Positions 1 to 64,000 are shown, counted from the stretch's first letter. The stretch is DNA of 64,000 nt from Gammaproteobacteria bacterium (GCA_965277405.1 OZ255726.1:2080001-2144000); one strand, 5' to 3'. A program made the numbers and translations. The notes: generated by a model not told the origin, from the letters alone.

Positions 1-5
1 GCAGA

Positions 6-1481
6 TTAATTGGTGAGGATTCTTGCCACAGCTTGTTTCCAGCGTGCATACAGTGCATCAGCTTGCTGTGACGCTAGCTGCGGAACAAACTGTTGGTCAC
101 GTTGCCAATGTTGCGAAATTTCCCTCATTGTTGGGTAAATACCTATTTTCATACCAGCAATCCAAGCGACACCGAGCGCTGTTGTTTCTATGATTTTTGG
201 ACGATCTACAGTGATTTGGGTAATGTCGGCAAGCGTTTGCAGCAGCCAGTTATTTGCCACCATGGCGCCATCTACACGCAAAGAAAATTCAGTGGTGGCG
301 TTCCAATCTTTCCGCATTGCGTCAAGCAAGTCACGCGATTGAAACGCAATGGCTTGTAAAGCCGCGTGGGTGATTTCTGCGATGCCGCTGTCACGTGTCA
401 GTCCCAAAATCGCACCGCGCGCGTTGCTGTCCCAATATGGGGCTCCTAGCCCAGTAAACGCTGGCACAAATACCACTGCAGATTGCTTAGCTTGCATTGC
501 AAGCGCTTCGCTTTGGGATGCGTTTTCTAAGACTTTAATACCATCACGTAGCCATTGGATGACTGCGCCGGCAACAAAAATTGAACCTTCAAGTGCGTAA
601 GCAAACTCACCTTCGATATCGTAGGCGATCGTTGTTAGCATTCTGTTTGCAGATTGTAATGGGGTCTTACCAGTGTTCAAGAGCACAAAACATCCAGTAC
701 CATATGTGGATTTCACCATGCCTGGAACAAAACACGACTGGCCAATTGACGCGGCTTGCTGGTCGCCGGCTACAGCAATAATCGGTAGTTGCATGCCAAA
801 TTGTCGGGTTGTACCAAAATTTGCAGCACATGGGTGCACAGTCGGCAGCATAGAATGCGGGATGTTAAATAGTGCTAATAACTCATCATCCCATTCACGG
901 CTATGAATATTGTAGAGCATCGTCCGCGCGGCATTGGTGCTATCTGTCGCATAGGTCTTGCCTGCTGTTAAGCGCCAAATGAGAAATGTATCGATTGTAC
1001 CAAAGCGCAATGTGCCATGTGCAGCGGCTTGTCGTGCACCGTTGACGTTTTCTAAAATCCAATGGACTTTAGTAGCAGAAAAATAGGCATCTATCAATAA
1101 TCCTGTTTTCTCACGCACCATTGGCTCGATGTTGTCGGCTTTGAGCCGCTCACACAGTTCAGCAGTCCGCCGATCTTGCCAAACTATGGCGTTGTATATT
1201 GCTGTGCCCGTCGTCGCATCCCACACCACAACTGTTTCGCGTTGATTGGTGATGCCGATGGCCTTAACAGCAAGCGTCGTGTTGGCAATCGCCGTGGTGC
1301 ATACATTCAAGACTGATTGCCAAATCTCTTCTGGGTCATGCTCCACCCAACCAGAATTTGGGAAGTATTGGCTGAACTCTTGTTGCTCAATGTTGGCTAT
1401 CTCCATGTTGCTGTTGAAGATAATAGCTCGGCTTGAAGTGGTACCTTGATCGATTGCTAATATGCCAGGTTGATTATTCAT
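6..1481 (-). CDS. glpK: Glycerol kinase
   Basis: FGGY motifs AIDQGTTSSR, GITNQRET, WQDRRT, GDQQAA, KSTYGTG, GLGAPYWD. Start trimmed to MNNQPG (ORF track gives 1547). Confidence 0.95.
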   Translation of the reverse strand: MNNQPGILAIDQGTTSSRAIIFNSNMEIANIEQQEFSQYFPNSGWVEHDPEEIWQSVLNVCTTAIANTTLAVKAIGITNQRETVVVWDATTGTAIYNAIVWQDRRTAELCERLKADNIEPMVREKTGLLIDAYFSATKVHWILENVNGARQAAAHGTLRFGTIDTFLIWRLTAGKTYATDSTNAARTMLYNIHSREWDDELLALFNIPHSMLPTVHPCAANFGTTRQFGMQLPIIAVAGDQQAASIGQSCFVPGMVKSTYGTGCFVLLNTGKTPLQSANRMLTTIAYDIEGEFAYALEGSIFVAGAVIQWLRDGIKVLENASQSEALAMQAKQSAVVFVPAFTGLGAPYWDSNARGAILGLTRDSGIAEITHAALQAIAFQSRDLLDAMRKDWNATTEFSLRVDGAMVANNWLLQTLADITQITVDRPKIIETTALGVAWIAGMKIGIYPTMREISQHWQRDQQFVPQLASQQADALYARWKQAVARILTN

Positions 1482-1605
1482 TCTGTATATTCCATTCATT
1501 GGCAGGTTTGACACAGTCCATGCGAACAGCAAACAGGCATACTGCACAGCTTGTGCTTGCGAACGAGATTGCGGCTATGCGGCTATAGTAGTTGCCATAT
1601 TGTAG

Positions 1606-1638
1606 GGAACCTCTGCTTAAGTCCATGCTGGGCGAGAC
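1606..1638 (+). mobile_element. Solitary left end of the IS5-like MITE family
   Basis: GGAACCTCTGCTTAAGTCCATGCTGGGCGAGAC matches the start of the 3227 and 21468 copies. Confidence 0.8.
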
Positions 1639-1930
1639 ATACAAATAAGTTCTATCCTTTGATTAATAAAATATTGAGCGCTGCAATATACTTGACAAAG
1701 ACAGAGTTAGGATAATAATCGCCAGCAATTCTTATACGCATCGCGTTTTGGATATTGGCGTATGGTGTTAAGATATATCAGCCAAAACCGTTGCACACTG
1801 CGTTTTGCAGCGTTTATGCAAAGCATAAGTATACAGTAGTGTTGAAAACTCATTCTACTATTATCAATCTCGCAAGTTTCGCTGACGTTGACTTCAGCCA
1901 CAATACCACTGCGACAACATAGGAAAAGCT

Positions 1931-3226
1931 ATGAGTAATCGCAAAGCACATCTGCACATTGATGGCAGAGATCCAATTGAGCTAAACATCATCTCTGGAA
2001 CGCTTGGCCCTGATGTTATCGATGTCGCTCCTTTGCTTGCTGAAGGGTATTTTACCTATGACCCGGGCTTTATCGCCACCGCGTCGACCGATTCAAAGAT
2101 TACTTTTATCGATGGTGACGAAGGGATATTGCTCCACCGTGGCTATCCAATCGAGCAACTGGCAAAGGAGTCTAATTATATAGAACTGAGCTATTTGTTA
2201 CTGAATGGCGAGTTACCAACAATTGAGGAATATAACTCGTTCAAACGGCGTATTAAAAATCATACGATGGTCACAGAACGCATGGCCAAATTCATTAATG
2301 GTTTTAGAGCAGACTCGCATCCGATGGCGGTGATGTGCGGATTAGTTGGCGCATTGTCGTCTTTCTACCATGAAAATCTGGATATTTCTAACCCAGAACA
2401 TCGGTGTCAAACAGCGATTCGCATTGTCTCAAAAATGCCAACACTGGCAGCAATGGCATATAAATATTCACAAGGATTGCCGTTTATTTATCCTGATAAC
2501 AGTTTAGCTTTTGCAGAAAACTTTCTCCACATGATGTATGCAACGCCATGCGAAAAATATGTAGTTGACCCGCTGCATGCTCGGGTGATGGATGTGATTT
2601 TTATGCTCCATGCCGATCATGAGCAAAATGCTTCTACTTCAACTGTTCGTCTGGCTGGATCTACCAACGCCAACCCATATGCCTGTGTGGCATCGGGAAT
2701 TGCTGCTTTGTGGGGACCACTCCATGGCGGAGCGAACGAAGCGGTGATTTTAATGCTACAAGAAATCAACTCGGCAGATCGTATTGCTGGATTTGTCAAT
2801 CGTGCCAAAGACCCAAATGATTCATTCCGCTTGATGGGGTTTGGACATCGTGTCTATAAGAATTTTGACCCGCGCGCCAATGTGCTGCGGGATTTTGCCA
2901 AAGAGATCATTGCCAACAGACCAGAAGACGAGTTGAGCAAAATGTTTGTGATTGCCGAAGAATTAGAAAAAATCGCCTTGGAAGACCCGTATTTTATTAA
3001 AAAACAATTGTATCCAAATGTTGATTTTTACTCAGGTATCGTGTTGAGCGCTTTAGGAATTCCAACAACCATGTTCACCGCAATTTTTGCAATTGCTCGG
3101 AGTATTGGCTGGATTTCTCATTGGCATGAGATGAGTAGCAGCCCAGGAAAAATAGGCAGACCCAGACAACTGTATACAGGAGCAACGCGTCGCGATTACA
3201 TTGCTGCAGAACTGCGCTCAGCCTAA
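1931..3226 (+). CDS. gltA: Citrate synthase (type II)
   Basis: [51 protein letters not shown]; AGGA RBS upstream. Confidence 0.97.
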
Positions 3227-3520
3227 GGAAGCTCTGATTAAGTCCTTGATGGGCGAGACGGAGCAAAAACGCTGATGATAACTAGACGCAGTGCGCAGAT
3301 AATACTGGTGGTCTTGTGGGTATTGCCAAGTGCTGCAACGACGCAGCGCAGCGTTTTTTCCCGTCCTTCTATTGAATATATGATGGTTTGCCTACAAGCG
3401 GTACTTGCTGTGTTGCATCCCTTGGCGTATATGCTACGGCATGCGCTTAGCGGTTTGCGCCTTGCAATCATCAGCAATTGCCAACAAACTCTCTCTATCA
3501 GCGAGTTAATCAGAGGTTCC
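3227..3520 (+). mobile_element. Full-length MITE (294 bp) with IS5-like ends and CTAA target-site duplication
   Basis: Left TIR GGAAGCTCTGATTAAG, right TIR (rc) GGAACCTCTGATTAAC (14/16). CTAA at 3223-3226 and 3521-3524; the first CTAA contains the gltA stop. No transposase inside. Confidence 0.88.
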
Positions 3521-3525
3521 CTAAG

Positions 3526-4430
3526 TGTCAAAACTACACACGTTGTTTACAAAAACCAACAATTCTAGCAGCTGGTGGTAGATTCCCTAAAGCGGAATGT
3601 GTGCGACTGAGGTTATAGTGATTAAGATATTTTGGAAGAGCTTTGTTGCGCTCATCACTTGTTTGCTATGGCTGCGAAAATGCCCATTCCTTGCTAAGCG
3701 TTTGTATCAACCTTTCTGCTTTTCCGTTGGTCTGCGGCCTGTATGGTTTGGTAAAAACGTGCTTGATTTGACAAGCATCAAGATATCGATTTACGAACTT
3801 TGATCGATATGCAGGTCCATTGTCTGTCATCAGCCGGTTCACCGCTATTCCCAAAGATGAAAAATGCTCCAATGCTCGGTGTATAAACCCCTGAGTCGTT
3901 TCCTTTTTCTCATCAGGAAGCACCTCCACAAACGCCCATCGACTATGGTCATCTATACAAACATGGGCGCACTCAATACCATGGCCTGTATTTGCTTTTG
4001 CAGGAGCACCAAATTTATGCCCAGTGGAGTAAAACGTTGCAGTTTGTTGATGTCCAGATGCAGCATGTCACCAGGGTGTTCATGCTCATAGCGATGCGCT
4101 TTTTCTCTTTTTAAGGTCTTTTTTGTAAGGCATAGCCGTCTCAAAATTTTGGTGACAGTGGAGTATGCCAATTGCAAATACTTGGCAATGCTCCGTGCAT
4201 TCATTTGTGACTCTAAATAGAGTTTTTGGATGCGTTGAGCCAAGGTCTCAGCGAGCTTAGCTGGGGTTGAAATTGGCCTGCTGGAAAGATTGTACAGTGC
4301 AGATGTTCCACCTGATTTATAGCGTCTGAGCCACTTGTAAACAGTTAGTAGCGAATAGTATCGAAATGGCAAAATAGTTGGCTACGCGATTCACAGGGTG
4401 ATTGTCGACAAGCACCCTGTGAATCGCGTA
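3526..4430 (-). pseudogene. IS481-family transposase relic
   Basis: Pieces TVYKWLRRY..SSRP, RYEHEHPGDMLHLD, MTDNGPAYRS, KPYRPQTNGKAERLIQTL, then an in-frame TAG, then YNLSRTHSALG. A TGT-initiated end lies at 3526. Frameshifted and 5' truncated. Confidence 0.88.
4383..4430. repeat. 48-bp near-perfect palindrome
   Basis: TACGCGATTCACAGGGTG-A-TTGTCGACAA-G-CACCCTGTGAATCGCGTA; one mismatched pair. Confidence 0.95.
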
Positions 4431-4574
4431 ATTGTATGTAAACGCCTGAATCACACCTTGTTGCTCAAGCTCATTCAGTTCGCGCTCATCCATAATCGTG
4501 AAGGCCATCTCAAGCTGTTGCAGCGAGCGTTTGAAATTATCGAATCTGTGTATCCAACGAATATCGGGTGACAT
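4431..4574 (-). pseudogene. Truncated HEPN (HI0074-like nucleotidyltransferase substrate-binding) protein
   Basis: MSPDIRWIHRFDNFKRSL..ELEQQGVIQAF is a typical HI0074-type N-terminus, with a GGAG RBS. It runs into IS481 sequence before the RX4H motif. Confidence 0.75.
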
Positions 4575-4638
4575 CAGAATCTCCGTTATGTAAATGCTGG
4601 ACGTAGTTCCTTAAAACTAATTGTTGGGGTACGGGCTA

Positions 4639-5001
4639 TTATTGCTGATTTTTTTTTGCAACATCAGCAAACCGCAGCGCTGGCTTGTTGTCGCAAATTG
4701 GCAAAGGGATTTTTTGTGCGTCGATGATGTCTTTAAAATACGGCGCCACTTGCCGCATATCGACAACATCCACTGTGTAGGGCAAGTGGGATTCGTCAAA
4801 GGCGCGGCTGAGCTGCCTGGAGGTGGAGTGGGCAAGCGCACTTGGGGCTTGGATGGCGATATCCAAATCTGAATTGTGTCTGGTGTGACCGTTGGCGCGG
4901 CTGCCAAACACCCAGACGCGGGTATCATGTGGCAAGATGCTTTGCAATATCTCTTGCACTATGGCGAGTTGTGGTGTTGTTATATCAAGTTGTGCGGTCA
5001 T
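4639..5001 (-). CDS. Minimal nucleotidyltransferase (MNT), putative antitoxin
   Basis: VWVFGSRANGHTRHNSDLDIA (GSx10DxD) and ESHLPYTVDVVD; overlaps the HEPN stop by 4 bp. Confidence 0.9.
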   Translation of the reverse strand: MTAQLDITTPQLAIVQEILQSILPHDTRVWVFGSRANGHTRHNSDLDIAIQAPSALAHSTSRQLSRAFDESHLPYTVDVVDMRQVAPYFKDIIDAQKIPLPICDNKPALRFADVAKKNQQ

Positions 5002-5435
5002 TTTTCACCGTTATCCTTGGCTGGCAGGGCGTGCAATAGATAGTCCACTTCATTGCAGAAGGTGTGAATGTCTTGCATGATTTTCAGCACTACATCAAGG
5101 TTGTAACCGTGGGCGGTTTTATTGCGATTGTCTCGATACAACCACCAGCTGTCCCAGCTGCTTTTAATGATTTTTTGGCTGTATGCCTCACGTATTTTGC
5201 CCTGAAAGCTCATTTCGTGTACTGCGCTTGGGTTGGCTGCTGCCATCGAGAGGTGGCGAGTGATCATTTTGGCGGCAAGATCATAACAGTATACGAAACG
5301 TTGGATGCAGGCGTCGCGCACAAATTCGTTGCTGGTGTCTTTGTTATATTCGTCTAACGCTAGTTTGAAGCTGGTCAAAGCTTTGTCTAATGAGGTTAGA
5401 TCAAGGGTTGCTGTTATGTGTTTCTTTGTATTCAT
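4998..5435 (-). CDS. HEPN protein (HI0074 family), putative RNase toxin
   Basis: RDACIQRF and RNKTAHGY (RX4HXY); start trimmed to MNTKK. Confidence 0.88.
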   Translation of the reverse strand: MNTKKHITATLDLTSLDKALTSFKLALDEYNKDTSNEFVRDACIQRFVYCYDLAAKMITRHLSMAAANPSAVHEMSFQGKIREAYSQKIIKSSWDSWWLYRDNRNKTAHGYNLDVVLKIMQDIHTFCNEVDYLLHALPAKDNGEK

Positions 5436-5581
5436 TGGCAAGCCATTGCTAAAATGTAGTAAGGCATTCAGCCCACAATACAAATAAATCGGAGTTATTG
5501 TAAGGGATGCAAAGGTTTAATAAATTGCTAATACAAGAATACTGCAAATGAAACCCCACGATAGCGCTTGCAGCTATTGAT

Positions 5582-6256
5582 TCATGGTTTAGCGTATTTC
5601 AGCGCTTGGATTGCCTGGGTATAGCCGCCGTCAGCATCTGGGTTGTTGAATATCGCGCTGCCAGCAACAACCGCACTGGCACCTGCATTTTGGACGGCTT
5701 GGACGGTATGGCTGTTGATGCCTCCGTCAACTTGGAGTTCGATGTGCCTGCCAGTCGTATGGTGGTGAGCGTCTATGCGCAGCTTTGCCGCAGCTATTGT
5801 ATGCAGTGTGTGCGGAATGAATGTTTGCCCACCGAACCCTGGATTAACGCTCATCAGCAACACTAGGTCGATCAGATGGATGGTGTGATCCAACCAAGTT
5901 AAGCTGGTGGCGGGGTTTAATGCAATCCCCGGTTGACAGCCGTGGTCGCGAATTAACGCAATCGTGCGGTCAACGTGTTTGGTTGCTTCAGGGTGGAAGG
6001 TGATGGTGTTGGCGCCTGCTTTGGCAAAGGCGATAGCAATTGCATCGACTGGCTCAACCATCAAATGGACATCTATTGGAATTTCTACTAACGGGCGGAT
6101 AGCAGCACATACCATGGGACCTATGGTTAGATTAGGTACAAAATGATTGTCCATGGCATCGAGGTGGATCCAATCTGCTCCAGCATGCTGCACAGCCTGC
6201 ACTTCTACACCAAGCCGCGCAAAGTCTGCGGATAAAATTGATGGGGCGATAATCAC
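5582..6256 (-). CDS. rpe: Ribulose-phosphate 3-epimerase
   Basis: IAPSILSADF, HLDAMDNHFVPNLT, DVHLMV, MSVNPGFGGQ, VDGG. Confidence 0.97.
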   Translation of the reverse strand: MIIAPSILSADFARLGVEVQAVQHAGADWIHLDAMDNHFVPNLTIGPMVCAAIRPLVEIPIDVHLMVEPVDAIAIAFAKAGANTITFHPEATKHVDRTIALIRDHGCQPGIALNPATSLTWLDHTIHLIDLVLLMSVNPGFGGQTFIPHTLHTIAAAKLRIDAHHHTTGRHIELQVDGGINSHTVQAVQNAGASAVVAGSAIFNNPDADGGYTQAIQALKYAKP

Positions 6257-6510
6257 ATCTGGTCAACTGTTAAAATAAAAGGTTCGTGAAGTGTAGCAAA
6301 TGCGTGGATACGCTAGCTGATGCAAGCTATTTATAATCTGGTTTGCGGTCAACTGCGCGCATTTTAGCTGTGGATACCAATGACACGCTAGCAAACAGAT
6401 TAGCATGTTTAGCTGTAGATATATATACACAAGATGTGTACCGTACCGAGACATTATTCAATAAATTATCACATACAATACATGAATTTCACTTGGGAAA
6501 ACGGCTAGAT

Positions 6511-7434
6511 ATGACGGTGGCCCAGCGCGGTTATGCGTTTGCTTTTTCGGGAACAATATTTGTAACGCTGTATGTGTTAACGTTTTCAAAATTGGCAGAA
6601 ACACTGCCGGTGGGGGTGGCTACTTTTTTATTGTTGTTGTCGGCGTTGCTGCTCAATAGCATTATGTTGCTGGTCAAAAAAAGCAAAAATTGGGCTAAAA
6701 AAGCAAAATCTGAATTTACTGTTGCCAGCGCTGCCCAGCTGGTGTTGATAGCGATTAGCTCAATTTTGGGAAACCAGTTTGTCTTTCTATCGTATGAGCA
6801 TATTTCTCCAGCGCTGACGAATATTATGCAACGCACTGAGTTGTTGTTTGTGATAGTCCTTGGAGCATTGTTGTTTGCCGAACGGATAACGTATCACGTT
6901 GTTATTGCCGCATTGTTGGTGGTAATGGGCATTATTATCATCAATTACCATCCAAGTATGTTTGAAATAGGACATTGGTTTGGTCCAATTTTTGCAATAT
7001 TAGCTGGGGTCAGTTTCGCAATAATGATTGTGATGATACGCTATAGTAGTCATTATTTTTCGGTAACGTTGATAAATCAATACCGACTGCTGATTGCAGT
7101 TGTGATTTTGGCTGCCGTTCCTGGGGTATTGCAGCGGTTGTATTCTGTAAATCTTGAGGAAGTGATGTACGCGTTTCTCGCCGCATTTGGCGGGCCTTTT
7201 ATTTCTCGGCTGTGTTATATCCGCGCGGTTGCATATTTGCCGGTTGCTAGTATTTCGTTGATTGGAACAAGTTCGCCCGTGCTTACGTTGTTGGCGATGA
7301 TGGTTATTTATAATATTTATCCAACGTTCAACCAATTGATTGGCGGCGCAATGGTACTGTTTGCCGTAGTGTTTCTAGTATTGTCTAAACCTGAAAAATT
7401 GCCGAATGTCAAAACTAAAGCGGAATTAACCTAA
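6511..7434 (+). CDS. DMT/EamA-family transporter
   Basis: About 10 hydrophobic helices in two repeats, with LLFAERI and QLIGGAMVL; start trimmed to MTVAQ. Confidence 0.85.
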   Translation: MTVAQRGYAFAFSGTIFVTLYVLTFSKLAETLPVGVATFLLLLSALLLNSIMLLVKKSKNWAKKAKSEFTVASAAQLVLIAISSILGNQFVFLSYEHISPALTNIMQRTELLFVIVLGALLFAERITYHVVIAALLVVMGIIIINYHPSMFEIGHWFGPIFAILAGVSFAIMIVMIRYSSHYFSVTLINQYRLLIAVVILAAVPGVLQRLYSVNLEEVMYAFLAAFGGPFISRLCYIRAVAYLPVASISLIGTSSPVLTLLAMMVIYNIYPTFNQLIGGAMVLFAVVFLVLSKPEKLPNVKTKAELT

Positions 7435-7444
7435 GGATATCCAT

Positions 7445-9169
7445 TCACACCAACACACCATTGTCGAGCGTATATTTTGTATGACTGCGTGACAGGTGGC
7501 TGGTTTTATGCGAGATAATAATAGTGGTAGTATTAGCGCAGTATTCCTCCATCGCATTTAAGACATGCTGTTCTGTGGCATTATCTACAGCTGAGGTAAC
7601 TTCATCAAGAATGACAATTGATGGCTGAGTAACAAATAAGCGTGCCAACGCTAGGCGCTGGCATTGACCACCTGATAATTGCAGTCCTTGACGCCCAATA
7701 TTGGTGTGTATGCCTTCTGGCAAGCCGTGGACTAAATCTGCGAGTTGTACTCGTTCCAATGCCTGCCAGATACGCTGTTCATCATAATTGCTACCTAAAC
7801 AAATATTGGCATAAATACTGTTATGGAGTAATGCTGGATTTTGCAATGAGCAAACCACATATTCTCTGAGTTGGCGTGGGTCAATCGATGATAATTCGTT
7901 GCCGTTGAGTAGAATTGACCCGCTGGTGTATGGATATAGAGCACATAGCAGTTGCGCGATGGTCGATTTGCCGCTGCCGCTGACACCAGCAATAGCGATA
8001 TGTTCGCCAGCGGCGATGCGGAGTGATAGGTTGCATAAAACTGGGAAACCTTGCCGATAGCTAAATGATAGACCTTGAATATCGACAGACCATGCTGGTT
8101 GTGGTGCTACGATATTGGTGTGATACTGCTGGCGCTCGCCGCGGCTGACTAACGCTTCAAATTGTTGTAACCGAGCAAATGAAGCATTGGCAGCACGCAG
8201 ATGGACTTGCATATCAATGATTTGCTGCATCGCGCCGGCAGTAATCCACAGGTAGCCAAACACAGCAAACATGTGGCCGATTGACAGGTTAGAAAACAAC
8301 ACGAAGGCAAGACAGGCACCGCGGAAAATATCAAAGCCTGTCATAAACACGGCATTGCTCGACCGTGAAGCTATTTCGCTATGCCATTGAAAATAAAAGC
8401 TGGCTGTGGCAATCCGTTGCACCACTTGTTGCATGTCTTGTAGATAATTGCGTTCACGGTTGCTCACCCGCAACTGATGTGCTGAGTCAATATATTCGGT
8501 GAGGTGTTCTTGCAGTAGCTGCGTTTGTTCATGGTCTTGGCGTTTGAGCGCTGTTACTTTACGGCTGAAGCGTTGGACAGCTGCAATAGTGAGTGGGTTC
8601 AGTACCAACATATACAGCCCTAACCACGGGTGGATAATGGTCACCACAGCTAGCACGCCGATTGCTGTGGCAATGCTAATAAAAAAATTGCTCACAGTAA
8701 CGCCGATAAAGCGGTCGATATTGTCGACATCGTTGACGATATTACTGACTAGTTTTCCGCTTTTTAAAGTGTCTAGGACTTGCATTGAGAAGTTGCTTAC
8801 TTGTGCCAATAAGCGTTGGCGGAGTGTTGCCGTGATCCGTTTGGAAATGGCAATAAATAAGTGGGTTTGCAATAGGTTGAAGCCGAGGGTGAGGAGGCGT
8901 AACATGAGTGAAATCAACAACACAATGCAGATGTAAACAACTGGCGTCTGCCATGAAACGCGCAAAACAGTATCAAGGATAGGCAGCATCCACCCGTCTT
9001 GTTGCAAAATGACTTCGTCGATGAGCACTGGCAGCAACAGCGGCAAGGGAACAAAAATTATCACCGCTGCCAATGCGCAGACGTTAGCAAGCAAAAATTG
9101 TTTTTTGTAGTTGTGTAGCTGGTGTGCGACCCAGCGTACGCTCAGCGCGGGATTGGTGTTATTGCTCAC
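7445..9169 (-). CDS. ABC exporter, fused TMD-NBD
   Basis: N-terminal TM domain; GVSGSGKST, LSGGQCQR, ILDE. Confidence 0.9.
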   Translation of the reverse strand: MSNNTNPALSVRWVAHQLHNYKKQFLLANVCALAAVIIFVPLPLLLPVLIDEVILQQDGWMLPILDTVLRVSWQTPVVYICIVLLISLMLRLLTLGFNLLQTHLFIAISKRITATLRQRLLAQVSNFSMQVLDTLKSGKLVSNIVNDVDNIDRFIGVTVSNFFISIATAIGVLAVVTIIHPWLGLYMLVLNPLTIAAVQRFSRKVTALKRQDHEQTQLLQEHLTEYIDSAHQLRVSNRERNYLQDMQQVVQRIATASFYFQWHSEIASRSSNAVFMTGFDIFRGACLAFVLFSNLSIGHMFAVFGYLWITAGAMQQIIDMQVHLRAANASFARLQQFEALVSRGERQQYHTNIVAPQPAWSVDIQGLSFSYRQGFPVLCNLSLRIAAGEHIAIAGVSGSGKSTIAQLLCALYPYTSGSILLNGNELSSIDPRQLREYVVCSLQNPALLHNSIYANICLGSNYDEQRIWQALERVQLADLVHGLPEGIHTNIGRQGLQLSGGQCQRLALARLFVTQPSIVILDEVTSAVDNATEQHVLNAMEEYCANTTTIIISHKTSHLSRSHTKYTLDNGVLV

Positions 9170-9414
9170 AAGCTACTATCGCCGACTGTGGTATAGACTG
9201 AGTTGCTGGCTTTGGGTATCCCGCTCACACAGGCTTGGTCTTGGGTGTTGTGACGGTCCGAATGTCATTGTGTCAAGATAAATAATACTTACTGGCATTT
9301 GGGTGTTAGCAAGTTTTTGATATATCATAATGTTGCGTGCTGTAGATGGGTATTCAATATTTCGCGCAATTCTAGCCATAACATTGTGGCGGTATATACA
9401 TAATTAGGGATTAC

Positions 9415-9774
9415 ATGGAAAAGCAGACTAAATTTGAACGGCCTTGGGGTTGGTACGATTCGATCACGCAGGATGACGGGTATCAAGTCAAAATTATTTG
9501 CGTGCATCCAGCGCAAATATTATCACTACAAAAACACATGCACCGCAGTGAACATTGGGTGGTGGTGCGTGGCACGGCATGGGTGACTGTCGATGGTGCT
9601 GTTCTCAAACAAGAAACTGGGAGTCATGTGTATATTCCGCTTGAGGCAAAACATCGCTTAGAAAACCGTGATGACAGTGATTTGTATGTTATCGAGGTGC
9701 AGTGCGGCGCTTACTTGGGTGAAGATGACATTATTCGTTTTGAAGATAAATACCATCGAAAAACATCCGCATAA
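9415..9774 (+). CDS. Cupin, type II mannose-6-phosphate isomerase C-terminal domain
   Basis: RPWGWY, LSLQKHMHRSEHWVVV, HRLEN, YLGEDDIIRFEDKY. Confidence 0.9.
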   Translation: MEKQTKFERPWGWYDSITQDDGYQVKIICVHPAQILSLQKHMHRSEHWVVVRGTAWVTVDGAVLKQETGSHVYIPLEAKHRLENRDDSDLYVIEVQCGAYLGEDDIIRFEDKYHRKTSA

Positions 9775-9845
9775 AACATCCACATAAAACCACGCTGACG
9801 GCGTGGATGTTGGCACAGCTAATATCTGCAGGTTGTACAATTTAA

Positions 9846-9867
9846 CTTCACATAAACTTCATTAAAT
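9846..9867 (+). promoter_or_regulatory. Pho-box-like repeat upstream of phnG
   Basis: CTTCAC-ATAAA-CTTCAT-TAAAT (11-bp period), then a TATTAT -10-like hexamer. Confidence 0.6.
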
Positions 9868-9920
9868 CCAATAAGCGCCGCTTATTATCGCTAGCCAATC
9901 GATTATTAGCATGAGGGCTT

Positions 9921-10382
9921 GTGCAACAAAAATTACATAATGATTCATCCAGGCAGCACTGGATGAGTGTGCTAGCGCGTTCCACCGCGGATAAGTTGGC
10001 AGGCTACTGGCAAGATAACGCTACCAATATCACCTATCAATTCTTGCGCAAGCCAGAACGTGGTCTGGTTATGGTCCAAGGTCGCGCAGGTGGAACAGGT
10101 CAACGCTTTAATCTCGGTGAAATGACTGTCACCAGATGTAGTGTCAAGCTTGCCAATGGGCTGGTAGGGCATTCCTATATCAAAGGACGAGATTGCCAAC
10201 ACGCAGAGTTTGCCGCAGCATTTGATGCTCTTTTTCAGGATAAACAACAGTCACAATTGCTGCGAAATACCATGCTCGAAGAGTTAGACAGTAGCTATCG
10301 GGAGCAGCGACAAGCTCGATCGAAAAAGGCAGCTGCTACCAAGGTAGATTTTTTTACTATGGTGCGTGGAGAAGATGGATAA
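9921..10382 (+). CDS. phnG: C-P lyase subunit PhnG
   Basis: RQHWMSVLA, GRAGGTGQRFNLGEMTVTR, TKVDFFTMVRGE. Confidence 0.96.
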   Translation: MQQKLHNDSSRQHWMSVLARSTADKLAGYWQDNATNITYQFLRKPERGLVMVQGRAGGTGQRFNLGEMTVTRCSVKLANGLVGHSYIKGRDCQHAEFAAAFDALFQDKQQSQLLRNTMLEELDSSYREQRQARSKKAAATKVDFFTMVRGEDG

Positions 10383-10984
10383 TGGATAGTTCTAGCATAG
10401 ACATGTGTTGCGGTTTTCAAAACCCTGTTATCGACGCAACTATGTGCTTTCGCCTTATTTTAACAGCTATATCACACCCTGCACAACCAGTAGCGTTTCC
10501 TGCCAAGCTGCCAAGCTGCGATGTATTGAACGGCGCAGCTGTAGCCATCGTATTAACCTTGGGAGATGTCGATACCAACATTTATCTAGCCCCAGAATGT
10601 GACACTGCTGCTACGAGAGAATATCTAAAATTCCACACAGGATGCGCGATTACCGATACCCCATGCGCTGCAACATTCGCCGTGCTGACAGCGAAATCGA
10701 ATGTAGATATCCTCGATACGCTGCCACATGGCACAGACGAACATCCAGACCGTTCAGCTACAATAATTCTGCTGTGTGACGACATAACAAATGCTGCAGG
10801 GCATATTGTTAGCGGACCTGGAATTCAGGGTAAAAAGCACTTCAACGTCGCCAGGTTGCCTGAATTATTTTGGGATAAAATATTCATGAACCATACTTGT
10901 TTCCCGCGTGGGCTAGATTTTATTTTTGCAAGTTCTAGGCATATCGCAGCGCTTCCTAGAACCAGCAGATTGGAGCGTAGCTGA
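10382..10984 (+). CDS. phnH: C-P lyase subunit PhnH
   Basis: FHTG, GTDEHPDRSAT, GPGI, FPRGLD, LPRTS; operon position. Confidence 0.93.
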   Translation: MDSSSIDMCCGFQNPVIDATMCFRLILTAISHPAQPVAFPAKLPSCDVLNGAAVAIVLTLGDVDTNIYLAPECDTAATREYLKFHTGCAITDTPCAATFAVLTAKSNVDILDTLPHGTDEHPDRSATIILLCDDITNAAGHIVSGPGIQGKKHFNVARLPELFWDKIFMNHTCFPRGLDFIFASSRHIAALPRTSRLERS

Positions 10985-12084
10985 TGTATGTAGCAGTGAA
11001 GGGTGGCGAGAAAGCCATCGATAACGCCCATCACTATTTGGCGGCAGAAAGGCGGGGCGATACATCCGTGTTAGAGTTGACAATTGAGCAAATTAAACAA
11101 CAGATGAGCCGCGCAGTTAGCCGGGTTATGGCTGAAGGGTCATTGTTCGATGGTGATTTGGCAGCGCTTGCTATCAAACAATCGTGCGGGGATTTAATCG
11201 AGGCTATATTTCTAATTCGCGCATATCGCACCACCTTGCCACGGTTTGTGTATTCGAAAGCTATCAAAACTAGCGAGATGTTATTGGATCGTCGGATTTC
11301 AGCAACCTTTAAAGACTTGCCAGGCGGGCAAATCTTAGGGCCTACTTTTGATTACACCCATCGACTTATAAATTTTAGCTTAGCTGCGGATGGCGTGGAT
11401 GTTGCTGCTGCAGCAGAAGCCGACCTGCCGTTGGATAATGAAATGCCGCGAGTTTTAGAATTGCTAAACAGTGAAGGTCTAATCGAAGCTGCGATGACAG
11501 CTGGTGTTGATGACGCCGGTCCAGTTGGCGATTTAACGAGAGAGCCGCTGCAATTCCCTGCTGACCGCGATTTAAGGCTACAAAACTTGGCACGCGGCGA
11601 CGAGGGCTTCATGTTGGCGCTCGCGTATTCAACACAACGCGGTTATGCCAGAAATCATGCCTTTGTCGGTGAGATACGGCTAGGTGATGTCGCTGTTGAA
11701 ATCGAGCCTGAGGAATTAGGGTTCTCCATAGATATCGGCGATATAACTATCACCGAATGTGAAACCGTCAATCAGTTCATTGGCAGCAAAGCAATACCCC
11801 CGCAATTCACCCGTGGATACGGGCTGACTTTTGGGCATAACGAACGAAAAACAATCGCGATGGCGTTAGTGGATAGAGCGCTGCGCTGCAAAGAATTTGG
11901 TGAAGAACAGGTTGCAGCCGTACAAGACGATGAATTCGTGTTATCTCACAGTGATAACATTCAATCCACTGGATTTGTTGAACATATAAAACTTCCTCAT
12001 TACGTAGATTTTCAATCCGAGTTGGAGCTTATTCGCAAGCTACGTAATAAAATTTCAGAACAGCAATCCCACGCGGCAGAATGA
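10984..12084 (+). CDS. phnI: C-P lyase subunit PhnI
   Basis: MYVAVKGGEKAI, RAYRTTLPR, GPTFDYTHRL, HIKLPHYVDFQ. Confidence 0.97.
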   Translation: MYVAVKGGEKAIDNAHHYLAAERRGDTSVLELTIEQIKQQMSRAVSRVMAEGSLFDGDLAALAIKQSCGDLIEAIFLIRAYRTTLPRFVYSKAIKTSEMLLDRRISATFKDLPGGQILGPTFDYTHRLINFSLAADGVDVAAAAEADLPLDNEMPRVLELLNSEGLIEAAMTAGVDDAGPVGDLTREPLQFPADRDLRLQNLARGDEGFMLALAYSTQRGYARNHAFVGEIRLGDVAVEIEPEELGFSIDIGDITITECETVNQFIGSKAIPPQFTRGYGLTFGHNERKTIAMALVDRALRCKEFGEEQVAAVQDDEFVLSHSDNIQSTGFVEHIKLPHYVDFQSELELIRKLRNKISEQQSHAAE

Positions 12085-12094
12085 TTTATAAACT

Positions 12095-12994
12095 ATGAAT
12101 GAAGATCAACATTACAATTTCGCTTATTTGGACGAACAAACAAAACGCATGATCCGCAGGGCAATTTTAAAGGCAATTGCAATCCCCGGTTATCAAGTAC
12201 CTTTCGCCAGCCGTGAAATGCCAATGCCGTATGGCTGGGGGACTGGTGGCATTCAAGTAACAGCTGCTATTATTTGTCCTAACGACTGCCTCAAAGTGAT
12301 CGACCAAGGCTCTGATGACACGACAAATGCCGTTAGCATTCGCAAGTTTATAAAAAAAACTACGAATGTGGAGACAACCTGCGCTACTGAAGAAGCAACC
12401 ATTATTCAAACACGCCACCGCATTCCAGAAACGCCTTTACAGGAAAACCAGATACTGGTGTATCAAGTGCCGATTCCAGAACCCTTACGGTTTTTAGAAC
12501 CGCGCGAAACCGAAACAAAAAAAATGCATGCCCTGGCAGAATACGGCCTGATGCATGTGAAACTGTATGAAGATATTGCCAAACATGGTGCTATCGCGAC
12601 AACTTATGCGTATCCAGTTACCGTGAATGGGCGCTATGTTACCGACCCTTCACCTATCCCAAAATTCGACAACCCTAAAATGAACCAAATGCCAGCTTTA
12701 CAGTTGTTTGGTGCCGGGCGGGAAAAACGCATTTACGCAATTCCGCCTTACACCGATGTGCAAAGTTTAGATTTTGAAGATTATCCGTTTGAGATCCAAA
12801 CATGGGATGAACCATGTGCACTGTGTGGGGTACGAGGCAGTTTTCTTGACGAAGTTGTGCTCAATGATACAGGCGGGCGCATGTTTGTCTGTTCAGATAG
12901 TCATTATTGTCAAACACGTCAAAATAATGGTCACATCGGCAGTATGTCGCCCACCTCTTGTGCCTATATTCAGCAAGTGGTAGCCAATGACTAA
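12095..12994 (+). CDS. phnJ: Radical-SAM C-P lyase PhnJ
   Basis: YNFAYLDEQTKRMIRR, PGYQVPF, CALC..FVCSDSHYC cluster motif. Confidence 0.98.
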   Translation: MNEDQHYNFAYLDEQTKRMIRRAILKAIAIPGYQVPFASREMPMPYGWGTGGIQVTAAIICPNDCLKVIDQGSDDTTNAVSIRKFIKKTTNVETTCATEEATIIQTRHRIPETPLQENQILVYQVPIPEPLRFLEPRETETKKMHALAEYGLMHVKLYEDIAKHGAIATTYAYPVTVNGRYVTDPSPIPKFDNPKMNQMPALQLFGAGREKRIYAIPPYTDVQSLDFEDYPFEIQTWDEPCALCGVRGSFLDEVVLNDTGGRMFVCSDSHYCQTRQNNGHIGSMSPTSCAYIQQVVAND

Positions 12995-13766
12995 TCAAAA
13001 CCAATTGCTAAAAGTTACCAATGTTACGGTTAAATACGGGGACCGTATCGGCTGTACAGGCGTCTGCTTCGATTTGTTCCCCGGTGAAGTTTTAGGTATT
13101 GTTGGAGAATCTGGTTCGGGAAAGTCAACTTTGATGAATGCTGTATCTGGGCAACTCAAGCCATCGGCGGGGTCGGTTGACTATCACACCCGCGACCATG
13201 GTTGGGAAAATATTTTTTTGATCAGTGAGGTTGAACGCAGATTACTGATGCGCACTGATTGGGCGTTTGTGCACCAAAACCCACGGGATGGATTACGGAT
13301 GAATGTTAGTGCGGGCGCCAATATCGGTGAACGCTTAATGGGCATAGGCAAGCGCCACTATGGTAAGATACGTGCGGCAGCTACATCTTGGTTAGATAAA
13401 GTCGAAATCATTGCAGAGCGTTTGGACGATTTGCCATCTACTTTTTCTGGAGGCATGCAACAACGCTTGCAAATAGCGCGTAATTTAGTTTCAGAACCCC
13501 GACTGATTTTTATGGACGAACCAACTGGCGGTTTAGATGTTTCTGTGCAAGCGAAATTATTGGATCTGTTAAGGGGTTTGGTTACCGATTTAGGTTTATC
13601 AGCCATCATCGTTACCCATGATTTAGCCGTAGCAAGGCTGCTTTCACACCGCCTCCTTGTGATGAAAGATGGAAATGTTATAGAAAGTGGTCTCACCGAC
13701 CAAGTGCTCGATGATCCGCAACACGCTTATACCCAGCTTCTCGTTTCTTCTGTTCTCCAAGTTTAG
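12987..13766 (+). CDS. phnK: C-P lyase ATPase PhnK
   Basis: GESGSGKS, VHQNPRDGLR, FSGGMQQRLQIARNL, YTQLLVSS. Confidence 0.96.
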   Translation: MTNQNQLLKVTNVTVKYGDRIGCTGVCFDLFPGEVLGIVGESGSGKSTLMNAVSGQLKPSAGSVDYHTRDHGWENIFLISEVERRLLMRTDWAFVHQNPRDGLRMNVSAGANIGERLMGIGKRHYGKIRAAATSWLDKVEIIAERLDDLPSTFSGGMQQRLQIARNLVSEPRLIFMDEPTGGLDVSVQAKLLDLLRGLVTDLGLSAIIVTHDLAVARLLSHRLLVMKDGNVIESGLTDQVLDDPQHAYTQLLVSSVLQV

Positions 13767-13775
13767 GGAAATAAT

Positions 13776-14480
13776 ATGACCGCAATGCTCAAAGCAGTAA
13801 ATGTCGCAAAAAACTTTACCTTACATGTGCAGCAGAACACCATTATCCCAGTATTCAAAGACATTAACCTAACCATCCAACAAGGCGAGTGTGTCGCCTT
13901 GACGGGGTCTTCTGGTGCTGGAAAAAGCACATTCATGCGTATGGTCTATGCAAATTATGTATGCCAGCAGGGGTCGATTTTTGTCCGCCATCGAGACGAT
14001 TGGGTCGATATGGTGAATGCGTCGGCGCACACGGTTTTAGACGTTCGTAACAAAACGATGGGCTATGTAAGTCAGTTTTTACGGGTCATTCCACGGGTTT
14101 CAACCTTGGACATTGTCGCCGAGCCTTTAAAATCAATCGGTATTGCTAAACAACAAGCAAACGCTACAGCTGCCAACCTATTGAACCAATTAAACATCCC
14201 CAAAAATTTATGGCAGCTTTCCCCGCTCACATTTTCTGGTGGAGAGCAACAACGCGTCAATATTGCGCGAGGTTTTATCGCAGCACATCCAATGTTGCTG
14301 CTCGATGAACCGACAGCATCTTTAGATACTGTTAATCGCGAAATTGTTCTACAGTTAATCAATGACGCCAAGGGGAACGGTACGGCGATACTCGGTATTT
14401 TTCATGATCAACCAGCGCGTGATGCTGTATGCAATCGTGAATTTGATATCTCAAAATTTAGGATCAAAAATCATGGATGA
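13776..14480 (+). CDS. phnL: C-P lyase ATPase PhnL
   Basis: KNFTLH, GYVSQFLRVIPRV, TFSGGEQQRVNIARGF, GIFHD. Confidence 0.96.
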   Translation: MTAMLKAVNVAKNFTLHVQQNTIIPVFKDINLTIQQGECVALTGSSGAGKSTFMRMVYANYVCQQGSIFVRHRDDWVDMVNASAHTVLDVRNKTMGYVSQFLRVIPRVSTLDIVAEPLKSIGIAKQQANATAANLLNQLNIPKNLWQLSPLTFSGGEQQRVNIARGFIAAHPMLLLDEPTASLDTVNREIVLQLINDAKGNGTAILGIFHDQPARDAVCNREFDISKFRIKNHG

Positions 14481-15615
14481 ACAAGTTTATACTAATGCAA
14501 AAATCGTCTTGTCCGACCAAGTTGTATTAGGAAGTTTATGTGTTAAAGACGGCGTAATATCAGATATTTCTGACGGTTCATCCAATATATCCAGCGGCAT
14601 CAATTGTAATGGTGACTATTTAATGCCTGGGTTTGTGGAACTGCATACAGATAATTTAGAAAAACATATGACCCCTCGCCCAAACACCGAATGGCCGCCA
14701 ACATCTGCTGTAATCGCCCATGACAACGAAATAGCTGCAGCCGGAATTACGACTGTTTTGGATGCCATTTCTTTGGGGGACATCAAGCATGGCAGCACAA
14801 GAATTCGCCGCTTAGACGAAATAATCGCAGCTGTCTGCGATGCAGCAGATCACAACTTGTTAAAGTCAGAACACTTGCTCCACCTGCGTTGTGAGGTAAG
14901 TTATGCTAATTTACCTAAAGCATTAAGCGATATTGTGCATAACCCGCGTGTCAAAATGCTATCAGTTATGGACCATACACCTGGGCAAAGACAGTTCGTC
15001 AATTTGGACGCCTACTATATTTTCTATCAAGGAAAATACGGACTTAGCGACGAGCAAATTGATGAGTTCATTCGAACAAGCAAGCGCGATAACAACCAAT
15101 TTGGTAAATTGCATCGGGACATGGTGGTTGCTATTGCCAAAGAAAATAAGATTGCTCTGGCAAGCCATGACGATGCAACCGTAGCGCATGTCAACGAAGC
15201 CAAAGATGATGGCGTGGTCGTTGCCGAGTTTCCAACAACGTTGGCTGCTGCAACTCATTCACATCAAGCAGGGATAAGCGTGATGATGGGCAGCCCCAAT
15301 ATTGTACGCGGCAAATCTCATGCTGGCAATGTATCCGCGCGCGCGTTAGCAGAACACGGGTATTTAGATATTATTGCCAGCGATTATGTCCCCCACAGTT
15401 TATTGCAAGCTGCAATGATTTTGTTTGATGATTTCCCAGAAATCAGCTTACCTGATGCAATCAAAACCATTAGTAAAACACCTGCTAATCGAATTGGCAT
15501 GGACGATCGCGGCGAAATAACACCAGGCAAACGCGCCGACCTTGTGCGGGTGCATCATTCACCGCATCACCCTATTATCCGTGGGGTTTGGTCGGCTGGG
15601 CAGCGCATTGCATAA
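14473..15615 (+). CDS. phnM: Ribose 1-methylphosphonate 5-triphosphate diphosphatase
   Basis: ELHTDNLEKH, HLRCE, MDHTPGQRQF, ASHDD, AEFPT, SDYVP; start trimmed to MDEQ. Confidence 0.96.
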   Translation: MDEQVYTNAKIVLSDQVVLGSLCVKDGVISDISDGSSNISSGINCNGDYLMPGFVELHTDNLEKHMTPRPNTEWPPTSAVIAHDNEIAAAGITTVLDAISLGDIKHGSTRIRRLDEIIAAVCDAADHNLLKSEHLLHLRCEVSYANLPKALSDIVHNPRVKMLSVMDHTPGQRQFVNLDAYYIFYQGKYGLSDEQIDEFIRTSKRDNNQFGKLHRDMVVAIAKENKIALASHDDATVAHVNEAKDDGVVVAEFPTTLAAATHSHQAGISVMMGSPNIVRGKSHAGNVSARALAEHGYLDIIASDYVPHSLLQAAMILFDDFPEISLPDAIKTISKTPANRIGMDDRGEITPGKRADLVRVHHSPHHPIIRGVWSAGQRIA

Positions 15616-16156
15616 ACCTGTTGGTAAATTAGTATTGGTAGTTGGTCCCAGCGGTGTTGGCAAAGATACGCTGATCAATCTCGCAAAAGAGCAACTAGCT
15701 GCCAAGGATGGGTTTCATTTTCCAACCCGCTACATTACCCGCAGTAAGGATGCTGGCGCAGAACAACATATCGCAATATCACCACAACAGTTTTGTGAGC
15801 TTAAAGCCCGCAATGAATTTATTTTATGCTGGGCTGCTCATGGTCTAAACTATGGTATTGCGAAGACCATAGACCAACATTTGGCAGCTGGTGAAACTGT
15901 GGTGGTCAATGTTTCTAGATCAGTGATTGAAGATGCTCAAAAGATTTTTGCGAATGTCAAGATTATTCATATTACGGCATCCAAAGCAACGTTGCTGCAA
16001 CGCTTGCAGTTGCGTGGTCGGGAAGCACCAGACTCCATTCTTACAAGGCTAAATCGGCTAGCAAACTATGATGTCTCAGGTAAAAATGTGCAAACAATTT
16101 ACAATGACGGATTATTAACGCATTGCTACGAAAAATTCGTAGGCGCGCTGTATTAA
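15608..16156 (+). CDS. phnN: Ribose 1,5-bisphosphokinase
   Basis: VVGPSGVGKDT, RYITR, WAAHGLNYGI, NVSR, RGRE; TTG start inferred. Confidence 0.93.
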   Translation: MHKPVGKLVLVVGPSGVGKDTLINLAKEQLAAKDGFHFPTRYITRSKDAGAEQHIAISPQQFCELKARNEFILCWAAHGLNYGIAKTIDQHLAAGETVVVNVSRSVIEDAQKIFANVKIIHITASKATLLQRLQLRGREAPDSILTRLNRLANYDVSGKNVQTIYNDGLLTHCYEKFVGALY

Positions 16157-16857
16157 CCGGTCAAAGCAATCCGCTTTAACAGCTGAAAATTCCTTCCTTG
16201 CCCTGGGTCCCCAAACACTGCAATAGTATCAATGGCAATTGGTTTAGTGATCATGGGGTTAAGTATTGGGCGGAGCAAATCGGCTAGCTGGTCGCATTGG
16301 TCCTTGCCAATAGCATTTGTCAGCGTTAGGTGGAAGCGAAACTCATCGAGCACAAATGGATACCCCCAGCGCACCAGCAGTGCGTCTTGGCGAGAAGTCA
16401 GCCCGTTCTGCCGTCTTGCAGCAAGGTTATTTTGCGTAAGTGGCATTCTATATTGATCTAAACCCTGCACACAAGCTGCGGCTAAATCGCTAAGCTCGAT
16501 CGATGTATCGGTTGGGGTTAGAGCCAAAAACTTGCCAATTGTTGTTAAACTAAAACCTCGGCTGAGATAACAGGGCGCGTGGTTGGCGGCTAGCTGTGCT
16601 GCCGCCTTAATAAAATTATTTTTGCTGTAACCCCAAGCCAACTCAAATGGGGGTTTGAGTGTACCATGAAACCCATAGCGTTTAGGTATACTGGTAATTT
16701 TCACAATTTCTTTCATTGCAAGACCAGCTATTGTTGGCCTTGAAATATCATATCCATGCACAGGGTCATGCCCTAGCCAGGCATTGCCGAATTCCCCTAG
16801 GGCATGTTCGCTGTTTGGGGCAAAGTAGATGGCGTAACGAAAAAAATCTTTCATCAA
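16153..16857 (-). CDS. DUF1045-type phosphonate-associated 2H phosphoesterase
   Basis: [34 protein letters not shown] (two HxT motifs). Confidence 0.88.
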
Positions 16858-17660
16858 GTAACCAGTTTCCGCAACCGTTGCGATAACATATCCAACAAGC
16901 TAACCGACACAATAATCAGCACAATCACCGCAGCAGTTTCTGCATAGTAAAAACCCCGAACATTTTCCCACAGCACCATACCTATGCCGCCAGCACCAAC
17001 AATTCCTAATACTGTTGCCGAACGCACGTTCGATTCAAAACGATACAAGCTGTAAGAAATCCAGAGAGGAAGCACCTGTGGTATCACCCCATATATGATT
17101 TCGTGGAGCGCATTTGCACCTGTTGCCCTAATCCCTTCTACAGGCATTGGATCAATAGCTTCTACTGCTTCTGAAAACAACTTCGCCAAAATACCAGTAG
17201 TATGTACCCACAACGCCAATACCCCAGCAAAAGGACCCAAACCAACAGCAACGACGAACAGCATGGCAAAGACCATTTCATTGATCGCCCGCGCGCAGTC
17301 CATTAAACGCCTCGTTGGTTGGCATATCCACCAAGGTACAATATTTTCAGAAGACATTATTCCAAAAGGGATCGATAAAACTATAGCAAGAAAAGTGCCC
17401 CAAATTGCTATTTGCATGGTGATCCATATTTCACTGACATACATTTTCCATTCCGTGAAATCAGGTGGAAAAAAACCAGCAGCATATTGCACAATATTGT
17501 CAGCATCACGGATTAAATCCATTGGGCGCATATCAGAGCCTTCCCATGATAAGGCGAGCAAGGCAAACAATATGCCCCATCCTACTATGTTAGTTGCGGT
17601 TCGTTTTAAATTTTTCTTAGGCACTTGAATATCTAAAAGTTTTGATGTGGCAATTGTCAT
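16854..17660 (-). CDS. phnE: Phosphonate ABC permease
   Basis: [44 protein letters not shown]. Confidence 0.95.
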
Positions 17661-17681
17661 TTCATAGACCTCGATAGTTAT

Positions 17682-17969
17682 GGAAGCTCTGCTTAATTCG
17701 TTGATGGAGCGAGTTTACCTGCAATTGTCGATGGTTGCCAGGCGCATGCCGTAGCATATACTCCAATGGATGCAACTCAGCAAATACCTCAAAGCGCAAG
17801 TATATTGCAGAGTATATTGCAGAGTATATTGCAGAAAGCGACTGAAACACGCAGCGCTAAGTCGTTGCTGCACCTGATAATTCCAGCCAGTGTTAGCTGC
17901 GCATTTCTCTAATTTATATTCATTGTTGTTGCTTGCTGTTGCCCACCATGGGTCTTAATCAGATGTTGC
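17682..17969 (-). mobile_element. Diverged, inverted MITE copy between phnD and phnE
   Basis: Ends GGAAGCTCTGCTTAAT and CTTAATCAGATGTTGC. The interior matches the rc of the 3227 copy (GCGCATGCCGTAGCATATAC) and carries AGTATATTGCAG x3 at 17799-17834. Confidence 0.8.
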
Positions 17970-17980
17970 CAATACAAGCA

Positions 17981-18010
17981 AAAAGAGCGTCACTCGACAG
18001 TGACGCTCTT
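17981..18010 (-). terminator. Intrinsic terminator or mRNA-stabilising hairpin after phnD
   Basis: AAGAGCGTCACT-CGAC-AGTGACGCTCTT perfect stem, ending in a T run on the minus strand. Confidence 0.8.
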
Positions 18011-18024
18011 GCCGTCGATAAAAT

Positions 18025-19038
18025 TTATTGATGCGCTACAAGAACATCTAAATCAGCTAATTGTTTATCAATGGCAGCAATTTTTTTTGCTTTAGCAGTA
18101 GCCGACGCGCCTGTGCTATTTTCAATTTTCATTTTGTTCTTGAACAAAGCCAACTGACGGATTGGATACAACTGGGTATTATTACTCTCCATAAAGAAGC
18201 CGTAGCCATCGCTAATATTTGCTAATACTGCTTTGGCTTTTTCCACATTACCATAACGACCATAGGACAAGAAGAAGCCTTTGATACGCGATTTAAGTTC
18301 TTTTGACATGTCTTTACGATAAACTACAGGGTCTGATGGGATTAACGGCGATGTCCAAATTATTTTGATTTTTTTAGCTGCGGCTGGTGCTCTCAATTTA
18401 GAACGGGCAACTTGCTCTGAATTGTTCGCCGCGACGTCCACCTGTTTGTTGGCTGTCGCCATTAGGTTTGTTTCGTGATTAGCATTGCGGACAGTTTTAA
18501 AACATTTTTTAGGATTAATGCCATTTTGTGCAAACACATAATATGACGGCACTAGGAACCCAGAAGTTGAATTTGGGTCACCAATACCAAAATCCAAAGA
18601 TTTGTCACATTTAAAGATATCTTGCAGGCTATTTATTTCTGTATTATCAACATGCGTGATGATATGAGAATAGTAGCCTTGCGAGCCATCAGCTTTTGAA
18701 GTTTGCACAAACACTTCACCACCAGAGCGATCAACGGCTTCCATGCCAGATTTATTACCATACCAGGCAATATGCACCTTACCGAAACGCATCGCTTCGA
18801 TTACGCCGGCGTAATCAGGGGCGAAGAAAGGATTAACTTTGATTCCTATTGCTTCTTCCATGTCTTGCATAAAAGGAAGCCATTGTTCCTTTAAGCCAGC
18901 TGAAGATTCGGTAGCAATGATGCCGAAGTTAATCTCCTTTGGGTCTTCTGCTAGAGGTTTAAAGTTAGATGCTGTAGCTATTGTAGTCGCCAATACAGTG
19001 ACAGCTAACACAGTCGTCAATAAAAGATTTCGTAACAT
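18025..19038 (-). CDS. phnD: Phosphonate ABC substrate-binding protein
   Basis: Signal peptide, FAPDYAGVIEAMRF, WYGNKS, GDPNSTSGFLVP, NHE, SPLIPSDP. Confidence 0.96.
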   Translation of the reverse strand: MLRNLLLTTVLAVTVLATTIATASNFKPLAEDPKEINFGIIATESSAGLKEQWLPFMQDMEEAIGIKVNPFFAPDYAGVIEAMRFGKVHIAWYGNKSGMEAVDRSGGEVFVQTSKADGSQGYYSHIITHVDNTEINSLQDIFKCDKSLDFGIGDPNSTSGFLVPSYYVFAQNGINPKKCFKTVRNANHETNLMATANKQVDVAANNSEQVARSKLRAPAAAKKIKIIWTSPLIPSDPVVYRKDMSKELKSRIKGFFLSYGRYGNVEKAKAVLANISDGYGFFMESNNTQLYPIRQLALFKNKMKIENSTGASATAKAKKIAAIDKQLADLDVLVAHQ

Positions 19039-19069
19039 GTTCATATACTCCAATATTTAGATTTAAAAA

Positions 19070-19996
19070 TTAGGCTGACCCAATTGCTTGAGCCGATTCT
19101 GTATGTATATTCACTCCCAAATTGGGAATGATTTCGTTTAGTTGTTGAGGTTGTTGTTGTTGGAGGAATTGTTGTTGTTGTTGGAGGAGGGATTGTTGTT
19201 GTTGGAGGGGTTGTTGTTTAGACATTGGCATGAGTTCAATGCTGTCATCGCCGTATAACTCACGCAAAAAAGCTGGCGTTAGTTGCTGGCTGGCACCATC
19301 AAACACAATTTGACCATCTCGCATCGCAATAGTACGCTGGCAATATTTTTTCGCATACGACACTTGATGGAGAGACACTAAAATAGTCGTCCCATTTTGT
19401 TGATTTATGCTATTTAAATTATCCATTACTTTTTTTGCAGAAGCGGGGTCCAAAGAAGCGACCGGCTCGTCTGCCAAAATCACCTTTGCGCCTTGCACAA
19501 TCGTGCGCGCAATGGCTGCGCGTTGTTGTTGCCCACCAGACAAGCTAGATGACCGTCGCGCCGCAAAATCACCCATCCCGACCCGTGCTAACGCTTGCAT
19601 TGCGCTTTGTTTTTCTCGTTTTGTGAAAATGCCACAAATCGTGCGCAGACTTGGCGCCTGTCCTAACACTCCCATGAGGACATTTGTCAAAACAGACAGT
19701 CTCGCTACCAAGTTAAACTGTTGAAAGACGACACCGATATCGCTGCGTGAGTTTCTAGCCCCTTTTGAAATTTTTCCATTCTCTTGAATGGCTTTCCCAA
19801 AAACTTCAATGCAACCAGGCTTGTTATCGGCGCATACTAACCCTGCGATGTGGCGGATCAGCGTCGACTTGCCAGAGCCAGACGCCCCGATCAACGCAAC
19901 CATCTCCCCCTGTGATACCCGAAAAGATACATCTTTAAGAGCTTGCGTCCCATCATTAAATGCTTTGCTCAAATTAGTTACTGAAATTGCTTGCAT
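19070..19996 (-). CDS. phnC: Phosphonate ABC ATPase with Gln-rich C-terminal extension
   Basis: GASGSGKSTL, FQQFNLV, LSGGQQQR, ADEPVASLDP, SLHQV; GGAG RBS before MQAIS. Confidence 0.95.
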   Translation of the reverse strand: MQAISVTNLSKAFNDGTQALKDVSFRVSQGEMVALIGASGSGKSTLIRHIAGLVCADNKPGCIEVFGKAIQENGKISKGARNSRSDIGVVFQQFNLVARLSVLTNVLMGVLGQAPSLRTICGIFTKREKQSAMQALARVGMGDFAARRSSSLSGGQQQRAAIARTIVQGAKVILADEPVASLDPASAKKVMDNLNSINQQNGTTILVSLHQVSYAKKYCQRTIAMRDGQIVFDGASQQLTPAFLRELYGDDSIELMPMSKQQPLQQQQSLLQQQQQFLQQQQPQQLNEIIPNLGVNIHTESAQAIGSA

Positions 19997-20049
19997 AGTG
20001 TTCTCCATAACATCATTTGTTTTGATGCGGGTAGGATAGCCAGCTAGAG

Positions 20050-20077
20050 TTTCAGTTTTTATGAAGTATTTATGATG
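20050..20077 (-). promoter_or_regulatory. Pho-box-like repeat upstream of phnC
   Basis: Minus strand CATCAT-AAATA-CTTCAT-AAAAA-CTGAAA (11-bp period), followed by TATCCT. Confidence 0.6.
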
Positions 20078-20220
20078 ATATAGTGGCTGCAAGGCAATGG
20101 CTGCCAGATGAAGTGGGTAAATAGCAGCAGTAACAACCGCAGCGAGAGCTACCTTTAAAAATTTTAGGAGTGCAATATTATTCTTGTATGGAGGTTTAGA
20201 CCTGTAGCCACACAAATAAT

Positions 20221-21244
20221 GGCTTTATTTGAATAAATTGTTGAAATATGATATGCTACAAGTATCAATCACATCCACAATGCTCTAAATCATGAAGACC
20301 TCTGAATTTAATCAGTTAAAACAAGCAGTTAATGGGCTTTCTCCAAAGCAAAAGGCTGACTTAGAACAGCATTTAATCAATCCAGAATCGCAACCTCAAG
20401 TGCTGAAATTACTTGAACAAGCGGTACATGGATGCCCTCATTGCCAACATGACAGTACCTATAAGTGGGGCACGTCAAAAGGACGTCAGCGGTATCGTTG
20501 TCGATCATGCTTAAAAACCTATAATGCACTAACGGGTTCAGAATTGAATGGTCTGCATAAGCCTGAACTCTGGGAACAATACTGCCAAACGATGGTTGAT
20601 TCAAAATCGCTGCGCATTGCAGCAAAGGAATGCGGCATCAACCTCACCACGGCATTCACATGGCGTCATAAATTTCTTAAATTGGCTGATTTACTTATGA
20701 GCAAGCAGCTTGAAGGCATTGTCGAAATGGATGAAACTTGGTTTAAATATTCTGAAAAAGGCAGTCGCTATTTAACCACTGGCAAGCCGCGAAAACGCGG
20801 TAATAGCAAAGCATCTACAGTGAAAGCTGTTATTGGCATCGATCGAAGTGGCAACATTGTCGATCAGGTTGTAGAGCACTTTACGCTGGATCAATTACAG
20901 GCAACCTTTGTACCTAAACTCGCCGACGATCTGGTTCTCTGTACCGACGGTCATATCAATTATGAGCATCTAGCCAAGCAGAAAAATATCAATCATGTCG
21001 TGTTAAATCAACGCCTTGGTGAGCGGGTCAAAGACAAAGTTTTTCATATTCAAACGGTGAACGCTTACCACATGAGGCTCAAGCAATGGCTAGCCCCTTT
21101 TCATGGTGTTGCAACTAAAAATCTTCATAAATATTGTGGATGGTTTCGTTGGTTTGAGCTTAATAAACGGGGAGATATATCCCCTGCCAGCTTCATGAGG
21201 GATATGCTGTATACAGCATTTCAACAAACTATCAGAACATAGCC
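20221..21244 (+). mobile_element. IS1595-family insertion sequence, copy 1 (1024 bp)
   Basis: Imperfect TIRs GGCT..TTGTTGAAAT / ATTTCAACAA..AGCC; 8-bp TSD CAAATAAT at 20213-20220 and 21245-21252. Confidence 0.93.
20292..21242 (+). CDS. IS1595-family DDE transposase
   Basis: CPHC..RYRCRSC zinc ribbon, HTH, EMDETW, LCTDG, HIQTVN, FHGVATKNL. Confidence 0.93.
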   Translation: MKTSEFNQLKQAVNGLSPKQKADLEQHLINPESQPQVLKLLEQAVHGCPHCQHDSTYKWGTSKGRQRYRCRSCLKTYNALTGSELNGLHKPELWEQYCQTMVDSKSLRIAAKECGINLTTAFTWRHKFLKLADLLMSKQLEGIVEMDETWFKYSEKGSRYLTTGKPRKRGNSKASTVKAVIGIDRSGNIVDQVVEHFTLDQLQATFVPKLADDLVLCTDGHINYEHLAKQKNINHVVLNQRLGERVKDKVFHIQTVNAYHMRLKQWLAPFHGVATKNLHKYCGWFRWFELNKRGDISPASFMRDMLYTAFQQTIRT

Positions 21245-21384
21245 CAAATAATGGTAGAACCAAATAATTCTTGCCACAAACGCAAATATTTACGGGGTTT
21301 TTACAAAAAACCCAATACAACCCTCTATATTTAACGTGATTTGACAGATCGTTTATAGACTTTTATAAAAAAATATCAGGATAT

Positions 21385-21516
21385 ATGGATATTATTGCAA
21401 TCATTGTATGCCTAGTACTTTTAGTTGTTTTGCTGCTTAACAGCGGTAAAACTAATGCTACGCCTACGCAACCTTTGATTAAGTCCATGATGGGCGAGAC
21501 GGAGCAAAAACGCTGA
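21385..21516 (+). CDS. Putative 43-aa single-TM protein with MITE-derived tail (below the ORF-track cutoff)
   Basis: MDIIAIIVCLVLLVVLLLNSGKTNATPTQPLIKSMMGETEQKR*, preceded by CAGGA. Confidence 0.45.
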   Translation: MDIIAIIVCLVLLVVLLLNSGKTNATPTQPLIKSMMGETEQKR

Positions 21517-21694
21517 TGATAACTAGGCGCAGCAGTTGACAATACTGGTGGTCTTGTGGGTGTTGCCAAGTGCTGCAACAACGTTAGCGCAGCGTTTTTC
21601 CCGTCCCTCTATTGAATTTACTATGGGTTTGCGCCTTGCAATCATCAGCAATTGCAGGCAAACTCGCCCCATCAGCGAGTTAATTAGCGCTTCC
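21468..21694 (+). mobile_element. MITE copy (227 bp, internal deletion relative to the 3227 copy)
   Basis: GCAACCTTTGATTAAG ... GTTAATTAGCGCTTCC followed by TTAG; interior closely matches 3227-3520. Confidence 0.88.
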
Positions 21695-21762
21695 TTAGGG
21701 CGGACTAGGCAAAATTTTAGAAAATATTGTAAATTATTTCATTGGCGGGTCGGGTATTGTAG

Positions 21763-21981
21763 TTAATTCCTGTAGCGGTTGGACTTAATGTTGATTTCAT
21801 TTCTCTCTTCTCTGAACTAAACCCTAAAATATTTCTCGGTGGAGACAATGTAATCTTTTGGAGTCCACTAGCGTGGACGGTAATTTACGGTTTAACTGAA
21901 GCTACATTCTTAACTTGGATTATCGTTCCAGTATTGTTTAATATTGGTTACCGAATAAAACTTTTTATTTATAAAAGGTAG
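21763..21981 (+). pseudogene. 3' remnant of an AcrB-family RND permease (Bacteroidota-like)
   Basis: Manual translation: LIPVAVGLNVDFISLFSELNPKIFLGGDNVIFWSPLAWTVIYGLTEATFLTWIIVPVLF..KR*. No start codon. Confidence 0.75.
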
Positions 21982-22047
21982 CTAAACTTTGTTGTAGGTA
22001 CTTGGTTATCAAAAAAATAAAATAAATAGCAAAACAAAGAGAAACAC

Positions 22048-23136
22048 ATGAAAAAAATATGTTTTTTAAACAGTGCTAAAACTTGGGGAGGGGGAGAAAA
22101 ATGGCATTTAGAGGTTAGCACATATATGCATAACAAAGGTTATGGTGTTTTGGTAGTCACAAACAAAGAAAGTGCGCTTTATGATAAATTACAAAACACA
22201 AACATTAATAGTGTAGGCATTAAAATAAATAATTTTAGTTTTTTAAACCTTTTCAAAATTAATGCTTTAAAAAAAATATTAAAAAAACATAAAACAGATA
22301 TTATTGTCATTAACCTATCTAGGGATTTAAAATTAGGAGGGTTAGCGGCAAAAAAAGCTGGAGTACAAAAAATTATATATGGGAGAGGTAGTGCCATTCC
22401 TATAAAAAACAATATCTTAAACAGATTTTATTTTAAAAAAATAGTAACAGATGTTTTAGCCAATTCTAAAGCTACAAAACGTACCGTTTTAGAGAAAAAT
22501 AAAAAATTATTTCCTAAAGAAAAAATAAAAGTTCTTTACAATGCCTTGGATTGTAAAGAATTATCAAAAAGAAAAACAGAGCTAGTCTATAAAAAAATTA
22601 AAGAAAATCAAATAGTACTTACAAGTTTAGGGAGATTAGAGTATGAAAAAAATTATAGCTTTTTGATTTATTTATCTAAAGAATTAAAAAATAGAAACAT
22701 TGAACATAAAATCCTGGTTGGTGGTGAAGGCTCTTTAAAAGAAAAATTAATAGCACTATCCAAGAAGTTGGATGTAAATAAAGAAATTGATTTTTTAGGT
22801 TTTATAAATAATCCAAAAGACATATTACTTAGTGGAGATATTTTTGTTCATCCATCATTATGGGAAGGTTTTGGTTACGTATTGGCAGAAGCTTTATTAT
22901 GTAAAAAACCAGTAATTGCTTTTAATACAACTAGTATCCCTGAAATAATACTCCATAATAAAAGCGGATATGTTTTGGAATTGAATAATATTAAAAAAGT
23001 AGCTGACAAAATAGAACTTCTTGCATCTAATAAAAAATTAAGGGATGATTTAGGTGAGTATGGACATAATTTTGTAACTAAAAATTTTGACAGTACTCTC
23101 ATTTACAAACAAATGGAAGATTATTTTGTGCTATAG
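22048..23136 (+). CDS. GT4-family glycosyltransferase, very AT-rich
   Basis: WGGGEK, GRLEYEKN, PSLWEGFGYVLAEA (EX7E). Confidence 0.92.
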   Translation: MKKICFLNSAKTWGGGEKWHLEVSTYMHNKGYGVLVVTNKESALYDKLQNTNINSVGIKINNFSFLNLFKINALKKILKKHKTDIIVINLSRDLKLGGLAAKKAGVQKIIYGRGSAIPIKNNILNRFYFKKIVTDVLANSKATKRTVLEKNKKLFPKEKIKVLYNALDCKELSKRKTELVYKKIKENQIVLTSLGRLEYEKNYSFLIYLSKELKNRNIEHKILVGGEGSLKEKLIALSKKLDVNKEIDFLGFINNPKDILLSGDIFVHPSLWEGFGYVLAEALLCKKPVIAFNTTSIPEIILHNKSGYVLELNNIKKVADKIELLASNKKLRDDLGEYGHNFVTKNFDSTLIYKQMEDYFVL

Positions 23137-23285
23137 AATAAATTGTCTCAACTTGCAAGTTGCGATGGTGTATAAAACAGCAAATAATCTTTTTCGATAT
23201 TATTATAAATGGTGAGCACTTAAACGTTTTTTTATACTCTCCTAATAACCTATTTCTTGGTTATCTGGGGCAGCCACAGTTTTGA

Positions 23286-24056
23286 CTATTCATCCAAACG
23301 GCGTCGCTGCACGCTCGCATCCAATAATTGCTGGGTATAAGGGTGCTTGGCTTGCAGCGCGCGCATATCCTCTACAGTCAGAAATTCTACTATTTCCCCT
23401 TGATTCATAACGGCAATTTCGCTGCACATGTGGGCAACCACTGCCAAATCATGAGAAACCATAAGATATGTCAGGGATCTATCAACCTGCAAATCAGTCA
23501 GCAAGTTCAGTATTTCTGCCTGTACTGAAACGTCTAACGCAGAGGTTGGCTCGTCCAATAACAGTATTTCAGGTTGAATCACCAGTGCCCGCGCAATGGC
23601 TACACGTTGGCGCTGACCACCGGAAAGTTGGTGTGGATAGCGAAAGCGCAAACTTTGGCTTAAGCCGACATTACCCAATACTTGCACAATGCGTTTATCC
23701 GCATCAGCAAACCCCTGCAAATACAGCGATTCAGCTAAAACATGGTCGATGGTTTTACGCGGATGCAAGGATGCATAGGGGTCCTGAAACACCATTTGCA
23801 CTTTTGCATAAAAACTACTGGTTCTGGTTTTACCGAGGCCTTCGGCTAGCGCCGTAATCTTGCCAGACCAGTCAGGGATCAACCCGGTGATCGCGCGCAA
23901 CACGGTAGATTTTCCGGATCCTGATTCACCAACAAGCCCAAAGCTACTGCCTTTTTCCAGCGTAAAAGTTGCATTAACTACTGCATCAACCCGCGTAGCG
24001 CCTGCGCCAAAGCCGACGCAGAGGTTATCAACTTGTATACTTACCTCGCCGACCAT
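23286..24056 (-). CDS. Peptide ABC ATPase (DppF/DdpF-like)
   Basis: GESGSGKST, QMVFQDPYASL, YPHQLSGGQRQR, HPYTQ. Confidence 0.92.
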   Translation of the reverse strand: MVGEVSIQVDNLCVGFGAGATRVDAVVNATFTLEKGSSFGLVGESGSGKSTVLRAITGLIPDWSGKITALAEGLGKTRTSSFYAKVQMVFQDPYASLHPRKTIDHVLAESLYLQGFADADKRIVQVLGNVGLSQSLRFRYPHQLSGGQRQRVAIARALVIQPEILLLDEPTSALDVSVQAEILNLLTDLQVDRSLTYLMVSHDLAVVAHMCSEIAVMNQGEIVEFLTVEDMRALQAKHPYTQQLLDASVQRRRLDE

Positions 24057-24928
24057 TATGCGCGCTGCGCATCAATAATGCCACTAACACTGGGCGCCGT
24101 ACCCCAGGCATCATCACGTTGCAATGTTTCTAGCCGTTCAACCCTGCGTTCGAGTTGAGGCAGCGATTTTAGTAGATTCTGCGTATACCCATGCTTTGCC
24201 TTATTAAGTTCATCGGCACGGCATGTTTCAACAATCTTACCCGCATACATGATCAACACCCGGTCACAAAAAGCAGCAACAACATTGAGGTCGTGACTGA
24301 TAAATATCAGCCCCATATCGCGTTCGCGGACCAACTTGTCCATAATATCGAGCAAGTTCTTTTGCACCGTCACATCAAGCGCTGAAGTGGGTTCATCGGC
24401 AATCAGGATTTGCGGGTCAGGAATAAGCATCATGGCAATCATTACCCGCTGTGCCATACCACTAGATATTTCATGAGGATATGCTTTAAAGACACGTTGA
24501 GGATCGCGGATCAACACCGTTTCCAACATCTCAATAGTCTTTTTGACCGCTTCCCTACGCCCAACTTTGGCGTGTAATCGATACGCTTCACAAATCTGTG
24601 TGCCGGCCCGCATCACCGGGTTGAGTGAAAATTTAGGGTCTTGCATAACCATGGAAATCCGGTGACCGCGAATACTCCGCATCGCTTTTTCAGAGAGCTT
24701 GAGCAAATCCTGCCCTGCGAGGAGAATATGGTCGGCGCTAGCAATGCCAGGTTTCTTAATCAACCGCAATATCGCCCGCGCGGTGATCGATTTGCCTGAT
24801 CCTGACTCACCAACAATACCAAGTCGTTCTTTACCTAACGAGAATGAAATATTACGCACCGCCTTCACCACGCCAGTCCGGCTGGGAAACTTGACTCTAA
24901 GATTTTTAACTTCGAGTAGGTTGGTCAT
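24056..24928 (-). CDS. Peptide ABC ATPase (DppD/DdpD-like)
   Basis: GESGSGKS, QDPKFSLNP, YPHE, ADEPTSALD. Confidence 0.92.
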   Translation of the reverse strand: MTNLLEVKNLRVKFPSRTGVVKAVRNISFSLGKERLGIVGESGSGKSITARAILRLIKKPGIASADHILLAGQDLLKLSEKAMRSIRGHRISMVMQDPKFSLNPVMRAGTQICEAYRLHAKVGRREAVKKTIEMLETVLIRDPQRVFKAYPHEISSGMAQRVMIAMMLIPDPQILIADEPTSALDVTVQKNLLDIMDKLVRERDMGLIFISHDLNVVAAFCDRVLIMYAGKIVETCRADELNKAKHGYTQNLLKSLPQLERRVERLETLQRDDAWGTAPSVSGIIDAQRA

Positions 24929-25861
24929 TTATTTGTTGTTTTTTGGGTCGAGCACATCACGCAGGCCATCACCTAACAAATTGAAGGCAAGCGATACGCT
25001 AAAGATCGCCAAGCCAGGCATGGTGACCACCCACCAATGATCGAGAATAAACATGCGGCCTGCTGAAATCATCGCACCCCATTCAGGCGATGGTGGCTGA
25101 GCACCAAGCCCAAGGAATCCGAGTCCTGCTGCGGTCAAGATGATCCCTGACATATCCAGCGTTACCCGAATGATTAGCGATGAAATACACAAGGGCCAGA
25201 TATGGCGCGTGATGATATTCAACGCACCGCTACCTTGCAATTTAATCGCGTGGATATAGTCGGCGTTGCGGATGGTCAAGGTCTCAGCTCGAGCAATCCT
25301 TGCATAGGGCGGCCACGCAGTAAGCACGATTGCCAGCACCGCGTTATCAATCCCTGCTCCAAGCGCTGCAACAAAAGCAAGCGCCAGAACCAATCGCGGA
25401 AATGCCAAGAAGATATCGGTGATACGCATCAGCACAACATCGACCCAGCCACCAAGATAGCCAGCAACTGTTCCGACCAACAGCCCGACAACCGGCGCAA
25501 TCAAAGCCACCAGCGCAACGATATACAGCGTGATAAGCGATCCGTGCATTAACCGGCTCAAAATATCGCGTCCAAGCGAATCTGAACCGAGAATAAACCC
25601 GCCTTCTCCAGGTGGTAGGAGGCGAGCGGCAAGGTCTTGGGCAAACGGATCAGCCCCAGCCAACCATGGTGCAAACGTTGCAATAAACAACAATGCCGCC
25701 AAAATCGCCAGACCAAACATCGCCATCGGGTTCGACTTTAGCGTCAACCACGCACGATAATACGCTGATAATTTTGCCTGTTTACGCGATGTTGGCGCGT
25801 CGCTGGTTAACCAGTCGTGCCAGTTTTGTTTAGCCTTAGGGCTGGCATTGAATTCACTCAT
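24929..25861 (-). CDS. Peptide ABC permease (DppC-like)
   Basis: LGSDSLGRDILSR, LGFLGLGAQPPSPEWG, FNLLGDGLRDVLDP. Confidence 0.93.
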   Translation of the reverse strand: MSEFNASPKAKQNWHDWLTSDAPTSRKQAKLSAYYRAWLTLKSNPMAMFGLAILAALLFIATFAPWLAGADPFAQDLAARLLPPGEGGFILGSDSLGRDILSRLMHGSLITLYIVALVALIAPVVGLLVGTVAGYLGGWVDVVLMRITDIFLAFPRLVLALAFVAALGAGIDNAVLAIVLTAWPPYARIARAETLTIRNADYIHAIKLQGSGALNIITRHIWPLCISSLIIRVTLDMSGIILTAAGLGFLGLGAQPPSPEWGAMISAGRMFILDHWWVVTMPGLAIFSVSLAFNLLGDGLRDVLDPKNNK

Positions 25862-26952
25862 TTGGTCCTTGGATCGAAGACTTTATACAGCATGTCGGAG
25901 AAGATGTTGAGGCTGACAAACACTAGCCCAACAACCACCGTGCCGCCGAGAACCGCATTCATATCCGCAGATAACAATGAAGTTGTGATGTATAAACCGA
26001 TACCAGGCCACGCGAAAATAGTTTCTGTCAAAACGGAACCCTCGAGCAGCCCAGCATATGAAAGCACAATCACGGTAACCAGTGGCACTTTGACATTCCC
26101 TAGCGCATGTACCCAAACCACATAGGGTTCTGCAAGCCCCTTAACCCTCGCTGTGGTGATATATTCCTGATCAAGCTGCTCGAGCATAAAGCTGCGCGTC
26201 ATGCGAGAAATATAGGCCAGCGAGTAATAGGCGAGTAATCCTGCTGGTAAAATGATGTGTGAAACAGCATTCCAAAAAATAGTTTTATCACCAGCAATCA
26301 GGCTATCAACGAGGATCATCCCAGTCACCGCTGGCACAATATCGGCGTAATAAATATCAAGGCGTCCTGGCCCTGCCACCCAATCTAGCTTGCCATACAA
26401 CACTATCAGTCCAATCATACCAATCCAGAAAATCGGCATGGAATAACCAATCAGCGCGACGACGCGGGCGGTGTAATCAACCCATGTGCCTTGTCTTACA
26501 GCAGCGATAACACCAAGCGGAACGCCGAGAACGATACCGATCATAATACCGACCGTTGCCAGTTCAATTGTCGCTGGAAACACGCGGATCAAATCCTGCG
26601 CTACAGGACGCGCAGTCAACAAGGATTCGCCAAAATCACCGTGCAACACATCCTTGAGAAAAATGAAAAATTGGATAATCAGTGGTTTATCCAGCCCCAG
26701 ATCGCGGTAGGCCTGCTGATAAGTCTCATTGCTAGCCGCTTCGCCAACGATGGCAAGCACTGGGTCAATCGGCATCACCCGACCAATAACAAAGGTCATA
26801 CATAACAGACCAATCATGGTGATCAGCACGGTAAAAATTGTTTTGCAGATGCCAACTACCCAATCCGCAGTAACCGAGTTCAGCAAACGCTGCGAAAAAT
26901 ACAACGCCTGCCAACTTCCTCCATCGTTTCCAGTAGGCAAAACTCCCATCAA
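25858..26952 (-). CDS. Peptide ABC permease (DppB-like)
   Basis: LGLDKP, FPATIEL, YITTARVKGL, ETIFAWPGIG, DPR. Confidence 0.93.
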   Translation of the reverse strand: MMGVLPTGNDGGSWQALYFSQRLLNSVTADWVVGICKTIFTVLITMIGLLCMTFVIGRVMPIDPVLAIVGEAASNETYQQAYRDLGLDKPLIIQFFIFLKDVLHGDFGESLLTARPVAQDLIRVFPATIELATVGIMIGIVLGVPLGVIAAVRQGTWVDYTARVVALIGYSMPIFWIGMIGLIVLYGKLDWVAGPGRLDIYYADIVPAVTGMILVDSLIAGDKTIFWNAVSHIILPAGLLAYYSLAYISRMTRSFMLEQLDQEYITTARVKGLAEPYVVWVHALGNVKVPLVTVIVLSYAGLLEGSVLTETIFAWPGIGLYITTSLLSADMNAVLGGTVVVGLVFVSLNIFSDMLYKVFDPRTK

Positions 26953-26961
26953 TTGCTGGGA

Positions 26962-28554
26962 CTATTTAGTAATCGGCCAATACATTATCGAGGTGACAGC
27001 ACCACCAGTATTCAGGTGTTTGATGTTGGCGCGAATACCACTTTGGGAAATTTGCTGGAACATGATGGCAAACGGCGCACGTTGTTGGTGGTCGCGTTGA
27101 ATAGCTTGATACATCGCTGCGCGTTTTGCTGGGTCGCTTTCCTCAACTGCAGCCTTGGTAGCTTTTGACATTTCTGGTAAATACCAGGAATTGCGCCAAG
27201 CAAGCAGGCCAGTGGCGCTGGCTGCGTCAGAGTTATCGGGGTTAAACGCAAATGTTGCAGCATTGGTATTTGGATCTGGATAATCCGGTCCCCAAGAACC
27301 AACATAAATTTGATGTTTACGCGCGCGGTATTTAGCGAGTGTCTGCTTACCAGTACCAACTTCAATGCTAACATTGATGTTGGCTTTGGCAAATGAGTTT
27401 TGGATTGATTGGGCAATCTCAATGCGATCCTGAGAGTTACGGACGATTATTTTCAGGTTAAACCCACCTTCAAGACCGGCTTCTTGCAGCAGCGCTTTGG
27501 CTTTATCAACGTCATATGTATACGGCTGGTCAGTAATTTCACCCAGAAACGTACGCGGCAGGAATGCCTGGTGCACGGTATATTGGCCTTTGAGGAATGA
27601 ATTCTGCATTCCTTGATAATCAATCAAATATTTTAGAGCTTTGACAACCTGTGGTTTGGCAAGGTTTGCGTCTTGCTGGTTCATCGATATATACATCAAG
27701 CGTCCACGCAGATCGTTTACCACGGCAAGATCACTATTTTCTGCAAGACCGGCAACATCTGCAGGATTCAGCGAGCGGGCAATGTCGATATCGCCTTTTT
27801 CGAGCAACAGCCGCTGGGTGGCAGATTCCTGAATGTGGCGTACAACGACTTTCTCAATTTTTGGTGCGCCTGCAAAATACTCGGCATTTGCAGTTAGTAG
27901 ATACGATTCATTTGGTTTCCAGTTGACCAGTTTGTAAGGCCCAGAACCAGCGGAATGGGTTTTTAGCCAGCCATTCCCCATATCGCCATTTTTTGCGTGG
28001 GACATAACTGTTTTCGAATCGACAATCCCCCCGATATTAGCGGTAAGGCAGTTGAGCACGAATGATATAGCGTATTTCTTATCGGTGGTTATCACGAAAC
28101 TCATATCATCAACCAACTTGATGGTGTCAGCAACATTATCAGCAGTAAATCCAAATTGCGTCAGGATGAAAGCTGGGGTTTTGTTGAGTTTCACCGCGCG
28201 TTGCAGCGAATACACCGCATCGTGTGCGGTTACCGCATTGCCAGAATGGAATTTTACCCCAGCGCGCATTTTAAAAGTAATGCTCCTGCCATCTGCAGCA
28301 ACGCTCCAGCTTTCCGCCAGACTGGGCAGATACCCCTTGGAAAAGTCAGCAGGGTCAAAAAACATCAGGTTATTATATACGTTACGGTTCAAGTCGTTGC
28401 CCGAGAATTCAAAGGATTGCGCAGGATCAAGCGATATGATGTCATCGATGTGTGTGGCGATAACCAGCATATTTGCTGGAGTGGCAGCATTCGCCATGTT
28501 CGCGGTTGTCAGAACGCTAACCGCCACCAGTACTAAACGTTTAATTATTTTCAT
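26962..28554 (-). CDS. Peptide ABC substrate-binding protein, family 5 (DdpA-like)
   Basis: Signal peptide, SLDPA, LAESW, FHSGN, GSGPY, WGPDYPDP; GGAG RBS. Confidence 0.93.
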   Translation of the reverse strand: MKIIKRLVLVAVSVLTTANMANAATPANMLVIATHIDDIISLDPAQSFEFSGNDLNRNVYNNLMFFDPADFSKGYLPSLAESWSVAADGRSITFKMRAGVKFHSGNAVTAHDAVYSLQRAVKLNKTPAFILTQFGFTADNVADTIKLVDDMSFVITTDKKYAISFVLNCLTANIGGIVDSKTVMSHAKNGDMGNGWLKTHSAGSGPYKLVNWKPNESYLLTANAEYFAGAPKIEKVVVRHIQESATQRLLLEKGDIDIARSLNPADVAGLAENSDLAVVNDLRGRLMYISMNQQDANLAKPQVVKALKYLIDYQGMQNSFLKGQYTVHQAFLPRTFLGEITDQPYTYDVDKAKALLQEAGLEGGFNLKIIVRNSQDRIEIAQSIQNSFAKANINVSIEVGTGKQTLAKYRARKHQIYVGSWGPDYPDPNTNAATFAFNPDNSDAASATGLLAWRNSWYLPEMSKATKAAVEESDPAKRAAMYQAIQRDHQQRAPFAIMFQQISQSGIRANIKHLNTGGAVTSIMYWPITK

Positions 28555-28700
28555 TTTTCTCCCCTTTTGATAAATCAATTATTTTTTTTGACCGTTGCAG
28601 CGCTGTTTACGTGCAGACTAAAAGTATGAATTATACCCCAATATGCATCATTTAGCACGCATTCTTTTAGCCGATGCTTCCCCCCTTGTATCGGTTGCAT

Positions 28701-29786
28701 TCAACCCTTGAGAGTCTTCTCCAGCACGCGTAGCCAATTGCCGTGGCAGACCTTGGTCATCAGTTCTTCACCATAGCCATGTGCACGCATCCCAGTACGC
28801 AACGCTTTTAATCCCACTACGTCTTTGATCGATTCAGGCAGCAACACCCCTTCAAAATCGGAGCCAATCCCAACTCCATCCTCCCCAACATGTTCGATCA
28901 AATAATCAAGATGGCGCAGCATATCATCAATGGTTACATCAGAACGCATCTGCCCGTCAGCACGAATGAAGGCACAGCCAAAATTCAGCCCGACCATGCC
29001 TGCACTCGCACGAATCGCCGCCAATTGCTTATCGGTTAAATTGCGAGCGTGGGGACAGATGGCATATGCGTTGGAATGGGTCGCAACCAGCGGCGCATCG
29101 CTAATTTTTGCCACATCCCAAAACCCAGCTTCGTTCAAATGAGACAAATCGATCACCATGTTAAAATGGTTTTGCACCTTGACCATTTCCTTGCCAAAAT
29201 CCGTGAGACCCGCACCGATATCGCCTGTTGAAGGGTAGCGAAACGGCACCCCGTAGCCACACTGTGTCGGACGGCTCCAAACGGGTCCAATCGAACGCAG
29301 CCCAGCCGTGTGCAGAATTTCAAGCGCATTAAAATCCTTATCAATTGCTTCCGCGCCTTCAAGATGCATCAGCATGGCGAGGGTATCGGTTGCAAGACAT
29401 TGGCGAATATCAGCAGCAGAACGGCAAATTTTTGCAGCGCCACTTGCATCACGTTCAATTCGCAACAGGATTGCCGCCATCGCCAGCGTAACCCGCAAAG
29501 CCTCCGCAACCGGAATTTCATCCGGTAATGGAAGATCGTAGCTAGGGCGGCACATTTCCTGATAACGATCCAAATTAGCGGGTGGTGATGGTACGTAAAT
29601 GGCAAAAAATCCTCCAGCAAACCCTGCAACTTTGATGCGGGGCATGTCCAGATGCCCACCTTCGCGCCCATCAATTTCGCGCCCATCAATAAAGTGGCGC
29701 TGGGCATTGGTCTCATTCATCATATACAGCCGCAGCAATATATCATTATGACCGTCGAAAATTAAAGGTAGTCGGTTATCATCCAT
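28701..29786 (-). CDS. Membrane-dipeptidase family (M19) protein
   Basis: FDGHND, HLEGAE, DLSH, ATHSN, RNLTD, GSDF. Confidence 0.92.
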   Translation of the reverse strand: MDDNRLPLIFDGHNDILLRLYMMNETNAQRHFIDGREIDGREGGHLDMPRIKVAGFAGGFFAIYVPSPPANLDRYQEMCRPSYDLPLPDEIPVAEALRVTLAMAAILLRIERDASGAAKICRSAADIRQCLATDTLAMLMHLEGAEAIDKDFNALEILHTAGLRSIGPVWSRPTQCGYGVPFRYPSTGDIGAGLTDFGKEMVKVQNHFNMVIDLSHLNEAGFWDVAKISDAPLVATHSNAYAICPHARNLTDKQLAAIRASAGMVGLNFGCAFIRADGQMRSDVTIDDMLRHLDYLIEHVGEDGVGIGSDFEGVLLPESIKDVVGLKALRTGMRAHGYGEELMTKVCHGNWLRVLEKTLKG

Positions 29787-30692
29787 CGGAATTACGCGTA
29801 AGGCGGGTACTGAAGATTATGAATTATTGTTTAATTTTTACGTTTTATCAATGGTTTTAATTGCTATTGACGTTCCTTAAAATAAATTCATACGAAGAAA
29901 CTCATATAAAACGAGAAATCACATTAAACTCACATTATTAGCAACAGAGCCGCCCGTACTATTATGGGTCTCGACCTGTGACGCTGTCAGACGGCATAGC
30001 AGGTTGGCAAATTCTAAATATTTATACTTTTTGTTAAGAATTTATGTTTACTTGCTACCCAAACGCCGATTAAAGAAAGAGCCATACCAGCCCATGCAAT
30101 AGCAGGCATAAATTCATCTAATACAATACTCGCAATAATCAATGCAAAGGGCGGAACTAAAAAAAACAAAGAGTTGACACTGGTTAAATTGTTTTTTCTA
30201 ATCAATAGTAGCAGTATAGAAATAGAAATTATCGTATTGAAAATCACTAGATAAAAAAGAGATCCTATCAGCGAAAACGACCAAATTATTTTGTTTGTCT
30301 CAAATGCAAGCGCGAATGGTAGCGTGAAAATTAAGGCAATTGAGCACTGTATACAACTTGCAATTAAAGGGTGACAAAGAGTTTTGTGGCGTTTTTCATA
30401 AATTATTCCAATTGTCATTCCTGCAAGGGATATACATGCCAAAAGTAAACTATTCAGAGAAGTGAATTCGACTGTGGATTTAGCCATAACAACTATTATT
30501 ACACCTAAAGTTCCCAAAAGAAGACCAACCCATTGCAGATAAGAAATTTTTTCATTCAGAATATAAAGGGATATAATTCCTACCAAAATAGGTTGCATTG
30601 AAGCTATCATAGCAAACGTTCCAGCAGACAATCCAGCACTAATTGAAAGATAGAAGAAACAAAAATATACAAATTGTATTAACAAGCCGATT

Positions 30693-31716
30693 GGCTATGT
30701 TCTGATAGTTTGTTGAAATGCTGTATACAGCATATCCCTCATGAAGCTGGCAGGGGATATATCTCCCCGTTTATTAAGCTCAAACCAACGAAACCATCCA
30801 CAATATTTATGAAGATTTTTAGTTGCAACACCATGAAAAGGGGCTAGCCATTGCTTGAGCCTCATGTGGTAAGCGTTCACCGTTTGAATATGAAAAACTT
30901 TGTCTTTGACCCGCTCACCAAGGCTTTGATTTAACACGACATGATTGATATTTTTCTGCTTGGCTAGATGCTCATAATTGATATGACCGTCGGTACAGAG
31001 AACCAGATCGTCGGCGAGTTTAGGTACAAAGGTTGCCTGTAATTGATCCAGCGTAAAGTGCTCTACAACCTGATCGACAATGTTGCCACTTCGATCGATG
31101 CCAATAACAGCTTTCACTGTAGATGCTTTGCTATTACCGCGTTTTCGCGGCTTGCCAGTGGTTAAATAGCGACTGCCTTTTTCAGAATATTTAAACCAAG
31201 TTTCATCTATTTCGACAATGCCTTCAAGCTGCTTGCTCATAAGTAAATCAGCCAATTTAAGAAATTTATGACGCCATGTGAATGCCGTGGTGAGGTTGAT
31301 GCCGCATTCCTTTGCAGCAATGCGCAGCGATTTTGAATCAACCATCGTTTGGCAGTATTGTTCCCACAGTTCAGGCTTATGCAGACCATTCAATTCTGAA
31401 CCCGTTAGTGCATTATAGGTTTTTAAGCATGATCGACAACGATACCGCTGACGTCCTTTTGACGTGCCCCACTTATAGGTACTGTCATGTTGGCAATGAG
31501 GGCATCCATGTACCGCTTGTTCAAGTAATTTCAGCACTTGAGGTTGCGATTCTGGATTGATTAAATGCTGTTCTAAGTCAGCCTTTTGCTTTAGAGAAAG
31601 CCCATTAACTGCTTGTTTTAACTGATTAAATTCAGAGGTCTTCATGATTTAGAGCATTGTGGATGTGATTGATACTTGTAGCATATCATATTTCAACAAT
31701 TTATTCAAATAGAGCC
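30693..31716 (-). mobile_element. IS1595-family insertion sequence, copy 2 (1024 bp)
   Basis: Same ends as copy 1; own 8-bp TSD AGCCGATT at 30685-30692 and 31717-31724. Confidence 0.93.
30695..31645 (-). CDS. IS1595-family DDE transposase
   Basis: Differs from copy 1 at three visible residues (P/L, M/I, R/S). Confidence 0.93.
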   Translation of the reverse strand: MKTSEFNQLKQAVNGLSLKQKADLEQHLINPESQPQVLKLLEQAVHGCPHCQHDSTYKWGTSKGRQRYRCRSCLKTYNALTGSELNGLHKPELWEQYCQTMVDSKSLRIAAKECGINLTTAFTWRHKFLKLADLLMSKQLEGIVEIDETWFKYSEKGSRYLTTGKPRKRGNSKASTVKAVIGIDRSGNIVDQVVEHFTLDQLQATFVPKLADDLVLCTDGHINYEHLAKQKNINHVVLNQSLGERVKDKVFHIQTVNAYHMRLKQWLAPFHGVATKNLHKYCGWFRWFELNKRGDISPASFMRDMLYTAFQQTIRT

Positions 31717-31988
31717 AGCCGATTATAGAAATATTTAACCAAGAATACACATTTTTTGGCCATTTTAGTTTTAAAAGAAAAATTATTGGTAGGGTAAGTA
31801 TTATTACAAAAAAATAACGCATGGCAAGAAATGTTAATGGTTCTATATATTCGAGTCAAATTTTTACAAATGAAAATCCTGACGCACATAGCAGTATAAA
31901 AATTATTGGAAGAAACAAAGAAAACACAAGATTACTATTTTTCATACAACAACCTTTTTATAACTTTAACTTATCAACGGTTCGTGAA

Positions 31989-32035
31989 GGCAGCTCCGAT
32001 TAACTCGCTCCATCAGCGACTTAATCAGAGCTTCC
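31989..32035. repeat. 47-bp mini form of the MITE (hairpin)
   Basis: GGCAGCTCCGATTAAC-TCGCTCCATCAGCGA-CTTAATCAGAGCTTCC followed by CTAA. Confidence 0.85.
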
Positions 32036-32741
32036 CTAACTGCTTCCATGGAATAACAGCTGCTAATTTCTCAAGCAATATTTCACTACAGGTTTTGCGT
32101 TGTTTATGTGCGTATTCCAATTCTGCAAACGTCATTTGCTTCATATCAATGCTCAACAACAATAGTTAGAGCATTATGACATATTAGCAATTATTTTGGG
32201 GGTTTTATCAGAGCTGCCCTAGGTGGAATTTCCTCCCAAAGCATCACTACAACAAAGCTTTTGAGCTGTTGATACCCGCATGCGATGATTTTTTGAGTAA
32301 TGAGGAATAAAGATATTTTCTATGCAAACATATGTTAATGCAGTGGTCTTAAGATGGGCACAAATACTACAGATCCTCTATAACCAAGAGGCGTTATATG
32401 ATATCTTTCAAGAGAGCAGGCTTGCTACAATCAGCGTCCAAATGACAATTTTTATTAACATATCTTAATATTGCGCTTTAAGCACTCAAATGATCACAAG
32501 ACTTAATATTTTTGTGTAGTATGCTCCAACTTTAGCATAGTAATTGCTGAACATACTGCGTAGGTTGCCAATATCATTGACTGCTCAATGTGTGTGATTT
32601 GCTTGCCAAAGGTCTAATAGTTCATGGTTTCTTAGTTGTATATATAATAGTTGTATATGTATAGTTGTATTATAGTTGTGTTGTATAGTTGCTGATCCGC
32701 AATGGTTAGTATTTATTTAACGCTTTGTTGTTATTTTTAGG

Positions 32742-34262
32742 ATGAGACATATGGATGCTGTTATCTCTTGGGTAGGAGGAGTAGTTTGGAGTCCTGCATT
32801 AGTTTACTTGCTGCTGATTGTGAGTTTAGTTTATTCAGTATATACGCGCTTTGTACAAGTACGCTTGTTTAAGCATATGTTTAGCTTATTGCGTTTAAAG
32901 AAAGATACTGCAAAAGGCATATCGTCGTTCCAAGCGCTTGCAGTTACGCTTTCTGGACGTGTTGGTACTGGTAATATTGCTGGTGTTGCCGCTGCCATTG
33001 GCTTTGGTGGACCTGGTGCGGTGTTTTGGATGTGGGTGGTGGCTTTTTTAGGCGCTGCTACTTCATATATTGAATGTACCTTAGGACAAATTTATAAGGA
33101 AAATGATAGGGATAATATAGAGTATCGTGGCGGTCCTGCTTACTATATTGAAAAAGCTCTTAACTGGAAGTGGTTCGCTATATTGTTTTCAGTGGTAACC
33201 TTAGCTTCTGTAGGTATTTTCTTACCTGGCGTGCAGGCTAACGGCATTGCTAACGCTTTTCAAAATGCTTTTGGGGGTACTCACATGATGAGTATTTTTG
33301 GAGATTCCGTTACCGATACGCAACTTTGGGCAATTATATTTATTGTGGTGGTGTTAGCCATCATTATTATAGGGGGGATTAAGCGTATTGCTAAGTTTGC
33401 ACAAATTGTAGTGCCTTTTATGGCATTGGCTTATATTTTGCTTTCCCTCACTATCATCATTAGCAATATTACTGAACTGCCACGTGTCATTGGCTTGATT
33501 GTGGGCGACGCATTTGCACCGATGGCAGGTTTAGGTGCTGTAATTGGTTGGGGTGTTAAACGTGGGGTTTACTCTAACGAAGCTGGGCAAGGTACCGCAC
33601 CACACGCCTCAGCTGCTGCTAATGTAGAGCATCCTGCACAACAAGGCTTAGTACAAGCGCTCTCCGTTTACATTGATACTTTATTGGTTTGTAGCTCCAC
33701 AGCATTTATGATCTTAATTACTGGCTCTTACAATGTAAAAGGTGTCGATGGTGGCTTTGTAGTACAAAATTTAGCAGCCGATATCAGCGCCAATGGCCCA
33801 GCTTTTACCCAAACCGCAATCGAAACTGTGTTACCAGGAACCGGTGCAGTGTTAGTTGCTTTTGCATTGCTGTTTTTTGCTTTCACAACCATTTTAGCCT
33901 ACTACTATATGGCAGAAACTAATCTCAGCTACCTGATGCGTAATAGTAGTTATGACGGTAAAGCTTGGCTTTTTATCTTAAAAATAATCCTTATTGTATC
34001 GGTATTTTACGGCGGTGTTAAATCAGCAGAGCTTGCTTGGGAATTAGGTGATATAGGGGTTGGTTTGATGGCATGGGTAAACATTATTGCTCTCATTATT
34101 ATTACCTTTAAAGCCAAACCTGCTCTTAGAGCATTAAAGGACTATGAAGCGCAAAGGGCGCAAAAAGTATCTTCATACAGTTTTGACCCTAAATCCTTGG
34201 GGATTGAAGGGGCAACATTTTGGGAAGATAAATTAGAACAGAAAAAAATTAGTAAATCTTAA
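32742..34262 (+). CDS. Alanine/glycine:cation symporter (AGCS)
   Basis: SSFQAL, GRVGTGNIAGV, GGPGAVFWMW, YRGGPAYY, RGVYSNEAGQG. Confidence 0.95.
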   Translation: MRHMDAVISWVGGVVWSPALVYLLLIVSLVYSVYTRFVQVRLFKHMFSLLRLKKDTAKGISSFQALAVTLSGRVGTGNIAGVAAAIGFGGPGAVFWMWVVAFLGAATSYIECTLGQIYKENDRDNIEYRGGPAYYIEKALNWKWFAILFSVVTLASVGIFLPGVQANGIANAFQNAFGGTHMMSIFGDSVTDTQLWAIIFIVVVLAIIIIGGIKRIAKFAQIVVPFMALAYILLSLTIIISNITELPRVIGLIVGDAFAPMAGLGAVIGWGVKRGVYSNEAGQGTAPHASAAANVEHPAQQGLVQALSVYIDTLLVCSSTAFMILITGSYNVKGVDGGFVVQNLAADISANGPAFTQTAIETVLPGTGAVLVAFALLFFAFTTILAYYYMAETNLSYLMRNSSYDGKAWLFILKIILIVSVFYGGVKSAELAWELGDIGVGLMAWVNIIALIIITFKAKPALRALKDYEAQRAQKVSSYSFDPKSLGIEGATFWEDKLEQKKISKS

Positions 34263-34276
34263 TTGGTTGAATCAAC

Positions 34277-34312
34277 TGCAAACAAAGCGGCTGCTAGCCC
34301 CTTTGTTTTGCA
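34277..34312 (+). terminator. Probable terminator hairpin after the AGCS gene
   Basis: CAAACAAAGCGGCT-GCT-AGCCCCTTTGTTTTG imperfect stem. Confidence 0.55.
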
Positions 34313-34501
34313 AGACTATGTTGATACGCCAGCTGATTATTTAACAAACAGTTGCTATTCCTAAAGAGTAGACAAGGCATTGGTATAAATCTTGCAAGAA
34401 GAGGCGTCATTATAGTCAGCGGCTGGTTTGATATTTTGCTGTAATAACCTTTATCTGCGTATATGGCATTTGTTACTGGAAGCGACTACTTTGTCCGCCA
34501 A

Positions 34502-35863
34502 TTATTTCAGAAATTTTAAACGCTTAAATTCGTGTAGTAACAGCATCATTGTATAGACAATAATCACTCCATCTATTAATGCAGATCCCCAGTATATAGA
34601 TTGTGTCCCAAATAAAGCTGGTAAAATAAGCATCATGGGGACAAAAAAGATTAATTGCCTCGCTATCCCTACAATCGCAGCAGGTTTTCCTTTATCAATA
34701 GCAGGAAAAAAGCTCATTGCCATAAAAATAATTGGCATTATAGGGAGAACAGAAATAATAATTCTAAAATTCCATATGCTTTCTTTTGTTAAATTACTGT
34801 TTACTAACATAGTCCCTAATGCTATATCTGGCATCATCATTATCATAATCCATATGGGCAGTATTATTAATACTCCTGTGATTGTAAAAACCCAAAAACT
34901 CTGTATAACTCTACGGTACTGTCTCGCACCATAATTAATCCCTGCTACAGGTTGTAGTGCACGCATAAGCCCGTAAAGTGGCGTCATTAAGAGGTTTATT
35001 ATTCTGAAAGTAGCTCCATAAAATGCAATTTCAAAAATAGATCCGTAATTAGATAACGCATTAAATATTACAATTGCTTGTACAATAGTCATAACCGTCA
35101 TTATCAATGCAGGAGCTCCCATTGACAAAATAGATTTGATTATTTCTTTATCCCAATGTAATGTTTTTGGAAAAGAAGGAAAGGATGTTTTACCTCCTCT
35201 AAAATAAAGATATCCTAGTAAAGAGTATACAAGCATACCAATATTTGATGCCCATGAGGCTCCTGCCACTCCATAATCCAACAGTACAACAAAAATATAA
35301 TTAAACAATGTATTTGCAACCAAGCCAATTCCCATCATCCAAGCAGCCATTTTCATCTTTCCTTCTGCTCGAACCACCATATTTGCAGACAATCCATATA
35401 TCCAGAAAAATGCACCAAGCACACTAATTCTGAAATACGTAACTCCAAAATCTAATGGAATACCTGTACCACCCATCATTTTTACTAACGGTTCTGCAAA
35501 AATCAATGCCAAAACCGTATACATAACCGAACATATAATATTCAAGGAATTAAAGTTTCCTAAAAGGCGTTTTTGTTTTTTTATATCATTAGATCCTAAG
35601 GCAATACTTAATAGAGATCCTGCTCCAACTCCTATCAAAGAGCCTATTCCCATAGTAAAAGACGCTAAAGGATATACGATCGAAACTCCCGCTAAAGCAT
35701 TTTCGCCAACAAAAATTCCTACAAAAACTGCATCTAACAATACATTGCATCCATATAAGACCATTGCTATAATAGCTGGGCATGAGAGTTTCCACATAAC
35801 CGACCACATATTTTTGGTAAGTATGAATTGTTTTTGTGTTTGTGTTTGTGTTTGATTGTTCAT
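34502..35863 (-). CDS. MATE-family efflux transporter (AT-rich)
   Basis: About 12 TM; DAVFVG, RAEG, GVAGASWAS, QPVAGINYGA. Confidence 0.9.
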   Translation of the reverse strand: MNNQTQTQTQKQFILTKNMWSVMWKLSCPAIIAMVLYGCNVLLDAVFVGIFVGENALAGVSIVYPLASFTMGIGSLIGVGAGSLLSIALGSNDIKKQKRLLGNFNSLNIICSVMYTVLALIFAEPLVKMMGGTGIPLDFGVTYFRISVLGAFFWIYGLSANMVVRAEGKMKMAAWMMGIGLVANTLFNYIFVVLLDYGVAGASWASNIGMLVYSLLGYLYFRGGKTSFPSFPKTLHWDKEIIKSILSMGAPALIMTVMTIVQAIVIFNALSNYGSIFEIAFYGATFRIINLLMTPLYGLMRALQPVAGINYGARQYRRVIQSFWVFTITGVLIILPIWIMIMMMPDIALGTMLVNSNLTKESIWNFRIIISVLPIMPIIFMAMSFFPAIDKGKPAAIVGIARQLIFFVPMMLILPALFGTQSIYWGSALIDGVIIVYTMMLLLHEFKRLKFLK

Positions 35864-36007
35864 TGTTTTCAACATTTATTTGATTGTATTGTCAAATTTC
35901 AATTTAACAACTATCTATATTGTTACTTAGCGATATTTATAGTGCTTTACGCTTGGGTAAGCTACGATAAATATAAAATTACTAAAAAAAAATGGCGGCA
36001 CGCATCG

Positions 36008-36347
36008 GGAATCTCTGATTAACTCGCTGATGGAGCGAGTTTGGCTGCAATATTCTAAGATATAAGCGCATAATAGCCTGATTACATATTGTATGTCTGG
36101 CTGTTATTTTGTAGTCTGGCTGTTATTCATTAGTGATGTATTTATCTTGTCCATATCGTCTGCTGATAAGACAAACCAACCACTCTTTGCTTGATTCGCG
36201 TTTCCTGGGACAATAAAAATTGTTTTTATTGAAATCAAACTCATTGAAAAAGGCTTTACAATTTTATAATAGTTTTTCATTATTTTATATTCATCGAATA
36301 CAATCTATTTACTAAAATCTTTGTTATTTACCTTAATCAGAGGTTCC
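36008..36347 (-). mobile_element. MITE-ended element with unrelated interior (340 bp)
   Basis: GGAATCTCTGATTAACTCGCTGATGGAGCGAGTT at one end and CTTAATCAGAGGTTCC+TTAG at the other; interior does not resemble the other copies. Confidence 0.7.
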
Positions 36348-36366
36348 TTAGAGATTACTCAAACAG

Positions 36367-37152
36367 CTATTGCGAAATGCAGCGCGTGCTGTTGTCGATA
36401 AAGCGCAGGGCAGAAAGCACAGTTAACGCCGATGTTTTAGGGTTACCAGGCAGCTGGTTGCTGGCAATAGTAAAATGCATGTTGCCAAAATCTCCATGCG
36501 CGTCGATGGTATGGACATTTTGACGAATGTTAGGGTCAGCGTATAGCCTGACAACGGTGGCATCAAGCCCTATTCCTGCTAGCGCAACGCTGGCGGTGAC
36601 ATTGGCATTTTTTGGAAAGGCTAACGCAGCATTGCGTGCTGTGTCATGAAACAACAATGTTTTTTCATTGAGTTTAGCTAAATCAAACTGCTGCTGTGCT
36701 TGAGTTCCTGACCAACTCATCGGTGGTTTACACGCGCTATAGCTGACAGATTGTAATTTGCCAAAACTGGCAGAGCGCAGCGCATCAATGGCTCCAATAG
36801 CGCCAGCAAGCAAGTGGAGCTTGGCGTTGCTGGGAATAGCAGCTAATATTGTTGGATCTGCCAGCGCGCCGATTGATAACATGCCGCATTCATACCCATG
36901 TTGCAGCGCTGGGACGAGGTGTATTTTGACAGCAGCATGTTCGGCACACTCGATGATGAGGGCATCTTGCGGCAAGGTTTGATGGTCGATTGATGCGCTG
37001 AAAACTGTGTCGCCTGTGGCAGTAGCTTGCAGTTTGGCTACGCGTGCTGGAGTTTCTATGATACGGATTATCGACGCAGCATTGGTTGTTTGGATGGCTG
37101 CGTGAATGGCTGAGCCGATGGCTCCAAAGCCAATTAAAACAATAGGGCGCAT
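36367..37152 (-). CDS. nadX: L-aspartate dehydrogenase family protein
   Basis: IGFGAIG, IECA, SIGALAD, GAIGAIDAL, FPKNANV, NPKTSALT. Confidence 0.88.
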   Translation of the reverse strand: MRPIVLIGFGAIGSAIHAAIQTTNAASIIRIIETPARVAKLQATATGDTVFSASIDHQTLPQDALIIECAEHAAVKIHLVPALQHGYECGMLSIGALADPTILAAIPSNAKLHLLAGAIGAIDALRSASFGKLQSVSYSACKPPMSWSGTQAQQQFDLAKLNEKTLLFHDTARNAALAFPKNANVTASVALAGIGLDATVVRLYADPNIRQNVHTIDAHGDFGNMHFTIASNQLPGNPKTSALTVLSALRFIDNSTRCISQ

Positions 37153-37204
37153 GTGTTTTCTTGTAACATGTGTATAAAATGTGGATAAAATGTGGATATG
37201 AAGG

Positions 37205-38686
37205 CTAGCAACTGAATAGGTTCATGAACTCGTGTACAGCCATTTTCTCGAGGGTTGATTGGTCAAGCGCGACTTGCATGATTGCTTCAACCCGGCTTTC
37301 AGCAAATCTTGTGCGCAGGTTGTTCGCGAATTTTTGTTCGAGGACAGGGATGCCTGCTGCGCGGCGGCGGCGGTGGCCAATTGGGTATTCAACTTCAATT
37401 TTTTCGCTGTTGCTACCGTCGCTGTAAAATAGCTGGACGGCGTTGGCAATGGCGCGTTTGTCAGCTAGATGATATTCTGCGCTGTAGCGTGTATCTTCGA
37501 TAATCACCATTTTTTCACGCAGGATATCTATTGTTGGATTGTCAGCATGGAAGCTGTTTTCGTAGTGCTCTGCGGTGACATCACCAAATAATAACGCTAC
37601 AGCTACCATATATTGCAGGCAATGGTCGCGGTCGGCAGGGTTGGCAAGTGGACCAACTTTGGAAATGATACGAATTGCTGATTGATGCGTAGTAATGACA
37701 ATTTTGTCAATCTTGTCAAGATTGGCAACTAGCTGCGGGTGCAGGGTAACGCCTGCTTCACACGCGGTCTGGGCGTGAAACTCGGCTGGAAACGATATTT
37801 TAAACAAAATATTCTCCATTACATAACTGCGATACGGCTGGTTGCGTGAAAAAACGCAATCTTGTTGATCTTTGATGCTATTGTCAGAATTTCGTTTGCT
37901 GAAAAGTACGTCATAAAAACCCCATTGTCGCGCAGTGAGGACGCTTGGAATCCCCATTTCACCACGCAACGTCATCATTGCAAGATACACGGCGCGGGAT
38001 GTTGCATCTCCAGCTGCCCAAGACTTGCGCGAACCTGCGTTTGGTGCGTGGCGATAGGTTCGCAATGCTTGTCCATCAACCCATGCCTGCGACACCGCGT
38101 CGATGATTTGCTCGCGGTTGCCACCAAGCAATTGGGTGACAACTGCTGTTGACGCTACTTTGACTAACACTACATGGTCTAGACCAACACGGTTGAAGCT
38201 ATTTTCTAATGCGAGAACCCCTTGGATTTCGTGGGCTTTAATCATCGCTTCGAGCACTTGGCGCATCGATAACGGTGCTGTCGCTGCGGCGATATTGCAA
38301 CGGCTAATGTAGTCGGCTACGGCTAAAATTCCACCAAGGTTGTCGGATGGATGCCCCCATTCTGCTGCAAGCCACGTGTCATTAAAATCTAACCAGCGGA
38401 TGATGCAACCAATATCCCAAGCGGCTTTTACTGGGTCCATGACATATGTCGTGCCTGGAACCCGCGCGCCATTTGGCACAACAGTGCCTGGAACGTGTGG
38501 TCCGAGTAATTTGGTACATTCGGGAAAGCGTAGCGCTAATATGCCACAGCCGAGGGTGTCTATCAGGCAGTTGCGTGCTGTCGTCCATGCTGCTGTTGAT
38601 TGGATGTTGTATTGAACGACATAGTCAGCAATGTCAACCAATACTTGGTCTGGAGTTGGGCGTTGGTTGAGGTCTACGTTATGCAT
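37205..38686 (-). CDS. prpD: 2-methylcitrate dehydratase
   Basis: [55 protein letters not shown]. Confidence 0.97.
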
Positions 38687-38861
38687 AATTGATATGGGAA
38701 AATGGAATTTGCTGAAGTGGTTGTTGGCGAGGTTTGCAGCAAATCAGTTGCTTGCAAATAATCGCATTACGCATCGCGCGGGTCGTTTGTTGGCACAAAT
38801 GGTGCGATATACACTGCGAGATACACGTTGTTATAGCTGTGAAATTTTGATTACGTATTCC

Positions 38862-39998
38862 TTAGCGTTGATCCAGCGGTAGCCACGGCAGATGGTCGGC
38901 GCCAATATAGTTGGCGCTTGGTCGGATAATTTTACCGTCTTGGCGCTGTTCAATGCAGTGCGCTCCCCATCCTGTTATGCGCGCAATGACAAACAACGGG
39001 GTGAACATCGTCATCGGTACACGCAGTTGATGGTATGAAACCGCTGAATACCAGTCGAGATTCGGGAACATGTTTTTTTCGCTCCACATGACTTGTTCGA
39101 TGCGTTGGGCAATTTCATACATTGCCGTGCTTGAGTTTTGTTGTGAAAGCGACAAGGCTACCCGCTTAATAATTTCATTACGCGGGTCGGCAATTGTGTA
39201 GACAGGGTGGCCAAAGCCAATCACTATTTCTTTGTTGCGGATACGCTCGCGAATATCTGCTTCTGCTGCATCTGGCGAGTTGTAGCGTTGTTGGATTGCA
39301 AATGACACTTCGTTCGCCCCACCATGTTTTGGCCCACGCAAAGTACCAATAGCAGCGGTAATCGCAGAATATATGTCAGAATTGGTACTGGCAACGACAC
39401 GTGCACTAAAGGTTGAGGCATTGAATTCGTGCTCGGCATATAAAATCAGCGAGGTATGCATTGCCCGAACAGCGCTCGGCGATGGAGTGGTGCCATGGAG
39501 TAATTCGAGAAAATGACCGCCGATTGAGTCTTGTTCTGAGGTAACTTGGATGCGAATACCACGGGTTGAATACGCGTGCCAGTAGAGCAATATTGAGGTA
39601 AAACTTGCGAGCATGCGGTCGATGATATCGCGGGTTTCTGCCACTGGCATACACGTTTGTTCTGGGAAACAAGCCCCAAGTACCGAGCAACCAGTGCGGA
39701 GCACATCCATTGGATGGGTGGCTGGTGGCAGGGCTTCTATTGCTTGTTTTACCGGCTGGGGAATGCCGCGCAGCGACTGCAGCTTTTGTTTATAATTAGC
39801 AAGCTCACTGGCAGTTGGTAGTGTGCCATGGATGAGCAGGTAGGCAATTTCTTCAAACTCTGCGCATTCGGCAAAATCATGGATATCGTAGCCGCGGTAA
39901 TGCAGGTCATTGCCGCTATGTCCAACGGTGCAAATTGCGGTGTTGCCTGCGGTAATACCTGATAATGCCACAGATTTTTTTTGCTTTTTTTTATCCAT
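38862..39998 (-). CDS. prpC: 2-methylcitrate synthase
   Basis: [48 protein letters not shown]. Confidence 0.96.
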
Positions 39999-40000
39999 AC

Positions 40001-40885
40001 TTAGTCACTCCGTTGTTGTTGATTAAATATATCATCGAGGCGCTTTTCAACTGCGTGATACCCTAAATATTGATATAGTTCCTCTCTGGTTTGCATTGTC
40101 TTTAGCACATTAGCCTGAGTACCGTCTTGCAAAATATGTGCATACACTTGTTGCGCGGCTTTGCTCATGGCACGGAAGGCACTGAGTGGATACAGTATCA
40201 GTTGAATCCCAACATTGGCAAGTTCGGTCCGCGTAAACAATGGTGTTGCTCCAAATTCTGTAATATTGGCGAGTATCGGCACATCCACAGCGCGACAGAT
40301 GGTTTTGTATTCTGCTAAAGTGTGGATTGCTTCTGGGAATGCCATGTCTGCCCCAGCTTCGATGCACGCCGCAAGGCGATCTATCGCAGCCTGCATCCCT
40401 TCAACTGCAAAGGCATCAGTACGCGCCATTATAACGAATGAAGCGTCGTGTCTGGCATCCACACAGGCCTTGATGCGGTCGACCATGTCATCTTTACTGA
40501 TAATTGCTTTGTTGGGGCGGTGGCCACAACGTTTTTGCATAACCTGGTCTTCAATATGCAGTGCTGCGGCACCAGCTTGGGAAATTTCACGAACTGCGCG
40601 GGCGATGTTTAAAGCTCCTCCCCAGCCGGTATCAATATCCACCAGCAACGGCAGTTTGCTGACCGCAGTAATGCGTTTGGCATCTTCAACAACATCATGC
40701 AGGGTTGAGATGCCAAGGTCAGGAGCTCCAAGCGATGAAGCTGCGACCCCTCCGCCTGATAAGTACAGCGCCGTATGACCAGTTTGTTCTGCCATAATCG
40801 CAGCGTAGGCGGTAATCGCCCCGACGATTTGTAACGGCGCGTGGTTGGCAACAGCTTGACGCAAGCGAAATCCTGGGGTGTTCAT
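40001..40885 (-). CDS. prpB: Methylisocitrate lyase
   Basis: [38 protein letters not shown]. Confidence 0.97.
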
Positions 40886-41072
40886 AACTTTCCTCGAGCA
40901 AAACGATATTTGGGGAGCATAGTTGCGATGATTTGCAGACGGTATAATGTTGCTGATAGCATATCAATTTCCAGTTATATGGTGCATTAGCAGCGCCGAG
41001 CAATGGTTATAAATGATGAGATTGGGGGTCTGTAGATAAGTTTCTTCCATGTAAATATTGTGGTAATGAGTA

Positions 41073-41357
41073 TTATTCTGCTGTATCTACGACGATTCGC
41101 TGCAGCCGCAGCGGTCGTACGATATCAATTGCTTGTTGATATGTTGCGTGTTGTTTGAATCGAGTTAAAGCATTTTTATTAGCAAAAGTACAATGAAGGA
41201 CTACATCAAACTCGGTTGATTGTGCGTCAAGTTTTAGGTTTGCTCCTACCATAAAGTTTTCAACGTTTGGAATTGTAGATAGTAATCGCAGACCATCGAT
41301 TATTTGCGTTGTGTTGTCTGCAGACTTGCTGCTGAATAAAACTGTATGGTGTATCAT
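41073..41357 (-). CDS. Dabb / stress-responsive alpha-beta barrel protein
   Basis: MIHHTVLF..IPNV..F..H..Y pattern, 94 aa. Confidence 0.75.
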   Translation of the reverse strand: MIHHTVLFSSKSADNTTQIIDGLRLLSTIPNVENFMVGANLKLDAQSTEFDVVLHCTFANKNALTRFKQHATYQQAIDIVRPLRLQRIVVDTAE

Positions 41358-41394
41358 GAAGAATAGGCGGCGGAAGTGATATGTACAGATATAA

Positions 41395-41427
41395 AAAAGG
41401 CAGGGAGATTAGCTCTTCCTGCCTTTT
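41395..41427. terminator. Intrinsic terminator after the methyltransferase gene
   Basis: AAAAGGCAGGGAGA-TTAGC-TCTTCCTGCCTTTT. Confidence 0.8.
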
Positions 41428-41447
41428 GTATGAAGTGAGTGTTGATA

Positions 41448-42509
41448 TTAGGCCTTATCACCGTATTCGCTTACATGTTTGGCAATGCGCTCGTTACTAC
41501 CATAGATAAAGTGGTTATCCATATTCTCGTAATAGCGTATTCCTGCAGGGTTTTTCCCCATTACTTTAGCAACTTCACGGATGTGCATGGGCGATGCTCC
41601 ACAACAGACTCCCAAATATTTAATGTCGTGTTGCCAACAGGTTGAAGCAAAATCCTTAATTTCATAGCGGTTGACGTATAGCGGGTCAAGCGCTGTTGGA
41701 AATGTACGACCGTGTGGCGCAGGGCAACTGCATCCATGGCTATCAGATAAATTAAAGAACGTGGGTTCTTGCTCTGTGGTGCGGTATGGTATTGGTAGGG
41801 CAGCTACATGGCATTTGAGTTGTTTGCGTACTGCTAATATGTACGGAAGCATCGTGTTTGGACCGCGAAAGCAGTTCATGCCAACAACCTTGGCGCCTCG
41901 AGCTTCAAGTTCTTTACACGTGTCGATAATATCCCAATCATCACGCATTTTATTCTCACCCATTGGTGCAATGGTGAGTACAGCTTCGATCCCAGCTTTT
42001 TGCATCACATCAAGCGCGCAGAATGCTTCTTCTGCATAGTAAAAGGTTTCGCCAATCGCAAAATCTGCACCTTCTTCGATTGCCCAGCCGATCATTTCTT
42101 CAAACATTGCTCGGACTTGTTGTTGTGCCTTTGTATCTGTTGGGTGCCAAATGTTTGTGTTCGAAATGTTCCCAGCGAGTAAATTTGGCTCTGCACCTTT
42201 TGGCACATCATTGGCAACTTCTCGTGCAATTTGTAAAGCAGCACGGTTGAGTGGTTCAAGCAGGTCTTCTTTGTTAATCACTCGCATTTTCTCGCGGTGG
42301 CCATTGTAGGTAAACGCCTCTACAACATCTGAACCTGCAAATTGAAAATCTTTGTGTAAATTGCGTAACGCTTCTGGGTGTTCTAATGCCAGCTCAGGGA
42401 CAAATTCCCCAGAGGTTAAATATCCTCGGCGCTCCATTTCAAACAAAAACCCTTCGGCACAAACAACACCGTCCTGGTCGAGCCGAGTTAGTAAATCACG
42501 TTTTTCCAT
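41448..42509 (-). CDS. Homocysteine S-methyltransferase family protein (BHMT-like)
   Basis: FEMERRGY, FVPE, AGSDV, FTY, Zn-ligand motifs GMNC and GVCCG, TFPTALDP. Confidence 0.88.
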   Translation of the reverse strand: MEKRDLLTRLDQDGVVCAEGFLFEMERRGYLTSGEFVPELALEHPEALRNLHKDFQFAGSDVVEAFTYNGHREKMRVINKEDLLEPLNRAALQIAREVANDVPKGAEPNLLAGNISNTNIWHPTDTKAQQQVRAMFEEMIGWAIEEGADFAIGETFYYAEEAFCALDVMQKAGIEAVLTIAPMGENKMRDDWDIIDTCKELEARGAKVVGMNCFRGPNTMLPYILAVRKQLKCHVAALPIPYRTTEQEPTFFNLSDSHGCSCPAPHGRTFPTALDPLYVNRYEIKDFASTCWQHDIKYLGVCCGASPMHIREVAKVMGKNPAGIRYYENMDNHFIYGSNERIAKHVSEYGDKA

Positions 42510-42713
42510 GGTTGTATCTTGATTATCTTACAGTAAAAATTTAGCTCCTGAACACGCAACACCGATGACACCTAAACAGCATCTTCTTGCAGCTTCCAAG
42601 GCTAAGCAGGGCAAATTGTAACCAAAGGTGTAGAATTGCATACCCCAAGTTGAAAAAATGGCGTACAAATCTTGTCGTCTAGCTTTGCAGAATACAACTG
42701 TTTTACCGCGATA

Positions 42714-43727
42714 TTACTTAAGCCATGATGAGAGTTTCTTTGATGATTGGGGACGGTATTTTTTTATGATTTTCATAAAATCAGCAATGAGTGCATCTTG
42801 CTTTTCACTAGGTAAAGCCAGGTTCATGATAGTGCTGATGTACAAATGCTGCATTGCTGCGGTCAATGGTGATGCTAATGCTTGCGGCAGTGCTGCTGCG
42901 GAGGTTGTCGCGCGGCGTTGTTGCTTGTGTTGTTGCGCAGCAAGTGTTGCCCCGGCAAATGCAGAAAATACTGAGCCTGGGATGCTGCGGAGTACTTCGC
43001 TGTCTTGCGGATGGAGTCGCTGGATGAAGGTGTTGTTTGCTAGTATTGCGTAGGTTTGTCGAGGAAAATACTCAGCGCTATAGCTGCTATATTGCTGATT
43101 AAACCCGTCCAGTTGTGCTGACGAATAGTCCAAAAATAATGTGTTCATATCAGCAGTACCGAACAGCGTTAATAATTCTTTGCTTGCCACAAGTGTGCTG
43201 GTAAACCCGCTATTTGCCAATCCCAGTGCAACCGATTGATTGCTGGTGATCAGCTGCACGTCTTTTGTTGTGAATATTGGTTGTTTGGAATATAGCAACA
43301 TGGGCTCACCTGCAACCAATGCCAATACTGTGGTGTTGCCATATGCTGTCGTCAGCTTAAAGTAGCGCTGATATATCGACCACAGTGCATATGAAACACT
43401 GGCAGCATCGGCAGCTACGCTAGCAATGAGGGTCATCGTCGTGGTGCGAAAACGTTCTGGATAGTCACTATGGCGGATCACCGCTATATCGGCTGCGTCG
43501 GCAGCAAATAATTGCCAAATATCATTGATGGTTGGTGGCAACAGCTGATAATCACCAATATATCCTGCGCTGATACGGTTAATGTTGCCGAAATACTGGG
43601 GCATTACAGCAGTGAGCAAGATATGTTGTTGGGGCAGGGTGGATGCAACACGAATGGGTGCTGCCAAACTGAGGCTGGCAACAGCAAACAGGGTGAATGA
43701 GATGAGCGTGTAAGACAGGGTTTTCAT
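42714..43727 (-). CDS. Secreted protein, divergent TRAP DctP-like substrate-binding protein
   Basis: Signal peptide, IRVASTLPQQH N-terminus, SKQPIFTTKDV, suitable length; conserved motifs are eroded. Confidence 0.5.
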   Translation of the reverse strand: MKTLSYTLISFTLFAVASLSLAAPIRVASTLPQQHILLTAVMPQYFGNINRISAGYIGDYQLLPPTINDIWQLFAADAADIAVIRHSDYPERFRTTTMTLIASVAADAASVSYALWSIYQRYFKLTTAYGNTTVLALVAGEPMLLYSKQPIFTTKDVQLITSNQSVALGLANSGFTSTLVASKELLTLFGTADMNTLFLDYSSAQLDGFNQQYSSYSAEYFPRQTYAILANNTFIQRLHPQDSEVLRSIPGSVFSAFAGATLAAQQHKQQRRATTSAAALPQALASPLTAAMQHLYISTIMNLALPSEKQDALIADFMKIIKKYRPQSSKKLSSWLK

Positions 43728-43954
43728 TTTATTATTTGTTATATTTACTTGTTGTAGTTGCATTTAATTGATGCAGTTGTGGCTTGTTATAATTCGGTTA
43801 ATACAAGCCAGTTTACCCGCAAATAACGTGGGATACTGTTATAGCATAGGGTATTTACCGCACTCTGTGTTAAAATTGACAAAGATGCTGGCATTGTCTA
43901 AATCTAAAATAACATTGCCAGCAGCTCTTGGCATGGCTTGGCAAGTGTGTTGAG

Positions 43955-44001
43955 GCAATTTCTGCTTAACTCGCTCCATCATGGACTTAATCAGCGCTTG
44001 T
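43955..44001. repeat. 47-bp mini form of the MITE
   Basis: GCAATTTCTGCTTAAC-TCGCTCCATCATGGA-CTTAATCAGCGCTTGT followed by TTAG, which contains the stop of the ABC ATPase. Confidence 0.8.
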
Positions 44002-44616
44002 TTAGAGCAAAATTGTTCGCTCTGATTGGTCGGCTGCATCGTGGGTTACCACAATGCAGGGAATTTGACGGTGGCGTATATGTGCATATACAAAGTTGCG
44101 TATTTCTTGGCGCAAGTGACTGTCGAGTGCATTAAATGGTTCGTCTAGTAACGCAACAGTAGGGTTGGACAATAGCATGCGCATCAGAGAAATGCGTGAC
44201 TTTTGACCGCCAGAAAGCTGCTGAGTTGCTCGATTTGCGTAATGGTCAAGCTGGATAGTAGCCAACGCTTCCATAGCCATAGCCTGCCGTTGTGCGCCGC
44301 GTACGGACGCAGGTATTGCAAACAATAGATTGTCTATTACGCTCATGTGCGGAAACAATAAATCGTCTTGAAACAACATGCCAACGTTGCGTTTATACGG
44401 TGGTAGTTGTTGTAAATCAGTGCCATTTAAACAAATAGTGCCGGTTGCATGCACTGCTGGGAGCAGCGTTCCGGCAATCCACTGGAGTAATGTCGACTTA
44501 CCGCAGCCGCTTTTTCCCATTAATGTCACAATTTCCCCTGATGCAACTGTTAAAGAAAAACCATCGAAAAGCTGATGGCTGCCTGCACGAATTGCGACGT
44601 CGTTGAGTTGTAACAT
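44002..44616 (-). CDS. ABC ATPase (YnjD-like)
   Basis: MGKSGCGKSTLL, FQDDLLFPHMSV, LSGGQ, LLDEPF, VTHD. Confidence 0.88.
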   Translation of the reverse strand: MLQLNDVAIRAGSHQLFDGFSLTVASGEIVTLMGKSGCGKSTLLQWIAGTLLPAVHATGTICLNGTDLQQLPPYKRNVGMLFQDDLLFPHMSVIDNLLFAIPASVRGAQRQAMAMEALATIQLDHYANRATQQLSGGQKSRISLMRMLLSNPTVALLDEPFNALDSHLRQEIRNFVYAHIRHRQIPCIVVTHDAADQSERTILL

Positions 44617-46343
44617 TATTGTTGTTTTGTTTGCATAAGCGGGAAGAAATGGGTACTGCAATACTGTGCGAGTATGCTTAGGATAAATGGGACGACCGCC
44701 AGCCACACAACAAGACCGCCAATAATTCTTCGGTCAAGCGAGCTCCCTTGCGCTACTAACGATGTCATCAAGGTTTGTATGCGCCCATCACCAATAAAAA
44801 ATGTCGGTAAGAATAAATGAAAACTCACAGTTACCCCCAGCACAAATGCAAACAGTAATGGTTTGAGTAATAGTGGTAATGTTACCGAATACCACACAAT
44901 ACATGGATGCTTGCCAAGTAATTGCGCTGTTTGTGCATAGCGGCTGTCAAATTTTTTATATGCTTGCTGCAACAATAAATACTGAAACGGCATTGTGAAA
45001 AAAAAGTGTGACCATATCAGTCCTATATAGCTGCCGCTGGTTTGGGTATGCAGGGTTAATGAATACAGCCCAGGTACCAAGATTATCTGTGGCAGGATTA
45101 ATGGAATATACGCAATGATAGTATGCAGTGGTTTATTGCTGCGTTGTAACTCAAACGTTGCAGTGACCACCACTAGACTAAGGAATGCGCTGACGCTGCC
45201 AATCAACAATGATTGACTCAATAACTGTAGACATTGCTCATGCAAAAGATATGCATAGCTGTACTGGAGTGGAATAATGTTTGGATAGCGCCACTCCCAA
45301 ACGAACGACCAGACAACCATAATCAACGCAAGAAAGTAGGCTGCTAATATTAGCAATACCAGCAACGATAGCCCGCCGCGATATATTCCTGTTTCGCCAA
45401 AACGGCGTCCTTGACGAATCCAACAATAAAACAAGGAGCGCCAGCATCGTTGCAGCAATAAGAACCCGGCGATTGTCAGCGCAACCAAGCCAAGCAATAG
45501 GATTCCACCAGCAGCGCTCATATGTTCAAATTGTGCGCTGATAAGTGGGTCAAATGATGCATTGGTGGACCATTCCCAAAGCAGTACCCCAATGAGAGGC
45601 TGGCGGTTTTGGGTGCTTAATGTTGCAACTTCTACATTGCTGAGGACAAATATAAAAACAATAAGCAGCGGTAGCTTGATACGCGTATAGATATCCGGCA
45701 TCAATAAATACAACATTGATTGCCAGCGGTTATATCCTAAAGAGCTTCCTAGCATCAGCATTTTATGCACTGGTAGGGTGGTGCAAAAAATACTTGCAAG
45801 TACCAGCAAGTATAATGTCTCTTTGCCCACCATCACCAATAAATAGCCAATACCATTTGCAAGCGGCCAAGCTGCAATATCAGCATGAATACCAACGCTA
45901 TGCAATACTCGCGCCAGTAGTCCTTGTGAGCCAAATACAAATCCTAGGCCAAATGTGAGGTGCACATGGGCTATAATGAGTATGCCTATTAAACTGATCA
46001 AACAAACACGCTGTGTCGCGCTGTTAGTTGTTGCCCAATAACCAAATACACAAGTGACAATACTACAAACAAGTAACAAAGAAATGCCAGTTGCAGCAAC
46101 AGTCAACAACCATGATTGCAATATACTTGCCCACCACGTAGAATTAGTTAAAACGGCATAAAAAGAGTCACTAGACCACCGCGAAATAACTATGCCCATT
46201 TCGATTTTTTCAATTGACTGAAAAGCAGGAGCAAGGCACAACCACAATGCAAATCCACATGGTAATGTGACAACACAATGAAAAATATAATTGTCTTTTT
46301 CCCTAAAAAACTGCAAAATTTCTGCAAAAAATTTGCCAATCAT
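44616..46343 (-). CDS. Double-domain ABC permease (YnjC/ThiP-like)
   Basis: Two TM repeats with SLGY..WQ and AQLLG loops; translationally coupled to the ATPase. Confidence 0.78.
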   Translation of the reverse strand: MIGKFFAEILQFFREKDNYIFHCVVTLPCGFALWLCLAPAFQSIEKIEMGIVISRWSSDSFYAVLTNSTWWASILQSWLLTVAATGISLLLVCSIVTCVFGYWATTNSATQRVCLISLIGILIIAHVHLTFGLGFVFGSQGLLARVLHSVGIHADIAAWPLANGIGYLLVMVGKETLYLLVLASIFCTTLPVHKMLMLGSSLGYNRWQSMLYLLMPDIYTRIKLPLLIVFIFVLSNVEVATLSTQNRQPLIGVLLWEWSTNASFDPLISAQFEHMSAAGGILLLGLVALTIAGFLLLQRCWRSLFYCWIRQGRRFGETGIYRGGLSLLVLLILAAYFLALIMVVWSFVWEWRYPNIIPLQYSYAYLLHEQCLQLLSQSLLIGSVSAFLSLVVVTATFELQRSNKPLHTIIAYIPLILPQIILVPGLYSLTLHTQTSGSYIGLIWSHFFFTMPFQYLLLQQAYKKFDSRYAQTAQLLGKHPCIVWYSVTLPLLLKPLLFAFVLGVTVSFHLFLPTFFIGDGRIQTLMTSLVAQGSSLDRRIIGGLVVWLAVVPFILSILAQYCSTHFFPLMQTKQQ

Positions 46344-46358
46344 TATTGAGATCTTCCT

Positions 46359-47018
46359 ATGTTATTATTCATTCAAGCTATCAACCAAAAGTTACTTTCC
46401 CTTCTTATCGGGAAAAACACCTTACTGCAAGCGCTTTTCTGCTTTGGATTGTTATTAGCTACGACAAGTATTCAAGCAGCCGGGGCTGTTGGTATTAGCT
46501 TTGGTTTAGGTGATGCAAAGTCTAATACTGATAACAAACGCTTTACTGGTTTTGTGCCGATTACTTTCTATTATGCTATAACCTCGACAGATAACTGGCC
46601 TCTTGAGTTTGGAATAAGTCAATTTGGTGATATTAGCTTCACAGAAAATGATGTGAAAGAACAAGCAAGCTATGCTGGGATATATGTTGCGATGCGGCGG
46701 TTGTTTCAAATTGATGATGCATATTTCTCATACTTGAAGTTTGGTGCTGGATATTGGAATGGTAGCCTAGAGCGGCTTAATGTTAAATCAAGCACTGTTA
46801 ATCCGTCTACCATCAACAAAGTATCAGGGAATGGGTTGTCTCCAATTTTTGGCGCAGGTGTAGATATTGTGTACGCGGAAGATATTGGGTTGCGCATCGA
46901 AGTCGAACACATCCCAAATATTGGAGCAGGGTTGTTTCAAAAAAGTGGCGCGGAAAATTTTACTTCTGACGGATATGATTTTACCAGAGTTAATATTGGG
47001 GTGATTGTCGCTCTTTAA
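46359..47018 (+). CDS. Outer-membrane beta-barrel protein (OmpA-like TM domain)
   Basis: Signal-like segment, amphipathic strands YLKFGAGYW, SPIFGAGV, IGLRIEVE. Confidence 0.65.
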   Translation: MLLFIQAINQKLLSLLIGKNTLLQALFCFGLLLATTSIQAAGAVGISFGLGDAKSNTDNKRFTGFVPITFYYAITSTDNWPLEFGISQFGDISFTENDVKEQASYAGIYVAMRRLFQIDDAYFSYLKFGAGYWNGSLERLNVKSSTVNPSTINKVSGNGLSPIFGAGVDIVYAEDIGLRIEVEHIPNIGAGLFQKSGAENFTSDGYDFTRVNIGVIVAL

Positions 47019-47670
47019 TGCGCATATTGTGATACAACAAGCCACAGTTACCCCAACGACAAATCCGTGGTTATTCGGCGTAATTGTGTGTACTGCAGTC
47101 ATTCACTTGGTTGGCATGTTGTTGCCAATCAATACGGCGACACAACTCAACCCACTTGAGTGGTATGGAGCAGCTTGGCTGCCTGCAATTGTCAATGATC
47201 ATGAATGGTATCGGTTATTAACAGCTATCTTCCTGCACGCTGATTTTGCTCATTTAGCGTTTAACATGGTGGCGTTGTTATTATTTGGCTCGACGATAGA
47301 AAGGGTGTTTGGGGGCCGATGCTTTGTTGCTATATATCTAGGGTGTGGAGTTGCTGCAAACGGCGCAACGATGGCGTATACATATTTTCTCAACCCAAGC
47401 AGTACCATGTTTTTGCTTGGTGCATCTGGGGCGATTATGGCGATGCTTGGCTGTACCTTAGCACTCGTATATGCCCATCGAAAAAACCCAAATGCAAGGC
47501 TGGTGTTGCAGCGTATTGGGATGATTGTTGCCTTGCAAGTTGTTTTCGATATGGTATTCCCACATAACAGTATGGTCACTCATATCAGTGGATTTTTGTT
47601 TGGCAGTTTGTGTGGATTGGTATTACCACGGTTACTGCATCGGCACAAAACAGCGCATGGCACATTGTAG
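47005..47670 (+). CDS. Rhomboid intramembrane protease
   Basis: WYRLLTAIFLH, HLAFN, GASG, HISG. Confidence 0.92.
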   Translation: MSLFNAHIVIQQATVTPTTNPWLFGVIVCTAVIHLVGMLLPINTATQLNPLEWYGAAWLPAIVNDHEWYRLLTAIFLHADFAHLAFNMVALLLFGSTIERVFGGRCFVAIYLGCGVAANGATMAYTYFLNPSSTMFLLGASGAIMAMLGCTLALVYAHRKNPNARLVLQRIGMIVALQVVFDMVFPHNSMVTHISGFLFGSLCGLVLPRLLHRHKTAHGTL

Positions 47671-48817
47671 CGTTATAGGCGCGGGAATAGCAGGAGCACT
47701 TACTGCAGGTTTACTGCAACGCCAAGGGATAACTGTTGCAATATATGAACAGCAAACACGCGCGGTGCTTAGCCAATACGATGCCAATTCGTTCTCGCCT
47801 CAAGTGATTGCGATAGGAGTAAAAAACTGGCAACGTCTCAAGGACTGGGGAGTGGTTGCTTATCTCGATGAATCACGCTGCACATCATTTAGCGAGATGC
47901 AGGTCTTTGATAATGAATCAGGGGCGACCACAAATATATGTTGTAACCGCTGCGGCGTGCCAATGCTTGCTGTCGTCTGTGAAACCGCACACATATTGCA
48001 CGCATTATACCGCTGGTTGGATGACTTGAACGTTGCTATGTGTTTTGAGCACGTAGTCAGTGATATCAGTAACCCACAGGAATTTACGGTGACTCATAAT
48101 GGTGAAAACAAAACAGTGCGCAGCGACTGCACCGTGTTGGCACAAAATAATACTCAATTGTTGCAGTCGGCGGGATTTCGCTACCAGCCGAACTGTTTTC
48201 ATCGCGATCAAAGAGCAGTCGTCTGTGTTGTAGACGCTGGCAGCCATGCAGATATTGCCCATCAATGGATGGGCAGCAATGGCATTCTTGCCTGGCTACC
48301 ACTGGCTGATGGCAATACCCGTCAGGCAGCAATTGTTTGGTCAATGAATAGCGCACAGGCGCATACAATGCAGCAATTAAACGACGCGCAGTTTGCATCA
48401 CAACTTGGTTATGCGAGTAATAATACGTTTGGATTACCGACAATTATCAGTCCACGTAAACAATTTATTGTGCGTCAACAGCACTTGCAGCGATATGTTA
48501 TTGATAACACTATTGCGATGGGTGATGCGGCGCATCAATTGTTACCACTTGCCGGGCAAGGGGCGAATATCGCAATAACAGACGCGGCAATACTCAGCGA
48601 GGAATTCGATATAGATTGCATTACTGACAGTTTTACTCGTTGGCAAGCGCTTCGCCATCGCAGCAATACTTTACATCTTGGGCTGATGCGTGGCATTGAC
48701 GAAACCTTTCATCAAACACGCTCACGGCTACCACAACAACTACGCACAACAGCGCTACGAGCTTTTGATACTTTGCCCATCTTCCAATCAGCAGCGCACC
48801 ACTGGATGAATCAGTAA
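47657..48817 (+). CDS. UbiH/UbiI/UbiF-family FAD monooxygenase
   Basis: VIGAGIAG, LAWLPL, IVWS, GDAAHQLLPLAGQGAN; start trimmed to MAHC. Confidence 0.85.
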   Translation: MAHCSVIGAGIAGALTAGLLQRQGITVAIYEQQTRAVLSQYDANSFSPQVIAIGVKNWQRLKDWGVVAYLDESRCTSFSEMQVFDNESGATTNICCNRCGVPMLAVVCETAHILHALYRWLDDLNVAMCFEHVVSDISNPQEFTVTHNGENKTVRSDCTVLAQNNTQLLQSAGFRYQPNCFHRDQRAVVCVVDAGSHADIAHQWMGSNGILAWLPLADGNTRQAAIVWSMNSAQAHTMQQLNDAQFASQLGYASNNTFGLPTIISPRKQFIVRQQHLQRYVIDNTIAMGDAAHQLLPLAGQGANIAITDAAILSEEFDIDCITDSFTRWQALRHRSNTLHLGLMRGIDETFHQTRSRLPQQLRTTALRAFDTLPIFQSAAHHWMNQ

Positions 48818-48910
48818 TCAGTATTGCAAGGCGTATGCTGAAGATAACAAGCGCTCACAGCCTGTTGCGGTCATGGTCAGGTCCAAATGAATGTATGCTT
48901 TTGTTATTTT

Positions 48911-48935
48911 CATCAGCAACTTAATCAGAGCTTCC
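48911..48935. mobile_element. MITE end overlapping the 3' end of the pilW-like gene
   Basis: CATCAGCAACTTAATCAGAGCTTCC; encodes GSSD* on the minus strand. Confidence 0.8.
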
Positions 48936-49490
48936 ATAAGGCAAAATGGCAATAGTGATTGATTCACTGGCGACTGGTGTATCAACAAACAGTCGGATAT
49001 GTTGCGGGTTTTGTATTGTTGCCACCCAATGATGTCCGTCAAAACCTTCAGCATTGAATGCTGCTACAAAGTCCACCAAGTTAGCGCTGGTACCATTGGA
49101 TCTGCAATTGAATTGTTGTGTAGTCGCATCGACAACCGCAAATGCATTGACAATTAAGGCTTGGTCGTTGAGCATGCTCCGATTGCCCAAACAATTTGCA
49201 TCTCCAAGATAGTCACCTAAACGAAAGGTATGGAAAGTCACTAAAGGATAGCTACTACCAACATGCAAATTAGTAACGCCTGAGCTGTTGACGCTCTGGC
49301 TATATTGCAATATCAACCCAAACACTGCACGGACAGTGGACTGATGAGCAATCAACTCATGGATGCGCTTGGCGGTACGGTTGAATTGAATGACCGCCTC
49401 TGAGGCAAACACCATAATCAATGCGGCAATACTCAGCGCTATCAACATTTCACATAACGTAAAGCCGTGTTGTGTTTTCGTAATAGCCAC
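48921..49490 (-). CDS. Prepilin-type protein (PilW-like)
   Basis: QHG|FTLCEMLIALSI type IV pilin leader; GTG start inferred just after the upstream stop. Confidence 0.75.
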   Translation of the reverse strand: MAITKTQHGFTLCEMLIALSIAALIMVFASEAVIQFNRTAKRIHELIAHQSTVRAVFGLILQYSQSVNSSGVTNLHVGSSYPLVTFHTFRLGDYLGDANCLGNRSMLNDQALIVNAFAVVDATTQQFNCRSNGTSANLVDFVAAFNAEGFDGHHWVATIQNPQHIRLFVDTPVASESITIAILPYGSSD

Positions 49491-49491
49491 A

Positions 49492-49860
49492 TTACCAATA
49501 GTACATGACAAAGCGGAGTTGCTGCTGTTGGATTTCAACACATGCTGTTGCTTGACACGTGGAAAATCTTTGCAACAGTAATTTACTGCTATTGCCTTGG
49601 CTGCCATCGATGCGCCATTGATTTATTGCCGAGTAGGCATGGATAGCAGCCTGTTGTTGAAATCTTGCTTGTTGTAATTGGTTATTGGCGAGATGAAAAA
49701 ACGCATATGAAACGGCAACATATATAGAAAATATACTCAGCGCAACCAATGCTTCAATGATGGTTGTGCCTTGCTGACGCTGTGGATATTGGTGTTGGGT
49801 AATCTGCTGGTGTCGCCGTGTTTTTCGCAATTGAGCGTAATGAAGCGCAGCAATAACCAT
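49492..49860 (-). CDS. Prepilin-type protein (PilV-like)
   Basis: QQG|TTIIEALVALSIF. Confidence 0.7.
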   Translation of the reverse strand: MVIAALHYAQLRKTRRHQQITQHQYPQRQQGTTIIEALVALSIFSIYVAVSYAFFHLANNQLQQARFQQQAAIHAYSAINQWRIDGSQGNSSKLLLQRFSTCQATACVEIQQQQLRFVMYYW

Positions 49861-49967
49861 GCAGAAACTCTGTTTAATTTGGATTACCCCAAGCTACCTA
49901 AGTGTATCCAAGATTGCCAGTAAACGGCAAGCTGGCTGAGAATTACGGCGAAGTGCTAGCTGAAGTG

Positions 49968-51263
49968 CTACCAAGTGTTAAAAACATGTTGCGCAGCATC
50001 AATTGTCATGGCGATGTCTGCTTGTTGATGGCTGAGGCTGATAAACCCTGCTTCAAATGGTGATGGTGCAAAGTAAATACCTTGAGCTAACATCCCTTGA
50101 AAAAACTTGACGAATGATGGAATGGATGAGTCATTTACCGCAGCAAATGTTTGCGGTAATGCCTCACAAAAAAACAAGCCAAACATCCCGCCAATTGCTT
50201 GATAGCACATGGGGATGCCAGCTGTGGCTGCTGCGGCGACAATGCCTTGGCAGAGTGTATTCGCAGCAGCATCTAACTGTTTGTAACTGCTGTTATCGAG
50301 CTGTTGTAGTGCTTGTAGACCTGCGGCCATGGCTAATGGATTGCCTGAGAGTGTGCCTGCTTGATAGACATCACCAACAGGTGCCAAGTGCTGCATGATT
50401 TCGCGTTTGCCTCCAAATGCACCAACAGGTAGGCCGCCGCCTATAATTTTACCAAAACACACCATGTCTGGAACGACTCCACAAGCAGTTTGGATGCGCT
50501 GAGCCGCACCACCTGCAGCAACACGAAATCCAGACATTACCTCATCAAAAATTAATACGCTGCCGTGGATATCACATAATGCGCGTAAGCGGACGATAAA
50601 ATTAGTATCTGCAGCAATCATGTTCATGTTGCCGGCAATAGGTTCTAGAATGACAGCGCCAATATTCCCAGCGTAATTTGTAAAAGCCTCTTCAATTGAT
50701 GCAATGTCGTTGTATTGGCATAAGATAGTGTCGGCGACTGCATTTTTCGGTACACCTGCTGAGTTTGGTTTGCCAAGTGTCAGCAGTCCAGAACCAGCTG
50801 CCACCAACATACAATCGCTGTGTCCATGATAGCAACCGCTGCATTTGATGATTTTGTCTTTGCCACTAAAGCCCCGCGCCAAGCGGACGGCACTCATTGT
50901 CGCTTCAGTGCCTGAGTTGACCATGCGAATTTGCTCAATTGCAGCAATTCGTTGACAAATTGTGTGAGCAAGCTGTACTTCTAAAACATGTGGAGCACCA
51001 AAACCTACTCCTTTTGCAGCTTGTTGTTGAATGGCTGCAACAATGCTAGGGTTAGCATGGCCGGTGATCATCGCCCCCCATGAGCACACATAATCAATAT
51101 AGCGTATTCCCTCTACGGAAAACACATATGCGTCTTTGCCATGGTCGAAGAATACAGGCGTTCCGCCAACCGCAGCAAAGCCACGAACAGGAGAGTTCAC
51201 CCCGCCTGGAATATATGCTAGCGCTTGGTTAAACCATTGCGTAGAGCTGTTGTTGCTAGGCAA
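49968..51263 (-). CDS. hemL: Glutamate-1-semialdehyde 2,1-aminomutase
   Basis: PGGVNSPVR, NSGTEATM, YHGHSD, FDEVMSGFR, GKIIGGGLP, YQAGTLSGNP; TTG start inferred. Confidence 0.96.
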   Translation of the reverse strand: MPSNNSSTQWFNQALAYIPGGVNSPVRGFAAVGGTPVFFDHGKDAYVFSVEGIRYIDYVCSWGAMITGHANPSIVAAIQQQAAKGVGFGAPHVLEVQLAHTICQRIAAIEQIRMVNSGTEATMSAVRLARGFSGKDKIIKCSGCYHGHSDCMLVAAGSGLLTLGKPNSAGVPKNAVADTILCQYNDIASIEEAFTNYAGNIGAVILEPIAGNMNMIAADTNFIVRLRALCDIHGSVLIFDEVMSGFRVAAGGAAQRIQTACGVVPDMVCFGKIIGGGLPVGAFGGKREIMQHLAPVGDVYQAGTLSGNPLAMAAGLQALQQLDNSSYKQLDAAANTLCQGIVAAAATAGIPMCYQAIGGMFGLFFCEALPQTFAAVNDSSIPSFVKFFQGMLAQGIYFAPSPFEAGFISLSHQQADIAMTIDAAQHVFNTW

Positions 51264-51265
51264 GG

Positions 51266-52324
51266 TTATGCGGCAAGAATGCGGGTCCAAGCGCGTTCAA
51301 CAGCAGATGATATTTCTTCTCCTTGATAAATCGGAAAAAACAGCTTGTCGATGATTTCTGCTGATGGGTAGCGTGCTGGATTATTATTAAATTCATCATC
51401 TTGTAGCTTTCTAGCCGCAGCGTTTGGGGTTGCATAACCTACAAAGTCTGCTAAGTCAGCACCAATGCGATCTCCAAGCATAAAGTTGATGAATGTATGA
51501 GCATTTTCAAGGTTAGGCGCACCTTTGGCAATTGACATATTATCAACCCAGCGGAATGCCCCATCAAGCGGTGCTGCATAGCTTAAATCATCATCTTCCT
51601 CCATGACCGTAAGAATGTCTCCACTCCATTCAACCGCAATGTCGACTTCTCCAGAAAGCAGCAAGTCTTGACCATTGTCTTTTGCGATAACTTTTATGTG
51701 TTTCTTTTGTAGCTTCAAAAGCTTTTCGGCTTCATCAATCATTTGTTGTGTCTTTTCCTCAGGATTACCGCCGAGGTATTTTACAGCACAATCTATCATT
51801 GTCGAAGCTTCAGATATCCAAGCAATACGACCAGAATATTTGTCTGAGTCGAGGATGACTTTAAACGAGTCAACCATATCAATCCGCTTGTTGTTATAAC
51901 CCATTCCCAAGGTTCCCCACAAGTATGGTATGGAATATTGATTGTTTGGGTCAAATGATAAGTTGAGCCATTCTTTGGCAATATTGCTAATGTTCGGGAT
52001 TTTGGTCAGGTCAATTGGTTGGAGGATATTTGCTGCAATCATACGAGGGACATAGTCGTTGCTCGGAACAATCACATCATACCCTTGATTGCCTGATCTG
52101 AGCTTGGCAAATAACTCGCTGTTATCAGCAAACAAATCCATAGTAGTATCAATACCTGTTGCTGTTTTAAACTGATCAAGGGTATTTTCGCCAATATAGG
52201 TGTCCCAATTATAGAATACTAATTTATTAGAAGCCCCTAAGCTGATGCGTGGAAATAGCGCTGTTGCACTCGCAGCGAGCGTAGCATTTGCGAGAAAGTT
52301 GCGGCGGGTGATTTTTTTGTTCAT
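51266..52324 (-). CDS. Polyamine ABC substrate-binding protein (PotD/PotF-like), Tat signal
   Basis: TRRNFL, YNWDTYI, GYDVIVPS, PYLWGT, WSGD, WVDNM. Confidence 0.9.
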   Translation of the reverse strand: MNKKITRRNFLANATLAASATALFPRISLGASNKLVFYNWDTYIGENTLDQFKTATGIDTTMDLFADNSELFAKLRSGNQGYDVIVPSNDYVPRMIAANILQPIDLTKIPNISNIAKEWLNLSFDPNNQYSIPYLWGTLGMGYNNKRIDMVDSFKVILDSDKYSGRIAWISEASTMIDCAVKYLGGNPEEKTQQMIDEAEKLLKLQKKHIKVIAKDNGQDLLLSGEVDIAVEWSGDILTVMEEDDDLSYAAPLDGAFRWVDNMSIAKGAPNLENAHTFINFMLGDRIGADLADFVGYATPNAAARKLQDDEFNNNPARYPSAEIIDKLFFPIYQGEEISSAVERAWTRILAA

Positions 52325-52361
52325 ACAGTACTCCATTGATACCCAAATAAAAGAAGTTGCG

Positions 52362-52787
52362 TCAGCCTGAGTCAGCCGGTGGTTGTTTTTGAGAAAACAA
52401 AGATTGCCATGTTTCGATATTCTTATTCATAACGTCCGTCCACGCATCCATTGGATTATTGATGGGTCGATCATGAACAGAGTATAAATAATCTAGGGCT
52501 TGTTCCATATACACAGCCGTTGCCGATTGGATAGGGTTATTATAGGTGCGAATTAACTGTTGCAACATGCGTCTGGTAAACAGTTTGTGTGACTTGCCAA
52601 ACTTGCTTTCTTGTTCACTGATGATTTGTAACAAAATAGGGGCGGTTAAGTCAGATTCAGTTTTTGCATCAATGATGCGAAATTCTTCAAATTTTATGAC
52701 AAACTCGCGTATGTCTGCAAGGGTTATGTAAATACTGTCTTGAGTATCGTAAATTCTTCTGTTTGCATATTTTTTTAGTAGGCGCAT
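52362..52787 (-). CDS. phaR: PHA synthesis repressor PhaR
   Basis: KKYANRRIYDT..YITL, DAKTESDLT, LLQIISEQE. Confidence 0.9.
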   Translation of the reverse strand: MRLLKKYANRRIYDTQDSIYITLADIREFVIKFEEFRIIDAKTESDLTAPILLQIISEQESKFGKSHKLFTRRMLQQLIRTYNNPIQSATAVYMEQALDYLYSVHDRPINNPMDAWTDVMNKNIETWQSLFSQKQPPADSG

Positions 52788-52885
52788 ATTATAAATAATA
52801 TTGTGTTACCCGCCATTATACGCAATACACGATTTTGGTGTGGGTTAAATTAACAAAAAATTATGCGTATCAAGTCAAATGGTAG

Positions 52886-52916
52886 TGATTAACTCGCTAT
52901 CATGGACTTAATCAGC
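52886..52916. repeat. Eroded mini-MITE core
   Basis: TGATTAACTCGCTATCATGGACTTAATCAGC. Confidence 0.75.
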
Positions 52917-52996
52917 AGATAAAACATCAAAAAAATTGTGGTGGAATTATTTGTCTGTATAAGGTGATTTGTATGGAGGAAGTGTATGGACAAGGA

Positions 52997-53605
52997 ATGC
53001 CGAAAGCCATTACAGCATATGTTAGCTTGGTTGATGCGATAAATCAGAAGGTTGGGCAGTTTGCCATGTATCTGGTGATTGCCATGATTATCGTGCTTTT
53101 TTATGCCACGGTGGTAAAAAATTTCTTGCTGCCTTCTCTGTGGACGCTGGAAGTTTCACAATTTATTATGGTTAGCTATTATCTGCTAGGTGGCGGCTAT
53201 ACGCTGCAAAATGGCAGTCATGTACGCATGGATTTGCTATATGGCAGATGGTCGCCAACAACCAAGGCTGCGGTGGATTGTTGCACAATTTTGTTCATGA
53301 TTTTTTATTTAGTTATCTTGTTGCGCGGGGGCTTGTCTAGCACTTCGTATGCGCTTGAATATGGCGAGCGCGGGCGTTCTATCTGGCAACCTTATATAGC
53401 GCCGATCAAAATTATTGCCTGTGTCGGGATTGCGTTGATGTTGGCGCAGGCCGTGGCTGAATTATGCAAGGATATCGCCAGGGTTAAAGGCATTGAAATT
53501 GGTGTCCGACCTGCAGATGATGCTGTCAGAGCCTTGCAAGGCGAGGAACGTTCCAAGCAACCTCTGCTTAAGTCCATGATGGGCGAAACGGAGCAAAAAC
53601 AGTGA
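52997..53605 (+). CDS. TRAP small permease (DctQ-like)
   Basis: 4 TM, HVRMDLLY; the last 15 aa are MITE-derived. Confidence 0.92.
   Translation: MPKAITAYVSLVDAINQKVGQFAMYLVIAMIIVLFYATVVKNFLLPSLWTLEVSQFIMVSYYLLGGGYTLQNGSHVRMDLLYGRWSPTTKAAVDCCTILFMIFYLVILLRGGLSSTSYALEYGERGRSIWQPYIAPIKIIACVGIALMLAQAVAELCKDIARVKGIEIGVRPADDAVRALQGEERSKQPLLKSMMGETEQKQ
53557..53605 (+). mobile_element. MITE left end embedded in the dctQ/dctM junction
   Basis: GCAACCTCTGCTTAAGTCCATGATGGGCGAAACGGAGCAAAAACAGTGA closely matches 21468-21516. Confidence 0.9.
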
Positions 53606-54927
53606 GTTATACGCTTATTGCGCTGTTAATGTTCGCATCGATGATGGCTATGCTGGTTTCTGGTCAACGTGTGTTTGGAGCGATTGGTGCTGTGGCGGTG
53701 ATTGCTGCTGTTGCTCTGTGGGGCGATGGCGGCTTTGAACTTGCGTTTACCGCTTCCATGAAGCTGATGAAATGGTATCCAATGTTAACACTGCCTTTGT
53801 TTATTTATATGGGCTACATGCTTGCAGAATCTGGCATTGCCGACGATCTTTACCGCATGTTTCACGTCTGGTTTGGTAATCTAAGCGGTGGGCTGGCGAT
53901 AGGAACTGTGCTGTTGATGGTGGTGATTTCCGCTATCAATGGTCTTAGTGTTGCGGGTATGGCGATTGGTGTCAGTATTGCCCTGCCAGCATTATTACGG
54001 CGTGGCTATAACAAGATTATGGTCACTGGGGTAATACAGGCGGGGTCGTCGCTTGGAATTTTAGTGCCGCCATCGGTGGTGCTAGTGCTTTACGGCATGA
54101 TTGCGCGTCAACCAGTTTCACAATTATGGATGGCTGGTATTTTTCCAGGGCTGTTGATGGCGTCGCTGTTCATCATTTACATCGTTATCCGCTGTAAAAT
54201 TCAGCCTGAACTTGGGCCCCCATTGTCTCGTAAGGAACTTGATGAGATTAGTTTTGCAGCAAAGCTGAAATTACTGCGTGCAGGTATCCTGCCACTGATC
54301 ATCTTTTTTCTGATGACAGGCTTGTTCTTGATGGGAAAGACTTCGCTAGTGGAAAGCGCTGCAGTTGGTGCTGTCTCTGTGACCATTGCTGCAATTATTC
54401 AGGGGTATTTTAGTAAAAAGGTTTTTGACGACACTTTGCGTAAAACGCTGAATATCTCCTGCATGTTTATGTGGATTATTCTCGCCGCTCTTTGTTTTGG
54501 TGCGGTGTTTGATGGGCTTGGCGCGGTGAATGCAATCAAGCTGTTTTTCCTTGAGCAAATGGGTCTTGAGCCATGGGAAGTGCTTATCTTGATGCAACTT
54601 TCATTCTTATTGATGGGCACGTTTCTGGATGACACCGCCATGCTGGTTATTGTTGCGCCGCTGTATATTCCCTTGGTTAAGGTGCTTGGTTTTGATCTAA
54701 TCTGGTACGGAATACTGTATACAATTACCAGCCAGATTGCGTATATGACGCCACCATTTGGTTATAATTTATTTCTAATGCGGGCGATGGCTCCGCCAGA
54801 GGTTTCGCTGAGTGACATTTATCGTTCCATTGTACCGTTTGTGGCAATCATGATATTTGCACTTGTAGTTGTGATGGTATTGCCACAAACTGCCTTGTGG
54901 CTACCTAATTACTACTATGGAAATTAG
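53602..54927 (+). CDS. TRAP large permease (DctM-like)
   Basis: LPLFIYMG, LGILVPPS, TPPFGYNLF; about 12 TM. Confidence 0.94.
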   Translation: MSYTLIALLMFASMMAMLVSGQRVFGAIGAVAVIAAVALWGDGGFELAFTASMKLMKWYPMLTLPLFIYMGYMLAESGIADDLYRMFHVWFGNLSGGLAIGTVLLMVVISAINGLSVAGMAIGVSIALPALLRRGYNKIMVTGVIQAGSSLGILVPPSVVLVLYGMIARQPVSQLWMAGIFPGLLMASLFIIYIVIRCKIQPELGPPLSRKELDEISFAAKLKLLRAGILPLIIFFLMTGLFLMGKTSLVESAAVGAVSVTIAAIIQGYFSKKVFDDTLRKTLNISCMFMWIILAALCFGAVFDGLGAVNAIKLFFLEQMGLEPWEVLILMQLSFLLMGTFLDDTAMLVIVAPLYIPLVKVLGFDLIWYGILYTITSQIAYMTPPFGYNLFLMRAMAPPEVSLSDIYRSIVPFVAIMIFALVVVMVLPQTALWLPNYYYGN

Positions 54928-54995
54928 GTATGGAAATTAGGCAGTAAACCCTAGCGCTGCAGCCATAAGCAGCACCATAACATAAGGAGAACGCT

Positions 54996-56054
54996 ATGAC
55001 TAACAGAAGGAATTTTATAAAAAATACTGGTCTTGCCAGTGTTGCAGCAGGGGCGATACTTGCAGCCCCGGCAATTCGAGCGCAACCTGCTAAAATCACT
55101 TGGCGCTTGCAGACCTATGCCGGTCCTGCATTGGCTGAACATGTCATCAAACCTATGATTGACTCATTCAACAAAGTTGCCGCTGGTCAGATGGAAATCC
55201 AGCTTTTCACAGCTGACCAGCTCGTGCCGACTGGTGAATTGTTTCGCGCCATGCAAAATGGGGTGATTGATGCAGTACAATCAGACGAAGATTCTATAGC
55301 AGCTCCTGTAGACGTATCGGTTTTTGGCGGATATTTCCCGTTTGCAACCCGTTACAGCCTCGATGTGCCAGTGCTTTTCAATCAATATGGTTTGAAAGAA
55401 ATCTGGGAAGAAGCTTATAGCGAAGTAAAAAATGTGACATGGCTTTCAGCAGGTTCTTGGGATCCTTGCCATTTCAATACAAATAAGCCAATTCGTTCGC
55501 TTGCAGATTTGCAAGGTTTGCGCGTGTATACCTTCCCAACTGCTGGACGCTTTCTCTCACAGTTTGGTGTTGTGCCAGTTGAAATTCCGTATGAAGATGC
55601 TGAAGTTGCGGTGCAAACTGGCGAACTTGACGGCATGGCATGGTCTGGCATTACCGAAGATTATACCGTTGGCTGGGCTGACGTTACCAAATATTTTCTC
55701 ACCAATAATATCGCTGGTGCATGGATTGGTTCGTTCTTTGCAAATACGGATAAATGGAACGAAGTACCGCCACATCTTCAGGAATTATTCCGCCTTTGCA
55801 TGGATTCATCGCATTACTACCGTCAGCATTGGTATTGGGGCGGCGAAGCAAAACTGCGTACTCTTGCAGCCGATCAAGGACGTAAACTTGAGCTAACCTC
55901 CATTCCTGATGAAGAATGGGCACAAGTTGAAACCAAAGCGCGTCAGTTCTGGGATGACATTGCCAAAGGCAGCGAGCGCAGTGCCCGTGTTGTGAAAATC
56001 CTTAAAGAATATTCAGCCGTTATGGGCAAAGCAGGCAAACCGTACCGTAGCTAA
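54996..56054 (+). CDS. TRAP substrate-binding protein (DctP/TakP-like), Tat signal
   Basis: NRRNFI, AAPAI, WRLQT, PIRSLADLQG, TGELDG; AAGGAG RBS. Confidence 0.93.
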   Translation: MTNRRNFIKNTGLASVAAGAILAAPAIRAQPAKITWRLQTYAGPALAEHVIKPMIDSFNKVAAGQMEIQLFTADQLVPTGELFRAMQNGVIDAVQSDEDSIAAPVDVSVFGGYFPFATRYSLDVPVLFNQYGLKEIWEEAYSEVKNVTWLSAGSWDPCHFNTNKPIRSLADLQGLRVYTFPTAGRFLSQFGVVPVEIPYEDAEVAVQTGELDGMAWSGITEDYTVGWADVTKYFLTNNIAGAWIGSFFANTDKWNEVPPHLQELFRLCMDSSHYYRQHWYWGGEAKLRTLAADQGRKLELTSIPDEEWAQVETKARQFWDDIAKGSERSARVVKILKEYSAVMGKAGKPYRS

Positions 56055-56067
56055 ATTGCTCTACAGA

Positions 56068-56096
56068 CTTAAACAGAGCTTCCTTCTGGAAGCTCT
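56068..56096 (+). terminator. Hairpin after dctP formed by back-to-back MITE ends
   Basis: CTTAAAC-AGAGCTTCC-TTCT-GGAAGCTCT. Confidence 0.55.
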
Positions 56097-56301
56097 ATTC
56101 TATGCGAGTCTAAGCAGATGAAAGAGCGGATAGAATAATTGCTATTCTAAAAAAAACGCAAAATAAGTACGTCATCGCCTCCAATATTTTTATCAAAGTA
56201 CTGATTGATGAAAAACATCACTCCTTGTTTTCTTATGAGATTTTCTACATAGCACAGAAAAAAGGTCATAGCATTGGAGCTGTACGTGAACATCGACATA
56301 A

Positions 56302-56324
56302 GGAAGCTCTGATTAAGTCGCTCC
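56302..56324 (+). mobile_element. Solitary MITE end upstream of sdhC
   Basis: GGAAGCTCTGATTAAGTCGCTCC preceded by ATAA. Confidence 0.82.
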
Positions 56325-56393
56325 CTTATGTCGATTGGTTTGTTTTTTTTGTTTGGCTGTGTAGTATCTTCACCATTGTTTTAGGAGTGTTTT

Positions 56394-56768
56394 TTGAGCG
56401 ATCAGCGACCTGTAAATTTAGACTTAACTACAATTCATTTTCCCATACACGCTCTGGTGTCGATAACCCATCGCGCCACTGGTGTGGTGCTATTTATTGG
56501 AGCACCAGTCGTGATATGGTGTTTTGCGCTGTCGCTTGAATCTGCGGTTGGATTCGGGCAGGTCCGGGCATATCTCAGTTACCCATTTGGAGTTATTTTT
56601 GCTATGGGATATGCGCTTGCATTGAGCTTTCATCTTGCTGCAGGCATCAAACATTTGTTTATGGACTGTGGTATCGGCGACACTAGTGCTGGTGCGCGAA
56701 ATTGGTCTATAGCAACCATTATTGCTACATTTGTTTTTTTCTTGATATTACTCTCTGTCATCTTATGA
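56394..56768 (+). CDS. sdhC: Succinate dehydrogenase cytochrome b556 subunit
   Basis: QRPVNLDL, SITHRATG, FHLAAGIKHLFMD. Confidence 0.94.
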   Translation: MSDQRPVNLDLTTIHFPIHALVSITHRATGVVLFIGAPVVIWCFALSLESAVGFGQVRAYLSYPFGVIFAMGYALALSFHLAAGIKHLFMDCGIGDTSAGARNWSIATIIATFVFFLILLSVIL

Positions 56769-57121
56769 CGCAAAGCGCTACAAGCCTAGGGCAAAGTGGT
56801 CTCAGTGATTGGCTGCTGCAACGGTTCAGTGCCATTATTTTATTCATATATTTTGTATTGCTTGTTTCAATAATATTGTTAGAGATTACCCTGAGACAGC
56901 AAATAAATTATATATTCTGGAGCGCATTGTTTCGTTCTACTGCTATGCAAGTTGTAACCGTTATTGCAGCTGTTGCTTTCTTTGTGCATGCGTGGATAGG
57001 GCTATGGACAATTGCTACTGACTACATCAAAAACAAAAGCTTGCGCCTCGCCTTTCATGCGTTTTATATTTTGGCTATTACTGCGATGGTATTTACTATT
57101 ATTGCAACGTTTTGGGGTTGA
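56765..57121 (+). CDS. sdhD: Succinate dehydrogenase membrane anchor
   Basis: [25 protein letters not shown]. Confidence 0.94.
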
Positions 57122-57122
57122 T

Positions 57123-58895
57123 GTGGATTTTCAACGGCAACTAAATTTTGATGCGGTCATCGTTGGGGGTGGTGGTTCTGGGCTGCGGACATCATTACAA
57201 CTCGCTGAGTCTGGGTTAAAAACAGCTGTTGTTAGTAAAGTTTTCCCCACGCGTTCGCATACTGTATCGGCGCAAGGTGGTATCACCTGCGCGATTGCCA
57301 GTGCTGATCCAAACGATGATTGGCGCTGGCATATGTATGATACCGTCAAAGGGTCAGACTATATCGGTGACCAAGCTGCTATCGAATATATGTGCAGTCA
57401 AGGACCGCAAGCGGTGTTTGAACTTGAACATATGGGGCTGCCTTTTTCCCGATTTGATAACGGTAGAATTTACCAACGCCCATTTGGCGGGCAATCAAAA
57501 AATTTTGGCAAAGGCGGGCAGGCGGCACGCACATGTGCCGCGGCTGATCGGACCGGGCATGCGTTGCTACACACGTTGTATCAAAATAATCTGCGCGCCG
57601 GAACGACTTTCTTGAATGAATGGTTTGGCGTTGACTTAGTCACCAACCATCAAGGTGACGTTGTCGGGCTAGTTGCAATTGCAATTGAAAGTGGTGAAGA
57701 AGTATTAATTAATGCGTGTGCGGTTGTATTGGCAACTGGTGGTGCTGGGCGTATTTATCAATCGACGACGAATGCCCACATCAATACCGGTGATGGCGTC
57801 GCGATGGCTTTGCGTGCTGGCGTACCAGTGCAAGATATTGAAATGTGGCAGTTCCACCCAACAGGAATTTATGGTGCGGGGACATTAGTTACCGAAGGGT
57901 GTCGTGGTGAAGGTGGCTATCTCATCAATAAAGATGGGGAACGTTTTATGGAGCGTTATGCTCCAAACGCTAAAGACCTAGCTGGCCGCGATGTTGTTGC
58001 GCGCTCGATGACGCTGGAAATACTCGAAGGTCGTGGCGCTGGTGAAAACGCTGACCATGTATTGCTAAAGCTTGACCATCTTGGTGAAGAAATACTCCAT
58101 TCGCGCCTACCTGGGATTGTCGAGTTATCAAAAACTTTTGCGCACGTTGACCCCGTTAAAGACCCTGTGCCAGTCGTGCCAACATGCCATTATATGATGG
58201 GTGGAATGCCAACCAATATTCATGGACAAGTCATCACCATACAAAACAAAAAAGAGTCAATTGTACCTGGATTGTACGCAGTCGGTGAAACCGCATGCGT
58301 ATCGGTGCATGGAGCCAACAGACTTGGCGGCAATTCGCTATTGGATTTGGTGGTGTTCGGCAGAGCAACAGGATTGTTTTTAGAGCAGTTTTTAACCAAA
58401 GAAGGTGAAGAATCTCCTGCGGCAACTGCGAGTGATTTAGAGCGAATTTCATCCCGCTTGCGTGCGCTTGATGATTCAACTAGTGGTGAAAAAGCAACTG
58501 TTGTCAAAAACGATATGCAAGCAATAATGCAAAGTGATTTTGGCGTGTTCCGCACTCAAGATTTAATGCTGAAGGGGATTAAACAGCTCAAAGCTGTTGG
58601 TGAACGTTGTCAAGCGCTGCATCTTGAGGATAAGAGCAAGATATTCAATACTGCAAGGATTGAGGCACTCGAAGTACAAAACTTATTTGAAGTGGCACAG
58701 GCCACCGCAATCACTGCAGAATATCGCAAAGAAAGCCGCGGTGCACATGCCCGTGATGATTATCCAACCCGCAACGATAAGACTTGGCTGAAACATTCGA
58801 TTTATTTTTCGGCAACGCAACAAGTCAGTAAGCGTGATGTCAACGTTTCTCCGAAAACCGTTGCCAGATTCGAACCACAAGAACGCAAGTACTAA
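57123..58895 (+). CDS. sdhA: Succinate dehydrogenase flavoprotein
   Basis: [41 protein letters not shown]; GTG start inferred. Confidence 0.97.
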
Positions 58896-58920
58896 CAGGG
58901 GCTTAACAGCAGAAGATATT

Positions 58921-59628
58921 GTGCTCACCGCAAAGATTTATCGCTATAATCCAGAAACAGACAAAAAGCCATATATGGATAGCGTGTCGATAACGCTGCC
59001 AGCAAACAAAGATATAATGGTGCTTGATGTCATGCACATGGTTAAAGATAAAATTCCTGAATATGCCTTTAGACGTTCATGCCGTGAAGGAGTTTGCGGC
59101 TCAGACGGCGTCAATATGAACGGTAAAAATGGTCTGGCCTGCATCACACCAGTTTCATCGGTTGCCAAAAATAACAACTTGATTCTCCGCCCACTCCCGG
59201 GGCTACCAGTGATTCGTGACCTTGTTGTCGATATGACATTGTTTTATAAACAATATGAAAAAATAAAGCCATATTTGATGAACGATAAGCCAGTAAGCGG
59301 TATTGAACGGCTGCAGTCACCACAAGACCGAAAAAAACTTGACGGTTTATACGAGTGCATTTTATGCGCTTGTTGCAGTACGTCGTGTCCTTCGTTTTGG
59401 TGGAATCCAGATAAGTTTGTTGGTCCAGCAGGGTTATTACAAGCAAATCGCTTCTTGGTTGATAGTCGTGATACCGCAACAGCACAGCGGTTAGCGGAGC
59501 TTGATGACCCATTTTCAGTATTTCGTTGTAGAACTATTATGAATTGTGTAGACGCCTGTCCTAAAGGCTTGAATCCAACAAAAGCAATTGCAAACATCCG
59601 CTCAATGCTTGTTTCGCAAAGGGGTTAG
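58921..59628 (+). CDS. sdhB: Succinate dehydrogenase iron-sulfur subunit
   Basis: RRSCREGVCGSD, CILCACCSTSCP, CRTIMNCVDACP. Confidence 0.97.
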   Translation: MLTAKIYRYNPETDKKPYMDSVSITLPANKDIMVLDVMHMVKDKIPEYAFRRSCREGVCGSDGVNMNGKNGLACITPVSSVAKNNNLILRPLPGLPVIRDLVVDMTLFYKQYEKIKPYLMNDKPVSGIERLQSPQDRKKLDGLYECILCACCSTSCPSFWWNPDKFVGPAGLLQANRFLVDSRDTATAQRLAELDDPFSVFRCRTIMNCVDACPKGLNPTKAIANIRSMLVSQRG

Positions 59629-59630
59629 CA

Positions 59631-59999
59631 ATGAAATATTTATTGATTTATGTCAGTATTATCATTGCAAGTTGTGCATCAGTTCCTGAAGTATATAAAT
59701 CAGGAGAGGTGTTTTCTTTAGATAATGCTATAAAAATATCTCGTGGCATGAGTACAGTAGCAGTGCTGAAACTCATGCAGCAATCTCCATTACACCAATA
59801 TAAATCAGAAAATTACCTAACATGGGTTTGGGTTGACTCATCAGCTGATTTATCTGGGAAGGATTCCGTAGCATCGGTGACTTTTGTGAATGATGTCGTA
59901 GACTCTGTTGCTGTTGATTCAAATGGTGTTTCTATCTATTCTCAGAGTCCGCAACTTCGTAAATCGGCAAACGTCCATGAGAAACCTACCGAACAATGA
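59631..59999 (+). CDS. Putative lipoprotein
   Basis: MKYLLIYVSIIIASC lipobox; ISRGMS..V..WVW pattern reminiscent of SmpA/OmlA-like domains. Confidence 0.6.
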   Translation: MKYLLIYVSIIIASCASVPEVYKSGEVFSLDNAIKISRGMSTVAVLKLMQQSPLHQYKSENYLTWVWVDSSADLSGKDSVASVTFVNDVVDSVAVDSNGVSIYSQSPQLRKSANVHEKPTEQ

Positions 60000-62853
60000 G
60001 ATGGAGCAGCAATGGCTGCAATCTCACTTATCAGCTGATAGCCAAGCATATCTCGACAATCTATACGAGGCATATTTAGCAAATCCACAGGCGCTGCCAG
60101 AGTATTGGATTGAGTATTTTTCCAAGCTGCCTAAGGAAACTTTGACCGACTCTGACACAGCAGCCGATGTAGATAGCCCCCATGCATCTGTGCGTGAGCA
60201 ATTCGCAGAATTTGCATGGAGCAGTAAGAAATTGCATGCCGCGGCAACGAGTAGTTCTCTCCACGGTAATTTGCACGATCACAAACAAGCTCAAGTGTCA
60301 ATATTTATTGAAGCATATCGCAATCTGGGACACTTAAAAGCCAAGATTGACCCGCTTGGGCTTATTGTACGGACGTCACCGAATGATTTGAATACCAACC
60401 ACTATCAGTTTACTGATGAAGACATGGATGAAACCTATAGCGTTGTGTTCACTGATTTCCCCCATCAGTCGATGACACTACGTGATATTGTAGCCGCATT
60501 GAAAACAACGTATAGCGACTCAATTGGTGCTGAGTACATGCACATTCCTGAGCTTGAAAAACGCAACTGGTTTCAGCACCAACTAGAAAGTGTCTACGCG
60601 CATCCAAACTTTAACACCGAAGAAAGACTGCGGATTTATAAACGGCTCGTCGCTGCATCTGGGCTGGAAAAATATTTAGCTTCGCGTTATCCAGGTACCA
60701 AACGTTTTGGGCTTGAAGGTGCTGAAAGCATGATTCCAATGGTCGATGAAATGATCCAGCGTCTTGGGAGTCAAGGAGTGAAAGAAATCGTCATGGGGAT
60801 GGCTCACCGTGGTCGTTTGAACGTCTTAGTCAACATTTTTGGTAAAAACCCTGCTGATTTATTCGATGAGTTTGAAGGAAAAGCCAGCAACGGCTCAGCA
60901 GGTGATGTGAAGTATCACCAAGGTTTTTCCTCAAACGTTATGACACCAGGTGGCGAAGTTCATTTGGCATTAGCTTTTAACCCATCACACCTTGAAATTG
61001 TAGACCCTGTGGTTGCAGGTTCTGTGCGCGCCCGCCAGGATCGACGTGGTGATGTAATCGGCGCAACAGTAGTGCCAATTATTTTTCATGGCGATGCGTC
61101 GTTTTCAGGCCAAGGTGTGGTGATGGAAACGTTTCAAATGTCAAACCTGCGTGGCTATCAGACTGGCGGAACCATTCATATTGTTATTAACAATCAAATT
61201 GGGTTTACCACAAGCGACAAGCAAGATGCGCGCTCAACCCGCTATTGCACTGATGTTGCGAAAATCGTCAATGCACCAGTGATACACGTCAACGGCAATG
61301 ATCCAGAAGCTGTTGTGTTCGTTGCCCAGCTCGCCGTTAATTATAGAAATATATTTCATGCTGACATTGTTATCGACATGTATTGCTACCGCCGCCGTGG
61401 TCACAATGAAGCAGATGAACCGATGGCAACCCAGCCGAAAATGTATCAGACAATCAGAAATCTTGAAACAACAACCGCACTGTATGGCAAATCGCTGATT
61501 ACTCAAGGTATTTTAGACAATGTACAAGATACTAAAATTGCTGCTGAATACTGGGAAAAACTTGAAAATAGTGAACATGTTACAGATTCACTGGTGTCGG
61601 CCCCAGATAGTCAAATGTTTGTCGATTGGCGTCCATATTTAAACCAACCGTGGAGTGATGACTCCACGAAAACATTAGTGGACGAGGAAAAACTCAGGCA
61701 ACTCGGAGAAAAGATTTTTTCCGTTCCAGCATCAATGCAATTGCAAAAACAAGTGCAAAAAATCATGGATGATCGCAACGCGATGATCGCCAGTCAAATC
61801 CCACTCAACTGGGGTGCGACAGAGCTATTAGCGTATGCCAGCATTCTAGATGGTGGTCAGAGTATTCGTTTTACAGGACAAGACTGCCGCCGTGGTACTT
61901 TTGCGCATCGCCATGCGGTATTGTTTGACCAGCAAGATTATGCTGAGCACGTGTTGTTAGAGCAAGCTGAAAGCGCAACTGGCAAACTGCAAATGTATGA
62001 TTCGTTTCTTTCTGAGGAGGCAGTGTTGGCTTTTGAATATGGCTATGCCACAACTGACCCAACTACGCTGGTGATTTGGGAAGCGCAATTTGGCGATTTT
62101 GTCAATGGCGCCCAAGTCGTTATTGATCAATTTATTGCCGCAGGCGAAAGCAAATGGATGCGCCTTTGCGGTTTAGTGTTGTTGTTGCCGCATGGATACG
62201 AAGGACAAGGTGCTGAACACTCATCTGCACGTCCGGAGCGCTTTGCCCAACTATGTGCGGAAAACAACATGCAGTTATGCGTACCAACAACTGCCGCACA
62301 GATTTTCCACTTATTGCGTAGGCAGATCACCAGATCAATTCGCAAACCGTTAGTGATAATGTCTCCAAAAAGTTTATTGCGACTTAAAGCTGCAAGCTCA
62401 CCATTGCCAGCTTTGTCAACAGATGGATTTCTTACAGTTATCGCCAACATTCCATCTAAAGTGCAGCCCCAAGATATCAAAACTGTGATGATTTGCAGTG
62501 GTAAGGTTTATTATGATTTACTCGAGTATCGCCGCACCAAAGGCGTTAAAGACGTTGCCTTAGTGCGGATAGAGCAGGTATACCCTTTTCCAATGCAGCG
62601 ATTAGAGGAAATAATTCGCCAATATCAAGCTGCTGCAACCTATATTTGGGTGCAAGAAGAACCGCGCAACCAAGGGTTATGGAATAATGCTCAGCATTGG
62701 GTAAAAACAGCAATGCACACCGTTATCGGCCATGACAAACTCTATTTTGCAGGTAGACCAAACTTAGCATGTCCTGCAGTCGGTATGATTAAAGTGCATA
62801 CCGAAGAGCAAAAGCAGTTGATCGAAGATGCATTCAGCATCTCGTCCAAATAA
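59977..62853 (+). CDS. sucA: 2-oxoglutarate dehydrogenase E1
   Basis: [52 protein letters not shown]. Confidence 0.97.
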
Positions 62854-62879
62854 CTTTTTTACTTATCTACCGTAGTATT

Positions 62880-64000
62880 ATGAATCAACCGATTAACGCG
62901 CCTAGTTTTCCTGAATCAGTCACTGAAGGTACCATCGCTGCATGGCATAAACGGGAGAATGAGCCTTGCCTACGCGATGAATTGATTGTCGATATTGAAA
63001 CAGAAAAAATAGTGCTAGAGGTCTGTGCGCCAGCAGATGGATATATTGCTGCAATCTATAAAAAAGAGGGTGACACAGTTGCAAGTGCAGAAAAAATAGG
63101 CGATTTTACTGCAAAGGCTGCCAGCGGTGCTGCGCAGCAAACAACAATACATGAAGCAACAACAGCCGGAGTCAGCACGCCGCCTGCACCCGAGCAGAAT
63201 ATTGCAGCGCAACCAGCAAAAGCAGGGCCTGCTGCGCGCAAAGCAATGGCTGCAAATAATATTGACCCGAGTAAAGTGACCGCAAGCGGAAAAAGTGGTG
63301 CTATTACAAAAACTGACGTGAATCATTTTCTGCAAACCAGCGCTGTAAGAATCGAAAAGCGGGTGCCGATGACGAGAATGCGCGCCAGCATCGCCAAAAG
63401 ACTTGTTGCAGCACAACATAATGCGGCGATGCTAACCACGTTCAACGAAGTTGATATGTTGACGTTGATGCGCTTGCGTAAAACCTACAAAGAACTATAT
63501 ATGCAGCGTTTTAAAGGGGCAAAACTCAGCTATATGGCGTTTTTTGTCAAAGCAACAACCGAGGCTCTCAAGCGGTTTTCTAGTGTGAACGCCTCGCTTG
63601 ATGGCAATGACATTGTCTATCATGGCTACCAAGACATAGGAGTTGCAGTATCAACAGAAAAAGGACTGGTTGTCCCTATACTCCGCGACGCGAATTCGCT
63701 ACATTTGTCAGAAATAGAAATTCAAATTGCAGATTACGCACAACGCGCGCGCGATAATAAGTTGACAATGGAAGAAATGCAGGGCGGAACCTTTACCATT
63801 ACCAATGGTGGGGTATTCGGCTCATTGCTTTCTACACCTATTTTGAACCCCCCGCAAACTGCAATTCTCGGGATGCACGCGATTAAAGAGCGTCCAGTCG
63901 TTGTAGATGGTGAAATTGTTATCAGACCAATAATGAATCTTGCGTTAAGCTACGACCATCGTTTAATCGATGGCCGCGAAGCGGTGCAGTTTTTGGTCGC
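62880..64000 (+). CDS. sucB: Dihydrolipoamide succinyltransferase E2 (runs off the window)
   Basis: Manual translation: [23 protein letters not shown].., [31 protein letters not shown]. Absent from the ORF track because there is no stop. Confidence 0.95.

Follow-up and report, generated by a model that had tools for sequence, protein, structure and literature searches.

A trimmed MITE left end forms the coding tail of dctQ and carries a putative ribosome-binding motif for dctM in a gammaproteobacterial TRAP transporter operon

Stop/start overlaps of the ATGA or GTGA type are an established form of translational coupling in operons, with the Shine-Dalgarno sequence of the downstream gene lying inside the upstream gene. 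Such an overlap joins dctQ and dctM (GTG at 53602-53604, TGA at 53603-53605) in a TRAP transporter operon of a gammaproteobacterium, at a place where the last codons of dctQ resemble the end of a mobile element. The locus raises the question of which parts of this junction came from the element and which were already there. A reading of the window (the whole stretch of 64,000 nt that was analysed, GCA_965277405.1 OZ255726.1:2080001-2144000), made from the sequence alone, had credited a single MITE fragment with the peptide tail, the stop codon, the ribosome-binding site and the coupled start. The GTGA overlap that it described is present. Our analysis assigns to the element the tail and the only Shine-Dalgarno-like motif at a working distance from dctM; the stop, the start and their overlap are most likely native.

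The host genome is a single contig of 2.17 Mb with 44.8% G+C. Among the genomes compared none was closer kin than the same class, and the best DctM identity among 40 relatives was 35%. The TRAP operon occupies 52997-56054 in the order dctQ, dctM, dctP (Table 1), and all three subunits (PF04290, PF06808 and PF03480) are full length with scores above the Pfam cut-offs. The DctQ domain spans residues 41-172 of 213, the DctM domain spans residues 11-429 of 441, and DctM is as long as its nearest homologs, in agreement with the earlier statement that both genes are intact. Two alternative starts exist for dctQ, a GTG at 52964 (the mechanical ORF) and an ATG at 52973 (the database call, 210 aa); DctQ homologs, of which a protein search found 2876, begin MP(K/D)AI... 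and align to the ATG at 52997. Matches to solved structures of TRAP Q subunits were weak (7qha_A, E 0.062; 9pym_A, E 0.074) and were not used. The N-terminus of DctP carries an RRNFIK motif, presumably a twin-arginine signal. A scan of 52750-56250 gave 7 promoter and 4 terminator sites (shuffles: 7.2 and 4.4); no site lies at the dctQ-dctM junction. The RNA of 53530-53640 folded at -30.7 kcal/mol (z -0.97) and 30 of 200 shuffles folded as well, which indicates no meaningful structure in this segment. Mini palindromic units of about 35 nt, each made of two MITE inverted-repeat tips placed head to head, were seen at 52886-52920, 56062-56098 and 56296-56330; they flank the operon just 5' of dctQ and just 3' of dctP, and the unit after dctP folds as a GGAAGCTCT/AGAGCTTCC hairpin.

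The end of dctQ matches the left end of the MITE over 53552-53600. Against the reference copy (window 3216-3530), 36 of 39 positions in 53562-53600 are identical (E 1e-9), and 214 left ends covering the core were collected across the 2.17 Mb of the genome. In repeat family D1/D3 the copies at 3216 and 21457 line up in register with 53546-53621 and 53554-53589, and the 13-mer ACGGAGCAAAAAC occurs three times in the window versus 0.09 expected, a count reached in 0 of 100 shuffles. The dctQ-frame codons of 53558-53605 read QPLLKSMMGETEQKQ*, and the earlier statement that the last DctQ residues are encoded by the matching stretch holds. Homology to the MITE ends at 53600, beyond which the other copies run on in unlike fashion as GCTGATGA.... 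The element match claimed earlier over 49 bp was thus confirmed in kind and shortened in extent: the best-supported element part is 45 nt, and the final CAG-TGA is most likely native. The boundaries of the remnant were set from the protein ends and are uncertain by 1-3 nt, a 42-nt reading being also possible. Only these left ~45 nt are found at dctQ, with the second inverted repeat missing, so the locus holds a remnant and not a complete, mobilisable copy. The left flank of the remnant reads CCAA, not CTAA, and its right flank is lost. The remnant differs from the element consensus to an ordinary degree (about 4/45). The junction is identical, with no indel variant, in contigs of three runs from one study, runs that may be the window's own source. 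The DctQ of a second assembly (P0241) has the same tail (2 residues differ). The remnant keeps its frame, and the overlap is preserved.

The repeat to which the remnant belongs is about 300 bp long. Merging gave 271 elements genome-wide, 175 of them two-ended and about 285-300 bp each. The internal ORF has mostly 30-33 codons and a transposase gene is absent from the element. A partner IS of about 1.2 kb with GGAATCTCTGATTAAGTCC ends shares only its ~20-nt ends with the MITE; its 315-aa transposase combines DDE_Tnp_1 with DUF772, a pair of domains that we take to be the mark of the IS5 family. Full MITE copies are flanked by YTAR-like 4-bp target duplications of the CTAA/TTAG type. Because of the ends shared with this IS, the copy number and the 4-bp duplications, the repeat is, as judged from its sequence features, a MITE of an IS5-type element. 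The outer TAA of the reference copy (3224-3226) is the stop of a 431-aa ORF (1931-3226). The second copy of the window is internally deleted, and internal deletions are common in the family.

Several translation-related motifs are found in the MITE. Each of the three frames of its left end contains a stop (at element positions 3/18, 14 and 52), its ACGGAG is kept in 166 of the 214 left ends wherever they lie, and GGAG-N11-ATG occurs in it as part of a TGATG arrangement. Read outward, both ends are ...CAGAGGTTCC, placing an SD-like AGAGG 5-10 nt before whatever follows, and the YTAR target contains a stop codon. Two candidate roles for these motifs were ruled out. The GGAG is not the ribosome-binding site of the parent IS's transposase, as the IS has only its short ends in common with the MITE. 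The ATG after the MITE's TGA does not open a conserved protein: TGATG is found in 168 of 214 left ends, and 34 of the ORFs have fewer than 10 codons, most of the others being of the short length given above.

Other observations concern the mobile elements more broadly. The IS5-type partner occurs in head-to-tail tandem, and also immediately next to MITE copies, at G000:C1:1248300-1250860 and 2029290-2030600. The window itself holds a different IS of 1025 bp and IS1595 type, unrelated to the MITE, at 20220-21244 and 30693-31717; the two copies are 99% alike, lie in inverted orientation and bracket 9.4 kb in a composite-transposon-like layout. Of 476 metagenome stretches scanned, 181 fitted a query peptide pattern but coded for no DctQ relative. 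One of these patterns was the MITE-derived LKSMMGET, and some of the 181 stretches may be MITE copies in other samples.

The closest relatives in a protein search share 91% identity with DctM and 81% with DctQ. Counted from the shared Met, the window's DctQ has 202 aa versus 187 in these relatives, exactly 15 more, and there is no further indel between it and the nearest relative, P0122. The nearest DctQ cluster has ten members, and the nine that are full length (186-187 aa) end ...QGExxS(Q/L)*, for example QGEESSQ, QGEGKSQ, QGEANSQ and QGEESSL. The window's DctQ ends ...QGEERS followed by KQPLLKSMMGETEQK and Q*. The terminal residue in the relatives is Gln in 8 of 9 and Leu in 1 of 9, both of which fit xxA/xxG-TGA. 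As the protein alignment shows, the 15-residue difference sits at the end of the DctQ tail, and we regard the element origin of this tail as shown. The tail ranges in length from 168 to about 200 aa (as full protein lengths) among homologs and is poorly conserved; the added peptide is therefore probably tolerated rather than useful.

DctM homologs have 440-441 aa at 100% coverage, the nearest having 441 aa like that of the window. The N-terminus is MSY, MSF or MGY in 43 of the 44 best homologs (the window's own included), the exception, P0009, having been called 4 residues shorter. Given this conservation, comparison with homologs identifies the start at 53602 as the conserved start of the family and not a new one. 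This N-terminus and the Q/L ends of the relatives' DctQ speak against the proposal that the start codon was newly created within the element. In the dctM frame there is no start codon between the TAA at 53569-53571 and the GTG. In two relatives (PCI05416.1/PCI05415.1 and MFK5977619.1/MFK5977620.1) a 187-aa DctQ and a 441-aa DctM stand under consecutive accessions, which we read as adjacent genes.

We fetched 80 orthologous loci from genome contigs at 66-79% identity and read 79 of them, L047 being dropped for its cut N-terminus; metagenome contigs gave 80 further loci at 49-65%, and the 81-91% relatives were in neither contig set. An NTGA stop/start overlap with Ser-Tyr codons directly after it is found in 51/79 of these MITE-free loci and a 1-nt overlap (TGATG or TAATG) in 24/79, so that 75/79 have an overlap of either kind; two pairs are adjacent, one is separated by 1 nt and one by 27 nt. 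The start codon of dctM is ATG in 68 loci, GTG in 7 and TTG in 4, the start having been extrapolated by 1-3 codons in 6 loci, all of them GTG calls. Across these loci the 4-nt overlap prevails in this TRAP family. The idea of a junction made by the element is not supported by this comparison, as a similar junction is largely present in orthologs that lack the MITE.

The bases that precede TGA provide a further criterion. The pattern ...C-NN-TGA was fitted by 159 of the 214 left ends, and the other 55 were left out of the pair count. The pair NN is GC in 149, AC in 4, GA in 3, TC in 1, GT in 1 and AG in 1, the single AG being that of the dctQ remnant; the others read ...AAAAACGCTGA. It was correctly noted from the sequence that other copies differ at this point. 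Because relatives end in Q or L, NTGA is usual in orthologs and AG occurs in only 1/159 MITE copies, the terminal CAG-TGA, and hence the GTG start, is most likely native and not made inside the element. On the simplest reading, the GTG of dctM would consist of the G of the Gln codon and the TG of the stop, built like the ATGA/GTGA overlaps of the orthologs.

Table 1. Features of the dctQ-dctM junction, its operon and the MITE copies of the window.
Feature	Coordinates (window)	Strand	Evidence and remarks
dctQ, TRAP small membrane subunit	52997..53605	+	Pfam DctQ PF04290, E 3.9e-19; 202 aa from ATG 52997
dctM, TRAP large membrane subunit	53602..54927	+	Pfam DctM PF06808, E 6.5e-61; 441 aa, GTG start
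dctP, periplasmic solute-binding subunit	54996..56054	+	Pfam DctP PF03480, E 3.6e-23; 352 aa
GAGG in native Gly-Glu-Glu codons of dctQ, probable original Shine-Dalgarno	53543..53546	+	55 nt from start; 10 nt without insert
In-frame 45-nt MITE left-end remnant (terminal inverted repeat and subterminal sequence), encodes KQPLLKSMMGETEQK	53555..53599	+	214 genomic left ends; relatives 15 aa shorter
GGAG inside remnant, presumed Shine-Dalgarno of dctM	53590..53593	+	8 nt before GTG; motif only
Last dctQ codon CAG (Gln) and TGA, most likely native	53600..53605	+	relatives' Q/L ends; NTGA in orthologs; AG rare in MITEs
Full-length reference MITE copy, including CTAA-type duplications	3222..3525	+	repeat search and alignment
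Second MITE copy of the window, internally deleted	21463..21699	+	repeat search and alignment

The spacing of GGAG to GTG was as the sequence-only reading had given it (Table 1). Within -20 to -1 of the dctM start, the element's GGAG is the only occurrence of GGAG, GAGG or AGGA. One of these motifs is found at a 4-13 nt spacer in 53/79 orthologs, with a mode of 7-8 nt and a location inside the dctQ tail, and the 3' end of the 16S rRNA keeps the anti-SD CACCTCC. The QGE(E) residues whose codons contain the native GAGG are conserved in the nearest DctQ relatives, and by its position this GAGG is the probable original Shine-Dalgarno of dctM. Since the element's GGAG is the sole motif in 20 nt, has a spacer of 8, faces a retained anti-SD and accompanies a native GAGG displaced to 55 nt, a putative takeover by the GGAG as the Shine-Dalgarno of dctM is a reasonable reading of these motifs. 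The presence of GGAG at the junction is not itself a sign of selection, because ACGGAG is conserved in left ends everywhere, and GGAG may be dispensable because overlap junctions can reinitiate without a Shine-Dalgarno.

These reservations lead to the alternative that the remnant, with the same structure, is a neutral passenger without any role, DctM being made by termination-reinitiation or from weak upstream motifs and the spacing of GGAG being coincidental. We hold this to be possible, if somewhat doubtful. It draws on the 26/79 orthologs without GGAG, GAGG or AGGA at 4-13 nt, on the conservation of GGAG in most copies anywhere, and on another truncated left end, which lies next to a gene start with its GGAG 22 nt away (G000 486653). 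This other remnant, of about 61 nt (G000:C1:486653-486716; L190 654-717), fills the gap between two genes of the same direction: the outer TAA of the element is the stop of the upstream ORF, and the ATG of a 316-aa ORF (MILVTGATGFVG...) follows 4 nt after the break. A passive role at dctQ-dctM is countered by the 8-nt spacer, which is the modal value in orthologs, by the displacement of the native motif, and by a deletion endpoint that restores both frame and overlap, from which we infer selection on the junction.

How often do genes of this genome end in the MITE? At least 100 open codons run into 49 of the 214 left ends. Among these 49 ORFs, the target duplication provides the stop (TAA/TAG) for 15, the TGA of position 14 ends 13, the TAA of position 18 ends 5, and the TGA of element position 52-54 ends 8, dctQ included, after ...(E/K)(A/P)LIKSMMGETEKKR. 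The seven others in the frame of dctQ with the ...LIKSMMGETEKKR tail end at 112716, 286265, 291233, 1008026, 1531571, 1593298 and 1616839 (G000:C1). A Pfam scan of these seven together with one ORF that has a position-61 stop recognised five of the 8 (secretin, ABC ATPase, rhodanese, aspartate/ornithine carbamoyltransferase and BolA) and left three without a family. At gene ends, YTAR sites with a stop codon in them appear to be the targets of the MITE. Moreover, 14 of the 175 two-ended copies lie between two long ORFs of the same direction; the upstream ORF terminates in or at one end of the copy, and the start of the downstream ORF is at most 22 nt from the other end. With the same element tail at the end of seven other ORFs and MITEs in about 14 other tight junctions, the description of dctQ-dctM as the clearest case of exaptation was overstated.

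One of these 14 copies sits in a paralogous dctP-dctQ-dctM operon (identified by Pfam), where a full MITE lies on the minus strand at G000:C1:1621285-1621580 (L192 about 1786-2081). It is placed, with a CTAA duplication, exactly in a former TAC-TAA-TG-GAA (TAATG) overlap. The paralogous dctQ still ends TAC-TAA, and its dctM starts at the duplicated CTA-ATG with the right-repeat AGAGG 7 nt upstream. By analogy, this junction is plausibly a picture of the state of dctQ-dctM before trimming. The DctM paralog beside this MITE (G000:C1:1619741-1621270) has 515 aa; the window's DctM aligns to it in two parts that share a single open frame, a pattern suggestive of about 46 additional in-frame residues in the middle of the protein. 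A bolder proposal is that the entire MITE family is made so as to do no harm, or even to be of use, in tight junctions, so that insertions into overlaps keep both genes translated. We consider this unlikely; if it were true, the dctQ-dctM remnant would be an element trimmed by selection to restore coupling, using its own GGAG.

Our preferred account, which we consider probable as a whole, is that a MITE inserted near the end of dctQ and was trimmed in frame to ~45 nt, with the native overlap kept and the element's GGAG taking over. In this scenario, the ~300-bp non-autonomous IS5-type MITE would have inserted a few bases before the dctQ stop, at a YTAR-like target (in most cases CTAA or TTAG). 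With TCTAAG as the native sequence, the target would be CTAA and the net gain 42 nt; the 45-nt reading would need no such site. Because the left flank is CCAA, transposition at this exact site would require 1-2 later substitutions or a different native sequence. After the insertion DctQ would have terminated at the TGA of the element, with dctM displaced to some 250-300 nt from that TGA. Subsequent loss of the DNA between the A-run (element position ~49) and the native CAG would then have left ~45 nt of the left end, restoring the reading frame and the stop/start overlap and adding the 15 residues to a DctQ tail that is presumably tolerant of change. As a result dctQ would run back into its own last codon and stop, with CA-GTG-A as the original 4-nt overlap. 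The insert would have shifted the native GAGG from ~10 to 55 nt, and the element's GGAG, now 8 nt before GTG, would most likely act as a Shine-Dalgarno helping ribosomes that finish dctQ to start dctM. The order of events, the selection for an overlap-restoring deletion and the use of GGAG are what we infer from the arrangement of the locus. The left ends at G000:C1:184923 and 1761686 likewise break where the dctQ remnant does, at element position 49-50 after the A-run, and this break point may be a deletion hotspot.

Instead of being left behind by deletion, the remnant could be a short piece copied in by repair, 45 nt taken from one of the ~200 MITE copies as break-repair filler or by gene conversion. 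Such an origin, which we judge improbable, would suit the left boundary without a recognisable target duplication (CCAA), the insert length that is an exact multiple of three, and the two truncated left ends that break near the same A-run. It sits poorly with the first base of the piece being the true outer end of the element, as expected of a transposition junction; full MITEs do enter gene junctions, the paralogous dctQ/dctM overlap among them, and internally deleted copies are common. Insertion followed by deletion is our favored route to the remnant.

The junction TGA falls exactly at the position of the element's own TGA (52-54), and it is possible that the TGA is of element origin or that the deletion was guided by C..TGA microhomology. 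In its full form, the view that the element supplied everything holds that tail, TGA and GGAG all belong to the MITE and that the start was newly made by a GCTGA to AGTGA mutation. The canonical position of the TGA, which ends seven other ORFs in the same frame, and the agreement of 4/6 bases of 53600-53605 with the element speak for it. It would, however, require two substitutions found in 0 of the other 158 patterned copies, and chance would have to recreate the ancestral terminal Gln as well as a start at the conserved DctM N-terminus, before native Ser-Tyr codons, at a junction whose MITE-free orthologs already have the overlap; we rate it as quite unlikely. Chance resemblance, an assembly artefact or derivation of the MITE end from dctQ, for which only the short match length speaks, can be dismissed almost entirely in view of the E value of 1e-9, the motif count reached in 0/100 shuffles, 214 copies versus one junction, relatives without the remnant peptide, and the contigs of three runs (possibly the source data) that carry the junction unchanged.

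Comparable elements are found in other bacteria. The Correia elements of Neisseria are abundant MITEs of ~100-150 bp that lie at gene ends and between co-transcribed genes and affect expression; their known effects involve promoters and RNA-processing sites, not a coding tail plus Shine-Dalgarno. They are unrelated to the dctQ MITE in sequence and transposase family. In Coxiella burnetii, QMITE1 and QMITE2 overlap the 3' ends of functional genes, transporters included, and provide last residues and/or the stop (PMC5896051); in one case the overlap with a proline/betaine transporter gene is 49 bp, and in one strain EnhC is longer by 33 aa (PMC5896051). These QMITEs are mostly whole and lie after the gene (PMC5896051). 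The dctQ remnant is trimmed and lies inside a stop/start overlap, an arrangement of which the available part of the QMITE text gives no example (PMC5896051). The available part of the QMITE text mentions neither a Shine-Dalgarno nor the supply of a ribosome-binding site, in contrast to the dctQ remnant with its GGAG (PMC5896051). Pneumococcal BOX repeats lie at the extreme 3' end and encode the stop in 36 of 58 overlapping CDSs, and they also form 5' and 3' adducts to operons (PMC3049150). BOX is a modular repeat whose candidate ORFs are, in the part of that article available, without a good Shine-Dalgarno, and the dctQ element is an IS5-type MITE (PMC3049150). The Rickettsia palindromic elements are small in-frame repeats that add a conserved peptide to coding genes, and according to a 2024 review it is "not unusual" for intragenic MITEs to produce in-frame fusions (PMC10969869). 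They insert whole and inside genes, whereas at dctQ one end survives, at the last codons (PMC10969869). Neither "ribosome" nor "start codon" appears in the accessible text of that review (PMC10969869).

MITE-encoded gene tails and stops are thus already known in other bacteria, and dctQ-dctM presents no new mechanism. In usual ATGA/GTGA coupling the Shine-Dalgarno lies in native coding sequence, whereas at dctQ-dctM the SD-like motif lies in mobile-element sequence; within the limited literature searched, we found no paper linking translational coupling with a miniature inverted-repeat element. What is new is a small point, a trimmed remnant within a coupled junction that carries the only Shine-Dalgarno-like motif. 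The junction illustrates how insertions at gene ends are accommodated, with no gene lost, in a genome crowded with MITEs (about 270 copies and fragments across 2.17 Mb). A presumably tolerant tail has gained a short peptide, the element would replace a displaced ribosome-binding motif, and the operon keeps its original overlap. Together with the paralogous operon that holds a full MITE, the dctQ-dctM remnant offers a natural before-and-after pair bearing on the translational coupling of the TRAP Q and M subunits.
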